A stretch of DNA of 64,000 bases from Nitrosopumilaceae archaeon (GTDB lineage: Archaea > Thermoproteota > Nitrososphaeria > Nitrososphaerales > Nitrosopumilaceae). The notes under the pieces are model-generated. The model made no database searches and was not told the origin of the DNA. It saw only the letters and a list, made by a program, of their open reading frames with translations. Shown piece after piece: positions 1-64,000 of this stretch. Position 1 is the first letter of the stretch. Each line of letters opens with the position of its first letter. The position numbers and the translations under genes are program-made. Location of the stretch: NCBI GenBank assembly GCA_965207375.1, contig OZ242274.1, forward strand, positions 1 to 64,000, given 5' to 3'.

Positions 1-838
1 TTTTTTGAATGATATCTATATTGTGCCGCAACTTTTCAGGATCATTTTCCAGGTCAAATGCCACCTTTAAAATGTAAATCAATTCAGGATTGCGATGAAT
101 CGAATTTTTTATGGAAATAAAATTTGCATGATTAATGCAGGTAAGATAAAAGTAACAGTCAGCCAGCATCGAGTTTTTCACAAAATAATCATGTTTGGCC
201 TGTATAATCATATAGTGTCCGTTGTTTTCTATTTGTTTAGAGAATCCAATGGTGGATTTGCACATTCGACTCAACAGTGAGGGAGTTGCACGCTCTATGC
301 CCAAGGTATCATGAATGACAGATATCCTCTCTGTTATGGAATTTTTTTCAAACTTTCTGAGTTTTTCCAAAGTATGTGATGGAGAGGGTCTACAATTGTT
401 TAATGCCAAAATTGAATCTGCTAGATAAATCAGGGCAGACTTTTGCCAGCAGGGTGCAAAAACATCAGAATCAATGCCGTTTTTTGCTCTAGTACAGCAA
501 AAGATTGAATTTAAAATACAGTTTTTGGCATGATCAGAAAATATACGGTAACGCCTTTCTTTGACTTTGGCAATTAGAGGCTGTAGTTGCCAGCAAGGGT
601 CACTTATAATTCGCATTTGATCATACTGTACCAGTGCATCTGTATCAGAATCATCCAAAGAGCCGTGACTGACCTTGATAAAGTTGCCCCGTTGTATGAT
701 TTCATCATTGCAGTGTTTTCCATCAAATACGGTAACATTGCATTCACAAGAGTCAAAAGAGTCACAGCCGGTTGTACATCCGCCTATACCTACAGGAAAA
801 CCGGTAGCAAGCAAGTTCAGGATCTCCTTATCGTTCAT
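1..838 (-). CDS. Conserved thaumarchaeal hypothetical protein, 3' end beyond the window edge
   Basis: Not in the ORF track. Manual translation from ATG 838 gives MNDKEILNLLATGFPVGIGGCTTGCDSFDSCECNVTVFD, and the same frame reads AFDLENDPEKLRHNIDIIQK at the left edge. Resembles a Nitrosopumilus hypothetical family. Confidence 0.75.
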   Translation of the reverse strand, partial: MNDKEILNLLATGFPVGIGGCTTGCDSFDSCECNVTVFDGKHCNDEIIQRGNFIKVSHGSLDDSDTDALVQYDQMRIISDPCWQLQPLIAKVKERRYRIFSDHAKNCILNSIFCCTRAKNGIDSDVFAPCWQKSALIYLADSILALNNCRPSPSHTLEKLRKFEKNSITERISVIHDTLGIERATPSLLSRMCKSTIGFSKQIENNGHYMIIQAKHDYFVKNSMLADCYFYLTCINHANFISIKNSIHRNPELIYILKVAFDLENDPEKLRHNIDIIQK

Positions 839-948
839 AAAAAAACATCAGATAATTTTTCTATAAACTAGTTAACTGACTAAATTTTACAAAACAGTGT
901 ATTGGTAAAACATTTGCTTTAAATTAGATTTAGGCTGTTTTGTATCAA

Positions 949-1024
949 GCTCCTGTGGTGTAGTCCGGCTAAGCATACTGCCCTCTCAAGGCAGTGATCT
1001 CGGGTTCAAATCCCGACGGGAGCA
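949..1024 (+). tRNA. tRNA-Glu (CTC)
   Basis: GCTCCTG/CGGGAGC acceptor stem, anticodon arm CTGCC-CT-CTC-AA-GGCAG, GGTTCAAATCC T-loop. Confidence 0.97.
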
Positions 1025-1200
1025 CTCTATTTTAGGGACTTACGGATTCAAAGAATGATTATTTTGCACTAACTGTTGGTAAACAAGCAAGACATAATTT
1101 TCTGAGTTACCCCTATCTAGATTACAACTTACAGATCAATTACAATAAGCATGGTATCGAATTTTACCAACACTGCCATATAGATAACCTACATTTCAAA

Positions 1201-1473
1201 TTAGTTAAACGTATACGCTCTGGGACGTTTTATTACCTTGTATATTATCACATTTCTGGATCTGTTTATTTCTAGAATTATTCTATAATCTCCCACTCGC
1301 ACCTTGGAAAACCTACGATTTCCACGTAAGCGTTCAATGTGGCTGAATGGATCTCTTTCAACATCTTTTAATTTTGAAAGGACGCGTTTCTTCATTCTAG
1401 CATTCATCATATCGATCTGGTTTCTTGCCATTGGGGATAAGAGTACAACGTACTTATGTTTTGTCACCGGCAA
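1201..1473 (-). CDS. relE: RelE/ParE-family type II toxin
   Basis: 90 aa, basic; RLRG...KVRVGDYRII...KR..AY RelE motif; overlaps the upstream small acidic ORF. Confidence 0.85.
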   Translation of the reverse strand: MPVTKHKYVVLLSPMARNQIDMMNARMKKRVLSKLKDVERDPFSHIERLRGNRRFSKVRVGDYRIILEINRSRNVIIYKVIKRPRAYTFN

Positions 1474-1687
1474 TCATCTGTTCCAGCGTAACAAAGTTTC
1501 CCTCGTTTATCTTTTTGGATTCTGACTCTATGTCGGCAAGATCCTGTTTTGTGAGCTCCACATCCAAATCATACTCTTTGGCTATATGCATAATTCTTTC
1601 TATACATTGTTCATTGGTTTCATCAGGACTGAATTTGAGTTTTGAGATGATCTTCTCGGTTTCTTTTGAGAGTTGAACAAAACTCAT
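1454..1687 (-). CDS. Cognate antitoxin (acidic, archaeal RelB-like)
   Basis: 77 aa, acidic C-terminus ELTKQDLADIESESKKINEGNFVTLEQM; directly upstream of and overlapping relE. Confidence 0.75.
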   Translation of the reverse strand: MSFVQLSKETEKIISKLKFSPDETNEQCIERIMHIAKEYDLDVELTKQDLADIESESKKINEGNFVTLEQMIAGDKT

Positions 1688-2015
1688 AATATATTATATC
1701 ATATTGTAATATTAAAAGTGTTGTAACATGGGTTCTCTTGAAAATACGGTCGGCATGGATTTGTGTCTTAAAATCTACAATACGCCTCAAAATGATATGA
1801 TTTTTGTGTCTGGTTTTTGGCAATTTGTCTTTGTGACTAGTTTAAATCACTATCAACCGTATTTTTGATGGAATCAAAAACAGGGATGTTTATGACTATG
1901 AATGGTTTCATTTTGTTATTGTGTTACAATTTTTGAGTTAAATGTCTCAAATACATTTGAAACCAAAATTATCGGCAAAAACATTCAAATCCCGATGGGC
2001 ACTATATAAAAAAAT

Positions 2016-2786
2016 CTAGTTGCTTCCAATTAGAAAGACAACATTTGCAGTAGTTACAACATCTTGGTCTGAGGAGAATACTGGAGCAGATGCGGTTTTA
2101 GCAAAGGCCATATCAGCAGATTCGGCAAAGGCAAAAGTAGGCATAGGCACATCAAATTCAGACAAGGAAACTGACTTTACACCTATGATTTTGTGATTTA
2201 GTGGAGCTAGTGCATTTTCAGCCTTTGTCTTTGCATTAATTACTGCCTGTTCAAGAAGATCATCTGTAATCTGCAATTGTGTTTCAGGTGCCAATGTGAA
2301 ATGGACGTTATCTACTCTGTTTGCACCTGCACCTACAGCACCGTCAATGATATCTACTGCAGAATCCAACATGCTAGTCTCAACGGTTATGGTGTTAGTT
2401 ACTCGGTATCCAACCAATTCCTGTCTATACCTGTCATTATTATCCCTATATCCCTCATAGACGGGATAGATGTTTAGTTGGGAGGTGCTCAACTCGTCAT
2501 CAGATATTTCCAAAGATTGGAGGGCAGAGACTATTGCATTCATGGATTCGGAATTTTTGACAAATGCCTCTTTTGCAGTTTTTTCTTGTGTTTCTACTCC
2601 AAATGTTACAATCAACAGATCGGGTTTGACTGCTGCGCTTGCAACACCTGTAACTGAAATCACCTTTTCCCTAGATGGAAACGGAGTTTGGGCCTGTGCA
2701 TGATTCTCAACAGATACAAGGCCTGCAGCAAAAGCTAAAACCAGTACAATACCTGCAAAGCCTGCAATTGCAATAATCTTGTTCAA
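2016..2786 (-). CDS. SIMPL (DUF541) domain protein, secreted or membrane-anchored
   Basis: N-terminal signal; ISVTG...PD, GYRVTNTITV and GANRVDNVHF motifs. Confidence 0.9.
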   Translation of the reverse strand: MNKIIAIAGFAGIVLVLAFAAGLVSVENHAQAQTPFPSREKVISVTGVASAAVKPDLLIVTFGVETQEKTAKEAFVKNSESMNAIVSALQSLEISDDELSTSQLNIYPVYEGYRDNNDRYRQELVGYRVTNTITVETSMLDSAVDIIDGAVGAGANRVDNVHFTLAPETQLQITDDLLEQAVINAKTKAENALAPLNHKIIGVKSVSLSEFDVPMPTFAFAESADMAFAKTASAPVFSSDQDVVTTANVVFLIGSN

Positions 2787-2896
2787 TATAGAACGTTTTT
2801 GCTTTTGGTATTTATAAAATGCGGATATTTCTTGACGGGGAAAATTTTGACTGCTTGAAATTTTACTTTAAATAACAATTCTAGCCATGCTCAAAT

Positions 2897-3547
2897 GTGG
2901 GACTGCGAGATATTTCTCTAAAAAACCAATACAGATCAGATAGGGACGACATTGTAACAGAGTTCTTTGTTCCCTGTTTGAGCAACTGTATAGAGTATGA
3001 CAGATGCATAGAATACATTTCACTAAAAAGCCTCACAACACTAGCATTGGGATTTGATAATTTTATCAGGCACAGTGCCAAGATGCGCATCATAACGGGG
3101 CACAGATTTGGGGCGCATGACCTAGACATGATCTCACGGCTGTTTGAGTCAGAAAGGTCATTTAGTGGTAGAAACATCAAAAACTCTAAAATTAAGATGC
3201 TAAAGGGAGTAATAGACAACAATCAATTAGAAATGAAAATAGCCATACCCAATTCAGAAGATGTAGAAGGATCATTTACGGAAAAAATAGGCATCTTTGT
3301 AGACGAAAGCAATGACGCAGTTGCATTTACCGGAATCTCAAATGAGACATTTAACACACTAAACAAGAATTTTGAATCCATTGATGTCTTTACATCCTGG
3401 AACGACAAGTCACGTGTGCAAACAAAGGTAAAAGACTTTGAAGATCTGTGGGAAAACAATACCAAATATGTAGACGTGTTTAGTTTTGAAGATGCAATAC
3501 GGCACCACTTGGTAAAATACTCGTCGCACTGGGCACTCAAAGATTAA
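2897..3547 (+). CDS. Stand-alone PLD-like domain resembling the N-terminus of helicase/restriction proteins
   Basis: Y.SD.DDI..EFFVPCL, EKIGIFVD...AVAFTG.SNET, NFESIDVF.SW and FEDLW motifs. Confidence 0.7.
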   Translation: MGLRDISLKNQYRSDRDDIVTEFFVPCLSNCIEYDRCIEYISLKSLTTLALGFDNFIRHSAKMRIITGHRFGAHDLDMISRLFESERSFSGRNIKNSKIKMLKGVIDNNQLEMKIAIPNSEDVEGSFTEKIGIFVDESNDAVAFTGISNETFNTLNKNFESIDVFTSWNDKSRVQTKVKDFEDLWENNTKYVDVFSFEDAIRHHLVKYSSHWALKD

Positions 3548-4119
3548 ATTTTAAGGCCGGATTTATTTTCCAAAAAATCCATTCCAGATATTTTGTAGTA
3601 AATTGCCTCGCCGCGTCTCTCTAAAACTGCAATTATTGGTTCCTTACCCATCTGCGTAATTTGAAATATTTTTTTGTACAAGAGTCCGATTTTTTCCTGC
3701 TGACCCTCATTTAGGGCAAAGACTAGATACTTTGCTCCCTTTTGGCCAAAATGCCCCCTCTCATATACACGAAAATCAGAGCCAAAGCCAAAGCCGTCTT
3801 TTACCACATAACCGCGCGTGCGAAGATCTCTATATATCAAAAATTTTGTAAGTATGTCCTGATCCTTTTTTTTGTATATCTGCATCAGAGTGTCAAAATC
3901 CAAAACAGTATTGTTTTGTACAAGCGTCAATCTTTTTACATGCACAAGGTACAGAGACTCAAAAGGTGCCAAAACAAACTGTCTGCCTAGATCACCAAAA
4001 CCCTTGATTGTCAAGGCATGAATCATTGCAGAATCCTCAATTACTGCATTTCCTTTGATGAGCTTGCCTGCAACCTCTGGTTCCTCTGAATCCATGATGC
4101 ACGACTGCTGATTTTCCAT
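3544..4119 (-). CDS. endA: tRNA-splicing endonuclease subunit
   Basis: IYRDLRTRGYVVKDGFGFGSDFRVY motif. Confidence 0.9.
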   Translation of the reverse strand: MENQQSCIMDSEEPEVAGKLIKGNAVIEDSAMIHALTIKGFGDLGRQFVLAPFESLYLVHVKRLTLVQNNTVLDFDTLMQIYKKKDQDILTKFLIYRDLRTRGYVVKDGFGFGSDFRVYERGHFGQKGAKYLVFALNEGQQEKIGLLYKKIFQITQMGKEPIIAVLERRGEAIYYKISGMDFLENKSGLKI

Positions 4120-4189
4120 ATAAGGCTACATTAGGGTCAAAAACAAGATTCTAACCGTTAAAATATGGGCCCCGAAATTTTATGATAAA

Positions 4190-4702
4190 ATGCACGGTGC
4201 AAACTATAGAAGGGCAAATGGACAAGCCTATGCTCAGAAAAAATACATTAAAGGTAAGCCCCAGATAAAGATCCCCAAGTTTCACGGAGGCAAAAGAGGC
4301 AATTACGATGTGTTGGTTCAATTGATAATTAATGAAAAGATCCAGATAAGACATATGGCCATTGAATCGTGCAGATTGGCTGCCAACAAGAGGTTGGAAA
4401 AAACTACAGGGGAGACAGGTTATTTTTCAAGATTACGCATTTATCCACACATCCTGCTAAGAGAAAATAAACAGATTGCAACTGCAGGTGCGGACAGAAT
4501 TTCACAGGGTATGAGGGGCTCTTTTGGAAAGGCGGTAAGCTTGGCAGCAAGGGTCAGAATAGGCCAGGTCATAATGGAGATGCAGGTAAAAAAAGAGCAC
4601 GTCGATGCTGCAAAAAAAGCTCTCAAAAGCGCATGTGTAAAATTACCCGGCACTCCAACAATCAAAGTAATGCCAATTGAGAAAAAAGATTCGAAAAAAT
4701 AA
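4190..4702 (+). CDS. rpl10e: 50S ribosomal protein uL16 (L10e)
   Basis: YPHILLRENKQIATAGADRISQGMRGSFGK. Confidence 0.97.
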   Translation: MHGANYRRANGQAYAQKKYIKGKPQIKIPKFHGGKRGNYDVLVQLIINEKIQIRHMAIESCRLAANKRLEKTTGETGYFSRLRIYPHILLRENKQIATAGADRISQGMRGSFGKAVSLAARVRIGQVIMEMQVKKEHVDAAKKALKSACVKLPGTPTIKVMPIEKKDSKK

Positions 4703-4759
4703 AATAATTTTAAAACATGATCAGTAGGCTTTAATACCTAAAATCAAAACATCGATTGG

Positions 4760-4836
4760 GCAGTTATAGTATAGTTTGGTTATTATTCGAGCTTGCCAAG
4801 TTCGTGGCCCGGGTTCAAATCCCGGTAACTGCACCA
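4760..4836 (+). tRNA. tRNA-Gly (GCC) with encoded CCA
   Basis: GCAGTTA/TAACTGC acceptor stem, CGAGC-TT-GCC-AA-GTTCG anticodon arm, GGTTCAAATCC. Confidence 0.96.
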
Positions 4837-4839
4837 TTA

Positions 4840-5259
4840 CTACAAAGACAATCCATTTTGGATTATTTCCAATGCATCTGATGCCTTTTCTGGACGCGGA
4901 AGCTGTATCATAAACACATTGTCTTGTCCAAATTGTGATTTGGGAGAGGACAGTGCTATAATCGAGGTTTTTGCAAGCAGTGTAAAAAAATCAAGCGACT
5001 CGTTTGCATTTACAAGTACCTTTTCAACAAAGCCACCTTTAGAAAATGTTAAAATAATTTCTACAAATACGTGTCCTAGACCGTCTTGCAGTATGTTCAA
5101 ATCCGTATCAACTGACAAAGGCTGGCCTGCTACTCGTTGTAAGATAGAGTCAAATTTTTGTTCCTCAAATAGTATGCACGGGGTTTTTTTGCCGTCAAAA
5201 TCAAAGATTGTAATTCCTTCATGAACCCTGTCTAGTAGCGATTGTAACTCATCAGACAT
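4840..5259 (-). CDS. Conserved hypothetical protein
   Basis: 139 aa ORF translationally coupled to the antiporter gene. Confidence 0.75.
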   Translation of the reverse strand: MSDELQSLLDRVHEGITIFDFDGKKTPCILFEEQKFDSILQRVAGQPLSVDTDLNILQDGLGHVFVEIILTFSKGGFVEKVLVNANESLDFFTLLAKTSIIALSSPKSQFGQDNVFMIQLPRPEKASDALEIIQNGLSL

Positions 5260-6569
5260 TATTTGTCATCTAGTTTTGGAGCAATTTTGTCACTTGCTTT
5301 TACCAAAAATGGTGAAATAAATGCAGTAATAATTGAAATAATTCCCACCAACGGGAAAAGAAACGCACTGACTGCGCCAATATCGACGCCTGCCTTTACA
5401 ATAACAATTGAAAATTCCCCTCGCGGTGCAGCCAAGGTAAAGGCAGAACGCACAGATTTTGAGTATTTTTGTCTGAATATGAAATTACCAATCATGTTGC
5501 CGCCAAATTTCATACCTGTTGCAACCACAATAAGTCCTATTGCCACAAGAATGTAATTTTCAAGATGGCTTATGTCCATCAGGGCACCCACAGATACAAA
5601 AAAGATTGCGACAAACATGTCTTTGATTGGACTAGAAAGTAGTTTAGAGACCTCAGCCGATCTTGATTCGGCAACTAAGACTCCTGCTAAAAAGGCGCCG
5701 ATTGCAACAGATAGTCCCACAACATTTGCTAGCAGTGCATAGCCAAAGCACAGACCCAAAACACTGAGTAAAAGAATCTCCCTGTTCTCGGCTGCTGCCA
5801 CTTTGTCAATTAGAGGCGGAATGATCCGGGTTCCAATTGTAAATGTTCCTGCAATCAATCCGATTGCAACAATAATTACCACAATTACACTTTCAAAAGA
5901 AACAGAACCTACAAGAGCTATTGATTGCAATGATGAGATCAAAATAACTGCTATTACATCCTCTACAATTAAAATTCCAAGTATCATGATTGAGGATTCC
6001 TTTCGTATCTTTCCTCCATCCTCTAGGATTTTTACAATAATTGCCGTACTAGATATTGACAGTGCTGCTGCAATAAACAAAGAGTCCATGAAATTCAAAC
6101 CAAACAGGCTTGCTGCATAAAAAACCGCACCCAGAGTGGAAAACAGCCCTATTGTTCCCACACCTATTGCCACCTTGCCAATGGAGCGGATTTTAGCATA
6201 TGGAAACTCTATTCCAATAACAAAAAGTAGCAGGATTACACCGATTTCTGCAAACAAGTTCAGTGCGGAAATATCAGATAAAATTCCAATTCCTCCTACA
6301 CTTGATGGGCCACCCTCTGGTAGATACGTTGACCACAAAGGAGACAGGGGACCAATTAGCATTCCTGCAAACAGATATCCTATAATCAATGGTTGTCGTA
6401 TTTTGAAAAATGCCAAGGTAACTATTGCACCAATTATCATAATAATTGCAAGATCAGTTACAAACGTGGTATGTGGAAGTTCAGGAGTCAGTTGATCTAC
6501 AATGGTATTTATGCTCTGATTTAATGAGGACTGGATTTTGGATGGATCAATTGGAATAATATCGAACAC
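5259..6569 (-). CDS. Cation:proton antiporter (CPA2, KefB-like)
   Basis: Multiple TM helices; SISSTAIIVKIL, ILIVED, GAFLAG, PRGEFS motifs. Confidence 0.92.
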   Translation of the reverse strand: MFDIIPIDPSKIQSSLNQSINTIVDQLTPELPHTTFVTDLAIIMIIGAIVTLAFFKIRQPLIIGYLFAGMLIGPLSPLWSTYLPEGGPSSVGGIGILSDISALNLFAEIGVILLLFVIGIEFPYAKIRSIGKVAIGVGTIGLFSTLGAVFYAASLFGLNFMDSLFIAAALSISSTAIIVKILEDGGKIRKESSIMILGILIVEDVIAVILISSLQSIALVGSVSFESVIVVIIVAIGLIAGTFTIGTRIIPPLIDKVAAAENREILLLSVLGLCFGYALLANVVGLSVAIGAFLAGVLVAESRSAEVSKLLSSPIKDMFVAIFFVSVGALMDISHLENYILVAIGLIVVATGMKFGGNMIGNFIFRQKYSKSVRSAFTLAAPRGEFSIVIVKAGVDIGAVSAFLFPLVGIISIITAFISPFLVKASDKIAPKLDDK

Positions 6570-6933
6570 TACATACTTAGAAAATTTTGTTTTAAATGAT
6601 TTGTTATTGATAGATTAAGCTCTTTATTCCCATGATATCACACCTAATGTGCAGAATGATGAGTGGGTCATCTGAATCAGATGTGGAAATATGACCTGGG
6701 GTATCTGACTGTAGGTAATTTTACAATCACCTGATTATTAATAGTACGGTACCGTACGGTAATACATGTTTCAATGCGAATATTGTACAAGAAACTTTGT
6801 AGAAAGCTCAAACGGACTAGTTGAAAAAACATTTCATGAGCTTTTGCACGAACCAAAAGTGGTAAATCAATAACCACTTACATCTCTTATTTTTGACCTA
6901 ACTTTTTTTAATCTAAATAAAACTATAACAAGT

Positions 6934-8610
6934 ATGGCCAGAAAAAAGGCAAAGCGGGAACCTACAAGGACAAAGCAAGCGCCTGCACCTGTAAAAAAGG
7001 CAAAGCGGGAACCCACTCCTGCAGCAGTATTAAAAAAGGTAGCAACAGTTTCAGACTCTACAAAGCAGCTGTCAAAGGAAATCAAAAATATGGGGAAAAT
7101 TTTTGCAGACAATCAAAAGGTCCTCATATCTATGAAGACGATGATAGATACCATATCCATAGCACTAGAACAGATTCAAAAACAATCAAAGCAGATAAAT
7201 CTGTTAGAAGAAGACGGTCAGAAATTATTTGCAGGTCTAAATCAGATACGCGGACAGGCAGATATTATATCTAAAATAAACTCTCAAACATCAAAGTTAG
7301 AAACAGAGATACGCAGTATACAAAAATCAGCGCCAAAGACAGGAGAATTGGCACAACAGGTAAGCAACAGCGTAGACTCTATACGAAACAATTCGCAGAT
7401 GATAATAAAGATGGCACAGAGAATAGACGAGGTAAGAGACAGGTTACGAGATGTATATGCAAAGACTGAAAACTTTGCACAGGTAGGCAAGGAGATAGAA
7501 TCTTTAAAGAAAAATGCAGAGTCAGGAATTAACATCACAGAGTTAAGAGAAGAGTTAGAAAGAGTATCTCAAAAAGCAAATTATACGGATTTCCTAAAAG
7601 GTGAGCTAGTCGAAATCAGCAAGACCATTAAAAGTATCGCATCCAAGGCAGAAAACATTGACAGTCTAGAGGGTATAATTGACGGCTTGAAGCAGCAGTT
7701 TGTGACGGTTTCAGAAAAGGCAGGGCAGATATCAACAGTATCATCAGAGCTAGATGCAATAAAGACAAAGATTGATACAATTTCACAAAATGCAGGCAAG
7801 CTTGACACAATAGAGGGTGAGATAGATACGCTGGTAAAAAGAACAGATTCTGTAGCGTCTGTATCATCAGAGCTAGATGCAATAAAGACCAAAATTGATA
7901 CAATTTCACAAAATGCAGGCAAGCTTGACACAATAGAGGGTGAGATAGATACGCTGGTAAAAAGAACAGATTCTGTAGCGTCTGTATCATCAGAGCTAGA
8001 TGCAATAAAGACCAAAATTGATACAATTTCACAAAATGCAGGCAAGCTTGACACAATAGAGGGTGAGATAGATACGCTGGTAAAAAGAACAGATTCTGTA
8101 GCGTCTATTGGCGAGGATGTCAAATCGGTACAAACTGATATGGGTTTGCTGAAAAAAAATATGTTTGATAAAACAAATACCATAGAGCAAAAGATTTCCT
8201 CGTTATCAGGTACGGTTAGAAACACAGAAGAGTCATCATCAAAGGAGGTAATGGCTTTGCTAAAGCTGTCAGAGTTTCAGTCCAAGATCAGAATGAACAC
8301 AGAATCAAAATATGGAGAAATAAAGGACATTGAAAACATGGTACATCAAACACACGACATGATAAAGTTGTTTGAGGCAGTCTCTAGCCAAACAGATATG
8401 GAAATGCCGTCAGATGTTTCCCAATGGGCGGTGATAAAAATATTTGACTGTGCAGACAAGTGGGAGATCAGGTTCTCAGATGTGTTTAGTGTATTATCAA
8501 ACAGACTGGGAAAAGACAGGTTAAGGGATTTAATCAGGATACAGCAGGTAAGAGACATTTACGGAATAAGGGCAGTAGATGAAATCCGAAAGGAATTAGA
8601 AATATCTTAG
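6934..8610 (+). CDS. Long coiled-coil protein with three internal 41-aa repeats
   Basis: 558 aa heptad-rich ORF; basic N-terminus with KKAKREPT twice; C-terminal ADKWEIRFSDVF. Confidence 0.8.
   Translation: MARKKAKREPTRTKQAPAPVKKAKREPTPAAVLKKVATVSDSTKQLSKEIKNMGKIFADNQKVLISMKTMIDTISIALEQIQKQSKQINLLEEDGQKLFAGLNQIRGQADIISKINSQTSKLETEIRSIQKSAPKTGELAQQVSNSVDSIRNNSQMIIKMAQRIDEVRDRLRDVYAKTENFAQVGKEIESLKKNAESGINITELREELERVSQKANYTDFLKGELVEISKTIKSIASKAENIDSLEGIIDGLKQQFVTVSEKAGQISTVSSELDAIKTKIDTISQNAGKLDTIEGEIDTLVKRTDSVASVSSELDAIKTKIDTISQNAGKLDTIEGEIDTLVKRTDSVASVSSELDAIKTKIDTISQNAGKLDTIEGEIDTLVKRTDSVASIGEDVKSVQTDMGLLKKNMFDKTNTIEQKISSLSGTVRNTEESSSKEVMALLKLSEFQSKIRMNTESKYGEIKDIENMVHQTHDMIKLFEAVSSQTDMEMPSDVSQWAVIKIFDCADKWEIRFSDVFSVLSNRLGKDRLRDLIRIQQVRDIYGIRAVDEIRKELEIS
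7738..8106 (+). repeat. 3 x 123-bp in-frame tandem repeat
   Basis: Near-identical units start at 7738, 7861 and 7984; each encodes VSSELDAIKTKIDTISQNAGKLDTIEGEIDTLVKRTDSVAS. Confidence 0.95.
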
Positions 8611-10628
8611 ATTCCGTCGTTTTCGTCATATTTTGTAATCTGCTCTTTGCGGCGTTTTAATACTGCAAAGATTCCAATTATTGCTGCAATCCAAAATGCA
8701 CTAAATAATATATTTGACACACTAACATACATGTAGGGTGTGGCATCCATAATATTTTCTCGAATTTCTGATGCCTGATTGTCAATGTTGAGCATGGCAG
8801 TGTGATACGAGGAGCTATCCATTGGAACTGCGGCAATTTGTTCTGTATAATCAAGCATAAAGCTTAGCTCCTGCTGCATTCGGTTAAAGTCAGTAGAGGA
8901 GGTCTGAAACATCCAGACAGGATTGCCCTCTAAAGGAAGATTTTCTTTGGCCTGTACTATGTGTTTGGCTATACTATCAGTGTCAGAAGAGCCCACAATT
9001 GCAGCCATGTTGCCGCGGGCCAAATCTAGCGGATAGACGTCTGTTGCGTATCCTTGCATGGCCATGTATCCACCAAATCCTATAATGGTGATAATTCCAA
9101 TCATTGCAAGCTTGTACGAAACATTGGCCATTTTTTGTGATCTAGTTAAAACAATATTGTCTTGGGATTTATTTCTTTTAAATTTGGAATGAGACAGGCT
9201 AAGATACGATATGTAAAAAAAGCCCAAAGTCTGGAGGCCAATTATTGGGGCAAAGACAGGATTGCTGGAAAATATAGATATCAATATTCCTAAAATTCCG
9301 TAGACGCCAAAGAATATCTCCAAAAGGGTGGTTTTTGTAAACGGCAGATTGTATGCCTTGTCCTTCCAGCCGTCGTCGTTTTTTATGATTCCATATTTTG
9401 GAGTTCTCAAAAATTCATTTTTTTTGCCAAAAATTGCATCAAAGACTGCAACGGTATTATTAACAGACATTCCCGCATTGTATACAAGCAGGGACGGCAG
9501 GATTTTGGCTTTTGACTTCCAAGATGCGGCATACATTTTTTGCATTATCAACAAGTATGCGCCCGGACCCATTGCAAGATATGCAGCTATGGTCAGAGCA
9601 GGCAGAAAGGAAATCACATACAGATTCACATCAGAGGCTAGCAGAATTGGAAGCGCCAGAAATTGTACAAGCATCAAAGGATACACAATGTGGCGGGTCA
9701 GTTGAATGAACGCCTGAAATTTGGCCTCTAGTGCAACCTTGCGTTTTACTGCAATGTCTGCCAAAAGCTTGATTGCACACTGGATGGAACCTTTTGCCCA
9801 GCGAAACTGTTGGCGTTTTGCTGCATTCATTTGTACGGGCAGCTCTGCATCAACTACAATATCAGGCAAAAACAAACATTTCCATCCCTTCATCTGGGCG
9901 CGATAGCTAAGATCCAAATCCTCTACAAGGGTTGCAGTGTGCCACCCACCTGCGTCCTCTATACATTGGCGGCGCCAGATGCCTGCAGTACCGTTGAAAT
10001 TCATAAAAAGATGAGAGTTGCTTTTGGCCTTTTGCTCGATTAGAAAATGAAAGTCCAGACTCAATGCCTGTGCCCTAGTTATGGTAGAATAATTCTCGTT
10101 AACATGGCCCCACCTGCATTGGACCAGACCTATTTTTGATTTGGTAAAGTGTGGCATGGCCCGCTGCAAGAACCACGTTGGAGGTATGAAATCTGCATCA
10201 AAAATTGCAACAAAGTCAGTATCGGTAGTTTTCATTGCGTGCTTGAGTGCTCCTGCCTTGTAGCCGGTTCTAGTGCCGCGCCTCACATGTTCGATGGAAA
10301 ACCCTTGCGCTTTATGACTGGCTACCGTGTCGCGCATTAATTCGACTGTTTCATCATCAGAGTCATCTAAAACCATGATGCGCATTTTGTCCTTTGGATA
10401 ATCCATTGCGCATACTGCATCAACTAGTCTTGCTGCAACATATTTTTCGTTGTATATTGGAAGCTGGATTGTAATTGAGGGTTCGTCTAGTTCTACTGTC
10501 GGATTTGTGCTTTTGTTCCGAGATGCAAGAAATGTAAGATAGTAGAAATTACACGTATACAGGGTGATAAGCACTGCTGCGATTAGAAAAACATCCAAAA
10601 CCAGACTAGTGAATGGATTCATTGCCAT
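8607..10628 (-). CDS. GT2 processive glycosyltransferase (cellulose-synthase-like)
   Basis: QLPIYNE, DDSDD, YKAGAL, FDADF, VEDLDLS and QQFRW (QxxRW) motifs plus TM helices. Confidence 0.92.
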   Translation of the reverse strand: MAMNPFTSLVLDVFLIAAVLITLYTCNFYYLTFLASRNKSTNPTVELDEPSITIQLPIYNEKYVAARLVDAVCAMDYPKDKMRIMVLDDSDDETVELMRDTVASHKAQGFSIEHVRRGTRTGYKAGALKHAMKTTDTDFVAIFDADFIPPTWFLQRAMPHFTKSKIGLVQCRWGHVNENYSTITRAQALSLDFHFLIEQKAKSNSHLFMNFNGTAGIWRRQCIEDAGGWHTATLVEDLDLSYRAQMKGWKCLFLPDIVVDAELPVQMNAAKRQQFRWAKGSIQCAIKLLADIAVKRKVALEAKFQAFIQLTRHIVYPLMLVQFLALPILLASDVNLYVISFLPALTIAAYLAMGPGAYLLIMQKMYAASWKSKAKILPSLLVYNAGMSVNNTVAVFDAIFGKKNEFLRTPKYGIIKNDDGWKDKAYNLPFTKTTLLEIFFGVYGILGILISIFSSNPVFAPIIGLQTLGFFYISYLSLSHSKFKRNKSQDNIVLTRSQKMANVSYKLAMIGIITIIGFGGYMAMQGYATDVYPLDLARGNMAAIVGSSDTDSIAKHIVQAKENLPLEGNPVWMFQTSSTDFNRMQQELSFMLDYTEQIAAVPMDSSSYHTAMLNIDNQASEIRENIMDATPYMYVSVSNILFSAFWIAAIIGIFAVLKRRKEQITKYDENDGI

Positions 10629-10677
10629 CCTAGCATTTGGAAATGAGTTTGGCTATTTAAGTTGAAAAGGAGAACCG

Positions 10678-11631
10678 TTACTTTTGTTCAAAGATCTTTA
10701 TTGCCTTTGGAGGACATACGCCCTCGCAGGCAAGACAGAATATGCAGTCAGGCTCTTTTGACATGAGCGGTTTTCTCTCAGAGCTTGGGCTGCCCGGAGT
10801 ATCAAACCATTCATAGACTCCCACAGGACACGCTTCAAGGCATGCGCCGTCTGCTACACATATATCGTAATCAACTGATACAAATTCTCCCCATACGCCC
10901 ATTATTCCATTGTTGGCTCCCTTTCTGCCCCAAGTTTTGATGGTATATCCGCCCTCTGCTGCAAAGGATACAGATGGCTTTAGTTTTGATTTGTATTCAA
11001 CGTCGATTGGTCCTGGTTTTGCACCATCTGGAATTTCAATTACCTCGTCGTCGTCCTCGATTATTTCTTCCTCCTCTGGCACACCAAGTTGCGGTTTTGC
11101 ACCTGTGACGATTTTTGCTAGAGGTGTCATCTCGTCTAATTTGTTTAGAGCCGCCACTTCTGGTAGCTTTTCGGTTTTAATCAAGTATTCTACCATCTTG
11201 TCCTGTAAGATTGTATTTCGAAGTAATGTGTCAATGATCATTTTGGCAAAGTGATCTGCCTTTTTTCTATAATCTTTGACCCATTGCGGGTCGCCAAACT
11301 TTTCAATTGGGAAAATTTGATAGATGATATCGACTACCTCACCTGTTACAACCTCTACGGTAACACTCAAGTCTACCTCTTGGTATCCCTTCTCGTCAGG
11401 ATTCTCTGTGTTGCGTTCCTTCCAAGTATATGTTGCAAAAACCCTGTCAGCATATGCATCCATTTCAAAGGTTTTCTTTAGGCCGGTGACAATTGAGCCA
11501 ATTTCTTTTGGATCCTCTAGTTGAATTGGTAGCCTGTACAGTCCTAACTTGTAACCGTGCAGTGGATAAACTCCGCGCTTTGCTGTCGGAGATTCCATTG
11601 AGTATACTCGATCTTTTAGTAAAAGTGACAT
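10678..11631 (-). CDS. Ferredoxin-domain protein with C-terminal Fe-S clusters and a large N-terminal extension
   Basis: CVADGACLEACP and CIFCLACEGVCP motifs. Confidence 0.88.
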   Translation of the reverse strand: MSLLLKDRVYSMESPTAKRGVYPLHGYKLGLYRLPIQLEDPKEIGSIVTGLKKTFEMDAYADRVFATYTWKERNTENPDEKGYQEVDLSVTVEVVTGEVVDIIYQIFPIEKFGDPQWVKDYRKKADHFAKMIIDTLLRNTILQDKMVEYLIKTEKLPEVAALNKLDEMTPLAKIVTGAKPQLGVPEEEEIIEDDDEVIEIPDGAKPGPIDVEYKSKLKPSVSFAAEGGYTIKTWGRKGANNGIMGVWGEFVSVDYDICVADGACLEACPVGVYEWFDTPGSPSSERKPLMSKEPDCIFCLACEGVCPPKAIKIFEQK

Positions 11632-11721
11632 TTACTGTAAATACGTAGAGTTTCTTTAAAAATCTTGTCAATAGTAAATTTTGATGGTTTTAGTTTACCA
11701 ATCCATCCCATCCGATAAAAC

Positions 11722-11854
11722 ATGAAAAAATTGCCAGAGAAATCCCAAATATTATAAAAGAAAATACAGATTAGAGATAATTCTGGAGTGTTTTTCAGAA
11801 AATACACCAGATGTTGAAAAACTATCCAAGATTCTTGGTAATATGCTTGACTAG
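11722..11854 (+). pseudogene. Relic of the 5' end of a type III R-M Mod (methyltransferase) gene
   Basis: Across frameshifts reads MKKLPEKS..NIIKENTD..IILECFSENTPDVEKLSKILGNMLD, similar to Mod N-termini. Confidence 0.45.
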
Positions 11855-11889
11855 GCTGATAAAAAATACACATTTTCTGGGGACCTGCA

Positions 11890-11981
11890 GATGCGATACA
11901 TTCTGGAAAATGCTTCTTCAAAATGGATATTTTGGCACCTAGGATATCAACTGATTGTACATTGACTTTTTTGTCTTTCAT
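11890..11981 (-). pseudogene. Second relic of the 5' end of a type III R-M Mod gene
   Basis: MKDKKVNVQSVDILGAKISILKKHFPECI resembles the Mod N-terminal ..S.D.....I..LK..FPEC motif; similarity is lost after about 30 codons. Confidence 0.5.
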
Positions 11982-12080
11982 GGCACACTTTTATAAATCA
12001 AATATGAATATTCGTATTTTCAAGTAAAATAAGAATTTTCATGACTATACATTTCATCCTGAAAATCAGCATTATCAAAT

Positions 12081-12226
12081 ATGCCAAAAATAATGAGTTC
12101 AAGGTATCAATACGATACCAAGTGACATTGCCAGAGGATGTCAGAAATCATCTAAAACTAAAACCACACCAAACAATAGGATTCATAGAAGATGACGGGA
12201 AGATCCAAATTGTTACAGATTTTTGA
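12081..12226 (+). pseudogene. AbrB/MazE/SpoVT-family DNA-binding protein, apparently frameshifted near the 5' end
   Basis: ATG CCA AAA ATA ATG AGT (MPKIMS) is out of frame with KVSIRYQVTLPEDVRNHLKLKPHQTIGFIEDDGKIQIVTDF. Confidence 0.6.
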
Positions 12227-12506
12227 ATCAAATGATAGATTCGTCATATCCCCCCGCAAAAAGATTGATGCCAGATCTATCATTTTACATCATATTTTCA
12301 ACATACCCATCTAGACAAGATTAACAGGAATTGTTCACGTTGTGTCTAATTTTTCAATCATGATATCACCCTTTAGGCATCTATGTTAACCACCCCGGCG
12401 CGTACCTTGATGTATCCCTATTGCGTTTCCGTTCCGTGCCTAATTATTTAGTATATCATTTATAGCTAACGCTAGCAAGCTTAATACCGGATTTGACATG
12501 TACAAA

Positions 12507-13598
12507 TCATTTCTGACGTGCCTTTTCCAATTTAGCAAGCTTGCGCTGATACAATCTTGTATTGTGTGACGAATATGGTGTTTTTGTGTTCAGAATGTGC
12601 CATGATATTGTTATCATCTTGTTTGCAACTGCAACAACTGCAAGTGCATGCTTGTCTGCATGTCGCCTTTTTGCAGATTCGTATATTGATTTCATCCTAG
12701 GGTCATGCATTACTGCTACATTTGCTGCCTCGCACATGGCCCAATTCACTATACTGTTGGTGTCTAGTTTCTTCATCCTTCCAAGATATTTTTGATCTCC
12801 TGACTGGTGTATGGTAGGACACAGACCTGCCCATGCAACAAGTTTCTTTGGATTATCAAATCTTGAAATGTCTGCAATTTCGACTGCTAGCAACAATGAA
12901 GTATATGTTCCCATCCCTGTCATGCTTGTCAATAGTTTGGCATACTCGTTGTTTGCTGCCTCTTGTTCTATGTAATTATCCATTTTGGTCAACTCTTCGG
13001 TCAGATGTCTGATCTGTCGGACATATTGCTGCAGAATTATTTCATCATGTATTTCATCAAGAGATACAGACTCTAGATACTGCATTGTCTTTACTGCATA
13101 TACTTGTACTGTATCAATTGAGATATCATGTCTGTCTAAAAGACTGCGTACTCTGTTTATCACTCGTGTCCTATCATGTACTATCTTGATATGCTGTCGT
13201 ATCATTGCACGTATTCCTCGTATGTCCGGTTTTGGTACATAACATTCTGGAATCATATCCATTCGTAATACCTGTGCTATCTTTTGTGCATCCACCTTGT
13301 CTGTCTTTTTGCCAGTCTTGGCAATTATGGCCATCTTGTACGTATTTGCAAGCTTGATTGGTATACCTGCTGCCTCAAATTTAGCATAGGTGATATTCCA
13401 CATGTTGCCTGTAGTTTCACATGCAGCACTGCATGTTTTTTTGTTTCCTGTGTATTTTCGTGCCATGGTTTGTGCAAACTTTTTAGCATCTGCTACCGTG
13501 TTCATATACTGACAGGTCTCAAGTACTCGTCCTGTACCGTTTATGACGCATACGTCACACTTTTTCTTTCCAATGTCTATTCCAATGTATGTTTTCAT
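12507..13598 (-). CDS. IS110-family transposase (bridge recombinase type)
   Basis: RuvC-like DEDD residues in GIDIGK, ACETTG and KTDKVDA; C-terminal AGLCP...QSG; GGAGGTG Shine-Dalgarno upstream. Confidence 0.96.
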   Translation of the reverse strand: MKTYIGIDIGKKKCDVCVINGTGRVLETCQYMNTVADAKKFAQTMARKYTGNKKTCSAACETTGNMWNITYAKFEAAGIPIKLANTYKMAIIAKTGKKTDKVDAQKIAQVLRMDMIPECYVPKPDIRGIRAMIRQHIKIVHDRTRVINRVRSLLDRHDISIDTVQVYAVKTMQYLESVSLDEIHDEIILQQYVRQIRHLTEELTKMDNYIEQEAANNEYAKLLTSMTGMGTYTSLLLAVEIADISRFDNPKKLVAWAGLCPTIHQSGDQKYLGRMKKLDTNSIVNWAMCEAANVAVMHDPRMKSIYESAKRRHADKHALAVVAVANKMITISWHILNTKTPYSSHNTRLYQRKLAKLEKARQK

Positions 13599-13624
13599 CC
13601 TTTCTTTTCACCTCCTTGCGGATG

Positions 13625-13775
13625 TTTTGACGGATCGGAAGCTGCACACATCTATCAGGGCGCATAGCCCAATTACACAGCAGCTCGGATTGCCCCATTC
13701 ACAAAAAAGGGCGCATAGCCCACACCTAATCAGGGGTCGATCCATCACTAGTACAGCGTCGGGGTGGTTATCATG
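13625..13775 (-). ncRNA. Putative IS110 bridge RNA
   Basis: Outer stem 13629-13637/13738-13746 encloses two stem-internal-loop-hairpin arms, each capped by GGGC-UAUGC-GCCC; loop segments match the element's flanks and ends. Boundaries are approximate. Confidence 0.75.
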
Positions 13776-14098
13776 TGTTCACAAATCTACTCTTACGTGA
13801 AAAGGGCAAGTAACATATCTATTGTGATTTTTTTGTTTTAGATGTTATGTCTTTTTAAAAAAAGTACAAGGCATTTTCAAGAAGATCATAAAAATATATT
13901 TTGTTGTCTGCTTTGGTTGAAAATGATTCACTCACATGCAGATATTTGGATTGAATCAAAATAATATCATGTGGTTTAGGTGTTACATGATTCTTATCCG
14001 TTTACCAACCAAAGTTTGTAGAAAAATATGCTATTAAATTTGTCTATTAAAAAAAAATTTAATCAAAGATTATAACAAAAATAATTTTATGTCTAGTA

Positions 14099-15232
14099 AT
14101 GATTAGAAGAAAGAAATTACTATTGTCGTTTTGTGTAACAGCAGTCATTATTACTTTGACTGTGATTACACAAGGTGATATTGCACAAGGTGATACTACA
14201 ATTACCAGACATGTCACATACGATGAAGTCCACAATGCACAGATTAAAATTCTTGATCTGAGAGTTCAACAGAACAAAATTGAAACCGGTGTATTTGGAG
14301 CAATGGAGACTGCAGAGATAAATAGGCAGATTGCAGAGCTCATGCCGATTCTAGACAAATATCAGGAACAGTTACATGCAAAATACTACATAGAGCCTAC
14401 AAGATTAGCCTATCTTGAGCAGGTAGAAGAGGATCTCAGAAATGAGATTTCCAAAATGGGTTTTGATGGTTGGGGCGTAAATCTAAATGCACTGACTAAA
14501 ATCATGGAAATACATACAAATAATGCATCAAAAAACACCCAGATTGAGGCATTGATTGCAAAGTATCCTGACGTGCCTATGAACCTTACCAACGGTGAGG
14601 TCATATTAATTGATCATGCATGTGCCACGCAAATCAACGATTGTAACCCCATTGTGGGCGGAATTGAAATTGAGGGAAACTGTACACTTGGGATGCCAAT
14701 TAGAAATGGCACATGGCCATGGCATACGTATGGTTTTATCACTGCAGGTCACTGCATAAACGATTCGCAGGACATGAACCAACCAAACGAGCATTCGCCT
14801 GAGATAGGTGATCGTACAGATAGTCGATATACAGGTAACTGTGACTGTGCATGGTCTACCAAGACGACTAACACCCCATCTAGCTCTTCCATCTGGAGAT
14901 CGCCTAACAACTATCTAACAGTATATAATGAAGCAACTGATCGACCTGAAAAGGGAGACATGATAGTTTTGTCGGGTAAGACAAGTGGCTTCAAGTTTGG
15001 CCACATAGTTAATGGTAACTTCAAAATGCAGGCAGGTGGAATAGATTGGGATCTGATCAGCCACGACATTAAGGCAAAAGGCGGAGATAGTGGTGCACCC
15101 ATAGGTGATGCGGATGCATCTCACATCATAGGAATCCACAAGGGAACAATCACCAAAAAAGATGGTAGTGTTCACTATGTGGCAACTGCATGGGAAGAAA
15201 TCGACAAGAACTTTTCAGTGAACCTTCACTGA
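14099..15232 (+). CDS. Secreted S1-family (alpha-lytic/streptogrisin-like) serine protease with pro-region
   Basis: Signal peptide; CTLG, FITAGHC (His), CDCAW (Asp), GGDSGAP (Ser). Confidence 0.88.
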   Translation: MIRRKKLLLSFCVTAVIITLTVITQGDIAQGDTTITRHVTYDEVHNAQIKILDLRVQQNKIETGVFGAMETAEINRQIAELMPILDKYQEQLHAKYYIEPTRLAYLEQVEEDLRNEISKMGFDGWGVNLNALTKIMEIHTNNASKNTQIEALIAKYPDVPMNLTNGEVILIDHACATQINDCNPIVGGIEIEGNCTLGMPIRNGTWPWHTYGFITAGHCINDSQDMNQPNEHSPEIGDRTDSRYTGNCDCAWSTKTTNTPSSSSIWRSPNNYLTVYNEATDRPEKGDMIVLSGKTSGFKFGHIVNGNFKMQAGGIDWDLISHDIKAKGGDSGAPIGDADASHIIGIHKGTITKKDGSVHYVATAWEEIDKNFSVNLH

Positions 15233-15313
15233 TAACTTTTCTTTTTTTATCATACATTTGGTGTACAGATAAAGGCAATCCATAATTATTTTTTTCATAG
15301 GTTCTATTGCCAT

Positions 15314-15982
15314 TCAAATAGACTTTTTCCTGAATATCTGGACAAGTGTTACATTCAAACCTATCCCTGCTGCAACAACTAAAGCTGAGATCGCAGTAGA
15401 TATCAACAAGGTCTCTACATTAACCGAACTTGGGAGGAAAAATTCAAAAATCTGTTCTATTCCATAACCATCTGCTGTCCCATGAGACATAGAATCTTCA
15501 CTTTGATCTATTAGCATATTCTCTGAGTCAGTAGGTTGTACAGGCATATTGTCCCTTGTTGTCAATATCCACGACAACAGACCTGCAGTCCCTATGGCAG
15601 AAAATCGCATAATGTGTCGCAGTGAATTGGAAAGGGATTTGCTCGTCCTTGCCTTTTTGGATGCCTGATCCGGTAGAATCAGAATGCCTGTTTTATCTGC
15701 CCTGTAACATTTCATGGGCTGATTTTTGCTGTTCAATCGAGTTTTGACAATATTTACAATGCCTGCCTTTGACATTTTATTGAGATGGTGTATTGTCAGT
15801 GGTAGAGACAAGTGCATCTTCTCGGCAATTTCGCTTGCAGTCATTTCCTCCTTGCTTATCAGACGTAAAATATCCATGCTAGAATCACTGTTCAAAATTC
15901 TTCCCAAGTATTTTATCCTCTTATCAGCAGTGGAAAAAATCTGTACTTTGTCTTCGTTATCATCATTGGGTGACTCTATCAA
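15314..15982 (-). CDS. ArsR-like winged-HTH regulator with C-terminal membrane segments
   Basis: MTASEIAEKMHLSLPLTIHHLNKM..AGIV HTH, followed by hydrophobic stretches FSAIGTAGLLSWIL and LLISTAISALVVAAGIGLNVTLV. Confidence 0.85.
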   Translation of the reverse strand: MIESPNDDNEDKVQIFSTADKRIKYLGRILNSDSSMDILRLISKEEMTASEIAEKMHLSLPLTIHHLNKMSKAGIVNIVKTRLNSKNQPMKCYRADKTGILILPDQASKKARTSKSLSNSLRHIMRFSAIGTAGLLSWILTTRDNMPVQPTDSENMLIDQSEDSMSHGTADGYGIEQIFEFFLPSSVNVETLLISTAISALVVAAGIGLNVTLVQIFRKKSI

Positions 15983-16319
15983 TTAATAGTAAAATTATAA
16001 ATCATATTAAAAAGATTTACAGAATCTGATGCAGGGTAGATAATTTCAACAACTCATCCCTTATGACAGTCACCGTCCTATCCAACATAGTAAAAAATTA
16101 TTTACTAGATTTGGCAGATGGCAATAAAAAATAAGCATGCCATATGGGATTATCACTTCTTATATAACCAAAAATTGCACGAGGTGTACCAATGTACAAA
16201 ACTATACCAATACATGTTTGGAGTAAAATATTGCCTGTTCTGATATTTGCACAAAATAGAGTTGACGACTATCCCGTTACATACATTGGACCAGAAAATA
16301 AAACAGGAGAAAAAAGAGT

Positions 16320-18503
16320 TTGAAGATAACAATAGCTTACGTTTCAGCAATAGTTGCCATTTCAGTGGTATCCACAGTAGGAATAATGCTTGTACTAGAA
16401 TCATATAATGAGCAAACCGTACAAACACAGCAAACTGAAATTATCCAAACAAACAAGATATCCTCAGAATTTTTTGAAGGAACAAATGACATCAAGAAAA
16501 TAACATCACAAGAAGATCTAAAAAACATCCTTGAGAAATCGTCATTATTTGGCAGAAATTTCCACGCATATGAAGATTTGAATTTCAATAGCATGGCAGA
16601 TGATACATGGTCTTCCGGTGTGCGAGAAGGCGTGCCAGCACTAATTGCTGTAAGTTCTCCAAAAGCACCGTCAAGCGGATCAGATTATTCAACAACAAAC
16701 ATCCAAACAGAAAATGTAGACGAGCCTGATTATCTCAAAAACGATTCAAAATACGTGTATATTGTATCACAAAATACACTTACTATTATCGATGCATATC
16801 CTGCAGATTCTGCAAAAATAGTTTTAAAGATAGCACTAGATGTAGAATACCAATACATTCAGAACATGTTTCTAAATGATAATAGACTGGTAATATTTTA
16901 CAACGGAGAAAGGGAGGATGATACAATTCCACAGTATGATTTTAGGCCAAGTATAGCATATAGCCCTGTCACACATGCATTAATTGTAGACGTATCAGAC
17001 AAGGAACACCCCAAGATTCTAAAAGACTATTCCATTGACGGTCATTTTATGGATGCACGCATGATTGGAAACTATGCGTACTTTGTAACAAATATCTATG
17101 TAGACTATCAATATCCAAGACTTCCGGTAATAATGGAGAATTCAGTAAGAATCATGACTCCTGATGCATTTTACTTTGATAATGCAGAACAGTTTTCAAA
17201 CTTTAACACGCTAACTGCCATTGATATTTTCGGTGATACAATAAATTCAGAGTCATTTCTAATGGGAGACTCTGGAATATTTTATGCGTCTGAGGACAAT
17301 TTCTACATAACATATCAAAATGTTCCATTTGATTTTTATGAAGATTCACTACGAGACAGATTCTTTGATGTCATAGTACCTTTACTGCAAGATGACATCC
17401 AAGAACAAATCAGATCAATTCAAAATAATTCGTCAGTTGACCACGTATCACAATGGATAGAGATTTCAGAATTGATGCAAGAATCCTATAACCAGATGGA
17501 CAAAGAGAGCAGAGAAAAACTATTTGACAAGATCAAAAAGGCACTAGACGAATATGATGCAAGAAACCAAGAGGATACAAGTAGGACAATAATTCACAAA
17601 ATTTCAATCGATGAGGAAAACATCAAGTACGTTGCCAAAGGCTCTGTTCCAGGAATATTACTAAACCAATTCTCAATGGATGAGGATGGTGACAGGTTTA
17701 GAATAGCTGTAACTACAGAACGCCATAATCAAAGTCAAGGAACCGTTATTGCAAATGCAGTGTATGTTTTAGATGAACAACTAAACATAGTTGGCAAACT
17801 AGACAACATAGCCCCTGATGAAAGTATCTTCTCATCACGATTCATAGGAGACAGGCTGTATCTAGTCACATTCAGACAAATCGATCCCTTTTTTGTAATT
17901 GACCTGTCTTCAGATACTCCAAAAATTCTAGGAGAGTTGAAAATTCCAGGATTTTCCAATTATTTGCATCCATATGATGAAAATCACCTGATTGGATTTG
18001 GAAGAGATGCACAGGCGTTAGGAATAGGAGTTCAGGAGGCAGGAATCAAAATTGCATTGTTTAACGTAGCAGATGTAAGTGAGCCCAAACTCGTAGACGA
18101 TGTTATAATTGGTAATGACTGGACAGATTCAGAAGCAAGGCACAATCACAAGGCATTCTTTTTTGATGAGAAAAGCAAAGTGTTGTCGATTCCAATTATC
18201 GGAGATGTTAAAAGTCTTAATAGTATTTCAATCTCCAAGACTATTTCCTCAGACTATAACTGGAACGGATTCTATGTGTTTGATGTGGACGGAACACAGG
18301 GATTCAACCTAAGAGGCACAATAGCCCACCATGATTCAGATTCACACCATTACGGAACATACAATGCAAGAACATTTCACATCGATGATGTCCTGTATAC
18401 TGTATCTGATAGATATTTGAAGATGAATTCTCTGGATGATTTAGAGGAGATTAATTCTATAAAGCTAGAAAAGACAGGTAAATTCATAGATTATCTAGAA
18501 TAG
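16320..18503 (+). CDS. Membrane-anchored beta-propeller domain protein
   Basis: YSTTNIQTENVDEPD, LLNQFSMDE, VTFRQIDPFFVIDL, GELKIPGFSNYLHPY. Confidence 0.9.
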   Translation: MKITIAYVSAIVAISVVSTVGIMLVLESYNEQTVQTQQTEIIQTNKISSEFFEGTNDIKKITSQEDLKNILEKSSLFGRNFHAYEDLNFNSMADDTWSSGVREGVPALIAVSSPKAPSSGSDYSTTNIQTENVDEPDYLKNDSKYVYIVSQNTLTIIDAYPADSAKIVLKIALDVEYQYIQNMFLNDNRLVIFYNGEREDDTIPQYDFRPSIAYSPVTHALIVDVSDKEHPKILKDYSIDGHFMDARMIGNYAYFVTNIYVDYQYPRLPVIMENSVRIMTPDAFYFDNAEQFSNFNTLTAIDIFGDTINSESFLMGDSGIFYASEDNFYITYQNVPFDFYEDSLRDRFFDVIVPLLQDDIQEQIRSIQNNSSVDHVSQWIEISELMQESYNQMDKESREKLFDKIKKALDEYDARNQEDTSRTIIHKISIDEENIKYVAKGSVPGILLNQFSMDEDGDRFRIAVTTERHNQSQGTVIANAVYVLDEQLNIVGKLDNIAPDESIFSSRFIGDRLYLVTFRQIDPFFVIDLSSDTPKILGELKIPGFSNYLHPYDENHLIGFGRDAQALGIGVQEAGIKIALFNVADVSEPKLVDDVIIGNDWTDSEARHNHKAFFFDEKSKVLSIPIIGDVKSLNSISISKTISSDYNWNGFYVFDVDGTQGFNLRGTIAHHDSDSHHYGTYNARTFHIDDVLYTVSDRYLKMNSLDDLEEINSIKLEKTGKFIDYLE

Positions 18504-18630
18504 TAAATCACACCAAACAAACTAGATCATATGTTTAGATAATCCACTTGAGAGTCATTTGCAACTCGGGTGGCAAAAAGGCAGAAAACAAACAGTTAGA
18601 AATCTGCGTAACGTCACGGTATACCGAGCA

Positions 18631-18939
18631 TTATTGATTATCCTCAGGACAGGTAAGCTCACGTAATTTAGTATACTTTTTTTCCATGGCATCTGCATGA
18701 TGTTTTACTGCATCTAGATCAAATTCAGATTTGGGAAAAAACCACCTGATTGGAACCCGATGTCCTATGCCGTCCATGTCATGAATCATTCCCTCATCAG
18801 CCTCGACTTTGAGCTTTTCATCAAGACATCGTTGTCGAATCTCTAGGCCACGTTTGGTTTTATCCTCTAAAATCAAATCGGTGTCAGATTCCTTGATAAG
18901 GTAAAAGCTGCCTTTTTTGAGAACGGGAAGATCTAGCAA
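18631..18939 (-). CDS. Conserved hypothetical protein downstream of the sulfurtransferase
   Basis: 102 aa ORF starting 2 bp after the rhodanese stop. Confidence 0.75.
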   Translation of the reverse strand: MLDLPVLKKGSFYLIKESDTDLILEDKTKRGLEIRQRCLDEKLKVEADEGMIHDMDGIGHRVPIRWFFPKSEFDLDAVKHHADAMEKKYTKLRELTCPEDNQ

Positions 18940-18940
18940 T

Positions 18941-19786
18941 TTATTTTTCTACTGGATTTCCAATCATGTTGCCCCATTCAGTCCAAGAACCGTCATAGTT
19001 TCGAACTTGGGGATAGCCCAAAAGATACTTTAAGACAAACCAGGAATGAGATGATCTTTCTCCAATTCTACAGTAACATATTACATCCTTGTCAGGTGTG
19101 ATTCCTTTGGGCTCATAATTCTGTTTTAGCTCAGCTACTGCCTTGAATGTGCCATCTGCATCATTTACCGCAGTTGCCCAAGGAATATTGTTTGCACCCG
19201 GTATGTGTCCGCCCCTTTGCGCATGCTCCATCGGATATTCTGGTGGTGCTGTAATCTGACCTGTAAATTCTGCAGGAGATCTCACATCAACCATCACGGT
19301 GTCGTCTTTGTCTAATGCACGTTTTGCATCTGCCAAATATGCACGAAGTCCCTCATCAGGAGGCTGTGCTGTGTATTGTGATGGTGCAATGTGTGGTTCG
19401 TCTGTGGTATAATCTCGGTTTTCTAATTCCCATTTTTTTCTACCACCGTTCATTATCTTTAGATTCTCATGTCCATAATATTTGAAAACCCAAAAAACAA
19501 ACGCTGCAAACCAATTATTGAAATCACCATAAAGAATTACTTCAGTGTCAGGAGTGATTCCGTGTTTGACCATTAACTCCTCAAATTTACTCTTGTCAAT
19601 GATATCCCGAGTTACAGGATCATTAATGTCACGCCTCCACCAAATCAGGCTTGCCGCACTAATGTGGCCTTTTTTATATCCGTTTTCAGGGTCATAATCT
19701 ACCTCTACCAGCTTTCTATTTTCATTGGGCAGATTTTGAGATACCCAGTCAGTATCAACTAGCACCTCAGGATGTGCATAACTCAT
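18941..19786 (-). CDS. Thiosulfate sulfurtransferase (tandem rhodanese)
   Basis: YAHPEVLVDTDWV, GHIPGA, YCRIGERSS, YDGSWTEW; likely start MSYAHPEV. Confidence 0.95.
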   Translation of the reverse strand: MSYAHPEVLVDTDWVSQNLPNENRKLVEVDYDPENGYKKGHISAASLIWWRRDINDPVTRDIIDKSKFEELMVKHGITPDTEVILYGDFNNWFAAFVFWVFKYYGHENLKIMNGGRKKWELENRDYTTDEPHIAPSQYTAQPPDEGLRAYLADAKRALDKDDTVMVDVRSPAEFTGQITAPPEYPMEHAQRGGHIPGANNIPWATAVNDADGTFKAVAELKQNYEPKGITPDKDVICYCRIGERSSHSWFVLKYLLGYPQVRNYDGSWTEWGNMIGNPVEK

Positions 19787-20027
19787 GAATTCAAAAATAT
19801 CGCCTCTATACTTAATTGTTTTCTGACCATGCCTGGTTTGTATCAAAATGTGTATGGATTATCGCCCCCTCCTGTGAAATCTGCACCGTTTTGTCAATTC
19901 ATGAAATTAAAAGATAATACGAATAAATTATAGATTTGGCAATATCGAAAAAATACATTATAATTTAGACGATACATCAATAACTGCAAAATATGATTTT
20001 TATGTTATAGTAACAACATATAGGTAC

Positions 20028-20843
20028 TTGAAATTAAGTAAGGTAGCCATAGTAAGCAAGGTAGGCTCTAAGGAGTCCGAAGATGCAGCAGTTAAAGTTA
20101 CAAAAAAATTTCTAAAAAATAAAAGTACAGTCTTTACAATTTCCCCCGTATCAGTAACTGGTGCTGCCAGAGTCGATTCACTTGATGAGCTCAAAAAGGA
20201 AAGACTAGACCTAGTAGTAACACTAGGAGGCGATGGAACCACACTGCGAGCATTTAGACAGTTAGAAAACGACACGCCGATTTTGACAATTAATGTGGGA
20301 GGAAACAGGGGAATTTTAGCTGAAATAACACTAGATGAGATTGACAAGGCCATAAAACAGATCAAAACAGGTAAGATAATCTTAGAAAAACGAATCAGAG
20401 TGGCAGCCTCGTGCAACGGCAAAACATACCCGCCTGCACTAAATGAAATCTACATCAGCAGGCAAAACATGACTAAGACTGCTGAAATTGAAATCAAATT
20501 CCAAGATGACACAGTAAAGCAAAAAATGGACGGAGTCATAATTTCAACACCTAGCGGTTCTACCGGACACTCATTTTCACTAGGCGGACCTATTTTGCAC
20601 GAAAGTTTAGATGTCTTGATCATAACACCGGTGGCACCAGTATACAGACTAGCATCACTAGTAGTACCAGATGAAAAAATTGAGATACATTGTTCCCATG
20701 ATTCTGACATTGTCATGGATGCCCAGGTAATAAAATCTGCAGGATTTGAAGACAAAATAACAATAAAGAAATACAAAAAACCCGCAGTCTTTGTTAGATT
20801 GAAAACACGAGGATTAAGACAGATGAGTAAGCTTGGTTTTTAA
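20028..20843 (+). CDS. nadK: NAD kinase
   Basis: LGGDGT, ALNE, DGVIISTPSGSTGHS.SLGGP. Confidence 0.95.
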   Translation: MKLSKVAIVSKVGSKESEDAAVKVTKKFLKNKSTVFTISPVSVTGAARVDSLDELKKERLDLVVTLGGDGTTLRAFRQLENDTPILTINVGGNRGILAEITLDEIDKAIKQIKTGKIILEKRIRVAASCNGKTYPPALNEIYISRQNMTKTAEIEIKFQDDTVKQKMDGVIISTPSGSTGHSFSLGGPILHESLDVLIITPVAPVYRLASLVVPDEKIEIHCSHDSDIVMDAQVIKSAGFEDKITIKKYKKPAVFVRLKTRGLRQMSKLGF

Positions 20844-21315
20844 AATTCTAGATGCTAGTGCGTTTTATGCAGGCGTTCCATTCGGAGCATATGAGAACTG
20901 GAATACTACACCTGAAATATACGAGGAGGTCAAACACATCAAAAAAAATCACGACATACTGCACACAATGATAGAGACAGGCAGATTGCGCATCAAAGAG
21001 CCAAAAGAAGAATCAATCCAAAAGGCAATACGCGTTTCAAAAAAGACAGGAGATTTTGCACAGCTCTCAGAACAAGACATTTCAGTATTGGCCCTCAGTT
21101 TAGAGGTCAACGGAGAAATCATAACAGATGATTTTGCAGTATCAAATGTGGCAAAATACTTGGAAATTCATGTACAACCGATAATGACTAGAGGAATAAG
21201 GGACGCAGGTACGTGGATGCATTACTGTCCGGGCTGTAAAAAGAATTTCAAGAATCAAAAACAGTGTCCGCTGTGCGGCACCACACTGAAAAGAAAACTG
21301 CTTAAAAGAGTCTAA
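20833..21315 (+). CDS. nob1: Nob1-family PIN endonuclease with Zn ribbon
   Basis: ILDASAF, LSEQDISVLAL, TDDFAVSNVA, CPGC...CPLCG. Confidence 0.9.
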   Translation: MVFKILDASAFYAGVPFGAYENWNTTPEIYEEVKHIKKNHDILHTMIETGRLRIKEPKEESIQKAIRVSKKTGDFAQLSEQDISVLALSLEVNGEIITDDFAVSNVAKYLEIHVQPIMTRGIRDAGTWMHYCPGCKKNFKNQKQCPLCGTTLKRKLLKRV

Positions 21316-22001
21316 GAGTCATGAAGTGTTTTTTGTTTGGATGACTTGTAATGCTTGCTTTTAGAATCAAGCATTTTTTTGATTTTTTCTGCCCTTTTGG
21401 TTCCTAGTCCTTCTACCTTGGCAAGCTCGGCAGTTGTAGAATTCAAAACCCCAAGCGGTGTCGCAAATTTTTTTAACATGCGTGTTGCTAGTTTTTCGCC
21501 TACACCTGGCAAGCTAGCCAGAAATGACAGCTGCTGTTTTTGTAAATTGTTTGATTTTTTGATTTTTTTCAAAAAGGGCCCATCATGAGATGTTCCCTGT
21601 TTAGAGCACAAAGAGACAAGCAGTTTTGCAGTATGATTTGCACTAGGAGTCGGAATGATTGGAATTTTAAAATTTAAGGCAACAGACGATATTGCCCCGT
21701 AAAACACAAGAGGGTTTTCTGTGATATTTTCAATCTCATCTACGTTTCCTTCCATCAATATAACAGGATGTTCAAAGTGCTCCTTGAGACGATCACATTG
21801 ATCAAACAGACGGCCATCAAAAATTGACGACATCAAATCAGGAATGCTTTTTCGCTCCACTGCAGTTTCAGGTGCAACAATATAATCACCTACAGGCAGG
21901 GTCTTAATTTCCATTCGAAGCCCTATTGAACGCAGCAAATCCGGAATGCCACTTTTTTTTTCGCGCTCGTCTACAACAATGCGGAGCTCGTCTAGTTTCA
22001 C
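21312..22001 (-). CDS. xpf: XPF/ERCC4 structure-specific nuclease with HhH2 domain
   Basis: VDERE, GDY....ERKS, C-terminal HhH. Confidence 0.92.
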   Translation of the reverse strand: MKLDELRIVVDEREKKSGIPDLLRSIGLRMEIKTLPVGDYIVAPETAVERKSIPDLMSSIFDGRLFDQCDRLKEHFEHPVILMEGNVDEIENITENPLVFYGAISSVALNFKIPIIPTPSANHTAKLLVSLCSKQGTSHDGPFLKKIKKSNNLQKQQLSFLASLPGVGEKLATRMLKKFATPLGVLNSTTAELAKVEGLGTKRAEKIKKMLDSKSKHYKSSKQKTLHDS

Positions 22002-22218
22002 AAATACATGTAAAGTTGTTTGTTAATATCTTGTTTGAATTGTAATTGTTTTGCTTTTTGAAGCTTCAGTCTAGTTACATATCTCTGATTTGCTTGCCAA
22101 TAAATTTGTATCTGCTGATCTAATTTTCTTTACATTCTATCTAAAACAGGCATGGTAACAGATCGACTTTCTAAAGTTGTCTAGAAAATCGTTATGCTAC
22201 AAATTATTGCAAATATTG

Positions 22219-22436
22219 TCAAAGAGGTTTATGTGCAAACCCTGCTTTTGTGTTGTCTTTTTGTCTCTTGAGTTCTTTTGTCACGGCATCTTGCACCTCA
22301 GGTGGAAGTTTTTTTACATCTAATATTGTAGTTCTGAGTCCTGTAATTATGTCATGTATTGAAAGAGTTTCGTTTTCTACATGTGGTGCAAATGTGTTCT
22401 TGAATGTTCTTTGATCAGATGAATCTTGTAATGCCA
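22219..22436 (-). CDS. Small hypothetical protein
   Basis: MALQDSSDQRT... about 72 aa, with a promoter-like repeat upstream; no recognised family. Confidence 0.5.
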
Positions 22437-22484
22437 TTTTTGTATATCGCCGCAATTGATAGTTGTTTGTACTGTTTTTTATAC

Positions 22485-22622
22485 TAGACCTTATGCAATG
22501 TTGTGACCTTTAAGTTTCAATAATACTTAGAGGTGATAATCAAATTTTGAATTAAAAATGCTTAATTTTTAGCCTTAAATTGAAAATTTTATTTTGAATT
22601 GATCAATTGTGCATAAGGTCTA
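22485..22622. mobile_element. MITE-like element with 13-bp terminal inverted repeats (IS5/ISL2-like ends)
   Basis: TAGACCTTATGCA 22485-22497 and TGCATAAGGTCTA 22610-22622. Confidence 0.6.
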
Positions 22623-22664
22623 TTATGTTGTGACCTTTAAGTTTCAATAATACTTAGAGGTGAT
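22498..22664. repeat. Perfect 40-bp direct repeat, 2 copies
   Basis: ATGTTGTGACCTTTAAGTTTCAATAATACTTAGAGGTGAT at 22498-22537 and 22625-22664. Confidence 0.95.
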
Positions 22665-23024
22665 TCATAATTAGAAAACCACGCCTAACAAGAGCAAAAA
22701 TCCGTGCCCAGATCTAATTACGAATCATATCTCTTGTTTTGGATTTATTTACGTAAGAGTTAATTTGTTCCCAGATGATGATGTAATGATTGAAAAATCA
22801 GGTACAAGGTAAATAAATACTATTTCTGTATATCACATTTTGGGAAATACCAAATTGCTGTGATAGTAGATGTTGCACATAGTTATTTTAAAAATGAATG
22901 GAACCCAAACCCAGGTAATCAGGCATGACGACACCATAATAATGGAATTTATGATTCCAATCTTTTTCGTGATTACTACGCATGACCCTTTAGCAGAGTT
23001 CCAAAAAGCTAAACAGTTACAATT

Positions 23025-23405
23025 TTAATTTGTAGGCACTTGTCCAGGATTGCCAGATGTATTTTGTATCATTTCGTTTAGTTTTGTTTCGTATTCTTTA
23101 AGACTTTGTTGGATACGGGTTTCCTGTTTTTGTATAACCGTATATCGTGTATTTGCAAGTTCTTTTTTTTCTTCTAGTTCAGAAATCAACGCATCTTTTG
23201 TTGACTGGATTAAAACGGATCCCGCATGCTTGTATACGGTATCAGTATCTGCTGCCTTTTTTAATTCATCTAATGCCTTTTCAGTCTCGATCTTTTCAAG
23301 GTCTAACTGCTGCTTTTGCGACATTATGGATTGCATATTTTGCTGGGCCTGTTGCAATTTAACTAGCTGCTCTTGCATTTGCGGTGTAATCTGTGGTGTA
23401 GACAT
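23025..23405 (-). CDS. pfdB: Prefoldin beta subunit
   Basis: Coiled coil with VYKHAGSVLI hairpin; exosome operon context. Confidence 0.93.
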   Translation of the reverse strand: MSTPQITPQMQEQLVKLQQAQQNMQSIMSQKQQLDLEKIETEKALDELKKAADTDTVYKHAGSVLIQSTKDALISELEEKKELANTRYTVIQKQETRIQQSLKEYETKLNEMIQNTSGNPGQVPTN

Positions 23406-23430
23406 TATAACTCGTCAAATTCTGTTTGTA

Positions 23431-23676
23431 TTATACCTTTACTGATTCTATAGTATCATGGCATGCCTGAATCAGCCTCAAAGTAGAGTTTAGGTTTGCT
23501 CTAAGATGCGGTAGTTGTTCAGAGTCTAGACTGATTTTAATGATTTCATCAAGATTCATCTCTGTTTTTGTGGGGTTTTCAGGATAAAACTCATTGTCGG
23601 CATTGACAGAGTCAAAAATTGCTCTTGTATTTTCTCCGGCATCTACATAAATTTGCGCGCTAAATTTTAACGTCAT
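23431..23676 (-). CDS. pcc1: KEOPS complex Pcc1-like subunit
   Basis: LRANLNSTLRLI motif; lies between rpl37ae and pfdB. Confidence 0.85.
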   Translation of the reverse strand: MTLKFSAQIYVDAGENTRAIFDSVNADNEFYPENPTKTEMNLDEIIKISLDSEQLPHLRANLNSTLRLIQACHDTIESVKV

Positions 23677-23869
23677 ATGCGGTTCCAGCTATTTTAAATC
23701 CACATTTTTTACATGACCAGATTGCAATCGCATCACGAGTGAATTGTTTTGATCCGCATTCAGGACATGTACGCTCAGCCTTTAAAGTTCGGTGTACCTG
23801 AGTATACTGTTTGCGTATTTTGATTCCGTATCTTGCACCTAAACCCTTTAATGATTTCTTTTTTGCCAT
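23660..23869 (-). CDS. rpl37ae: 50S ribosomal protein eL43 (L37ae)
   Basis: GLGARYG, CPECG...WSCKKCG. Confidence 0.95.
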   Translation of the reverse strand: MAKKKSLKGLGARYGIKIRKQYTQVHRTLKAERTCPECGSKQFTRDAIAIWSCKKCGFKIAGTAYDVKI

Positions 23870-23877
23870 TGCTCTAA

Positions 23878-24687
23878 TCACGTTGCTTGCTTGATGGTTT
23901 CTCGCACCTTTTTACCTGCCTCAATTGCAATATCACCGCACTTTTGAATCTCTTGTACGGTAAAGCCTTCGCTTCCACCCTTTTGTAATGCACAGATATT
24001 GCCATCTGAATCAGTAGTAATTGTTATCCTAGCATCCATACATGCCCATTCGTCGCCATTAGGATCGACAATTATGTGTGAACCAATTTTTGCCATTGTA
24101 ACAGATACCGGAATAGTAGTAGTTGGAACAGCTACGGTAACGCCTTCAACAACTGTTGGCACGCCGTCCTTTAACTCCCATTTTGGGGATTTGGCAGTCA
24201 GCAGTGCAGCAGTAGTGGCATAAGAGCATGCATCAAACAGATTACCATCATAATCAACTACAGTATTATCAGCAAAGACGCCAACTACAGAAATGTTTTT
24301 TTCAATTACCAGCTGTGAGACATCAACCATGTGAGACTCTCTGATTCCACGGTCAACAACTCTTGCCAATTCAATAACTGCCTCACCTGGAGGGCCCGTC
24401 TCCACACTAGGATGAGACAAAGGCAACAGCTCAGCAGTACATATGAAGACTCCCTTGTCACCCATGTCTGGGAATGGTTTGTCGGGTTGAATCTTGACGC
24501 CGCAGACAACCTCTGAATCGCCGAGTCTAACTCTAGCAGAGCCTTCGGCTTTGGGAATTGCATTAGGTTCAATTGTAATGGGACGTATTTCATCAAATGC
24601 ACGACCGTCTACTCTTTGACCTTTTTCCAGCAAATCAAGAATTTGCCGTTTCTTTAGATCATCGATAATTGGAGATGAGGAACCCAT
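23878..24687 (-). CDS. rrp42: Exosome subunit Rrp42
   Basis: RVDGR, KAEGSARVRLG, DYDGNLFDA. Confidence 0.96.
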   Translation of the reverse strand: MGSSSPIIDDLKKRQILDLLEKGQRVDGRAFDEIRPITIEPNAIPKAEGSARVRLGDSEVVCGVKIQPDKPFPDMGDKGVFICTAELLPLSHPSVETGPPGEAVIELARVVDRGIRESHMVDVSQLVIEKNISVVGVFADNTVVDYDGNLFDACSYATTAALLTAKSPKWELKDGVPTVVEGVTVAVPTTTIPVSVTMAKIGSHIIVDPNGDEWACMDARITITTDSDGNICALQKGGSEGFTVQEIQKCGDIAIEAGKKVRETIKQAT

Positions 24688-25424
24688 TATGAGTCGTCTC
24701 CTTTTGTAAAGAATTTATCATGTAGTGCCTTTTTTTGGATTTCATATACCTGTAAACATCCATCCTTAGCAGTTTCAACACACTTTTTGTATTCCTCAGG
24801 GCTCAATACGCCATCAAGCTGTAACAGTGTTACCTTGTCTAGGTTTGGCATGTATCCCATAGGCATGTCTGCCTGTCCTGCCTGATCCTCTTCATTGTTA
24901 ACATCTAAAACGATTGTATCTGCTACTTTGCCTGCAGCACATGCACAAACCATGTCTCTCATAGGAATGCCTGCGTCAGCTAGTGCAACTGCGGCAGCAT
25001 CTAATGCAGCACATCTAGAGCCACCATCTGCCTGTAAGATTTCAATGTAAACATCAACTGCCGTTCTTGGGAATTTGTCCAAAATTACAGCAGGCTCTAA
25101 TGCCTCTTTGATTACCTTAGATATTTCAATTTCTCTTCTAGATGGTGCCGGATTTTTTCTTTCAGAGACAGAAAATGGTTCCATATGATACCTGCATCTT
25201 AAAATTCCCGTATCTGTGTTTGCCATGTGTTTTGGGTGCACATCACGCGGACCGTAAACGCCTGCAAGTATTTTGTTATCACCAAATTCAATATATGCAG
25301 AGCCGTCTGCATTTTTTAAAACACCTGCCTTGATTGTGACCTTTCTTGTTTCGTTTACCTTACGTCCGTCACAACGGATACCGTTCTCATCTAACAATAC
25401 TAAATCTGTATCTCTTCCACCCAT
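24687..25424 (-). CDS. rrp41: Exosome subunit Rrp41
   Basis: ADGSAYIEFG, PSRREIEISKVI, QADGGSR. Confidence 0.96.
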   Translation of the reverse strand: MGGRDTDLVLLDENGIRCDGRKVNETRKVTIKAGVLKNADGSAYIEFGDNKILAGVYGPRDVHPKHMANTDTGILRCRYHMEPFSVSERKNPAPSRREIEISKVIKEALEPAVILDKFPRTAVDVYIEILQADGGSRCAALDAAAVALADAGIPMRDMVCACAAGKVADTIVLDVNNEEDQAGQADMPMGYMPNLDKVTLLQLDGVLSPEEYKKCVETAKDGCLQVYEIQKKALHDKFFTKGDDS

Positions 25425-26107
25425 TATGATTCACCTTTTGATTCTAACATTTCTTTCACTTTATCTGTAAGATTTGCAACATGTGCTTGCTCGTCTACCA
25501 TGTAAATGGCTTTTTTAGCCTTTAATAATCCATCGGGATTCTCGCCAGAGACTACAACCCACCCGTTTTGCCCTATTGTGACGCCCACATTGGTTGCCTC
25601 CTCGATGGTTTGAATCATGGTGCCGCGTTTTCCAATAAGTCGTGGTATTTTGCTTGGAGAAATTGTAATCAGCTCGCCAGAGTCAATTTTGCCCAAGTCC
25701 CTATCAGCAATGGTAATTAGTGGATCTCGGGTTCTGTCAAAATTGGCAATTCTTGCAGCAACAAGATCACCCTTGATTAGTTTGGAGGAAAGCTCGTCTG
25801 CATGTGCTGAAAAATCCCTGCCAAAGACGTCCTGTGCAGGAAGAAATCCCACATATGCAGAATTGATGTCTAGTTCCCATGAAAGCGATGTATGGGATAG
25901 GACCTTGCCAATGACTAGATCGTTGATTTTTGGGAAATATTTTCCAGATAGAGGAATTACCTTGACCTCATCATCGTAAATTTCAGAAATTCCAATTGCT
26001 GTTGCAATTATTTTGTTATCAACAAGTGTGACATTTTGCTCAGGTCTGTAAGGTCCTGTGGTAATTACATCGCCTGGTATTACATATTTTCTTTTAGTAG
26101 TTTCCAT
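25424..26107 (-). CDS. rrp4: Exosome RNA-binding subunit Rrp4
   Basis: VIPGD, S1 and KH domains (PRLIGKRG, GQNGWV). Confidence 0.95.
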   Translation of the reverse strand: METTKRKYVIPGDVITTGPYRPEQNVTLVDNKIIATAIGISEIYDDEVKVIPLSGKYFPKINDLVIGKVLSHTSLSWELDINSAYVGFLPAQDVFGRDFSAHADELSSKLIKGDLVAARIANFDRTRDPLITIADRDLGKIDSGELITISPSKIPRLIGKRGTMIQTIEEATNVGVTIGQNGWVVVSGENPDGLLKAKKAIYMVDEQAHVANLTDKVKEMLESKGES

Positions 26108-26793
26108 TATTGCTGCACCTCCACGGTGGCTGTTCCCTTTGTAATGGAACCTAATCTGTCTATCACATGTGGTCTTGCAGCTGCCGGTATTTCTAGTATT
26201 GCTTTAAGGGAGCCGTTTGGCTGCCATTGTTCTGTAGTAAGCGTGCCAACTGACTTTAACACAGAATACGACTGGGCAGTAAATTGGGCAGGTATGGTAA
26301 TCTCTAAAGATAGATTTTCAGATTTTAACGGAATTATAGAACGTAGCTTTTCTACTAGTTCCTTTACTTGTTCATCTACATTTTTTTGGGGGTCTACAGA
26401 GACACGTGCATCCTTCATTGCCTGTTCAATTCTAAGCGGCGGATGGGGCAAATGGGATCTAGGATCAACGTATGTTTTTGCAATAAACGTAACAATTTGT
26501 TTTCGTTTCTCTTCGATCATCTTTCGTCTTTGATCGGTTGTAAGATTCAAAACTCCCTTTTGAATAATTTTTTCAGCTATTGCAACGGGGTCTTCGGTTT
26601 TAAACGCCTTTAGTAGTTTTTCAGTTGAGGCACGTGTGCCCTTTCCAGAGTCGGTGTAAATTTCATCAGAAACTAAAACCGCCGAAATGTCTTTTTTTCG
26701 TCCAAGCTTGTATTCTAGGGCAGGATCAGGCTTTACCAAAATTTCAAATTTTTCTCCCTCAAAAGAATAGCGCACTATTGTCACATCTGCCAT
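26107..26793 (-). CDS. sdo1: Ribosome maturation factor SBDS
   Basis: EKFEILVKPD, PHPPLRIEQAM; likely start MADV. Confidence 0.95.
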   Translation of the reverse strand: MADVTIVRYSFEGEKFEILVKPDPALEYKLGRKKDISAVLVSDEIYTDSGKGTRASTEKLLKAFKTEDPVAIAEKIIQKGVLNLTTDQRRKMIEEKRKQIVTFIAKTYVDPRSHLPHPPLRIEQAMKDARVSVDPQKNVDEQVKELVEKLRSIIPLKSENLSLEITIPAQFTAQSYSVLKSVGTLTTEQWQPNGSLKAILEIPAAARPHVIDRLGSITKGTATVEVQQ

Positions 26794-26960
26794 GATGACA
26801 CTGATTAGAATGGTTCGGTATTTATCTATAATAGAAAAACACCCCCTCAAAATTATCAGAATTGACACGCTTGGCTGAAGGCTGCAAAAATGTACTCATA
26901 CTATACCCCAAACAAAATCACGGTAGACTTTTATGGGGATTTTAAGAATTTTTGGTAAGT

Positions 26961-27599
26961 TTGTCCTCCTTGGAAATTGTTAGTAAAGATGAACATAAAA
27001 TGTCAGTAAAGCTAAAGGGTGTTCCCTTACAGTATGCAAATGCAATCAGACGCATATGTCTTAACGGAGTGCCGGTGTTTGCAGTAGATACAGTAGACGT
27101 TATTGAAAACTCTTCTGTCTTGGCAGATGAGGGATTGGCACACAGACTAGCATTGGTTCCCTTAAAGACGGATCTGCAAAGATATACCGAACCTGCAAAG
27201 TGTGAATGCAAAAGCGATACGGGGTGTTCAAATTGCAGAGTCATGCTAGTTTTAGATTCAGGAGATACGGATGCAACTAGAACGGTGCTGTCCAATGAAT
27301 TGACATCAGAAGATGAGGATGTAAAACCTACTTCTGAAAAAATTCCAATTGTGAAATTAGCACCTGGTCAAAAGGTAAAGGTTGAGGCATATGCAAGACT
27401 TGGAAGGGGTTCAGAACACGCAAAGTGGAATTCAGCAAACATTGCCACACTGACTGAAACCGATAAAGAGGATGAAAGAATTCTCACGGTGGAAACTACA
27501 GGTGCATTAAAACCAGAACAGATTATTTTATCAGCAGTAGATGAGCTCGCAAACAGACTAGTCGACTTTAAAACCGCCATAGAGCAAGTAGAGACATAG
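26961..27599 (+). CDS. rpo3: RNA polymerase subunit Rpo3 (D)
   Basis: ANAIRR, NSSVLADEGLAHRLALVPL, GSEHAKW. Confidence 0.96.
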   Translation: MSSLEIVSKDEHKMSVKLKGVPLQYANAIRRICLNGVPVFAVDTVDVIENSSVLADEGLAHRLALVPLKTDLQRYTEPAKCECKSDTGCSNCRVMLVLDSGDTDATRTVLSNELTSEDEDVKPTSEKIPIVKLAPGQKVKVEAYARLGRGSEHAKWNSANIATLTETDKEDERILTVETTGALKPEQIILSAVDELANRLVDFKTAIEQVET

Positions 27600-28207
27600 T
27601 CAAGTTCCTAGTGATGCGCTAAACAGTAGACATTTACAGATTATTTTTATTTGTGGCAGTCTCAGACACTGAATAAAAAATGATAAAGAAATCAAAAGTA
27701 TTTTTTTCTCAATTATACGAATTTGAAAAAAGAAATTCAGATGGCAATACTTGCTGTAATTTACAAGCTTATGGCACATCAGAATATCTACTTGTTCTAG
27801 GATATTTTTGTATCATGTTGTACTCTCCTGTAACAGTTTGTCACTTGGCACCTCTATGGATAAATGCCTGCGATGGCTCTACGTAAAGGCGTGCGAGCTT
27901 GCAGTTTGTATTAGGTATTACAATATTGTGCTACAATGTCATTTAACAGTCTTGGCAGCGTTGATACTGTTTGCATTATACAAAACAGTCAAATGTTCTC
28001 ACCTACCGGCAAATCCATCAAGGCACCTAGCAGCAGATATGTAACAGATGACACATCTTTGCACCGGCCTAGTTTCTATACACATCGTGCCAAGATAGAT
28101 AATCTCTGCCTGATGCAAACGGGGCTGCGTAAACCAGGCAATATATAGACTAGAGTTTGTACACGATACTTTTGAGCATACATATATTTGGGTTCTAAAA
28201 CGTTTTA

Positions 28208-28561
28208 ATGAAAATGACCGGTCAAACTGTGATACAGTTAGTAAAGGATCTCAAAAAGGCATCACGGGACAACGAGGCACCAATTTGGGCCAAATTGGCA
28301 CAATTTGCCACAAAACCAGGCAGTGCAAAAAGAATCATCAACATCAATAGAATCTCTCAATTAACAAAAGACAACGATACAATCGTGTTTCCAGGCAAGG
28401 TGCTAGGTATCGGAACCATTTCACACAAGGTTACAATTTTCTCATTTTCAATCTCAAATACTGCAGCAGATAAAATCATCAAAGCAGGCGGAAAGATAGT
28501 CTCACACAGACACATTACAGAACAATACCCAACCGGAAGAGGAGTGATGCTACTTGGCTGA
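28208..28561 (+). CDS. rpl18e: 50S ribosomal protein eL18
   Basis: APIW, PGKVLGIG, FSISNTAADKI..AGG. Confidence 0.95.
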   Translation: MKMTGQTVIQLVKDLKKASRDNEAPIWAKLAQFATKPGSAKRIININRISQLTKDNDTIVFPGKVLGIGTISHKVTIFSFSISNTAADKIIKAGGKIVSHRHITEQYPTGRGVMLLG

Positions 28562-29003
28562 AAATTCTAAAATGTCCCAAGTGGTAATTGACGGAACAGA
28601 TCACATTGCAGGCAGATTGGCATCAAATGTTGCAAAATTACTTTTACAGGGAAAAAGAGTATCAATTGTAAATTGTCAAAACATAATGATTAGCGGTACA
28701 AGAAGCAACATCATCAAAGAGTATAGAGATTTTCTAGAAATTGCCAGTATTTTGAATCCAAAACATGGTCCGTTTCATCCAAGAAGGCCAGATACCATAA
28801 TTGCAAGAATGGTTAGAGGTATGCTTCCAAGAGACAAGCCGTCTGGAAAAACTGCACTAAGTAGACTGAGAACATACATTGGAAGTCCAAAACAAACAAA
28901 ACCGTTTGAAAAGATTCAACTTGAAAAGGCAAAGATAACTAGATCGTCGGCAAATTATACTACAATGGCAGACTTGGGTAGAACAATTGGGTGGACCGAA
29001 TGA
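28554..29003 (+). CDS. rpl13: 50S ribosomal protein uL13
   Basis: IAGRLASNVAK, GPFHPRRPD, VRGMLP. Confidence 0.96.
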   Translation: MAENSKMSQVVIDGTDHIAGRLASNVAKLLLQGKRVSIVNCQNIMISGTRSNIIKEYRDFLEIASILNPKHGPFHPRRPDTIIARMVRGMLPRDKPSGKTALSRLRTYIGSPKQTKPFEKIQLEKAKITRSSANYTTMADLGRTIGWTE

Positions 29004-29446
29004 CTGTAAAAACAGAGATTTATTTTGCAACAAGAAAGACATCTAGTGCACATGTATACATTACAAAAGGATGCGGCAAAATCAGAATCAACAACATTCC
29101 AATTGAAGTGATTCCGCAAGAACATGCAAGAGAAACGATTTTGGCTCCGCTTGAAATAGCAGGGAACCTAAGAGAAAAGATTGACATCTCAGTCAGGGTT
29201 AGAGGAGGCGGATTTATGGGCCAGGCAGGAGCTACTGCCACTGCAATTTCACGTGCGTTGACAGGCTGGACAAAATCCAAAAAAGAACCAAAGGATCATC
29301 CACTGCCCAAATCAACTAGAGAGGATTTGAGAAAAAGAATTTCTGACTTTGATAAATATTTGATCAGCGGTGATGCTAGAAGAAAGGAACCAAAAAAGTT
29401 TGGCGGACCCGGTGCACGAAGAAGAAAGCAAAAATCATACCGTTAG
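29000..29446 (+). CDS. rps9: 30S ribosomal protein uS9
   Basis: VRGGGFMGQA, KEPKKFGGPGARRRKQKSYR. Confidence 0.97.
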   Translation: MTVKTEIYFATRKTSSAHVYITKGCGKIRINNIPIEVIPQEHARETILAPLEIAGNLREKIDISVRVRGGGFMGQAGATATAISRALTGWTKSKKEPKDHPLPKSTREDLRKRISDFDKYLISGDARRKEPKKFGGPGARRRKQKSYR

Positions 29447-29449
29447 ACT

Positions 29450-30163
29450 GTGAAAGCTGTAATTTTAGCAGGCGGCAAGGGCACACGCGGAAAACCGTAC
29501 ACAGATTATTTTCCAAAGGCAATGATTCCCATCAATGGAGTGCCGCTGATTCAATACATTGTAAAATATCTAAATCCGCATGTAACGGAAATAATCATAA
29601 TTTCAGACTTTTGCGGACTAGGCGCACAAATTCAAAACCATCTGAGGGGGCAAAAAATTGCAAGAAAGGTAAAATTTATCCAGGATTCACAAAATGGAAC
29701 AGGGGGGGACCTGTTGCATGCAGCAGCCTTGCTAAAAGACACAAAAGAGTTTGTCTTGTGGTTTGCCGATAATTTTTGTGCAATCAACCTAAAGGAAATG
29801 AAAAAACAGTTTGATGCCAAAAATAGCATTGCATGTATTGCAACACGCTCAAAAAGAAAGGAAGAAACAGGATTTGCAAGAGTGCAAGATGGAAAAATTA
29901 TGGAATTTTTAGAAAAACCCACAATAAAGATGCAGATGCAAGAGTGTCTTGGAATCTACATGCTAGACACAAAAATTCTAAAACAAATAAAACCAAAAAG
30001 AAACATCAATTTATCATATGATGTACTAGAAACACTCTCTAAAAGGGAGACAGTAACTGCATACGACATTGGCAGCAGAGAATGGCTAGATATCGAATCA
30101 CCGATAACAGTAGATAGAAATCAAAGACAGGTAGATAAAATCATAAGACAGATGGAATTTTAG
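29450..30163 (+). CDS. Nucleotidyltransferase (NDP-sugar pyrophosphorylase family)
   Basis: MKAVILAGGKGTR...PKAMIP. Confidence 0.9.
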   Translation: MKAVILAGGKGTRGKPYTDYFPKAMIPINGVPLIQYIVKYLNPHVTEIIIISDFCGLGAQIQNHLRGQKIARKVKFIQDSQNGTGGDLLHAAALLKDTKEFVLWFADNFCAINLKEMKKQFDAKNSIACIATRSKRKEETGFARVQDGKIMEFLEKPTIKMQMQECLGIYMLDTKILKQIKPKRNINLSYDVLETLSKRETVTAYDIGSREWLDIESPITVDRNQRQVDKIIRQMEF

Positions 30164-30725
30164 ACTGTTTTTCAAAGGATGCTATATCAGATTCGTATTG
30201 AAAGGTAATTGCAATATCATCAAGGCCCTCTAAGAGAATCTTTTGGTCGTATTCATCAATCTCAAAGCCGATAGATTCGTCTGGCAGCAATATGGTTTGT
30301 GTTTGCAAATTTACCTGTACAGGAGTTGTAGTACTTTGAATTTTCTGAATGGTTTTGGCAGGCAGTACAATTGGCAGTATTCCGTTTTTGAGACAGTTGC
30401 TGTAAAAAATATCGGCAAATGCAGAAGATATAATCACATCAAAGCCGAAATCCTGCAGGGCCCACACTGCATGCTCCCTGCTTGAGCCACATCCAAAGTT
30501 ATCGCCTGCCACAAGTATTTTGGATCCTGCATATCTAGGATGGTTCAGTACAAAATCAGGGTTTGGGGTTCCATCATCTGCAAATCTCCAGTTGTAAAAC
30601 AGATATTTTCCAAATCCAGATTTTGTAACCAATTTTAGAAATTGTTTGGGAACAATTTGATCGGTGTCAACATTTACCTTGTCTAGGGGAGTAATTATGG
30701 TTTTAATTGTGGTAAATTTTTTCAT
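30141..30725 (-). CDS. leuD: 3-isopropylmalate dehydratase small subunit (bacterial type)
   Basis: [28 protein letters not shown]. Confidence 0.95.
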   Translation of the reverse strand: MKKFTTIKTIITPLDKVNVDTDQIVPKQFLKLVTKSGFGKYLFYNWRFADDGTPNPDFVLNHPRYAGSKILVAGDNFGCGSSREHAVWALQDFGFDVIISSAFADIFYSNCLKNGILPIVLPAKTIQKIQSTTTPVQVNLQTQTILLPDESIGFEIDEYDQKILLEGLDDIAITFQYESDIASFEKQSKIPSVL

Positions 30726-32134
30726 CAGTTCAACTCCAATTCTCTTACATCAACAAAATGACCGTTGATTGCAGCAGCTGCTGCCATAACGGGGCTGACC
30801 AGATGAGTTCTGCCGCCTGCGCCCTGTCTTCCTTCAAAATTACGGTTAGATGTGCTTGCACAGCGCTCTGTGGGGGCCAAAATGTCGGGATTCATGCCCA
30901 AACACATGCTGCATCCAGATTCGCGCCATTCAAAATTTGCACTTTTGAAAATTTTGTCCAAACCCATGTCTTCTGCCTGCTTTTTGACCATTTGTGAGCC
31001 GGGAACGACCATGGCCCTTACCTTTGGGGAAACAGTCTTCCCCTTTACAACCCTAGATGCATCAATTAGATCCTCTAATCGTGCATTAGTACAAGAACCA
31101 ATAAACACCCTGTCAATTGAGATATCAGTTACAGATGTGCCAGGCTTTAGATCCATATACTCCAAGGCCTTAGTCACGCCCCGTTGCTGGGACGAGTCAT
31201 CTGCAAAATCTTCAGGATATGGAATTTGTTCTGTTACATCGCAAGTCATTGCAGGATTGGTGCCCCAGCTTACCTGTGGAGCAATGTTGTCAATGTCAAG
31301 TGTGTAGGTTTTATCAAAATTGACATTTGGATCACTGTGAAGGTTTGATTTCCAATCATCTACCAAATCATCATAGTTGTCAGGTGTAAATTGTCGGTTG
31401 CACAGATAGTCAAATGTTTTTTCATCGGGGGCAACAAGGCCTGCGCGAGCTCCACCCTCAATTGACATGTTACATATAGTCATGCGCTGTTCCATGGATA
31501 GTTCCTCAATTGCCGGACCCCGATACTCTATTACGGTACCTGTGCCTCCCGAGGTGCCAATGTTTTTGATTATTGAAAGTATGATATCTTTGGCAGTTAC
31601 AGCAAGTGGGTTTTTGCGTAGTCCCTGTACCCTTATTTCAAAAGATTTAGGCTTGCTCAACCACAGAGTCTGAGATGCTAAGACGTGCTCTACCTCGCTT
31701 GTTCCTATTCCAAATGCTAGTGCACCAAAGGCACCATGTGTTGATGTATGACTGTCGCCACAAACTATCGTTGTACCAGGCAGTGTTATGCCCAATTGCG
31801 GCCCTATAACGTGAACGATTCCCTGGTTAGGACTATTCATTCCAAAAAGACGAATTCCAAAATCCTTACAGTTTTTTGCCAGTGTCTGAATTTGAATCTC
31901 TGAAGTTTGATCAACTATAGGCAGGGAGCGATCAGTTGTAGGAACGTTGTGATCCATTGTTGCAATTGTCAAATCGGGCCTTCGCACCCTTCTGCCATTG
32001 ATACGCAAGCCTTCAAATGCCTGAGGAGAGGTCACCTCATGTATCAGATGCCTGTCAATGTACACTAGTGAGGGACCATCTGTTTTTTGAACTATTAGAT
32101 GATTGTTCCAGATTTTTTCAAACAAAGAAGGCAT
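30725..32134 (-). CDS. leuC: 3-isopropylmalate dehydratase large subunit (bacterial type)
   Basis: [44 protein letters not shown]. Confidence 0.95.
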
Positions 32135-32136
32135 AT

Positions 32137-32622
32137 CTATTCGGGTTTGAATTTAAAGAGTCCGCCTGCGGCAATGATTCTGCTTATAATGTCAGAAAAT
32201 GGCTTCATGGAATAGGTTTCATTTTTGGTGATGTTTGTGATTTTATTTTCTTTGATGTCAATTTCTATCTGGTCGCCTTCGGATATTTTCCTATACGTGG
32301 CATCATCGATTTCAATAGGCAAAAGAAATGCACCGTCAACTGAATTTCTGTAAAAAATCCGGGCAAAGGAGACTGCAAGTACTGCCTTTATTCCGCAATG
32401 AGACAGTGCTATGGGGGCATGCTCTCTACTAGAGCCGCATCCAAAGTTTTTACCTGCCAAAATAAAATCTCCAGGATTTACCTTGGAGTGAAAGTCAGGA
32501 TCCAGACCCTCCATTGCATGCGTTGCTAGTTCGTCATAGTCATGGATTTTCAGGTATTGACCAGGTATGATGACGTCAGTATCTATATTGTCACGCTCGT
32601 ATTTGATGATGTTTCCCTTCAA
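32137..32622 (-). CDS. Isopropylmalate dehydratase/homoaconitase small subunit (archaeal type)
   Basis: [31 protein letters not shown]. Confidence 0.9.
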
Positions 32623-33890
32623 TTCAAATCCCTCGGATCGGTAATTTTGCCTGTAACTGCAGATGCTGCAGTCACAAGAGGGGATGCAAGATATGTCTGA
32701 GACTCAACATGGCCCATTCTGCCAGGAAAGTTGCGATTGGTGGTGCTTATACATATTTCATCTTTGGCCAATACACCCATGTGTGCACCACAGCAAGCAC
32801 CACAGGTTGGAGGCCCCACAGTGACACCGGCGTCAAGAAATATTTTGATGAATCCTTTTTCTAGAGCCTTTTTGTATATTGATATGGCAGCAGGCAAAAC
32901 TTCGGTTCTTATTTTTACGGTACGCCCTTTGAGAATTTTTGCAGCAGCCTCGATGTCCTCTAATTTTGCACCGGTACAAGAGCCAATGTATGCCTTGTCT
33001 AATTCAACAGATGGTGCTTCACGAACAACTGTTACGTTTTCAGGTGAAAACGGTTTTGCAACAATTGGCTCCATGCTTGCACCGTCGTATTCAAAAACTT
33101 TAGCATATTCTGCATCATCATCACCTGTGACAGGGGTGAAATTGCCTGCGCCTCTTGCTGCAAGATAGTCGTAAATCTTTTGATCAGGCTCGATAATTCC
33201 ATTTTTTGCACCTGCCTCAGTTGTCATGTTGCATAAAGTCAATCTCCCTTCCACAGACATTTCATCTATTCCCGAACCCCCAAACTGCATAGTTTGGTAT
33301 GCACCGCCATCGGTGCCAATGTCGCCAATAATTTTCAAAATAAAGTCCTTTGCCATTACATGATCGGGAAGTTTTCCATCAAGTTTGAAATATATCGTTT
33401 CAGGTACCTTAAACCAAATTTGTCCGTAAAGTAGAACGTATGCAATGTCTGTATGTCCCAATCCACATGCAAATGCGCCAAGAGCACCAGTAGTATTAGT
33501 ATGAGAATCGCCTCCAACGTATACCTCTCCAGGCAAGACCATTGCTTCCTCGTGAGACAAGGTATGACATATTCCGTATTGGCCCATGCCGTATTTGAAA
33601 TGCTTTTTAATTCCGTAATTTTTGGTAAAATTTGATAGCTTTACAATATTTTCAGCAGATATTTTTTCTGCAGAAGGTACAAAGTGATCTTCTGCTACCC
33701 AAACTTTGGCAGGATCCCATAATTTATCAGTAGGAATTCCCTGTTTGTTTAGTTTATCAAATACCTTCAGCACTCCAGGTCCAGAAACATCATGAACCAT
33801 GACTTTGTCCACATTGGCAAATATCACATCATCAGGTGCTAGTTTGGCCTTTCCTGATGCACGTGCCAGTATTTTCTCTACTATATTCAC
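32619..33890 (-). CDS. Isopropylmalate dehydratase/homoaconitase large subunit (archaeal type)
   Basis: GDSHT, IGSCTG, CGACCG, STTNRNFPGRMG. Confidence 0.9.
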   Translation of the reverse strand: MNIVEKILARASGKAKLAPDDVIFANVDKVMVHDVSGPGVLKVFDKLNKQGIPTDKLWDPAKVWVAEDHFVPSAEKISAENIVKLSNFTKNYGIKKHFKYGMGQYGICHTLSHEEAMVLPGEVYVGGDSHTNTTGALGAFACGLGHTDIAYVLLYGQIWFKVPETIYFKLDGKLPDHVMAKDFILKIIGDIGTDGGAYQTMQFGGSGIDEMSVEGRLTLCNMTTEAGAKNGIIEPDQKIYDYLAARGAGNFTPVTGDDDAEYAKVFEYDGASMEPIVAKPFSPENVTVVREAPSVELDKAYIGSCTGAKLEDIEAAAKILKGRTVKIRTEVLPAAISIYKKALEKGFIKIFLDAGVTVGPPTCGACCGAHMGVLAKDEICISTTNRNFPGRMGHVESQTYLASPLVTAASAVTGKITDPRDLN

Positions 33891-33985
33891 GATCCAAAAA
33901 GCCCAGCCTATGAATTAAAATCTTTTCAGAAGTGGAATACTGTCAAAGTTTATCTCTTATAATTTACAAACAGGCCTGTTAGAAG

Positions 33986-34210
33986 GAGAGGTCGATCAAC
34001 AATGCACACTTTAGCAATAGGAGGCGTGTACCAGTAGAATACGTCTTTGCACATGTGAAAAATTGGAAGCGTATAGCGGGACGATATGATGGCACTGCAG
34101 AAGAGTTCAATGTTGAATTCAACGGTATCTGTGGCATGTACAACAAGCGCAAGATGTGGGCAGACGGCACATATCATTACTGGAAAGACAAGATACTGAA
34201 CAGTAAATAA
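33986..34210 (+). pseudogene. 3' fragment of an IS5-family (ISL2/DDE_Tnp_4-like) transposase
   Basis: Manual translation: NNAHFSNRRRVPVEYVFAHVKNWKRIAGRYDG...FNGICGMYNKRKMW; no 5' part or start codon. Confidence 0.65.
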
Positions 34211-34601
34211 CAATACTATATTCAAATCGATACATGTAATTTACAAATGCACATGTCTGCGCATAATTTTTTGCTGTGTATGCATATTTTACTTGAGACT
34301 ATGACAAATCTCACACAGATATTTGATTGGAAAAATTATTTCAGTTGATTACGCATAAACTCTATTGATGTTTTACCAACAATTAACGCTGAAGAATCCC
34401 TTTTTCATTATGTACATTATTACATTTTTTTATATAAAAATATCATTCTTGTTCATATTGTGCTGTCTGATTATGAATTGTCTGGATTCCTCTGCCAGTC
34501 TTTTTACCATGGGTTTTCTTGATCTATGCAACTTGAAATAATCAGCGAACGTCTTCTTGATCCTAGGCGGACCTAGTTTTTGAACAATAGAACATATCTA
34601 G

Positions 34602-34700
34602 GATTGCACATACTCAGGTCGCCTCTGATTCTATGCCTAGTTTTTGAACATGTATGAAAATTTTATGCCTGAAAAATTTACGACCTGAGTTTGTACAATC
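34602..34700. repeat. 20-bp imperfect inverted repeat, possible MITE
   Basis: GATTGCACATACTCAGGTCG 34602-34621 versus CGACCTGAGTTTGTACAATC 34681-34700 (18/20). Confidence 0.7.
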
Positions 34701-34727
34701 TGTCTTTGTGATGAGTCCAAATCACCA

Positions 34728-35054
34728 TCAACCGTATTTTCGAGAGAATCCAAAAATATGCTTGTTATCATCCAACCAAGCTACGATCCTGTGAATAAAT
34801 ATTGCAAACAACGCCCAAACTACTACTGTTCCAATAAAGCCTACAATTACGCCCAAATATTCTTCAAAGGTGGTTTCAGAATACGCGCTGTCGCCAACTA
34901 GAGCATAAACCACATGAACAAAAATGAAAAATGTTTCAGCTCCCCCGTGTAGCATGACAGGAAATTCCGACATAAAAAACAGTATAGATGAGAGTGCAGA
35001 TACTATTCCATAGGATACAAACCCGATTACGAACAACAGCTTTAATCTATCCAC
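34728..35054 (-). CDS. Small membrane protein with about 3 TM helices
   Basis: 108 aa with three hydrophobic segments. Confidence 0.65.
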   Translation of the reverse strand: MDRLKLLFVIGFVSYGIVSALSSILFFMSEFPVMLHGGAETFFIFVHVVYALVGDSAYSETTFEEYLGVIVGFIGTVVVWALFAIFIHRIVAWLDDNKHIFGFSRKYG

Positions 35055-35135
35055 TCATTTTCATCTAGATTAAGACCCATTTATGATTCCATTCTTTTTT
35101 TCAAATTACTATGCATATGGTCAGAATCATACAGC

Positions 35136-35235
35136 CAGCTAAGCGAAATGTGTGCAAAATAGACCAAAATCTACCCCAAAATGCAAAGAGAATAACAGGG
35201 CAGATTAAGAATTTGGGCTACATTTCGCTTAGCTG
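35136..35235. mobile_element. 100-bp MITE, copy 1
   Basis: Perfect 16-bp TIR CAGCTAAGCGAAATGT/ACATTTCGCTTAGCTG; second copy at 44875-44976. Confidence 0.88.
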
Positions 35236-35409
35236 TACAAATAACTCAAATTAAATATGACAATCATAATCTTATGATTACCAGGCATTGAAACGTATTC
35301 TAGTCATCACACACCATAGATGTTAAAGAATTTGTCAACTTGCACAAGACGTACTCAAATCCATAGTGCTCTACATATCCATTTAGAGAAACCTTACGAA
35401 TAAAAGAGA

Positions 35410-36192
35410 TTGTTCCTTAACAAATATGTGGTATTTAAGATACATCCAATTACAGTTGATAAAAAAACTGGCAGATTTAATCTGTTTGAGGATTTGGTTG
35501 TATCCATGAAAAAAAATGAAATAGAAATAGAAAATGAGGATATCGTAGTTGTTTCAAGCAAATACATTTCAAGCTCGCAAGGAAGAATCATTGATCTAAA
35601 AGACGTACAGGTATACCCCCAAGGAAAAGAGATTTCAAAAAAATACAGCATGCCAGAAACACTAGCAGAAACAATATCAAGAGAGTCAGATCAGATATTT
35701 GGAGGAATCTCAGGTTTTGTCATGTCTACAGTTGACAATATTTTAGCACCTAATGCAGGTATCGACAAATCAAACTCAAAAAAAGATACCGCAATTTTGT
35801 ATCCAAATGAACCATACAAGACAGCAGAAGAATTGAGGCGGAAAATTTTCTTAAAATTTACAACAAATGTGGGCGTGATAATTATAGACAGTAGATTAAT
35901 GCCATCTAGAGTAGGGACAGTAGGAGTAGCAATATCATGTGCAGGAATTGAACCAATCAACGACATGAGGGCACAAAAAGATCTAGATGGGAATCCGCTA
36001 AAGGTCACAATGCAGGCAATAGCAGATAGCTTGGCGACAATGGCAAATCACATCATGGGCGAAGGTGCAGAATTAAAACCGTACGTAATAATTAAAAAAT
36101 CAGATGCAAAACTGACTGGAAGAAAAATATTTTCTGATGAGATTGCAATTGCACATGAACAATGCGTGTATGTACGAAGTTTAAAAAACTAG
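35410..36192 (+). CDS. cofE: Coenzyme F420:L-glutamate ligase
   Basis: DIVVVSSK..S..QGR, PNAGIDKSN, D.RAQKDLDG.PLKVT..A.AD. Confidence 0.92.
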   Translation: MFLNKYVVFKIHPITVDKKTGRFNLFEDLVVSMKKNEIEIENEDIVVVSSKYISSSQGRIIDLKDVQVYPQGKEISKKYSMPETLAETISRESDQIFGGISGFVMSTVDNILAPNAGIDKSNSKKDTAILYPNEPYKTAEELRRKIFLKFTTNVGVIIIDSRLMPSRVGTVGVAISCAGIEPINDMRAQKDLDGNPLKVTMQAIADSLATMANHIMGEGAELKPYVIIKKSDAKLTGRKIFSDEIAIAHEQCVYVRSLKN

Positions 36193-36563
36193 GCAGAGTT
36201 TGTAGCCAAGCAAAATACAGCGACAATGTAAAGATTCTAGGGTTCACTGTTTCTGTATATTCTATACACGATCTGCATAAACGAAATCACGCAGGACCTA
36301 GGGCATCTTATGTCAATATCTAGGTACGGTACATCTTGTAGGTGTAAATCAATATAAAACAAACATCAAGATAAAAAATCTGAAAGGATTATTTATTCCA
36401 CATCTTGCCTGCAATTAATGCTAGAGAATAGATGCGTACGAGTCTGAAATTTTGACAGTGATTCTACAAATTAGCAAGTTGTATCCCCTTGCAATGTATC
36501 CATATCAGATTTAGAAAAAAATCGATTTCAATTTTAAATAAGGCATATGGAAATAAAATTTCA

Positions 36564-37115
36564 TTGGAGTACAATACAAAATATCCCAAAACCGTAGTAC
36601 TAGAAGATGGAACCGAGCAAAAATTAACAGTAGATCCTCGTCAGGGCATAGAACAGTTGCATATAGTTGTAAAAGAAAAATTTGAAAAAATATACGGAAT
36701 TTTTCAAAACAGGGGATTTACCAAAGTAAAATTCGAACACAAACAGCCATCACAGTTAGGAAACGGACTGTCACTCAAACTAAACAAACCATGGGAAATA
36801 CATCTCAGACTCTCAAGGATGGATGAAAAAAACATATTGATTCATGCAGAAGTAGAGGTATCTAGAGACTATATGCAGCATCTATTTTCTCAAAGAACAC
36901 CGGTAATTTACGAAGTCATTGAAATTTTAAAACAAAACAAGATAGAATCAAAAATATGGAATGTCAGAATAAAAAAATACGTCAAAAATACTATTGAAAA
37001 TTACAAGGTAAAATTGCAAAATCCTGCTTTGCCTACATTTGCATGGAAACCCATGGTATATTCAATTGGCGTTGTAGGTCTGTTCTATCTTGTAAAATAT
37101 TTGTTGACAATTTAG
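36564..37115 (+). CDS. Conserved thaumarchaeal hypothetical protein with C-terminal TM helix
   Basis: LEYNTKYPKTV...PWEIHLRL...HAEVEVSRDY; likely TTG start. Confidence 0.75.
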   Translation: MEYNTKYPKTVVLEDGTEQKLTVDPRQGIEQLHIVVKEKFEKIYGIFQNRGFTKVKFEHKQPSQLGNGLSLKLNKPWEIHLRLSRMDEKNILIHAEVEVSRDYMQHLFSQRTPVIYEVIEILKQNKIESKIWNVRIKKYVKNTIENYKVKLQNPALPTFAWKPMVYSIGVVGLFYLVKYLLTI

Positions 37116-37119
37116 AACT

Positions 37120-37440
37120 TTAAACGCCCAAGCCTTCGGCCTTGCTTAGATCAACGTATACCTTGTCACCTACAGAGAGGTCCATGTCCTTGTATTCGTG
37201 CATGTCAAGCTGAATGGAAGTAACACCGCTTGCCATGCCTCCCATATTAGACATCATTTTGTTAAGATCCTTCATCATGTCATTCATGTTAGAAATACCC
37301 ATGACCTTTGGTCCTCCAAATGGATTCATAGATGGGCCTTTTCCTTCACGCATATCCTTTGCAGACATTAGTGAAACTATCACATACGGCTGTCCATCAG
37401 GCGCAGAATCTATGCTTTTTACAATATACTCTTTTCTCAT
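37120..37440 (-). CDS. Conserved hypothetical protein
   Basis: 106 aa; EYIV.SI..APDG.PYV and EYK...L.VGDKV. Confidence 0.8.
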   Translation of the reverse strand: MRKEYIVKSIDSAPDGQPYVIVSLMSAKDMREGKGPSMNPFGGPKVMGISNMNDMMKDLNKMMSNMGGMASGVTSIQLDMHEYKDMDLSVGDKVYVDLSKAEGLGV

Positions 37441-37544
37441 GATAAAATATGTGATATATCGTATAATTTTAATTTTAGGTATTATTGTGCACCAGATGGT
37501 TCAATTTTAGAACCTTTAATTAGAAATTTCGACGCAGTCATATA

Positions 37545-38081
37545 GTGAATCAGGCACTAGTTGTAGAATTTACATATTATGGAATTTCTCCCTGGGAATC
37601 AGAGGTGGCATACGGTTATTTTAATTCAAAATTTTCTGTAAAACAAAAAGAGATAGAGCCTGACGATGATGAATTTGTGAGTTTTTTACGTTTAATAATA
37701 CCTGTTGGGTTTAGTGAGGAATTTTTCAAGTGGTTTGAATTTAGAAGGTGGGAAAAGGTAAAAGCCCTGTTCAAAGAAATGAAAAGGCGCAGGGGTTCAG
37801 GCAATGCCCTAAAAATTGAAATAATTTTCAAGGCAATGCCCTCAATCAGATTCGTAGTTGATGTCCATGACAAGCAATGGTTTGGCAATGCAATAGAGAA
37901 GATGGATTTTGTATTAGAGTTGATACCGTACCATGCATCGCCTGAAAAACTTCCAGAGAATGTAGATCAAATTACATACAAATTTGATTCAGAATCTGTA
38001 AGATGGAAGTTACATTCAGCAGATTCTCTGGGAATCACATACATGCACAAAAACGGCAAATGGAAAAACCCCGCTAGTTGA
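37545..38081 (+). CDS. Conserved hypothetical protein
   Basis: 178 aa ORF with a TATA-like element upstream. Confidence 0.75.
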   Translation: MNQALVVEFTYYGISPWESEVAYGYFNSKFSVKQKEIEPDDDEFVSFLRLIIPVGFSEEFFKWFEFRRWEKVKALFKEMKRRRGSGNALKIEIIFKAMPSIRFVVDVHDKQWFGNAIEKMDFVLELIPYHASPEKLPENVDQITYKFDSESVRWKLHSADSLGITYMHKNGKWKNPAS

Positions 38082-38508
38082 GATCCTTTTCTAACGGCTC
38101 AATCAAGGAATAAAGTTCCTTGTATTTTGATTCAAGAAACACCAACGCCTCTGAGAGTTTTTTGGATTTTCCATACTTGTATCGGATAAGCTCCCTGTGA
38201 TGCCAGAAGGTCTTGCCGTCTTTTACCGAAATGGTGGTAAAATAATCAGAACCCTTCAAAGAGTCCGGCATTGTAACATCATATGGAAAAAGAAACTCGG
38301 CAATAAACCACTCATCGCCGTCAGGATAATCAGAGCCCGTATCAATGTCGAAAAAAATATGCAACATGCTGCTTTGCATCAAACCGTCATCATTGATATC
38401 AGGATGTTTAATGCCTGATTTTTGAAAGTCTAAATTAAGCAGCTGTGGTTCAAAAAAACCTTTGATGATGGACTTGCGAAATATTTGGTTGGCCTCATTG
38501 ATGTTCAA
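38074..38508 (-). CDS. Conserved hypothetical protein
   Basis: 144 aa ORF downstream of the OFOR beta gene. Confidence 0.75.
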   Translation of the reverse strand: MNINEANQIFRKSIIKGFFEPQLLNLDFQKSGIKHPDINDDGLMQSSMLHIFFDIDTGSDYPDGDEWFIAEFLFPYDVTMPDSLKGSDYFTTISVKDGKTFWHHRELIRYKYGKSKKLSEALVFLESKYKELYSLIEPLEKDLN

Positions 38509-38557
38509 GGATTAATGAGATTTCTCAAGCTTGCCTATAACTTCTTTGGGTGGCACA

Positions 38558-39520
38558 TCATACCTTCATAGAATCCAAGATTGAATCAATGTTGGTAATC
38601 GGCGTACCGTCTTTGGAGATTACCTGCTTTGCAGGAGGATTTTCCAAATAGTTTGGAATTTGGTCTGCAATACGGCGCGCATATGGGGTGATAAAGCCGT
38701 TTTTGTAAAATACCCCGATTGGAATTTTGTTTCCCCATTCTAGGGATTTTATCAGTGCCTGAGCCAGTTTTTCATCAAGCTCGGCAGCATCGTTTTCGTG
38801 TACTGTACCATCATAACCGGTGTCTTCTAATTTGTAAATTCTAGAATGGCGCTCTTGTGCCTCTTGTACCAAATCTACGCCTGCAAACCAATCACGGGTA
38901 TTGATATCATTATACGTAGGACATGGTTGTAGCACGTCTAAAAATGACAGTCCCTTGTGCTGGATTGCCTGAATAATTAGATCCTTGAGATGTCGTATAT
39001 CATATGAATAACCTCTTGCAACAAACGTAAAGCCGCTAGTAACTGCAAGCCCGATGGGATTTACGTTGTAATTGGTATTAGGTGATGGTAGAGATTTTGT
39101 TTTTTCTCCCAATTTGAGGGTGGGAGAGGCCTGTCCCTTTGTCAATCCATAAACCCCGTTATCAAATATGATATAGGTCATATCCACATTTCGTCGCCCT
39201 GCTGCAACAAAGTGTCCTGCACCAATGCCTAGTCCATCACCGTCTCCGCCTACGGCAACTATCGTCATTGCAGGATTGGCAATTTTTGCACCCTGGGCAA
39301 AGGTGAGAACCCTACCATGTAGCGTGTGAATTCCATACACATTGACATAGTGAGATGTTTTTCCCGAGCAACCAATACCGGAAAATAATGCTGCACAGTC
39401 TCGTTTTATTTCCATTTCAGCCAAAGCCATCTGGATTGCATTGACAATTCCAAAATCTCCACATCCTGGACACCAGTCATTGTGTACATCTGTTTTATAG
39501 TCAGCCAGCTTAAGCGCCAT
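38558..39520 (-). CDS. korB: 2-oxoacid:ferredoxin oxidoreductase beta subunit
   Basis: WCPGCGDF, SGIGCS, GGDGD...IG, DNGVYGLTKGQASPT. Confidence 0.95.
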   Translation of the reverse strand: MALKLADYKTDVHNDWCPGCGDFGIVNAIQMALAEMEIKRDCAALFSGIGCSGKTSHYVNVYGIHTLHGRVLTFAQGAKIANPAMTIVAVGGDGDGLGIGAGHFVAAGRRNVDMTYIIFDNGVYGLTKGQASPTLKLGEKTKSLPSPNTNYNVNPIGLAVTSGFTFVARGYSYDIRHLKDLIIQAIQHKGLSFLDVLQPCPTYNDINTRDWFAGVDLVQEAQERHSRIYKLEDTGYDGTVHENDAAELDEKLAQALIKSLEWGNKIPIGVFYKNGFITPYARRIADQIPNYLENPPAKQVISKDGTPITNIDSILDSMKV

Positions 39521-41420
39521 GTGTCAATATCTCACGTTTTTTCGCACTGTTTTGTAAAATGTTGTTCAATGATTCGTAAATTTCGGTACTAGTCATTGCT
39601 CTTCCTGTATACTTTAGAACATAATAGTCTATATCCCTGCCGGTGTTTTGTTTGAAGATCTTTCCTAGCTGTCCAGAGTGGTTGGCCTCAATGTCAATGA
39701 TTGCCTTTGTATTCTCAAGCAAGGACAGCACATGTTTGGTAGGAAACGGATGAATTAATTTTATTTGGACAAATCCAATATTTTTGCCCTCAATTTGTAA
39801 CATTTTGAGCGCGTCTAGTATCGGCCCCTTTGTAGAGCCCCAAGACACTATTGTAAACTCACCCAAACCATGGCAGACAATTTGCTCCTCTTTTGGTATC
39901 GTATCAAGTATCAAATCCAGTCTGGACATTCGTTTGTCCATCATCTGTACACGCATGACCGGATCCTCTGTAATATGGCCAAATTCGTCGCTTTCATCGC
40001 CAGTATTCCAAAAAATTCCATTTTTCATGCCTAATCGTGAACGCGGAGATACACCATCATCAGTTAGTGCAAATCTTTTGTACGATACATCATCTAATTC
40101 ATCTAATAGTTTTCCGCGCTGGATGGTTATTTTGTCTGGATCAAAGCGTTTGCATGTGACAACGGAGCTTGCAAGAAATTTGTCCATCATGTGTATTACA
40201 GGCAACTGAAAAATATCAGAATAGTTAAAACATAGGCCCGTATCGTAAAAGCTCTCCTCAACATCACCTGATGCATAAACCAACTTTGGAAAATCCCCGT
40301 GTCCTGCATTTACTGCAAACAGTAAATCATCCTGTCCGTGTCTTGTAGGCAGCCCCGTAGATGGACCGCTTCTTTGATACAGTGTTATTACTATTGGAAC
40401 CTCGTTTATTGCCGCCCATCCCAAGGCTTCAGTCATGAGCGCAAATCCGGGGCCAGATGTAGATGTTGAAGAACGAGTGCCAGTCAATGCAGCACCTATC
40501 ATCATTCCCATGGCAGAAATTTCGTCCTCGGTCTGAATTACTACAGTACTTGCAGTATCCTGATTTTTGACATCAAGTATCTGGTGTGATTCCAAATATA
40601 CGCTCTCATCAGATGCAGGCGTGATTGGGTAATACGATTGGAACCTACATCCAGATACGATCTTGCCAATCGATGTTCCTTCATAACCCTGAACTAGAAT
40701 TGTTCCCTGCTCTTTTGCAACACCGGGCAGATTAATCTCAAGGCTTGGAAATTTAGCAGATGCATAATTGTAAGAATAGTTTGCAGCCTTTTTGTTTAGT
40801 TCTGCAATCTGTGGTTTTTGAGAAAATATAGAATCAATAGAATCTAAAAGTTGTTCAGAGGAAAGCTTGATCAGTCCGCAAGAAAGCGAGACTCCTATAA
40901 CATTGAACATTCTGACAAGGTTTTTTAGTTTTGGATTACCTGTTTCTTCAGCAAGACTAGCCAAGATAGATTTGAATGAGACAGGAAGCAATCTTACGCC
41001 GCGTTTTTGTGCAAGCTCTAGGGCAGACCGTATAGTAAACGGTTTACCCTCAGAGGAAAAAACAGAGTGTAGTCGCTGCTTGAATTGAGAGTCAAGTGTG
41101 AGTACTCTGTCAGTTATAATATCCTCTAGTGCAGAATCGTAAATTATTGAGCCCGTGCTTCTTACCTGATCATAATGGCGAAAGATAGTTTCTGCATCAA
41201 AGGAGGTCATCAGATCAACCTCGTTGACATTGGATGCGATTTTTTGATCCGAAACCCGGACTATAAAGTAGCTGTGCTCACCCTTGATATTAGAATAAAA
41301 CTCACGCTTGCCAAATATCTGATATCCTAGCTTTGCACATACCTTGGAGAAAATGTTAGCGCCAGATTCTACTCCACTGCCCTGAGGACCTCCGATTAAC
41401 CAAGAAAAATCAACGGTCAT
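39510..41420 (-). CDS. korA: 2-oxoacid:ferredoxin oxidoreductase alpha subunit
   Basis: GGPQGSGV, YYPITPAS, QTEDEISA, TSGPGF, QRSGPSTGLPT. Confidence 0.95.
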   Translation of the reverse strand: MTVDFSWLIGGPQGSGVESGANIFSKVCAKLGYQIFGKREFYSNIKGEHSYFIVRVSDQKIASNVNEVDLMTSFDAETIFRHYDQVRSTGSIIYDSALEDIITDRVLTLDSQFKQRLHSVFSSEGKPFTIRSALELAQKRGVRLLPVSFKSILASLAEETGNPKLKNLVRMFNVIGVSLSCGLIKLSSEQLLDSIDSIFSQKPQIAELNKKAANYSYNYASAKFPSLEINLPGVAKEQGTILVQGYEGTSIGKIVSGCRFQSYYPITPASDESVYLESHQILDVKNQDTASTVVIQTEDEISAMGMMIGAALTGTRSSTSTSGPGFALMTEALGWAAINEVPIVITLYQRSGPSTGLPTRHGQDDLLFAVNAGHGDFPKLVYASGDVEESFYDTGLCFNYSDIFQLPVIHMMDKFLASSVVTCKRFDPDKITIQRGKLLDELDDVSYKRFALTDDGVSPRSRLGMKNGIFWNTGDESDEFGHITEDPVMRVQMMDKRMSRLDLILDTIPKEEQIVCHGLGEFTIVSWGSTKGPILDALKMLQIEGKNIGFVQIKLIHPFPTKHVLSLLENTKAIIDIEANHSGQLGKIFKQNTGRDIDYYVLKYTGRAMTSTEIYESLNNILQNSAKKREILTHGA

Positions 41421-41460
41421 GACAATCAACATGTCTTGTATAATTTAACAGTGTTTCCAA

Positions 41461-41601
41461 TCAACCACCTGTTGCTGCATCAAATAATGCACACTCACAT
41501 TTGTCTAGTTCACCGCAATAAGGACATACACATACACATTTTTCGATAGAATTTCCACATTCCACACAAATTGCAAATTCTTCTGAATCGTCAGAAGCCA
41601 C
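41461..41601 (-). CDS. 46-aa cysteine-rich protein (8 Cys) ending in Gly-Gly
   Basis: Below the ORF-track cutoff. GTG start; MASDDSEEFAICVECGNSIEKCVCVCPYCGELDKCECALFDAATGG. Confidence 0.7.
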   Translation of the reverse strand: MASDDSEEFAICVECGNSIEKCVCVCPYCGELDKCECALFDAATGG

Positions 41602-41655
41602 TTCGTTGTTGCTAAGATGAAATGTTATAAATGGTTTGAGGTAAAAGGCAGTTTC

Positions 41656-42624
41656 ATGAGGAAAAAGGTGCTACTTACAAGAAAATTGCATCCATTTGCA
41701 ATGCAAGAGTTGAAGAAAAAATTTGCAGTAAAAATCCATGCGGGAGAAATTCCAATGCCAAAAAATGAGTTAATTTCGCAAATCAGAGACGTTGAGGGTC
41801 TTGTCTGTTTTCCGTATGACAAAATAGACAAGACAGTAATTGATGCAGCAGACAATCTCAAGGTGATCAGCACGTATAGTGTGGGCTTTGACCACATAGA
41901 TATACAACATGCAAAAAATGCAAAGATCCGTGTAGGATATACACCCAAGGTGTTAACTGATGCCACAGCAGAGCTGACCATGGCCATAATTTTAGATGTC
42001 TTGCGCAGGGTTTCAGAAGGTGACAGAGTCATCCGCAACGGATTATGGCAGCAGATCTATAGTGCAGATGAATTTGTCGGATCCGATGTAAGGGGCAAGA
42101 CGCTTGGAATTTTGGGCCTCGGCAGGATAGGGGAGGCAGTAGTAAAAAGGGCAGGTGTCTTTGGCATGAAAATAATCTATCACAACAGAACTAGATTGTC
42201 AGGTACAAAAGAAGGCATGCTGGGTGTAAAATTTGCATCATTTGAAAAATTGATTGGTACAAGTGACGTGATATCTTTGCATGTACCGCATACAAAAGAC
42301 ACCGAGAAAATAATTGATTATACAGTATTAAAACAGATGAAAAAGACTGCATTTTTGATAAATACCGCAAGAGGAAAAATAATCAATGAAAAAGATCTCA
42401 TAAAGGCACTAGAACAAAAAGAGATAGCAGGGGCCGCACTAGACGTATTTGAGAATGAACCAATTTCTAAAAATCACAGATTGACAAAATTAGAAAATGT
42501 GGTATTGGTCCCACACATTGGAAGTTCTACAAGGGAAACTAGAGAAAAGATGGCAGAGGTCACATTAAATAATTTAAAGCTTGGAATAAACGGTAAAAGG
42601 CCGGTTTATTCGGTAGGATACTAG
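41656..42624 (+). CDS. D-2-hydroxyacid dehydrogenase (glyoxylate reductase type)
   Basis: SVGFDHID, GILGLGRIG, INTARG, LDVFENEP, PHIGS. Confidence 0.93.
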   Translation: MRKKVLLTRKLHPFAMQELKKKFAVKIHAGEIPMPKNELISQIRDVEGLVCFPYDKIDKTVIDAADNLKVISTYSVGFDHIDIQHAKNAKIRVGYTPKVLTDATAELTMAIILDVLRRVSEGDRVIRNGLWQQIYSADEFVGSDVRGKTLGILGLGRIGEAVVKRAGVFGMKIIYHNRTRLSGTKEGMLGVKFASFEKLIGTSDVISLHVPHTKDTEKIIDYTVLKQMKKTAFLINTARGKIINEKDLIKALEQKEIAGAALDVFENEPISKNHRLTKLENVVLVPHIGSSTRETREKMAEVTLNNLKLGINGKRPVYSVGY

Positions 42625-42884
42625 CCAATCTGAATCAGATCATCGCCAGAGCCCTTTATACAATCTGTTCCAACTGCCTTTAATGTTTCAAAGTTGATTT
42701 TCCCGTTTGGAATTTTGCCTTCCTGTTGTAGCAATTTTATTTTTGCAGACACACCAGTTTTGTGCCGCCTGCATGTCACGCCAATCATAAATTCATCAGA
42801 ATCTACAATTACTGAGATGATAAATTCTGGTGGATTTACGCATTGTTTTTTGTTTTCTGATACGGTACAACGGTCCGGTAGCAT
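42621..42884 (-). CDS. Conserved hypothetical protein with Cys residues
   Basis: MLPDRCTV...CVNPPEF...GVTCRRH...VGTDCI. Confidence 0.75.
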   Translation of the reverse strand: MLPDRCTVSENKKQCVNPPEFIISVIVDSDEFMIGVTCRRHKTGVSAKIKLLQQEGKIPNGKINFETLKAVGTDCIKGSGDDLIQIG

Positions 42885-42958
42885 ACGACAAATGGTACAA
42901 AACAGGATTATTAATCTTGCATGTCAAAGCTTAAACTAAGAATGGACAGTATCAAAAT

Positions 42959-44257
42959 ATGCACGCAGATATTGGAATAATTGGCGGGGGTATTGTAGGT
43001 ACAACACTTGCATATTTTCTATCACAACTCAATCCAGCAAAAAAAATCTGCGTAATAGAACAAGAATGCAATGTCGCCTTGCACACTAGCAGCAGAAATA
43101 CCGGAAAGATTCATGCACCATATCTTTACAATCCAGAAACAAAAAAGATCTTTGCAAAGGCCGCATTTGCAGGCTTTGAGATGTGGAAGACATATGCACG
43201 AATCAAAAATCTGCCCTTCAAAGAAGATGGAATAGTTGAGGTCGCCTCAGATCAAAGAGGCACAGATGTTTTGAAAAAATACATGAGATGGGCAAAGGTC
43301 AACGGACTGTCTGAGGACGATATTGAATTTTTAGACAAAAATGAAATGAAAAATAGAGAGCCCCAAATCCAATGTGAGAATGCAATTTTTTGTTCAAGGG
43401 ACGGTTCTGTAGATTATGGCAAACTCACACATGCGCTAAAAAAAGACGGTGAGGAGGCAGGTGCATTATTTGTGTTAAACAACAAAGCCATTGGAATCAG
43501 AAAAAAAGAAAAAATCCAAGTGTCACTGAACAATTCAGAAACAATACATACAGACTTTTTGATAAATGCTGCAGGCGGGGAGGCAGTAGATATTGCACAC
43601 AAGCTAGGAATGGCACAGAATTATACTGATGTTCATTTTAGAGGAGAGTACTGGAAGGCACCTGACGAGTACAGACATTTGACTGCTGCTAGTGTCTATT
43701 CGGTACCGGAATTTCCAGAGTATCCATTTTTGGATCCGCATTGGATAGTCAGAGTCGATGGGAGTTGTGAGATAGGGCCAAATGCAGTACCAGTCTTTAG
43801 CCCGTATGGCTATGACAATATAGAAAACATCAAAGAGTTTGTTCCCAAAATGTTGGAAATGTTAAGCTCAGGTGCAAGAAAGGCAATTTTTGACAGTAGA
43901 TTTCAGAGTCTAGCACTAAATGAGATTACATCATCGCTGTCAAAAACTGCAATGATTAAAAGGGTGCAAAATTTTTTGCCAAAGATTAATCCTGACAGAT
44001 TTATAGAAAAGGGATTTGCAGGAATCAGATCATCTGTAATTAACAGTGATGGAAGATTCGAGCCTGATGTAATTTTGGAAAGACAACAAGGTGTGCTTAA
44101 TATTTTAAACTACAACTCGCCTGGGGCATCTGGGGTATTGCCATTTTGCGCGTATCTAATCGACCAATTGGACAAGGATGGATTTTTGCAGTATGATAAA
44201 AAAATGGACAGTTGCGGGCCCTGGAGATTTTCAGAGATTGTAGAAACCATGAGATAG
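42959..44257 (+). CDS. FAD-dependent oxidoreductase (L-2-hydroxyglutarate oxidase-like)
   Basis: IIGGGIVG, HTSSRNTGKIHA, FRGEYW, GPNAV, NSPGASG. Confidence 0.9.
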   Translation: MHADIGIIGGGIVGTTLAYFLSQLNPAKKICVIEQECNVALHTSSRNTGKIHAPYLYNPETKKIFAKAAFAGFEMWKTYARIKNLPFKEDGIVEVASDQRGTDVLKKYMRWAKVNGLSEDDIEFLDKNEMKNREPQIQCENAIFCSRDGSVDYGKLTHALKKDGEEAGALFVLNNKAIGIRKKEKIQVSLNNSETIHTDFLINAAGGEAVDIAHKLGMAQNYTDVHFRGEYWKAPDEYRHLTAASVYSVPEFPEYPFLDPHWIVRVDGSCEIGPNAVPVFSPYGYDNIENIKEFVPKMLEMLSSGARKAIFDSRFQSLALNEITSSLSKTAMIKRVQNFLPKINPDRFIEKGFAGIRSSVINSDGRFEPDVILERQQGVLNILNYNSPGASGVLPFCAYLIDQLDKDGFLQYDKKMDSCGPWRFSEIVETMR

Positions 44258-44746
44258 AGTCATCCATGTTAACTAAGTCGTGTTACTGTTTACTGTGTAA
44301 CACTTCGACTTTCTGAAGTTATGTGCGTAAAAAACGCCAAACTCTTGATTTTTACATTTGATTCAGGCATAGTACTTCATAAAGTCGATCTGTTACGTTA
44401 CTGTGTGTTTTGCCCCTAGATTGCAAGAGATCGTGAAGCTTTGCAATACAATCAAAGCACAACCTTAGATCCCGCTCAAATTCACGCCTAATCCAATAAA
44501 TCAATTATTCATTTTGTGCTTTTGCAATTGTGGACCTGAGATTGTACCAATCAAATCTTTTCTCAAGCTTTTGCTGCCTTTTGCCCCTAGACAAGCAAAT
44601 ACACAAGATATCAGAAAATTTTGATTCAGTGTTGTACTCTAGTCATTTTGATTTTAGGATTGATTCTAGGCACATTTACGCAAACTGGACTGTTGAAAGC
44701 TAAGATATTATATAATCAAATTCGGTTTTATTTTGTCAAAGGACAT

Positions 44747-44846
44747 GCCGGGGTCGCCTAGCCTGGTAGGGCGCGCGCCTGGAAATAATATACACCATAA
44801 AGCGCGTTCTCGCAAGGGAACGGGAGTTCAAATCTCCCTCCCGGCG
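44747..44846 (+). tRNA. tRNA-Ser (GGA) with a 16-nt intron at 37/38 (44785-44800)
   Basis: GCCGGGG/TCCCGGC acceptor stem, CGCGC-CT-GGA-A^A-GCGCG, long variable arm TTCTCGCAAGGGAA, GGGAG-TTCAAAT-CTCCC. Confidence 0.93.
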
Positions 44847-44874
44847 CCTTTCTTGTTATGTGTGGCCACAAGGT

Positions 44875-44976
44875 CAGCTAAACGAAATGTATGCAAAATA
44901 GACCAAAATCTACCCCAAAATGCAAACAGGACAACAGAGACTGGGACAAGAATTTGAGCTACATTTCGCTTAGCTG
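44875..44976. mobile_element. 102-bp MITE, copy 2
   Basis: TIR CAGCTAAACGAAATGT/ACATTTCGCTTAGCTG; near-identical core to 35136-35235. Confidence 0.88.
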
Positions 44977-45430
44977 TTTGATCGCAACTGTTGCAAGGTC
45001 AATGTCAGGTCACGACTTTGTTTTTTCAAATGTGTGGAAAAACTATTGATTATTAGTTAGATCTGCTATAACACTAGAAAATTCAAGTCCCGTAGAAATG
45101 ATATTATAAAATCTTGAAGTGATGCGACCAGTCTATGTGTAGTTGAATAATTTTTCAAGCGTATCTACAATACTAGTTTGCAGTGTATAGTCTATCTGTA
45201 GAATGGCATTACAGTAATTCTTGTATGTTGAATCGATGTTTTCTTTTGTGAACTTTCCCAGCCTTACTCCATCTTCACAGTATATGATTTTGTTAATGTA
45301 TCTGTTGCGATCCTTGATCCTTCCAAATATATCTTGGATTGGCTGTTGCATGACATGATCCAGAAAGTTGATCTCACCTGAGGAAATCAACGAGTCATAC
45401 ACATCATGGTTCAAAAAAACAGCATATATT

Positions 45431-46726
45431 CAGTAGATGGAAAAACCTATCAAAAAAGTGAAAAATCGACATATTTTGACAGAAAATTGAATTATTTTTG
45501 ATCTATGGATCTAAAAGAATGGTGAGCCTACCCACTTTAGTGCGTCAACAAAAAAGTGGGCAAACACACCGAAGAGAGATTGGGACAAGGATCTTTAATA
45601 TCTTCTCAAACACACTTGGAACTGCAGGTATACAATTTGGCACAGCAGACAATACAAAATACAAACTAGTAAATTTTACAACAATGTTAACTGAAATGAG
45701 TCGTTCTCGTATCACTGCCGAATCCGTAGCTGCAGATTTTGAAACTAACAAAGATGCACCAGGTGGAAAATGGATACGCAACATGATAAATGGCATGAGT
45801 TCTGATCAAACAGAACATGTCTGCAATGAAATGATACTCCAGACAGCACGACCTGCAATAAAAACAATAATTCACAAAACAGACACACTGATTGCAATGG
45901 ACAAACATCTCATACCAAGATACGACAAGGGCAGTTTGGCTTATCTGATACGGTCCAAATCATACAAGGGCACCACCAAATTTGAGGCTTATGCTACCAT
46001 GCAGATAGTAGCTAAAGATGAAAATCCTACCCTAGACTGTGTTCCAATAACCAAAGACGATTCTGATGTAGATTTCGTGCGTAGATTTGCCAAAAATCTA
46101 CAAAAATACAAGATTCATCCACGCCTTTTGCTGCTAGATAGAGAATTTTTCTCAGTAGAGGTCATGGAATCACTGTACGAAAATCATTATACGTTTCTTA
46201 TGCCAGCAGTAAAAAACGCCATAATCAAAAATAGCATTATAAAATTCCACGAAGGAAAAGCAGATGCAGTGTCGTCTCATACCATGAAAAACAAAGATGG
46301 ACAAGAATTCACCTTTACACTAGTTATCAGAAAATCCAAAAAGTACAATGATCCTGATGCTAAAATAATTGAAAAGTATGTAGTCTTTGCCACCAATTTA
46401 TCACAGGAGCGTGCCATCAAAGAGATTGAGATGCTGCCAAAGGCGTATCGTCGTAGGTGGGGAATAGAGACAGGCTACAGACAGCTAGAACAATTCAGAC
46501 CTAGAACCAGTAGTCGCAATCATCTGTTTCGGATTTTTCTGTTTTTTATTTGCGTTTTCATGCGCAACATGTGGACATTGATGCGATATGATGACGTATC
46601 ACAGTCAAACATTACAATGAGACAGATGATCGGCGCAGTTATGGTGTGTGCTGTACAATATATCAGAATTGTTGGAATGCCGTACGATGCAGGTGGCGCA
46701 GGTTAGGGGTGAATTTCCATCTACTG
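45431..46726 (+). mobile_element. ISH3-family (IS4 superfamily) insertion sequence
   Basis: 13-bp TIR CAGTAGATGGAAA/TTTCCATCTACTG; 5-bp target duplication ATATT at 45426-45430 and 46727-46731. Confidence 0.92.
45519..46706 (+). CDS. ISH3-family DDE transposase
   Basis: IAMDKH, LLLLDREFFS, YRRRWGIETGYR. Confidence 0.92.
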   Translation: MVSLPTLVRQQKSGQTHRREIGTRIFNIFSNTLGTAGIQFGTADNTKYKLVNFTTMLTEMSRSRITAESVAADFETNKDAPGGKWIRNMINGMSSDQTEHVCNEMILQTARPAIKTIIHKTDTLIAMDKHLIPRYDKGSLAYLIRSKSYKGTTKFEAYATMQIVAKDENPTLDCVPITKDDSDVDFVRRFAKNLQKYKIHPRLLLLDREFFSVEVMESLYENHYTFLMPAVKNAIIKNSIIKFHEGKADAVSSHTMKNKDGQEFTFTLVIRKSKKYNDPDAKIIEKYVVFATNLSQERAIKEIEMLPKAYRRRWGIETGYRQLEQFRPRTSSRNHLFRIFLFFICVFMRNMWTLMRYDDVSQSNITMRQMIGAVMVCAVQYIRIVGMPYDAGGAG

Positions 46727-46966
46727 ATATTCTCTGGTCATAGTATAGCATCTTCTTCTTCTGGAATCCCTTTTTGCCTGTTAGCGTATGTAGTGTGTCT
46801 TCCAGCTCACTGTACAAGTTTTTTGAGGTGCGTTTTCTTCTAGCAGATTCGTCATGCCATTTCTTCAGAAAATAAAACACGGGTGTTCCTATTAGAGAAC
46901 TTATTGTAGATAATCTAACTATTAACTCCAAACTGTCCTGTTCCCAATAATTTGACAGATATTCTA

Positions 46967-47089
46967 TCATTTGATCTTCTTTGCTGGTAATTCAGGGGCA
47001 TCCACTATTCCTACCGGTGCCTCCCTAGCACCAGTAAGTGGACCTTCAAACTGAGTTTCTATAGATTTGATTGCCTTATCATCAGTCAT
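46967..47089 (-). CDS. 40-aa peptide coupled by an ATGA overlap to the IS-split gene
   Basis: MTDDKAIKSIETQFEGPLTGAREAPVGIVDAPELPAKKIK; its stop overlaps the next ATG. Confidence 0.5.
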   Translation of the reverse strand: MTDDKAIKSIETQFEGPLTGAREAPVGIVDAPELPAKKIK

Positions 47090-47138
47090 AAAATAAGATC
47101 AGACGTGCTTGCTAATAAATTGTATGAACTCAGCAGTA

Positions 47139-48546
47139 TCTATGTGCAGTCTTAATAAAGACTTGGTTGGATTTTACTTGTTGGAGTATGGCTTTCGCTA
47201 GAACAATATCCTTTCTCAAAAATGAAGGTCGGAAATGTATCTATTCGGGCATTAAATCCCAGTACCATGCTTCATCCATTCATTAGGGTCAAAGTGTAGT
47301 TACTTCCCCTGGCATCGAATCCCATACTGTGTTCACACAATTCCCTAACCATAATGATGTCATCTCAACTTCGCAGCTGACGTGCAGTGCTTTTTTGTCC
47401 CTCCTTTATGCACGTCTCAAAATCAATCTGTTTAATCAACATCCAAAATACACTGTTTAATAATTTAGCAGCAGCTGCCACCCTTGCCTTTGACCTCCCA
47501 CGCCTTTTTGCAAGACGTTTGTAAAACACACCAACAGGCGTATGTGATTTCCTCTTGTCAGTAACTGCTAGATGTGTAACTACTGCCTCAACAAGTGCGT
47601 GTCTTACTAGAGATGCGCCCATCTTTGTTATGTGTCCATGATGTACAGTATCTGCAGAACGTCTAACTGATGGAACCAATCCAAAATACGATGCCAGATG
47701 ATCTGCATCAGAAAACCTTGCAATATCATCTATTTCAGAGGATAGCACAAGTGCAGTATAGTTGGCTATTCCAGGTATCGTGGTGAGAAGTTGTGCGTTT
47801 TTATCCTCCTTTACTTTTTGTTTGATTTGCAGGTTGGCATACGTGATACTGTCTGTAACAGAGGCTAGATTCTTTAGATGCCTGGTCTATTCTCCAGTTG
47901 TTTAGCTGGATTAGTCTCTTTGTATATGGTGCACAAAATGGTGTTCCAGGTATGTCGATTCCTTCCTGCAACAAAATTCCGTGTATTATGTTCTTAAAGC
48001 GAGTAGACTCTTGGACCATCTTGTGTCTGTATCTGACAAGCTGTTGCTTGTTTACCGTGTCTTCATCTGGTACATGGCATGCTGCAACATAATCTCCACG
48101 CAGGAGGTCTGCAAGAATTTGTGTATCTACCTTATCTGTCTTTCTTTTGGATTCTGCAATGAGTCTGTTCATACGAGGATTGGACAGTATGACATCTAGG
48201 TGCAACTCGTCTCTTATCTGAAAGAATGCCGCCTTCCATACCGATGAGGATTCAATTACCAACTTTGAATCTGGATGCAGATATCCAAGGTTGTCCTTGA
48301 TCTCTCCGGGATTATTTTGTATCTTTTTGTTGGCTAGTTCATTACCGTCTGCATCTATGATAAATATCTGAATAGTCTTTTTGTGAACGTTTAGACCGAC
48401 AAAACAGGGTTCCATAGATACCCTCAATTTTACGGTTTTGTGTTTGTTTGCATTGGTGCTTGTAGAACAGGATCTTGTAGAACTTGGACTACTGCCATCA
48501 TCTAATTTCCTTGATCGTGGCACATAAGATTACAAAGCAAGTGTTC
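47139..48546 (-). mobile_element. Second IS110-family element (decayed)
   Basis: End signatures match the first IS110: TCTATGT at 47139 versus 12380, and CAAGTGTTC ending 48546 versus CATGTGTTC ending 13780; similar length of about 1.4 kb. Confidence 0.7.
47365..48415 (-). pseudogene. Frameshifted IS110 transposase
   Basis: GLNVHKK (first catalytic D replaced by N), KTDKVDT, frameshift near 47880, then TIPGI...SEIDDIARF...YFGLVPSVRRSA. Confidence 0.9.
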
Positions 48547-48817
48547 CTATTCTGACAGGGTCCTCACCACAACAGTATGAATTTTTAAGCACAAAACATG
48601 TACTTTTTTGTTCACTGTGTCCACAGAAATCTTCATAATCAACTACCGGTGCCTTTTTTTGCTGTTATAGCACAACTCAAATTTTATACAAATTAATTCA
48701 CATCTAGTTTAGACAGAGTTGTACGGTACCCCTAAATCATACATGTGATAAAATTATCTAGTTTTACAGTTCCAAAACACTACAATTGGTCCTATCATCT
48801 AAAATCAGATTATGTAA

Positions 48818-49282
48818 TCAGCTTTCAAATGTCAAATCTATTTGTATAACGTTGATAATTTGGGTCTGTTCTGTTTTGATTCCAGTATCGTCAAATCCGT
48901 GGACCGAAATCTTGTAAATTCCATCAAAGACCTGCCTGCCGTCATTGTTTTTTTGATCCCAAACTATTTGAGCCTCCTGTCTTGGTTCCAAAACAATATC
49001 TGCTTGAGAGATCACAGGAGAAAAAATCACCATTCCAGACAGGCCTGTCACCTTAAAACCGTACTTGTCTTCAAAATACAACGGAGTGCTGCCAGAGTTG
49101 ACTATAGTGACACTTACAGGCTCGCCTTTTTTGTAATCTGACTTTTCTGTAAATACGGTCAATGAGGGCCCCTCAACGTATGTTACATCTGAATTATCAC
49201 GAATGTCAGCAAGAACAAATGTAATTGCTGCACCTGCAAATATGCCGACAATTAGTGCTATTTTGAGACTGTTGGGAATCAA
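48818..49282 (-). CDS. Membrane-anchored hypothetical protein (Ig-like fold likely)
   Basis: N-terminal TM; TEKSDYKKGEPVSVTIVNSG...WDQKNNDG.QV..GIY. Confidence 0.75.
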   Translation of the reverse strand: MIPNSLKIALIVGIFAGAAITFVLADIRDNSDVTYVEGPSLTVFTEKSDYKKGEPVSVTIVNSGSTPLYFEDKYGFKVTGLSGMVIFSPVISQADIVLEPRQEAQIVWDQKNNDGRQVFDGIYKISVHGFDDTGIKTEQTQIINVIQIDLTFES

Positions 49283-50280
49283 TTTGGTTTTGGATTTGAG
49301 CGTGTTCTCCAGCTCTTAGGATACGTGTCAGGCGCCATGATTATTCTCTTGGTTTGAAAAGCATATCCGCGCGTCGCATCAGTAATTTCTGCTTCAGACA
49401 TTAAAGATTCTGCAAGTGCGACTGCCTCGCCCTTTTGAGTATAAACTGCAACAAGATCATCTTTTTTCAAATTTGGTGAAATCTGCAAGATTCCAGGAAT
49501 GGCCAGCTGTGCACCGTGACACATTGCATCCACTGCAGAGTCACGAATTACTACTGATTTTAACTCACTGAGTGCATGTTCTACGGGTTGAATTAATTTC
49601 ATCAGTTTAGAGTCATCAGAGTTTTCCTCCCACAATGCAAAAGCATCTGCCAATTCATGAAGTGTCACTAGTCCATGTTTTTCATAAAATTGATTTACAC
49701 GGCTTCGCCGTAATTCAACCATGGTGGCACCGGGGCCCAAAATCTCACCCATATCATAGAACAGCTTTCTTATGTATGTGCCAGATTCACACAAGACCCG
49801 CAATAATACCAGACGCTCCTTCTGCTCTGCCATGTCTAATTCATAGATGTGTCTGGTCCTAGTCCTGCGTAAAACGGCAGAACGCTGCGGAGGTTTTTGA
49901 AATATTTCTCCGCAGAATAAATCAAAAATTTGACCCAATTTTTCCTCAGAAGGCAAAGAATGAAACCGTCCCAAAGCATGATATTCCTTTGGGCCTAGCA
50001 GCAAAACGCCCAAAGCCTTGGTAGCCTCACCCAAACCTAGAGGCAACACCCCAGAAACTTGTGGATCCAAGGTTCCGCTGTGACCAATTTTTGGAAGCTT
50101 TAAAATGCGCTTGGTCCATGCAACGGTCTCATGACTAGTAGGGCCAGGTGGCTTGTCAAGCAAAATAATCCCATACTCTAATAACTGCTCAATATTTCGC
50201 CTGTCATAATACGTACCGAATTGGTCACTAGTAATATCCTGGTCAATCTCTATCAAATTTTCCAACTGTTTTAGGGTCAA
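49279..50280 (-). CDS. cbf5: H/ACA pseudouridine synthase Cbf5
   Basis: LDKPPGPTSHE, GHSGTLDP, GTYIRKL, PUA domain. Confidence 0.96.
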   Translation of the reverse strand: MTLKQLENLIEIDQDITSDQFGTYYDRRNIEQLLEYGIILLDKPPGPTSHETVAWTKRILKLPKIGHSGTLDPQVSGVLPLGLGEATKALGVLLLGPKEYHALGRFHSLPSEEKLGQIFDLFCGEIFQKPPQRSAVLRRTRTRHIYELDMAEQKERLVLLRVLCESGTYIRKLFYDMGEILGPGATMVELRRSRVNQFYEKHGLVTLHELADAFALWEENSDDSKLMKLIQPVEHALSELKSVVIRDSAVDAMCHGAQLAIPGILQISPNLKKDDLVAVYTQKGEAVALAESLMSEAEITDATRGYAFQTKRIIMAPDTYPKSWRTRSNPKPN

Positions 50281-50837
50281 GATAGTTTCTCCACTATGGA
50301 CTTTGCAAGTGCCATGACCTGTTTTGCATCAAGATCGTCGGTGTTTATTATTTCATCAAATACAGATTTGTCTTTTCCAAAATCAAAATTGTATAATTTT
50401 TTGTACAGTGCCTTGTTTTTGTCATACCTGTCCCTAGTTACCTCAAATGCCTCCTCCTTTGGCATATTGTCGCGGTTTCTCATGCGATTTGCACTGTTTT
50501 CATGGGAACCATCAAGCCAAATCTTGATTGCATTATCTACAAGCCATGGCAGTGTATAGCTGGTAATTACAACGCCACCGCCATTACAAATATCAGAAAG
50601 TTTTTGATCCACTGCCCTGTCAAATTCAGAGTTTTGTTCACGTTGATTTAAAAATTTCATGCCCTCTGCAGTGTCCCACCAGTCATCACCCCCAACATCA
50701 AAGCCTTCAGATTTTGCCATGTCTTTTAAAATGTCACCGCCGCTAAGATATTGCAGATCAAACTCAAAGGCCAGATGTTTAGCAAGAGTTGTTTTGCCCA
50801 CGGCAGGAGGACCGGATATAATTACAGATCTAGTCAA
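50277..50837 (-). CDS. cmk: Cytidylate kinase
   Basis: ISGPPAVGKTT; secY operon context. Confidence 0.9.
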   Translation of the reverse strand: MTRSVIISGPPAVGKTTLAKHLAFEFDLQYLSGGDILKDMAKSEGFDVGGDDWWDTAEGMKFLNQREQNSEFDRAVDQKLSDICNGGGVVITSYTLPWLVDNAIKIWLDGSHENSANRMRNRDNMPKEEAFEVTRDRYDKNKALYKKLYNFDFGKDKSVFDEIINTDDLDAKQVMALAKSIVEKLS

Positions 50838-51457
50838 CTAAGATCCATTGAGGTTTTAGTGACCTTCATGATAATTCCACTAAATGCAATTGAAGAAAGA
50901 AAGTACCAGGCCCAAAGATACAATGCGTTTTCTGTTTCACACACATGATCAGGATCTGCTGCTTGCTCTGCTGTACAAGTTAACTGGAAAAGATCTCCTG
51001 GAATAACATTGAGGGGAATCGGAGATATTGCAACAGTATACGAGAACAGCTGTGGCAATACGAAATAAAATATCAAAATTAGCGGGACAAACGTAATCAT
51101 CATGGGACGCATGTTCATCTGCATAATCTCCATATTCATCTTGTTCATGTATGATGACTTTTGGTTTAGCTTTGCAATCTTTTCCTGATCTTTTGCCCTA
51201 AATGCTGCCATTCGCTCTTTTTGCCATGCACGTGTTTCCTTCATAATTCGTTTTAGCTTTACAGAGTCTACCATTTTTTTTCTGATTGCGGCATTGAAAA
51301 TATTCAAAAGAATTCCAAAGCCTGCAATTCCCAGCATTGAGGCAATTATCCCCTTGATCATGGGGTCATCGCTGCCCAATGCACCGCGGTCTCCTCCCAT
51401 AAAATCAAACTGCAAAAAGATGTTTTCGATAAACAAAAAGACGTAACTAAACTCCAA
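50834..51457 (-). CDS. EMC3/TMCO1 (DUF106) membrane insertase-family protein
   Basis: TM plus coiled coil, NMRPMMITFVP, WAWYFL; follows adk. Confidence 0.88.
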   Translation of the reverse strand: MEFSYVFLFIENIFLQFDFMGGDRGALGSDDPMIKGIIASMLGIAGFGILLNIFNAAIRKKMVDSVKLKRIMKETRAWQKERMAAFRAKDQEKIAKLNQKSSYMNKMNMEIMQMNMRPMMITFVPLILIFYFVLPQLFSYTVAISPIPLNVIPGDLFQLTCTAEQAADPDHVCETENALYLWAWYFLSSIAFSGIIMKVTKTSMDLS

Positions 51458-51459
51458 AA

Positions 51460-52038
51460 CTAAACACCTATTGTCCTTATTACATTATCAGCAGCTTCTT
51501 CAATCTTTCCCTCGTTGTTAAGTATGGATTTCATCGGTGCTCCAGAAAGAACAGAGCAGGTGGCAATAATGGATTCCTGAAGTGACATCTCTTTTTTGAC
51601 CTTTTCGATTGAAATTTTATCCCTATTTCTAGTTTCATCCTTCATTCGTCTGTTGTAAATTTCCTCAGGTTTGGCCACCACTGACATAAAAAATGACGGT
51701 TTTAGAATTTTTATTACATGTTCTGGCAATCCCGGATAAAATCCAGACGGGGTCGAAATAAATGCATGTGTGTCTATTAGTACCACGTCATCTGTAATTT
51801 GGGCCAGTTTTTGGGCTGCAAATTTCTGATATTTTTGCTGATTCTCAAGTGGCTGCTTTCTTAATTGGTCCCTGTCAGCTATGCCGTGTTTTTTTGCCTC
51901 CTCAAGCATTATGGTTCCAAAACTGTAAACGCTGACACTATGATTTTTCTTACTTAATTTTTCAACCACAGTAGATACAAGAGTCGACTTGCCGACTCCG
52001 GGTATTCCTACCATTACTACCTTCTTACTTTCTGCCAA
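51460..52038 (-). CDS. adk: Archaeal adenylate kinase
   Basis: VGIPGVGKST, DRDQLRK, IDTHA..STPSGFYPGLP. Confidence 0.94.
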   Translation of the reverse strand: MAESKKVVMVGIPGVGKSTLVSTVVEKLSKKNHSVSVYSFGTIMLEEAKKHGIADRDQLRKQPLENQQKYQKFAAQKLAQITDDVVLIDTHAFISTPSGFYPGLPEHVIKILKPSFFMSVVAKPEEIYNRRMKDETRNRDKISIEKVKKEMSLQESIIATCSVLSGAPMKSILNNEGKIEEAADNVIRTIGV

Positions 52039-53455
52039 GTAACGCACCAAGCCGCGGCATGACAACTTCCACCTGTTCTTTGACTAGCTGGTTATAGTAG
52101 TTGATCAGAATATCAACCATCAAAAGAATTCCTATTCCGGATCCAAATACACCCAAAACATCTGAAATTCCTGCTAGCGCGCCAAGAATTAATGAACCAA
52201 TAATTGTAACAGAAGGAATATACTTGTTTAACATGGACTCTACAGGTTTGTTTGAGCGTCTAAATCCAGGAATCTGAACATCTGCATCAAGTAGGTTTTG
52301 TGCCGCACTTTTTGGAGACAAGCCTCCAAGCTCCACCCATAATCTTCCAAATACTAAAACAATACCCATCATAAACAATACATAAAATACGGCCCTTAGC
52401 GGATCACCTGCTGCAACGTCTAGTCCTCTAGGCGGAGTTACATAATAAATCAGACCTCCAATCGGCGTAGACGGACTGGTAGGATCAAAGCGCGCCAAAA
52501 TGTTGAGAAATTCATTGGCATTTCTAGGATTAAAGTTTGCCCAAAACATCTGTCCTATAAATACAGCATTTGCAGTAAGTGCAGATGCCAAAATTACAGG
52601 AATGTTTGATACATACATCAGTTTGATTGGATAAACTGCAGAAAAGCCCCTGTATTTGGTTGAAACAATTGGGATTTCGACCTTCATTCCCTGCACATAG
52701 ACTAGTATCAAAAGTACTGCAGCGGTAAGAAACAGGCCGAAAATGCTGGGCAGCTGATTCACCCGGAAAAATACATTAGACAGATCACCTGCATAGATGG
52801 ATTCACCAAGATATGTCAAAATGCCAATAGAGCCACCGTCTCCTCCAGGCAGCGGACTAAACATGTTCCAAAGAATGGTCTGAGCCACACCTGCCATGAT
52901 AAATACGCTAATACCGCTTCCTAGGCCCCATCCCTTTTGGATTAGTTCGTCCAAAAACATGATGATGACTGATGCTGCCATCAGCTGGCCTACAAGTATC
53001 CAAATTATGGTGGGATCGGTAATTTGTGGGCCGTATACTGCTAGTCCATAGACTATGGATTCGGCAACTATAACGATATAAGTTACCAATTTGGTGGCAG
53101 TTTGGAAAATTCCCCTTTCCTCTGGTTTCTTAAAGTTAAATTTGAGAATGTCCGAACCTCTCAATAATTGCATGAGCAGTCCGGCTGTAACTATTGGTCC
53201 TATTCCTAGTTCAATAAGGGTACCTTGTTGGGATGCAAAAATTACTCGGGCAAATTGAAGAAAGTCAAAGTCAGGAGTTGTTGCACCAAATAGGGGCGTT
53301 TGACCCATTACAAGGTAAATCAACAGTGCAATTCCGGTCCACAGCAGTCTGGTTTGTAGTTGTAATTTCTTTTTTGGTTTTGGAACCTGTGGAATATAGG
53401 GTTCTGCTTTAAAGACGACCTTTCGAATTATTGCAGTTGCTGTACCCTCAGCCAT
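52025..53455 (-). CDS. secY: Preprotein translocase SecY
   Basis: GTLIELGIGPIVTA, GWGLGSGIS, YPIKLMYVSNIP, QIPGFR. Confidence 0.97.
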   Translation of the reverse strand: MAEGTATAIIRKVVFKAEPYIPQVPKPKKKLQLQTRLLWTGIALLIYLVMGQTPLFGATTPDFDFLQFARVIFASQQGTLIELGIGPIVTAGLLMQLLRGSDILKFNFKKPEERGIFQTATKLVTYIVIVAESIVYGLAVYGPQITDPTIIWILVGQLMAASVIIMFLDELIQKGWGLGSGISVFIMAGVAQTILWNMFSPLPGGDGGSIGILTYLGESIYAGDLSNVFFRVNQLPSIFGLFLTAAVLLILVYVQGMKVEIPIVSTKYRGFSAVYPIKLMYVSNIPVILASALTANAVFIGQMFWANFNPRNANEFLNILARFDPTSPSTPIGGLIYYVTPPRGLDVAAGDPLRAVFYVLFMMGIVLVFGRLWVELGGLSPKSAAQNLLDADVQIPGFRRSNKPVESMLNKYIPSVTIIGSLILGALAGISDVLGVFGSGIGILLMVDILINYYNQLVKEQVEVVMPRLGALLGRK

Positions 53456-53873
53456 CCTTAGATAACACCTCTCCCCCTGCTTGTTTTACCTTTTCTTTGG
53501 CAGATGCAGTGAAGCGATTTACTTTAACGATATAAGCATTAGATGTATTACCGCCGCCAAGAAGTTTTTCTATTTTGTTACCTGCAAGATCAATTATTTT
53601 TTTGTCGCCCTCTTGTTGTCCAAAAGAGGTAAAGAGATCATCTAGATCTCTGACGCTGGCCCACTTTTTTGTGATGTTTGGATGAGGGGGATGAGTAGAG
53701 CCGTGACCGAAATGATCCGGATTTTCCTTTAGCATTGAGCTGTAATGGTGTTTTAATTGACCAGAGACACCTAGTCCGCCCTTGTGTCCGCTGGCTCTGT
53801 GTTGGGCAACCTGTCCCCATCCGCAGTATCTAGAACCACGATTTTTTCTTGTCTTTCTGAGTCTGGTTGCCAT
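53448..53873 (-). CDS. rpl15: 50S ribosomal protein uL15
   Basis: RKTRKNRGSR..GWG...QHR.SGHKGG; KLLGGG. Confidence 0.96.
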   Translation of the reverse strand: MATRLRKTRKNRGSRYCGWGQVAQHRASGHKGGLGVSGQLKHHYSSMLKENPDHFGHGSTHPPHPNITKKWASVRDLDDLFTSFGQQEGDKKIIDLAGNKIEKLLGGGNTSNAYIVKVNRFTASAKEKVKQAGGEVLSKDG

Positions 53874-53874
53874 G

Positions 53875-54357
53875 TTAAATCATGCTCCTGACTATGACAT
53901 CTAGCTCGTTATTGTGTCCAAGTATTCCCTTTTGACCATACAGTCTTTTTGTACTGCGCTTGAATCCTCCCCTTGGTGGAGCCAAGGCAAACCAGGGTTT
54001 TAGAGGCTTTAATTTAGAGAGTGAAATTTGCCCCTCTGTAAGAGATAATGCAAGATCATCAATACTTGTAAATTTTAATTCCTTGTCATCAAGATTTGCA
54101 AGATCCTGTGGGGAAATCTTTTGATATCCAGATTTTCTTGCTTTTTTATCCAATAGTTCCTTTGCAAGGGTGACATCGATTTCTTTCCATGCGATATAGT
54201 GTTGAACCTTTTTTAGCATTCCAAGGGTGTTGTTTCGTGCAGGTATTATTGTGGCACGATACTTTTTTTCTAGTTTAAGCAGCCTCAAGGTGGTATTTGC
54301 CCAGTGAGGTACATCAGGAAGACCTTTGATTCTAACTACAATGTACGCGCTAGCCAT
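53875..54357 (-). CDS. rpl30: 50S ribosomal protein uL30
   Basis: VVRIKG, TLRLLKL, GMLKKV..YIAW, LAPPRGGF. Confidence 0.95.
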   Translation of the reverse strand: MASAYIVVRIKGLPDVPHWANTTLRLLKLEKKYRATIIPARNNTLGMLKKVQHYIAWKEIDVTLAKELLDKKARKSGYQKISPQDLANLDDKELKFTSIDDLALSLTEGQISLSKLKPLKPWFALAPPRGGFKRSTKRLYGQKGILGHNNELDVIVRSMI

Positions 54358-54362
54358 TTTCA

Positions 54363-55001
54363 TCATCCCTGACTAAATGTCAACCTTAGACATTGTAGTA
54401 CGGCCTTTGAGGTGGAGTTCATTGTAGCAGTGGAGCCTTTTGCAGTGGTCCATGCATCCTTTAATCCTGCCAATTCTAATAGTCGCTTAATTTTTCCCCC
54501 CGCAACTAGGCCCAAACCCCTTGGTGCCGGAAGAATTTCAATTGTAACACTGCCGCCTTTTCCCTTTACTTTGAACGGAACAGAATGTTTTTGATCACAT
54601 CTGCATTCCCAACTACCGCAGCCTAGTTTGATTGGGTTTACATTAAGATATGCCTGATTGGTTGCTTTTTCAATGGCGATTCTCATCTGTTTGGATTTGC
54701 CCTGACCAATTCCCAACCAGCCGTTGCTGTTTCCTGTAGCAACAATTGCCTTAAACCTAGTAGACTGTCCATTGGATGTCATTTTTTGTATAATGCCGAC
54801 ATCAACTACCTCAGATTTCAAATCAGGCAGCAGCTTTTTGATGATTCCTGCCTCTTGTATTCGTAATCCACTCTCCAGAATCTCCTCCATGGATGTAATT
54901 TCTCCAGATGCAACCCTGTGCCCAAGAATGGTTTTTGGGATCCAAATTTCCTCTTCGGGCTCTCGTGGCTTTCTACGTTCTCGCTGTTGTGTATGACTCA
55001 T
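54363..55001 (-). CDS. rps5: 30S ribosomal protein uS5
   Basis: WIPKT.LG, GCGSWEC, PAPRGLGL. Confidence 0.96.
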   Translation of the reverse strand: MSHTQQRERRKPREPEEEIWIPKTILGHRVASGEITSMEEILESGLRIQEAGIIKKLLPDLKSEVVDVGIIQKMTSNGQSTRFKAIVATGNSNGWLGIGQGKSKQMRIAIEKATNQAYLNVNPIKLGCGSWECRCDQKHSVPFKVKGKGGSVTIEILPAPRGLGLVAGGKIKRLLELAGLKDAWTTAKGSTATMNSTSKAVLQCLRLTFSQG

Positions 55002-55480
55002 TTTGTCTCACCATCGATAGCAGTTTTCATTTGAGAAACATCGTTTTTTACTGTAAGATGTTCTCCATTAATTCTTTGTTCTGGAGGAAATGTTTCTGAA
55101 TCGGCAGGTACTGTAAGTCCAGCATCGATAATTCCTTTCAGTGCGGCTGCCGTTCTTTGGGTATATTTCCTTGTACCAGTGTAAAGAATCGCATCTTTTG
55201 CGCCACTACCGATAGCTTTCTTGCCTGCTAGATAACCTGTAAGATATGCAGCCGGAATGCTTTTTCTTGAACCTTTCCAGCCTTTTTTAAGCAAATATCT
55301 AGAATGTGCTGAGGCTATGACCTTATCACCAGCAATTTCTGGTTTGAGAATTTGTACCTGCGTGTTTTCATTGGATACTGTGACTGTTATAAAATCACGC
55401 CTGCCAACTAACATCGTTGAACGTTTTTTGTAGTTAGTTTTTTGTTCTCGAAGTCTTCTCAATATTTTTGAATAGGCCAT
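54998..55480 (-). CDS. rpl18: 50S ribosomal protein uL18
   Basis: RRLREQKTNYKKR, PAAYLTGYLAG, DAGL. Confidence 0.95.
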   Translation of the reverse strand: MAYSKILRRLREQKTNYKKRSTMLVGRRDFITVTVSNENTQVQILKPEIAGDKVIASAHSRYLLKKGWKGSRKSIPAAYLTGYLAGKKAIGSGAKDAILYTGTRKYTQRTAAALKGIIDAGLTVPADSETFPPEQRINGEHLTVKNDVSQMKTAIDGETK

Positions 55481-55515
55481 CTATAGCCAAAAACTCGGAA
55501 TTGCTCTTATAAACG

Positions 55516-56427
55516 TTAGATGCGGATTAGGGACATCAAAAGTGCTTTTTGCGTATAAAGTCGATTTTGTGCTTCGTCCCATACTACAGATTGTGGCCCG
55601 TCAATCACAGAAGAGGTCACCTCAACTTCACGTTTAGCAGGAAGACAATGCAAGAAAATAGAATCTTTGTTGGATTTTTTCATAATATTGTCGTTAATTT
55701 GGTATTTTGGATAGAATTTTTTGGTTCGTTTTGAGTCTTTGTTGTGAATCGAGTTAAATGTGTCAGTTATTACAACATCTGCATCTGAAACTGCTTTGAT
55801 CGGATCAGTTGTAATTACAACATTAGTAGATTTTTGACATTCTTCAATTACAGACGTATCAGGTTCAAATCCTTTTGGTGTAGCAACATAGATTTCGGAA
55901 TTGGCCAAGACACATCCATAAAGTAAAGAATTGCAGACGTTGTTTCCATCCCCTACCCAAGCAATTTTTAATCCGTTGATTTTTTTCTTTTTTTCTTTGA
56001 TGGTCATAAAATCTGCAAGTATTTGACACGGGTGGAAGGAATTAGACAATCCGTTAATTACCGGAACAGACGAACTGCTGGCAAGATCAACTAGCGTTTG
56101 ATGTTCATAAACGCGTGCCATTATACAGTTGACATACCCTGACAAAGTTTTTGCAGTATCTTGTATTGTCTCACCGCGGGAGAGCTGCATATCAGCTGAA
56201 GATAGATTGATTGCATGGCCGCCTAATTGGAACATTCCTGTTTCAAAGCTTATACGTGTACGTGTGGAAGGTTTTTGAAAAATCATTGCAAGGGTTTTAT
56301 TTGCAAGAGGTTTTTTACTTGATGTTTTTGATTCTTTTTTTAATTTAATTGAATAATCTATCAGATGTGAAAATTCCTTCTCGTTTAATTCGCCCAGTGT
56401 AAGTAAATTTTTTGTATGTAATTTCAT
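55516..56427 (-). CDS. argF: Ornithine carbamoyltransferase
   Basis: FQKPSTRTR, HPCQILAD, GDGNNV, FLHCLP. Confidence 0.95.
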   Translation of the reverse strand: MKLHTKNLLTLGELNEKEFSHLIDYSIKLKKESKTSSKKPLANKTLAMIFQKPSTRTRISFETGMFQLGGHAINLSSADMQLSRGETIQDTAKTLSGYVNCIMARVYEHQTLVDLASSSSVPVINGLSNSFHPCQILADFMTIKEKKKKINGLKIAWVGDGNNVCNSLLYGCVLANSEIYVATPKGFEPDTSVIEECQKSTNVVITTDPIKAVSDADVVITDTFNSIHNKDSKRTKKFYPKYQINDNIMKKSNKDSIFLHCLPAKREVEVTSSVIDGPQSVVWDEAQNRLYTQKALLMSLIRI

Positions 56428-57857
56428 TTCTTGAAGAATCCAAATAGTCCCTGTTTCTTTTTAGGTTTTTCGTTCTTGTCATCATTGTCTGATTTTCCGT
56501 CAGGTTTTGGCTTTTCATTTTTTATCCATTCTCTGATTGCGTTTGCCATTTTTACCGCATCTTCATCAGATTCAGGTGTAGGTATATCGTACAAATCAGC
56601 ATATTTTGCAATATCTGCATCACTAATTCCTTCAAAAGGATCGTCAGATTTGGTTTGGAATGTTTTGTCTTGTTGCTTTTCTTGTTGTTTCCCTGATTCT
56701 ATTTTCTCAGGTTCAGAGATGTCTTGTGTAGTCTCGGGTGTGTCTTGTGTAGTCTCGGGTGTGTCTTGTGTAGTCTCGGGTGTGTCTTGTGTAGTCTCGG
56801 GTGTGTCTTGTGTAGTCTCGGGTGTGTCTTGTGTAGTCTCGGGTGTGTCTTGTGTAGTCTCGGGTGTGTCTTGTGTAGTCTCGGGTGTGTCTTGTGTAGT
56901 CTCGGGTGTGTCTTGTGTAGTCTCGGGTGTCTGGGTCAGATCAACGTCGTCGATATTACCAAATACGTTTTTCAAAAAGAGTTCCTTGTCAAAAGTTCTC
57001 AGATCGTCGTATTGCTGACCAACACCTACAAACATTACAGGCGTTTTGGTAAGCGTCACAACTGATAGTACAGCACCGCCACGTGCATCAGCATCACTTT
57101 TTGTAAGAATCGCACCGTCGAATTTAGTATGTTCATAGAATTGTTTTGCCTGATTAACAGTATCGTTTCCTGCCAAAGAATCCCCTACAAAAATTTTCAA
57201 ATGTGGTTTTACAACTTTGGTGATTTTTTCAATTTGTTCCATTAAATTTTTGCTAGTCTGCATTCGTCCAGCAGTATCAATTAAAACACAATCAATCTTG
57301 TGTGATTTTGCATACAAGACAGCATCCCTAGATACGGCCGCAGGATCAGAGCCATAATTTTGAGCAATAATTTTTAGATTTAATCGCTTGGTGTGTTCCT
57401 TTAATTGTTCAATGGCACCTGCTCTAAATGTATCAGCAGCAGCTACTACTATAGAATATTTTGATTTTTGTAAAAGATGTGCCATTTTGGCAAGACTAGT
57501 AGTTTTACCGGTTCCATTAATTCCAACAAATAACACAATGTACGGTTCGTTTTTTTCCTTAAAACTGTCAATGTTTGCAAAAAGATCCACCTTGCCTGCA
57601 TCATCAATTAATGTAGAGACAGATCGGATAAGACGATTACGGATAAATGTCTCTATCGTATTTTTGTCCACTCTAGTACCAATCAATTCAGATTTGAGAT
57701 CATCTTTGATTGTATCTGCTACCTCAACAGCTACATCTGATTCTAAAAGTGCAATTTCTAATTCAAATAAAATATCCTCAATATCTTTTTCTTTGAGTTC
57801 TTTTTCTGCAAAACTTTTTGATGCGTTTGAAAATGCACTTTTAAGTTTATCAAACAT
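56424..57857 (-). CDS. ftsY: SRP receptor FtsY with a repeat-containing C-terminal extension
   Basis: GINGTGKTT, DTFRAGA, DTAGR, TKSDADARGG. Confidence 0.95.
   Translation of the reverse strand: MFDKLKSAFSNASKSFAEKELKEKDIEDILFELEIALLESDVAVEVADTIKDDLKSELIGTRVDKNTIETFIRNRLIRSVSTLIDDAGKVDLFANIDSFKEKNEPYIVLFVGINGTGKTTSLAKMAHLLQKSKYSIVVAAADTFRAGAIEQLKEHTKRLNLKIIAQNYGSDPAAVSRDAVLYAKSHKIDCVLIDTAGRMQTSKNLMEQIEKITKVVKPHLKIFVGDSLAGNDTVNQAKQFYEHTKFDGAILTKSDADARGGAVLSVVTLTKTPVMFVGVGQQYDDLRTFDKELFLKNVFGNIDDVDLTQTPETTQDTPETTQDTPETTQDTPETTQDTPETTQDTPETTQDTPETTQDTPETTQDTPETTQDTPETTQDISEPEKIESGKQQEKQQDKTFQTKSDDPFEGISDADIAKYADLYDIPTPESDEDAVKMANAIREWIKNEKPKPDGKSDNDDKNEKPKKKQGLFGFFKK
56721..56930. repeat. 10 x 21-bp perfect tandem repeat encoding TPETTQD
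   Basis: Unit GTCTTGTGTAGTCTCGGGTGT over 210 bp. Confidence 0.97.
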
Positions 57858-57869
57858 TATACGTTGTCC

Positions 57870-58289
57870 TCACCGAGGAGATGCGTTAGATTGGACAAGT
57901 TTGTTTGCTTCTTGTGTGGTCTGTTCAAGTCTTCTCATAGCTTCTTGTCTCTTTGCACTTGTATCTTGTATAGAGATTTCAATTTCCTTTATTCGAGATT
58001 CAAGAAAAGTCAATGCAGATTCCCTATCTTTTTCCATTACAACACCTGCGCCAATATTTAAAACAATTTTTTGTTGAGAGGATACCTTTGCTTTGACAAA
58101 AACGCCCATACCAACGGGCATTAGAGTATCAGAGTTGTCTTTTTCTCCGAAACTTTTAACTGCATCAATGGCCGAATATGCTTCTTTTAGAACTGTAAGT
58201 AATGTAGATTCACGTTGATGCAAATCACCAACAAAATTCTCCAACATTTGTATCTGTCTCATGAATTGTTGGGTTTGTTCTTGACTCAT
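57870..58289 (-). CDS. pfdA: Prefoldin alpha subunit
   Basis: LMPVGMGVFVKA...VLNIGAGVVMEK; likely start MSQEQ. Confidence 0.92.
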   Translation of the reverse strand: MSQEQTQQFMRQIQMLENFVGDLHQRESTLLTVLKEAYSAIDAVKSFGEKDNSDTLMPVGMGVFVKAKVSSQQKIVLNIGAGVVMEKDRESALTFLESRIKEIEISIQDTSAKRQEAMRRLEQTTQEANKLVQSNASPR

Positions 58290-58659
58290 AACAAAAGACT
58301 CATAGACGGTTATAAATACACTAAGAGATTCCAAAAATCGTTTTGAATAGAGTAATGGCACAAATCATGAAAGCAAAATCCAAATAAACCACATTCAAAA
58401 TTCTCTGTACAACAAGTCAAAACAGCACCTATTCATTTGGCGGCATACAGCAAGCAGTGTTATCTAAATTATGTATAGTACTTGGTAGCGTTAAAGTTGT
58501 GACACTAGACACGGAATTTACCGTCAAAAAATAGAACAAAAATCACAAAAGTAACGTTAACATTTTTGATAAATACAATTGAAAAGACTCGTACATCCTT
58601 TCTAATTATAACATGCCAATTTTGGCACAATACAGAATAAAAAAATAAAGAATGAAACT

Positions 58660-59280
58660 TTATTGTACTTTAGAAAGTCTGTTGTTGACCTCGTCCCAAT
58701 TGACGACATTCCACCAAGCTTCTATGTAAACAGGTCGTTTGTTTTGATACTTTAGATAGTATGCATGTTCCCAAACATCACATCCAAGCAACGGCACTAA
58801 TCCTTTGGTTCTAGGACTTGTTTGATTAGGCATTGTCTGAAATTCTACCTTAGAAGTGGATGGATTGTACACTAGCCATCCCCATCCGCTGCCTTGAATA
58901 ACGGCAGTAGCAGATGAGAATTTTTCCTTAAATTCGGCAAAACTTCCAAATGAAGCATTAATTGCATCTGCAACAGCTCCTCCTGGTTCTCCACCGCCAT
59001 TTGGTCTCATATTTTTCCAGAACAATCCATGATTGTCAAATCCGCCACCATTGAAGTTGATTGCGCCCCTTTGATCCTCAGGAACCTGATTCAAATCAGA
59101 CAGAATTTCTACAATGTCCTTGTTTTGAATGTCCTCAGGACATTTTTCAAGGGCAGCATTTAGCTTGTCAGTATATGTCTGATGATGCTTGGAATGATGT
59201 ATTTCCATGGTTTGTGCATCTAGGTGTGGTTCTAATGCATCATATGCATAGGGTAATTCTGGAAGTGTGTATTTTCCCAT
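58660..59280 (-). CDS. sod: Fe/Mn superoxide dismutase
   Basis: LPYAYDALEP, HHSKHH, DVWEHAYY. Confidence 0.97.
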   Translation of the reverse strand: MGKYTLPELPYAYDALEPHLDAQTMEIHHSKHHQTYTDKLNAALEKCPEDIQNKDIVEILSDLNQVPEDQRGAINFNGGGFDNHGLFWKNMRPNGGGEPGGAVADAINASFGSFAEFKEKFSSATAVIQGSGWGWLVYNPSTSKVEFQTMPNQTSPRTKGLVPLLGCDVWEHAYYLKYQNKRPVYIEAWWNVVNWDEVNNRLSKVQ

Positions 59281-59353
59281 GTTTTAAAATTCAGCTTAGG
59301 CCATTTATTGGTTTAGGCAATTAGTTTTTACTAGAATAATCAAGACTAAAAAC

Positions 59354-61423
59354 ATGAATAGTATTAAAATTATTTTCCTTGCCTCAACAATGATACTAGC
59401 TGGCATTTTGCTGTCGAATCTAGATTTGGAATCAGATGTAAAACTATTGTTAGATAAAAGTGGACCGTACATAGGTGCAGATTTTGCACAAAACCTAGGA
59501 TACACAGGAAAGGGAATAGTAATTGCAGTAATTGATACAGGTGTTGATTTTTCCCATCCTGATCTTGACAACTATTTAGAAAATGGAACAATCATCGGAG
59601 GATATAATTTTGTAAGTAAAGGCAGGCCTCCAAATGACACAAACGGACACGGAACACAGGTTGCAGGTATAATTGCAGCACAAGGAGGCACGTTTGGAAT
59701 TGCACCAGATGCAAAAATCCTAGCATATAAGGTATCAGATAATGGAGAATCAGTATCATCTGATCTAATTGTAAAGGCCATAAACAAGGCAGTTGAAGAC
59801 AAGGTAGACATCATAAACATAAGCCTAGGGGTAAACAAGACAAATTCAAAAATTGACTCTGCTGTAAATGAAGCAACAAAGAGCGGAGTTTTTGTGGTAG
59901 TTGCTGCAGGAAATGACGGACCTAAACGAGATACAATTGGTAGTCCCGGCAGGAATCCAAATGCAATTACGGTAGGTGCTACATACAACAACATCACATC
60001 TAGTTTAGTTGCTACATTTGAAATCAACCAAATACAGTATCAGGTAATTCCCATGCTAGGTGTTGATTCAATATCACAGCCCATTGTGGCAAAAATCATC
60101 GATGGAAAATATGGCAGAGCGTATGATTTTGATACAATTAATGCAACAGGTGCCATATTTCTGATGGAGCGTGGAAGTGATAAAGAAGGTGAAATAGTAT
60201 ACTTTGCAGAAAAAGAATCAAACTCGGCAGATGTAGGAGCTGCGGCAGTCATTGTGTTTAACAACGAACCAGGATTGTATCTAGGAGACGTTTCAGAAAG
60301 TTTCACAATTGAAAATTACAAGCCAAGAATACCCATTGTTTCACTATCACAAAAGGAGGGTCTAGAGATAAAGGAGATGTTAGATGATGAGCCTGAGGGA
60401 ATTCTAAATGTGTTTTATAATCCAGATTATGTTGCATTTTTTAGTTCAAGAGGCCCTGCCTCACCGTTTTACATAAAGCCAGACTTGGTGGCCCCTGGTG
60501 CATTTGTAAACTCTACAGACATCAACAGGACATACAATTTTTCTAGTGGAACAAGCTTTGCCACACCACATGTATCAGGTGCAGCAGCGATACTATTAGA
60601 AAAATATCCAAACTTGCAACCAAGCGAATTAAAGTCAATTTTGACAACTACTGCAGTGCCTGTTACAGACGCATATGGAAACGATTTTACAGTTGCAGAC
60701 GCAGGCTCTGGAAGATTGGATTTGAAAAATGCATTTAATGCAAAGATCATCATAGAACCAACATTTGCAATAATGACATTTTCCCCCGTAGAAAAAATAC
60801 ACAATCATAAAATAAATTTAAACAGTATCGAGGGTCAGACGATAAAAAACATTGTAGTAAAAGTTACAGCGCCTGAAAATATCAAAATTGAACACAGATT
60901 GGATGATGGCATACTTGACGTCTGGGCAGAAATGTTAACGGTACAAAATGGACAAAGTGAGGGCAAAATAATCATTAAACATGACGGTACAGAATATAAG
61001 ATTCCGATGATTTTCAGATATGTAAAAGGATCCATAGATACAAGCCACACACAGGGAATGATGAATTTCGAAATTATCGAGCCCAAAGATTGGAAGTATG
61101 CCAAGGTGTCTGTAATCAACAAAGAAACCGGCGAATTTTTTACCACATCAATTACTCCAAAACGCGATTCAACAATAAAGGTGACAGAATCAGGACAGTA
61201 CTGGATAGAGGCAAGCATTGATGTAAACGACACAACATACTATGCATATGACACAACACATGTTCAAGGGGCCACCTCAGACGGTGCAAATACATTTACT
61301 GAGCTAAAAATTTCTCAAAGACCAATCTACATAGCAGTTGCAATAACTGCGATAATTGCAGTTGTTGGGATCATACTGCTAATCAAAAATCGCACAGTTA
61401 GGACTTTGGACCCGCATTTATGA
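59354..61423 (+). CDS. S8 subtilisin-like (Vpr-type) protease with PA domain and C-terminal TM helix
   Basis: VIDTGVD, GHGTQVAG, AAGNDG, SGTSFATPHVSG. Confidence 0.93.
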   Translation: MNSIKIIFLASTMILAGILLSNLDLESDVKLLLDKSGPYIGADFAQNLGYTGKGIVIAVIDTGVDFSHPDLDNYLENGTIIGGYNFVSKGRPPNDTNGHGTQVAGIIAAQGGTFGIAPDAKILAYKVSDNGESVSSDLIVKAINKAVEDKVDIINISLGVNKTNSKIDSAVNEATKSGVFVVVAAGNDGPKRDTIGSPGRNPNAITVGATYNNITSSLVATFEINQIQYQVIPMLGVDSISQPIVAKIIDGKYGRAYDFDTINATGAIFLMERGSDKEGEIVYFAEKESNSADVGAAAVIVFNNEPGLYLGDVSESFTIENYKPRIPIVSLSQKEGLEIKEMLDDEPEGILNVFYNPDYVAFFSSRGPASPFYIKPDLVAPGAFVNSTDINRTYNFSSGTSFATPHVSGAAAILLEKYPNLQPSELKSILTTTAVPVTDAYGNDFTVADAGSGRLDLKNAFNAKIIIEPTFAIMTFSPVEKIHNHKINLNSIEGQTIKNIVVKVTAPENIKIEHRLDDGILDVWAEMLTVQNGQSEGKIIIKHDGTEYKIPMIFRYVKGSIDTSHTQGMMNFEIIEPKDWKYAKVSVINKETGEFFTTSITPKRDSTIKVTESGQYWIEASIDVNDTTYYAYDTTHVQGATSDGANTFTELKISQRPIYIAVAITAIIAVVGIILLIKNRTVRTLDPHL

Positions 61424-62999
61424 TTTCAGAGTCCGTATTTTCAAATTTTGCAAAATTCTCTGTAAACATCTGTGCCAACTTTTTGGCAGACATATCATAG
61501 GAATCACTATCATTCCAGGTGTTTTTTGGATCAAGTATTTCAGAGGGCACCTCCGGACATTGGGATGGAATATCTAAATTAAACAGCTTGTTGTGTTCAA
61601 ATTTTACTGTATCTAGTGCGCCAGTTAATGCAGCAGTAACCATTGCCCTGCTGTACTGAAGCTTTATTCGTTTGCCAACTCCGTATGGACCTCCTGACCA
61701 GCCGGTGTTTATCAGATAAACAACTGTATTGTGTTGTTTGATTTTTTGTCCAAGCAATTTTGCATAAACGGATGCAGGTCGCGGCATAAATGGTGCTCCA
61801 AAACACTCTGAAAATACAGGCTTTGGCTCTTTGATTCCCCTTTCGGTACCTGCCAACTTGCTTGTATAACCGGACATAAAGTGAAACATTGCACCTTCCT
61901 TGGTCAGTCTAGATATAGGAGGCAAAACACCATATGCATCTGCAGTTAAAAAGACAATAACTCTAGGATGACTGCCAATGCTTGGAAAAACAGCGCCTGG
62001 AATGTAATCTAGCGGATATGCAGCCCTTGTGTTTTCAGTTAATCCGTTATTATCAAAATCAGGTCGCAGTGTTTGTTTATCAATTACAACATTTTCAAGA
62101 ACTGCGCCAGACTTTATTGCATTCCAAATTTGAGGTTCTGATTCCTCTGTCAGGTTAATGCATTTTGCATAACATCCTCCTTCAAAATTAAAGATGCCAT
62201 TATCAGACCAGCCGTGCTCATCATCTCCAATAAGCATCCTGTTTTCGTCTGCAGACAAGGTGGTTTTACCCGTACCTGACAATCCAAAAAACAGTGCAGT
62301 GTCGCCGTTTTTTCCAATATTGGCAGAACAATGCATTGGAAAGATATCTTTTGAGGGAAGTAAAAAGTTCATTACGGCAAACATGGATTTTTTCATTTCA
62401 CCTGCATATTTAGTACCTCCAATCAGTACAAGCTTTCTTGTCAGGTCGATTAAAATGAAGACGTTGCTTTTGGTTCCATCAACTTCTGGAATTGATTCAA
62501 AGTCATTGATACACATTACGGTAAATTCGGGTTGGTGGTGTTCCAAATCCTGGGTGGTGGGCCTGATGAACAACTGTCTGGCAAAAAGACTTTGCCAAGC
62601 ATGATCGTTTATCACCCTGATTGCCAGTTGATTCTCCTTGTCGGCACCAACAAATCCGTCAAAGGCGTAAAGCTCCTTTCCTTCAACGAATTTTTTCATC
62701 TTTTCAAAAATTTGCATAAACTTGTCAGGCATAAACCGGTGATTGATTTTTCCCCAGTCAACGGTTTGCTTGGTGGTATCATCATAAACAATGTATCTGT
62801 CATCAGGGGAACGACCCGTGTATTTTCCAGTTTTTACAGACAGCGAACCTGTAATAGTTACGATACCGTCATTTTGTCTAACGGAGGCATCAACTAGTTC
62901 CTTAGGACTAAGATTGCGATGTATCTTTGAGGGTTTGATTCCAAGGCTTTCAATTTGGGAAACAAACCTGCCGGTAACTGATGGTGTGCTATCAGTCAT
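61398..62999 (-). CDS. pckA: Phosphoenolpyruvate carboxykinase (ATP)
   Basis: YTGRSP, YAGEMKK, GLSGTGKTTLS, IGDDEHGW, FEGGCYAK. Confidence 0.96.
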   Translation of the reverse strand: MTDSTPSVTGRFVSQIESLGIKPSKIHRNLSPKELVDASVRQNDGIVTITGSLSVKTGKYTGRSPDDRYIVYDDTTKQTVDWGKINHRFMPDKFMQIFEKMKKFVEGKELYAFDGFVGADKENQLAIRVINDHAWQSLFARQLFIRPTTQDLEHHQPEFTVMCINDFESIPEVDGTKSNVFILIDLTRKLVLIGGTKYAGEMKKSMFAVMNFLLPSKDIFPMHCSANIGKNGDTALFFGLSGTGKTTLSADENRMLIGDDEHGWSDNGIFNFEGGCYAKCINLTEESEPQIWNAIKSGAVLENVVIDKQTLRPDFDNNGLTENTRAAYPLDYIPGAVFPSIGSHPRVIVFLTADAYGVLPPISRLTKEGAMFHFMSGYTSKLAGTERGIKEPKPVFSECFGAPFMPRPASVYAKLLGQKIKQHNTVVYLINTGWSGGPYGVGKRIKLQYSRAMVTAALTGALDTVKFEHNKLFNLDIPSQCPEVPSEILDPKNTWNDSDSYDMSAKKLAQMFTENFAKFENTDSEIINAGPKS

Positions 63000-63152
63000 A
63001 TATGATACTCCCAACGATCACTAAAAACTCAAAGTTAGTCATGTGATAAATCGATCCCCCTAAAATTTCCTTATTATCTCTTTTGCTCCAAAAAATTTGA
63101 AAATGCATTCATTAGAGGAACCTATTTATTCCAAAATTCGAGATTTCTTTGC

Positions 63153-63557
63153 ATGCCGATCAACAAAGAGGCACTTGAAAAAAGAGCCGAGATTGCCTCC
63201 TCAAGGCCAGACTTTGTAAGACAGGAAAGCTGGAGATATGCAAAACTAGACACTGCATGGAGAAAACCAAAGGGAAAGGACAACCACCAAAGAAAGCAAA
63301 AAAGTCGTGGCCGTCCTGGATTGGTCAAGGTGGGTTATGGCGGGCCAAAGATTGCAAAAAAATTACATCCTTCAGGTTATACGGATAATTTAGTGTATAC
63401 TATTGATGATTTACAAAAATTAGATCCTAAAAAGGACGGAATACGATTAGGTCACAGTGTTGGAACTAAAAAAAGAAAAGAGATTGTTTTACAGGCAATT
63501 GAAATGAAGTTTAAGATATTTAATGCGAGAGTGTCAGTGGATGCCAATAAATCTTAA
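63153..63557 (+). CDS. rpl32e: 50S ribosomal protein eL32
   Basis: FVRQESWRY..L...WRKPKG, LHPSG. Confidence 0.95.
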   Translation: MPINKEALEKRAEIASSRPDFVRQESWRYAKLDTAWRKPKGKDNHQRKQKSRGRPGLVKVGYGGPKIAKKLHPSGYTDNLVYTIDDLQKLDPKKDGIRLGHSVGTKKRKEIVLQAIEMKFKIFNARVSVDANKS

Positions 63558-63996
63558 AGCAAAAAAGAGACTCGTCTCAAGGGTTACAGGTGTAGGAGTA
63601 CACAGGATTAAATTTGATTCAGATAAACTAGAGGACATTGCAGATGCAATTACACGTCAAAACATTAGGAGTCTTATTACCGCAAATACGATTTCATTTA
63701 GACCAATCAAGGGAACCTCAAGAGGAAGGGCCCAGCACAAAAAAGATCAAAAACGAAAAAGAGGAACTAAACAGGGATCAAAACAGGGACGTAAGGGTGC
63801 ACGTGTGGGAAAGAAAACAGTCTATGTGGCAAAAATCAGGTCGTTACGATACATACTAAAGGTTGTAAAAGATCGAAAAGAGATAACTAACAAGGAATTT
63901 TGGGCACTGTACAAAAAGGTAGGCGGAAATGCCGTAAGAAACAAGGCCCACCTGCGAACACTAATTGAAGAAGTAAAGACAGACAGAAAGGATTAG
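63541..63996 (+). CDS. rpl19e: 50S ribosomal protein eL19
   Basis: NLKAKKRL, AITRQNIR.LI, GTSRGR, GS.QG.KGAR. Confidence 0.95.
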   Translation: MPINLKAKKRLVSRVTGVGVHRIKFDSDKLEDIADAITRQNIRSLITANTISFRPIKGTSRGRAQHKKDQKRKRGTKQGSKQGRKGARVGKKTVYVAKIRSLRYILKVVKDRKEITNKEFWALYKKVGGNAVRNKAHLRTLIEEVKTDRKD

Positions 63997-64000
63997 AATC

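Follow-up and report, generated by a model that had tools for sequence, protein, structure and literature searches.

The 64,000-nt stretch of DNA analyzed here (the window) very probably harbors an IS1111-type element of the IS110 family that moves by bridge-RNA (seekRNA) guided recombination in an ammonia-oxidising archaeon. The host genome carries archaeal amoA (E 8.9e-115), and the MAGs related to it bear the names Nitrosopumilus and Nitrososphaerales. Bridge-RNA recombinases were discovered in 2024, and the element is a real, well-supported but expected further example of them. At the level of sequence, the RNA structure, the covariation of its guides with flanks and with element ends, the core, the boundaries and the intact gene are established, and the coordinates of all features are listed in Table 1.

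Table 1. Features of the IS1111-type element, its RNA and its surroundings in the window (a dot marks features without strand)
Feature	Position	Strand	Description
Mobile element (IS110 family)	12380..13781	-	1402 bp, including one CA/TG core copy (13780-13781)
Recombinase gene	12507..13598	-	363 aa, uninterrupted; DEDD RuvC-like domain and Tnp domain with GLCPTIHQSG
Bridge RNA	13623..13752	-	Covariance model R1: 143 bits, E 2e-35; structured core 13629-13746
Outer closing helix, 5' strand	13738..13746	-	Pairs with 13629-13637; 9 pairs, 5 with compensatory changes
Loop 1 (target), 5' strand	13722..13732	-	11 nt; nt 4-8 (UUAGG) are complementary to sense-strand CCTAA (12373-12377), immediately beyond the recombinase-3' end
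Loop 1, 5' strand, nt 9-10	within 13722..13732	-	Opposite the core
Loop 1, 3' strand	13697..13708	-	12 nt; nt 4-7 (UUUG) are identical to the element's upstream flank
Loop 1, 3' strand, nt 8-9 and 10-11	within 13697..13708	-	UG equals the core; AA (handshake) repeats the two bases that open the element
Loop 2 (donor), 5' strand	13671..13679	-	9 nt; UGUGU is complementary to ACACA, nt 2-6 at the RNA-proximal end
Loop 2, 3' strand	13646..13657	-	12 nt; AUAGA repeats the final 5 nt at the recombinase-3' end, and the adjoining UG the core
Core dinucleotide CA (TG gene-wise)	12378..12379	.	Recombinase-3' side; part of the target
Core CA, second copy	13780..13781	.	RNA-proximal end
Subterminal inverted repeat, recombinase-3' side	12383..12401	.	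19 nt, 89% complementary to 13756-13774
Subterminal inverted repeat, RNA-proximal side	13756..13774	.	Leaves extensions of 7 nt (core counted) and 3 nt
MITE-like host repeat (target), left part	12327..12379	.	Right part ~13782-13810; 11 paralogous copies aligned
Second IS110-family element	47139-48552		Dead, gene split

For the recombinase, two Pfam families were matched above their cut-offs, PF01548 (DEDD_Tnp_IS110, E 1.1e-27) and PF02371 (Transposase_20, E 3.2e-21), which bears out the intact minus-strand DEDD transposase described in an earlier annotation made from the letters alone (the sequence-only reading). The GL-P----SG motif was also present. The closest solved structure was that of the ISCro4 transposase (PDB 9t56; E 1.7e-15, residues 4-175 and 218-344 aligned), the other best solved relative being the IS621 transposase (E 1.1e-13), and the GID, E, TDxVD and SG catalytic motifs align with both. 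The likeness to ISCro4, namely a DEDD RuvC-like domain together with an SG-bearing Tnp domain, is distant and is a protein-level comparison only. To our knowledge, no IS1111-type structure was among the solved structures compared. A tblastn search against plasmids returned only the label 'IS110 family transposase', with the best match in Haloarcula (34%), and carried no subgroup signal.

Alignment of 11 homologous RNAs revealed five helices backed by compensatory changes, with 93.8% of the cells paired and compensatory changes in 12 of the 28 pairs; none of 500 shuffles was as good, and slid controls gave 28-53% pairing. RNAalifold, run independently, recovered the identical five helices, and the transcribed RNA strand was fixed by G-U pairs. 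Moreover, model R1 had 36 matches among 42 loci, and the RNA adjoins nearly every homologous recombinase gene retrieved. The fold energy of the single RNA sequence was not better than chance (z = -1.09, equalled by 28 of 200 shuffles), and the support for the structure comes from covariation rather than from fold energy. A search of 12000-14200 against Rfam, with E up to 10, returned chance miRNA and snoRNA matches only. The outer stem and the two arms with GGGC-UAUGC-GCCC caps that had been drawn in the sequence-only reading were reproduced in the minimum free energy (MFE) fold, its 15-nt direct repeat was found at 13657-13671 and 13708-13722, and all four loop strands that it quoted lay where it had placed them. 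The twin-capped fold that it described is real and closed by the stem, but it falls within the bridge RNA diversity published in the available portions of PMC11208160 and 10.64898/2026.10.21.760802. The MFE fold also pairs a segment of the inverted repeat with the conserved GGAGGUGA ahead of the start codon, which, like the non-significant single-sequence fold, would suit a mere leader that acts in translation control or recombinase binding, guides no DNA and matches the flanks incidentally. Such a leader is scarcely credible given that, across ~25 independent insertions, the loops vary with the flanks and the helices stay conserved, and that the difference between sister copies is present in guide and flank alike.

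Both strands of the target loop (loop 1) follow the flanks of the insertions. Its 5' strand formed on average 3.83 of 5 Watson-Crick pairs with its own flank compared with 1.48 of 5 with the flanks of other elements (24 insertions, 21 guides), and its 3' strand matched 4.5 of 6 positions of its own flank compared with 1.45 of 6 in the cross comparison (26 insertions, 24 guides), five upstream junctions in this scoring having been assigned visually, on the basis of the end motif, once the guides were known. In a permutation test covering ~25 independent elements, the observed match of either strand was reached in none of 20000 permutations. In 18 of 21 rows, GA/GA and AC/AC variants among them, the handshake was identical to the two bases with which the element begins, and nt 9-10 of the 5' strand were CA, UA, CG or UG with the exception of one homolog, all four of which can pair with the other core strand. 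The guides missed their flank at L030 (0/5), in the element represented by L013, L015 and L016 (3/5) and at the upstream flank of L029 (3/6), and those at L022 and L049 matched only at a 1-nt offset. The agreement of loop strands with flanks and ends, noticed at first in the window copy alone, is therefore far beyond chance when homologs are included.

Comparison of the window copy with its three ~98%-identical sister copies in the same genome (c2-c4) uncovered guide differences at 13703, 13705 and 13706 that mirror the flank differences: the window copy has the guide UUUUUUGUGAA and the flank ..TTTGTG, whereas c2-c4 have the guide UUGGUCGUGAA and the flank ..GTCGTG. Of the 14 substitutions private to the window copy, nine lie in the 183-nt RNA end, three of these in the guide. 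Point changes in module 1 (the target-loop arm) have switched the target of the window copy from CA-CGAC to CA-CAAA, and such natural retargeting in one genome demonstrates that this loop is naturally programmable.

In addition, the donor loop (loop 2) covaries with the element ends. In 17 of 21 distinct rows its 5' strand formed four or more of the five possible Watson-Crick pairs, with compensatory variants including AGCCU/AAGGC and UAAAG/CUUUA, and 26 of the 28 elements examined have an exact copy of the donor 7-mer beside the inverted repeat on the downstream side of the gene. The proposal of an archaeal bispecific bridge recombinase thus holds in that target and ends are each read by a loop of their own, while the target and donor strings first given for it were shifted by 1-2 nt.

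The boundaries in Table 1 are common to all four full-length copies, which share ~98% identity, and fragments were also present in the genome. In a public contig (run X1), position 12379 is joined directly to 13780, the breakpoints being the exact element termini. In gene orientation, the terminal extensions are TGAACAC (7 nt) and AGA (3 nt), and all 31 tabulated rows, counting duplicate loci, have a TG core ahead of the element end. The non-coding DNA measures 183 nt upstream of the recombinase gene, where the RNA lies, versus 127 nt downstream. For sister copy c3, three exact paralogous empty sites consist of the left flank and the right flank with a single CA, and a single CA is likewise present in MITE copies paralogous to the repeat that hosts the window copy, which identifies the crossover dinucleotide as CA on the plus strand (12378-12379 and 13780-13781). 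The TC core that the sequence-only reading had assumed at both junctions was rejected on this evidence; owing to the different core, its predicted empty site and circle junction were 1-2 nt off, and both 14-mers occurred zero times in the genome. An alternative target, ..GGCA-CA-CAAAT, read by a 7-nt left guide with four wobbles, was also discarded, as the occupied locus has just one CA before TCTATG and the homologs place nt 9-10 of the 5' strand against the core.

The locus in run X1 lacks the element and is thus polymorphic for it. Its empty allele retains both CA copies (CACA), so that 1400 rather than 1402 nt are skipped, an outcome that simple core-exchange excision would not be expected to produce. 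Neither a joined (empty) form nor a circle junction had a copy in the genome, and no circle junction was found among the joints listed from four public runs, all contigs. The four other genomes of the genus yielded no orthologous empty site, and the left flank had a DNA match in none of the four, one of which is 76% complete.

Considering these results together with known systems, a mechanism can be proposed. The 5' non-coding end would encode an RNA of ~120 nt on the gene strand, in which the 9-bp helix encloses two modules, each made of a stem, an internal loop and a capped hairpin. In module 1, the 3' loop strand equals the upstream flank (4-8 nt), the core UG and a 2-nt handshake equal to the element's first two bases, and the 5' loop strand complements the 5 nt located beyond the core on the opposite flank. 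Module 2 reads both element ends with the same geometry. The register is that of IS621, with the core at nt 8-9 and the handshake at nt 10-11 of the 3' strand, and the core of the 5' strand in the two nt before a 1-nt linker. The DNA 'top strand' is antisense to the gene, like that of the IS1111 seekRNAs described in the available text of PMC11187229. Strand exchange by the DEDD/Ser recombinase would then take place at the CA core, with the joined ends (...GTGTT-CA-TCTATG...) as one partner and a target, for instance TTAGG-CA-CAAA, as the other, and the predicted circle junction with the CA core reads ..CATGTGTT-CA-TCTATG.. on the plus strand. The targets are located in MITE-like repeats. Transcription of the RNA, formation of the circle and the chemistry of exchange are all presumed in this scheme.

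It is conceivable, if rather unlikely, that the family works as described while the window copy itself is stranded and no longer mobile. Its activity is uncertain because the 5' strand of the target loop contacts the core through two wobble pairs only (UG opposite CA), compared with UA in the sisters and CA in most homologs. The private substitutions in its RNA end, of which one alters the closing helix (13742) and two fall within the inverted repeat, and the lack of a circle junction in the genome and among the listed joints point in the same direction. Against this, its gene is uninterrupted, unlike that of sister c2, which has a TAG inside, the locus is polymorphic in run X1, and nine free sites bear its exact 11-nt target. 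Furthermore, the private guide changes agree with its own flank, indicating that the window copy transposed after these changes arose.

With regard to classification, three marks of IS110 in the broad sense were found: PF01548 and PF02371 with the SG motif, a structured RNA whose two loops address the target and the joined ends, and a core dinucleotide present once in the c3 empty sites and twice around the element, with run X1 to the contrary. According to the available parts of PMC11187229, IS1111 elements have extensions of 7 bp on the left and 3 bp on the right with one copy of the duplication counted, and a seekRNA in which the complement of the top strand stands ahead of that of the bottom strand; their subterminal inverted repeats have been given as 7-17 bp or, in that source, 11-13 bp. 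The present element has a 19-nt subterminal repeat, 7/3-nt extensions and the top-strand (gene-sense) complement first. The long non-coding region expected downstream of the gene in IS1111 was not found there, as the RNA lies upstream. This is the unusual IS1111 trait of the element, with precedent in relatives whose non-coding region is upstream, e.g., ISMtsp17, mentioned in the same text. Its 19-nt repeat and reverse guide order depart from the IS110 group proper (IS621-like), as far as the latter is described in the accessible sections of PMC11208160. That the guides read the strand opposite the transposase sense strand, as the sequence-only reading had stated, is not new, being the published IS1111 seekRNA order in the consulted portion of PMC11187229.

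The likeness to the IS1111 elements ISEc11, ISKpn4 and ISPst6, as presented in the available text of Siddiquee et al. 2024 (PMC11187229), covers the subterminal repeats, the 7/3-nt extensions, the guide order, GL-P----SG, site-specific insertion in short repeated targets and natural retargeting through few substitutions. Relative to the elements covered there, the RNA is upstream instead of downstream as a rule (ISMtsp17 being an upstream relative), the inverted repeat is 19 nt instead of 11-13 nt, and the recombinase has 363 aa instead of 330-350; a simple internal donor loop, an outer helix closing the whole RNA and an ammonia-oxidiser archaeal host are further differences. With IS621, in the parts available of Durrant et al. 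2024 (PMC11208160) and Hiraizumi et al. 2024 (PMC11208158), the element shares a bispecific RNA with target and donor loops, loops that read one strand left and the other strand right of a 2-nt core, a handshake after the core on the 3' strand, an identical register relative to the capping hairpin, a variable target loop with a conserved donor loop, and an RNA at the 5' end. It differs in the 'top' DNA strand, which is antisense to the gene, in the core (CA, TG gene-wise, versus CT), and in its long subterminal inverted repeat and the helix closing both modules. The 5'-strand guides are also shorter (5 nt plus core), and protein identity is low (E 1.1e-13).

An IS110-group (IS621-like) element with guide polarity inverted relative to the gene, which would be a genuinely new arrangement, is improbable. 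Loop geometry equal to that of IS621 nucleotide for nucleotide, ISCro4 and IS621 as the closest solved relatives, and an RNA upstream of the gene, as in that group in the available text of PMC11208160 and PMC11187229, would fit it. The combination of 19-nt repeat, 7/3-nt extensions, guide order and GL-P----SG, however, consists of published IS1111 marks, and an IS1111 relative with upstream non-coding DNA (ISMtsp17) has already been reported, both within what those sources cover. The second IS110-family element of the window also speaks against inverted polarity, as it pairs identical ends with a downstream non-coding region. In gene orientation its ends are ..AACAC.TG (5') and ..ACATAGA (3'), and a loop 3' strand spells its 3' end plus the core, as in the studied element; in contrast, its long non-coding stretch follows the gene, R1 does not match it, and its recombinase has 23% identity over 174 aa to the one studied here. 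The IS1111-type assignment is accordingly preferred.

Of the 401 genomes belonging to the class, 61 gave matches. It may be speculated, with considerable doubt, that these elements form a clade of IS1111-like bridge recombinases across ammonia-oxidising archaea, with the RNA moved to the 5' end, modules locked by the closing helix, a life on MITE families, retargeting via one to three guide substitutions and non-canonical excision leaving both cores (CACA in run X1). Bridge-RNA predictions were obtained for 85.7% of the IS110 and 93.0% of the IS1111 elements (PMC11208160, available parts), and surveys including archaeal genomes exist (10.64898/2026.10.21.760802, likewise), so that an archaeal example is unsurprising. 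A literature search found no paper on a bridge RNA in an element of Nitrososphaeria or Thaumarchaeota, although the supplementary tables of the large surveys may list such cases, and preprint 10.64898/2026.08.14.744561 does not mention archaea, IS1111, subterminal or MITE.

With the present element, readable bridge RNAs are now documented in mesophilic ammonia-oxidising archaea. The 98%-identical sisters, in which guide and flank differ in parallel, provide a self-contained natural case of bridge-RNA programming, and the ~25 related archaeal elements together with the covariance model form a ready covariation set. Being compact (363 aa, RNA of ~120 nt), these systems are also candidates for recombinase mining. 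Moreover, an IS1111-type element with an upstream RNA bears on the movement of the RNA between the element ends as the two groups evolved.

Element W, an IS110-family element with its recombinase gene on the minus strand, is well supported as a real bridge-RNA element. Its uninterrupted 363-aa ORF carried the PF01548 (DEDD_Tnp_IS110; E 1.1e-27) and PF02371 (E 3.2e-21) domains, its top solved-structure matches were the ISCro4 and IS621 transposases, and the GID, E, TDxVD, and SG motifs were kept in the alignment. Archaeal AmoA (PF12942, E 8.9e-115) is encoded in the 4.3-Mb host genome (4 contigs), and related loci came from records of Nitrosopumilus sp. and Nitrososphaerales MAGs; the earlier description of the host as thaumarchaeal therefore holds. 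A search with the recombinase matched 61/401 genomes sampled from the class at E <= 1e-30, a tally that takes in the host genome itself and one unpublished genome. Four full copies, ~98% identical (W, c2, c3, and c4), were present in the host genome together with fragments, and the c2 recombinase gene contained one in-frame TAG.

Features of element W and related sites in the window and on contig C1 of the host genome
Feature	Position	Strand	Detail
Element W	12380-13781		recombinase on minus strand
Recombinase ORF	12507..13598	minus	363 aa
Core copies flanking W	12378-12379; 13780-13781		CA on plus strand
Outer stem of RNA	13738-13746 paired with 13629-13637	minus	fold of 183-nt upstream region
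AAGGAGGUGA pairing with CCACCCC	13599-13625 with 13760-13768		MFE fold
Candidate TATA box	13767-13774		AUGAUAAC (AUGUAAAAAC in homologs)
MITE-like landing pad of W	12327-12379 and 13782-13810		
Second IS110-family element	47139-48552		dead
c2 recombinase gene	C1:875835-876923		
Copy c4	C1:1245891-1247301		locus L004
MITE copy with 13-nt remnant	C1:484245-484307		
MITE copies with replaced left target half	C1:1627332; C1:1270720		
Solo element-end fragments	C1:1755375; 2020898; 733038		
Loci with one RNA module deleted	C1:555709; 1740055		L005; L008

As the sequence-only reading had stated, the 183-nt region ahead of the start codon folds into an outer stem and two arms; each arm has a stem and a large internal loop and is capped by GGGC-UAUGC-GCCC. 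The 15-nt direct repeat corresponds to the two caps. The single-sequence fold energy was no better than that of shuffles (z = -1.09), and Rfam returned nothing for this region. Across 11 upstream regions of recombinase homologs (36-100% protein identity), a five-helix structure had 93.8% of cells paired and changes on both sides in 12/28 pairs; none of 500 shuffles reached any of five structure measures, sliding the partners lowered pairing to 28-53%, and RNAalifold on its own predicted the same five helices (27 pairs); the structure is conserved among homologs. Frequent G-U pairs fix the RNA strand as the gene strand, and the two caps co-vary within each element (GGGC, GUGC, GGUC/GGAC, CGGC). 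A covariance model built from the same 11 regions gave 36 matches in 42 loci, adjoining nearly all homologous genes fetched, and the W RNA was its sole match in the window. Loss of one RNA module by recombination between the cap repeats was observed at two host loci, and a joint in public sequencing run X4 (13656/13708) likewise lacked the module between the caps. CCACCCC of the subterminal repeat is, in the MFE fold, the pairing partner of a conserved AAGGAGGUGA that precedes the start codon; in read-through transcripts, this pairing could hide the ribosome-binding site. The RNA-proximal inverted repeat has an A/T-rich portion ~24 nt ahead of the closing helix, the spacing from an archaeal TATA box to its start site, and this portion is a candidate TATA box by spacing.

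Alignment of the copies with their flanks revealed that identity spans TCTATG (12380) to ..GTGTTCA (13781), and all four full copies were hosted by repeated, MITE-like sequences. In the c3 host repeat, three other copies joined the c3 left flank directly to the right flank with a single CA between, and six further empty copies showed the same join with 1-3 substitutions; therefore, an empty site has one CA and an occupied site has two, one per side, and the plus-strand core reads CA (TG in gene orientation). The TC core proposed earlier is not supported, the empty sites showing a single CA, and both strings based on it had 0 occurrences in the genome. The host repeat family of W reads ..GG(C/G/T)A-CAAAT.. 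in 11 paralogs, and the exact 11-nt target of W was present at two free MITE sites.

These landing pads recur at many places on C1, in dozens of copies (47 blast hits for one flank), and terminal inverted repeats of the GTACTTGTTCAC / GTAAGTGTTTAC type are common to several of the repeat families. Copy c4 has chimeric flanks, the left from a MITE family whose empty copies run on ..TTTTAGACA/CAAAATTAC and the right from the CGACGTAAACACTTAC family, suggesting that two element copies recombined or that a guided rearrangement took place. One MITE copy retained, between the two target halves, a 13-nt remnant consisting of the first 11 nt of the recombinase-3' end of the element plus CA, an outcome that recombination at an internal pseudo-core would be expected to give. 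In two near-identical MITE copies the left target half was replaced by ~11 nt of the RNA-proximal end, and solo element-end fragments were found at three sites.

The 12-nt 3' strand of loop 1 reads, in gene orientation, the upstream flank, the UG core at nt 8-9, and a dinucleotide identical to nt 1-2 of the element. The guide is UUUUUUGUGAA in W (flank ..TTTGTG/AA) and UUGGUCGUGAA in c2-c4 (flanks ..GTCGTG/AA); 9/14 substitutions private to W fell within the 183-nt RNA end, three of them in this guide. Over 26 insertions with 24 different guides, the strand matched its own flank at 4.5/6 positions versus 1.45/6 for flanks of other elements (0/20000 permutations, one insertion per guide; five upstream junctions placed by eye). 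Nt 4-8 of the 5' strand complement the 5 nt past the core on the other side (Watson-Crick 3.83/5 for own flanks versus 1.48 for others; 24 insertions, 21 guides; 0/20000 permutations), and nt 9-10 were CA, UA, CG, or UG, all pairable with the complementary strand of the core, in all homologs except one. Misses were L030 (0/5) and, in part, the L013/L015/L016 element (3/5); the L022 and L049 guides matched at a 1-nt offset only, and the L029 upstream flank matched at 3/6.

Loop 2 plays for the element ends the role that loop 1 has for the target. An exact copy of 3'-strand nt 3-9 (AUAGAUG in W) was present downstream of the gene, beside the inverted repeat, in 26 of the 28 elements with enough sequence (chance ~0.05 per element). 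On the 5' strand, nt 1-5 form pairs with the RNA-proximal end at its nt 2-6, and compensatory variants were observed. The handshake dinucleotide agreed in 18/21 rows, including GA/GA and AC/AC. The earlier proposal that the two loops guide target and element ends is borne out across homologs by both the loop/flank and the loop/end matches.

Contigs of four public runs were compared with window 12200-14000. In run X1, a 1225-nt contig at flank depth joined 12379 straight to 13780, representing the W locus lacking the element; its breakpoints coincide with the exact element termini, and both CA copies are kept (1400 nt skipped, not 1402). Neither joined form occurred in the assembled genome, and the W locus is polymorphic for the element. 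Simple core-exchange excision would leave one CA and so conflicts with the two seen here; the CACA allele is a +2 footprint or else a slippage allele. The circle junction was absent from the joints listed.

In IS621 (PMC11208160; PMC11208158), residue numbers place the core at nt 8-9 past the capping hairpin, a 2-nt handshake guide (nt 10-11) that pairs with positions 6-7 of the other DNA comes after the 3' loop strand, and a 1-nt linker comes after the core on the 5' strand. Both modules of the archaeal RNA keep exactly this register, whereas its DNA strand acting as 'top' is, in contrast to IS621, antisense to the gene. That the guides read the opposite strand, as noted earlier, is real but not new, being the guide order of IS1111 elements (PMC11187229). 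The same source gives a GL-P----S(t)G motif and subterminal inverted repeats with terminal extensions of 7 and 3 bp as features of these elements, and names a few with an upstream non-coding region (ISMtsp17; ISHvo10 and ISAcp5 on both sides). The second IS110-family element in the window is dead, its gene split into 240- and 127-aa ORFs (23% protein identity to the W recombinase), and the covariance model found no match there. Its end signature is the same as that of W, its long non-coding region lies downstream of the gene, not upstream, and one of its loop strands spells the 3' end of this second element. Because of its 19-nt subterminal inverted repeat, the TGAACAC and AGA extensions, the GLCPTIHQSG motif, the guide order, and the ends of the second element, W is filed, on these sequence features, as a putative IS1111-type element with its RNA upstream of the gene.

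Overall, the sequence-only reading was largely right in observation and right in kind in interpretation, but wrong about the core and overstated in novelty. What is notable in W is the retargeting within one genome and a ready archaeal covariation set.
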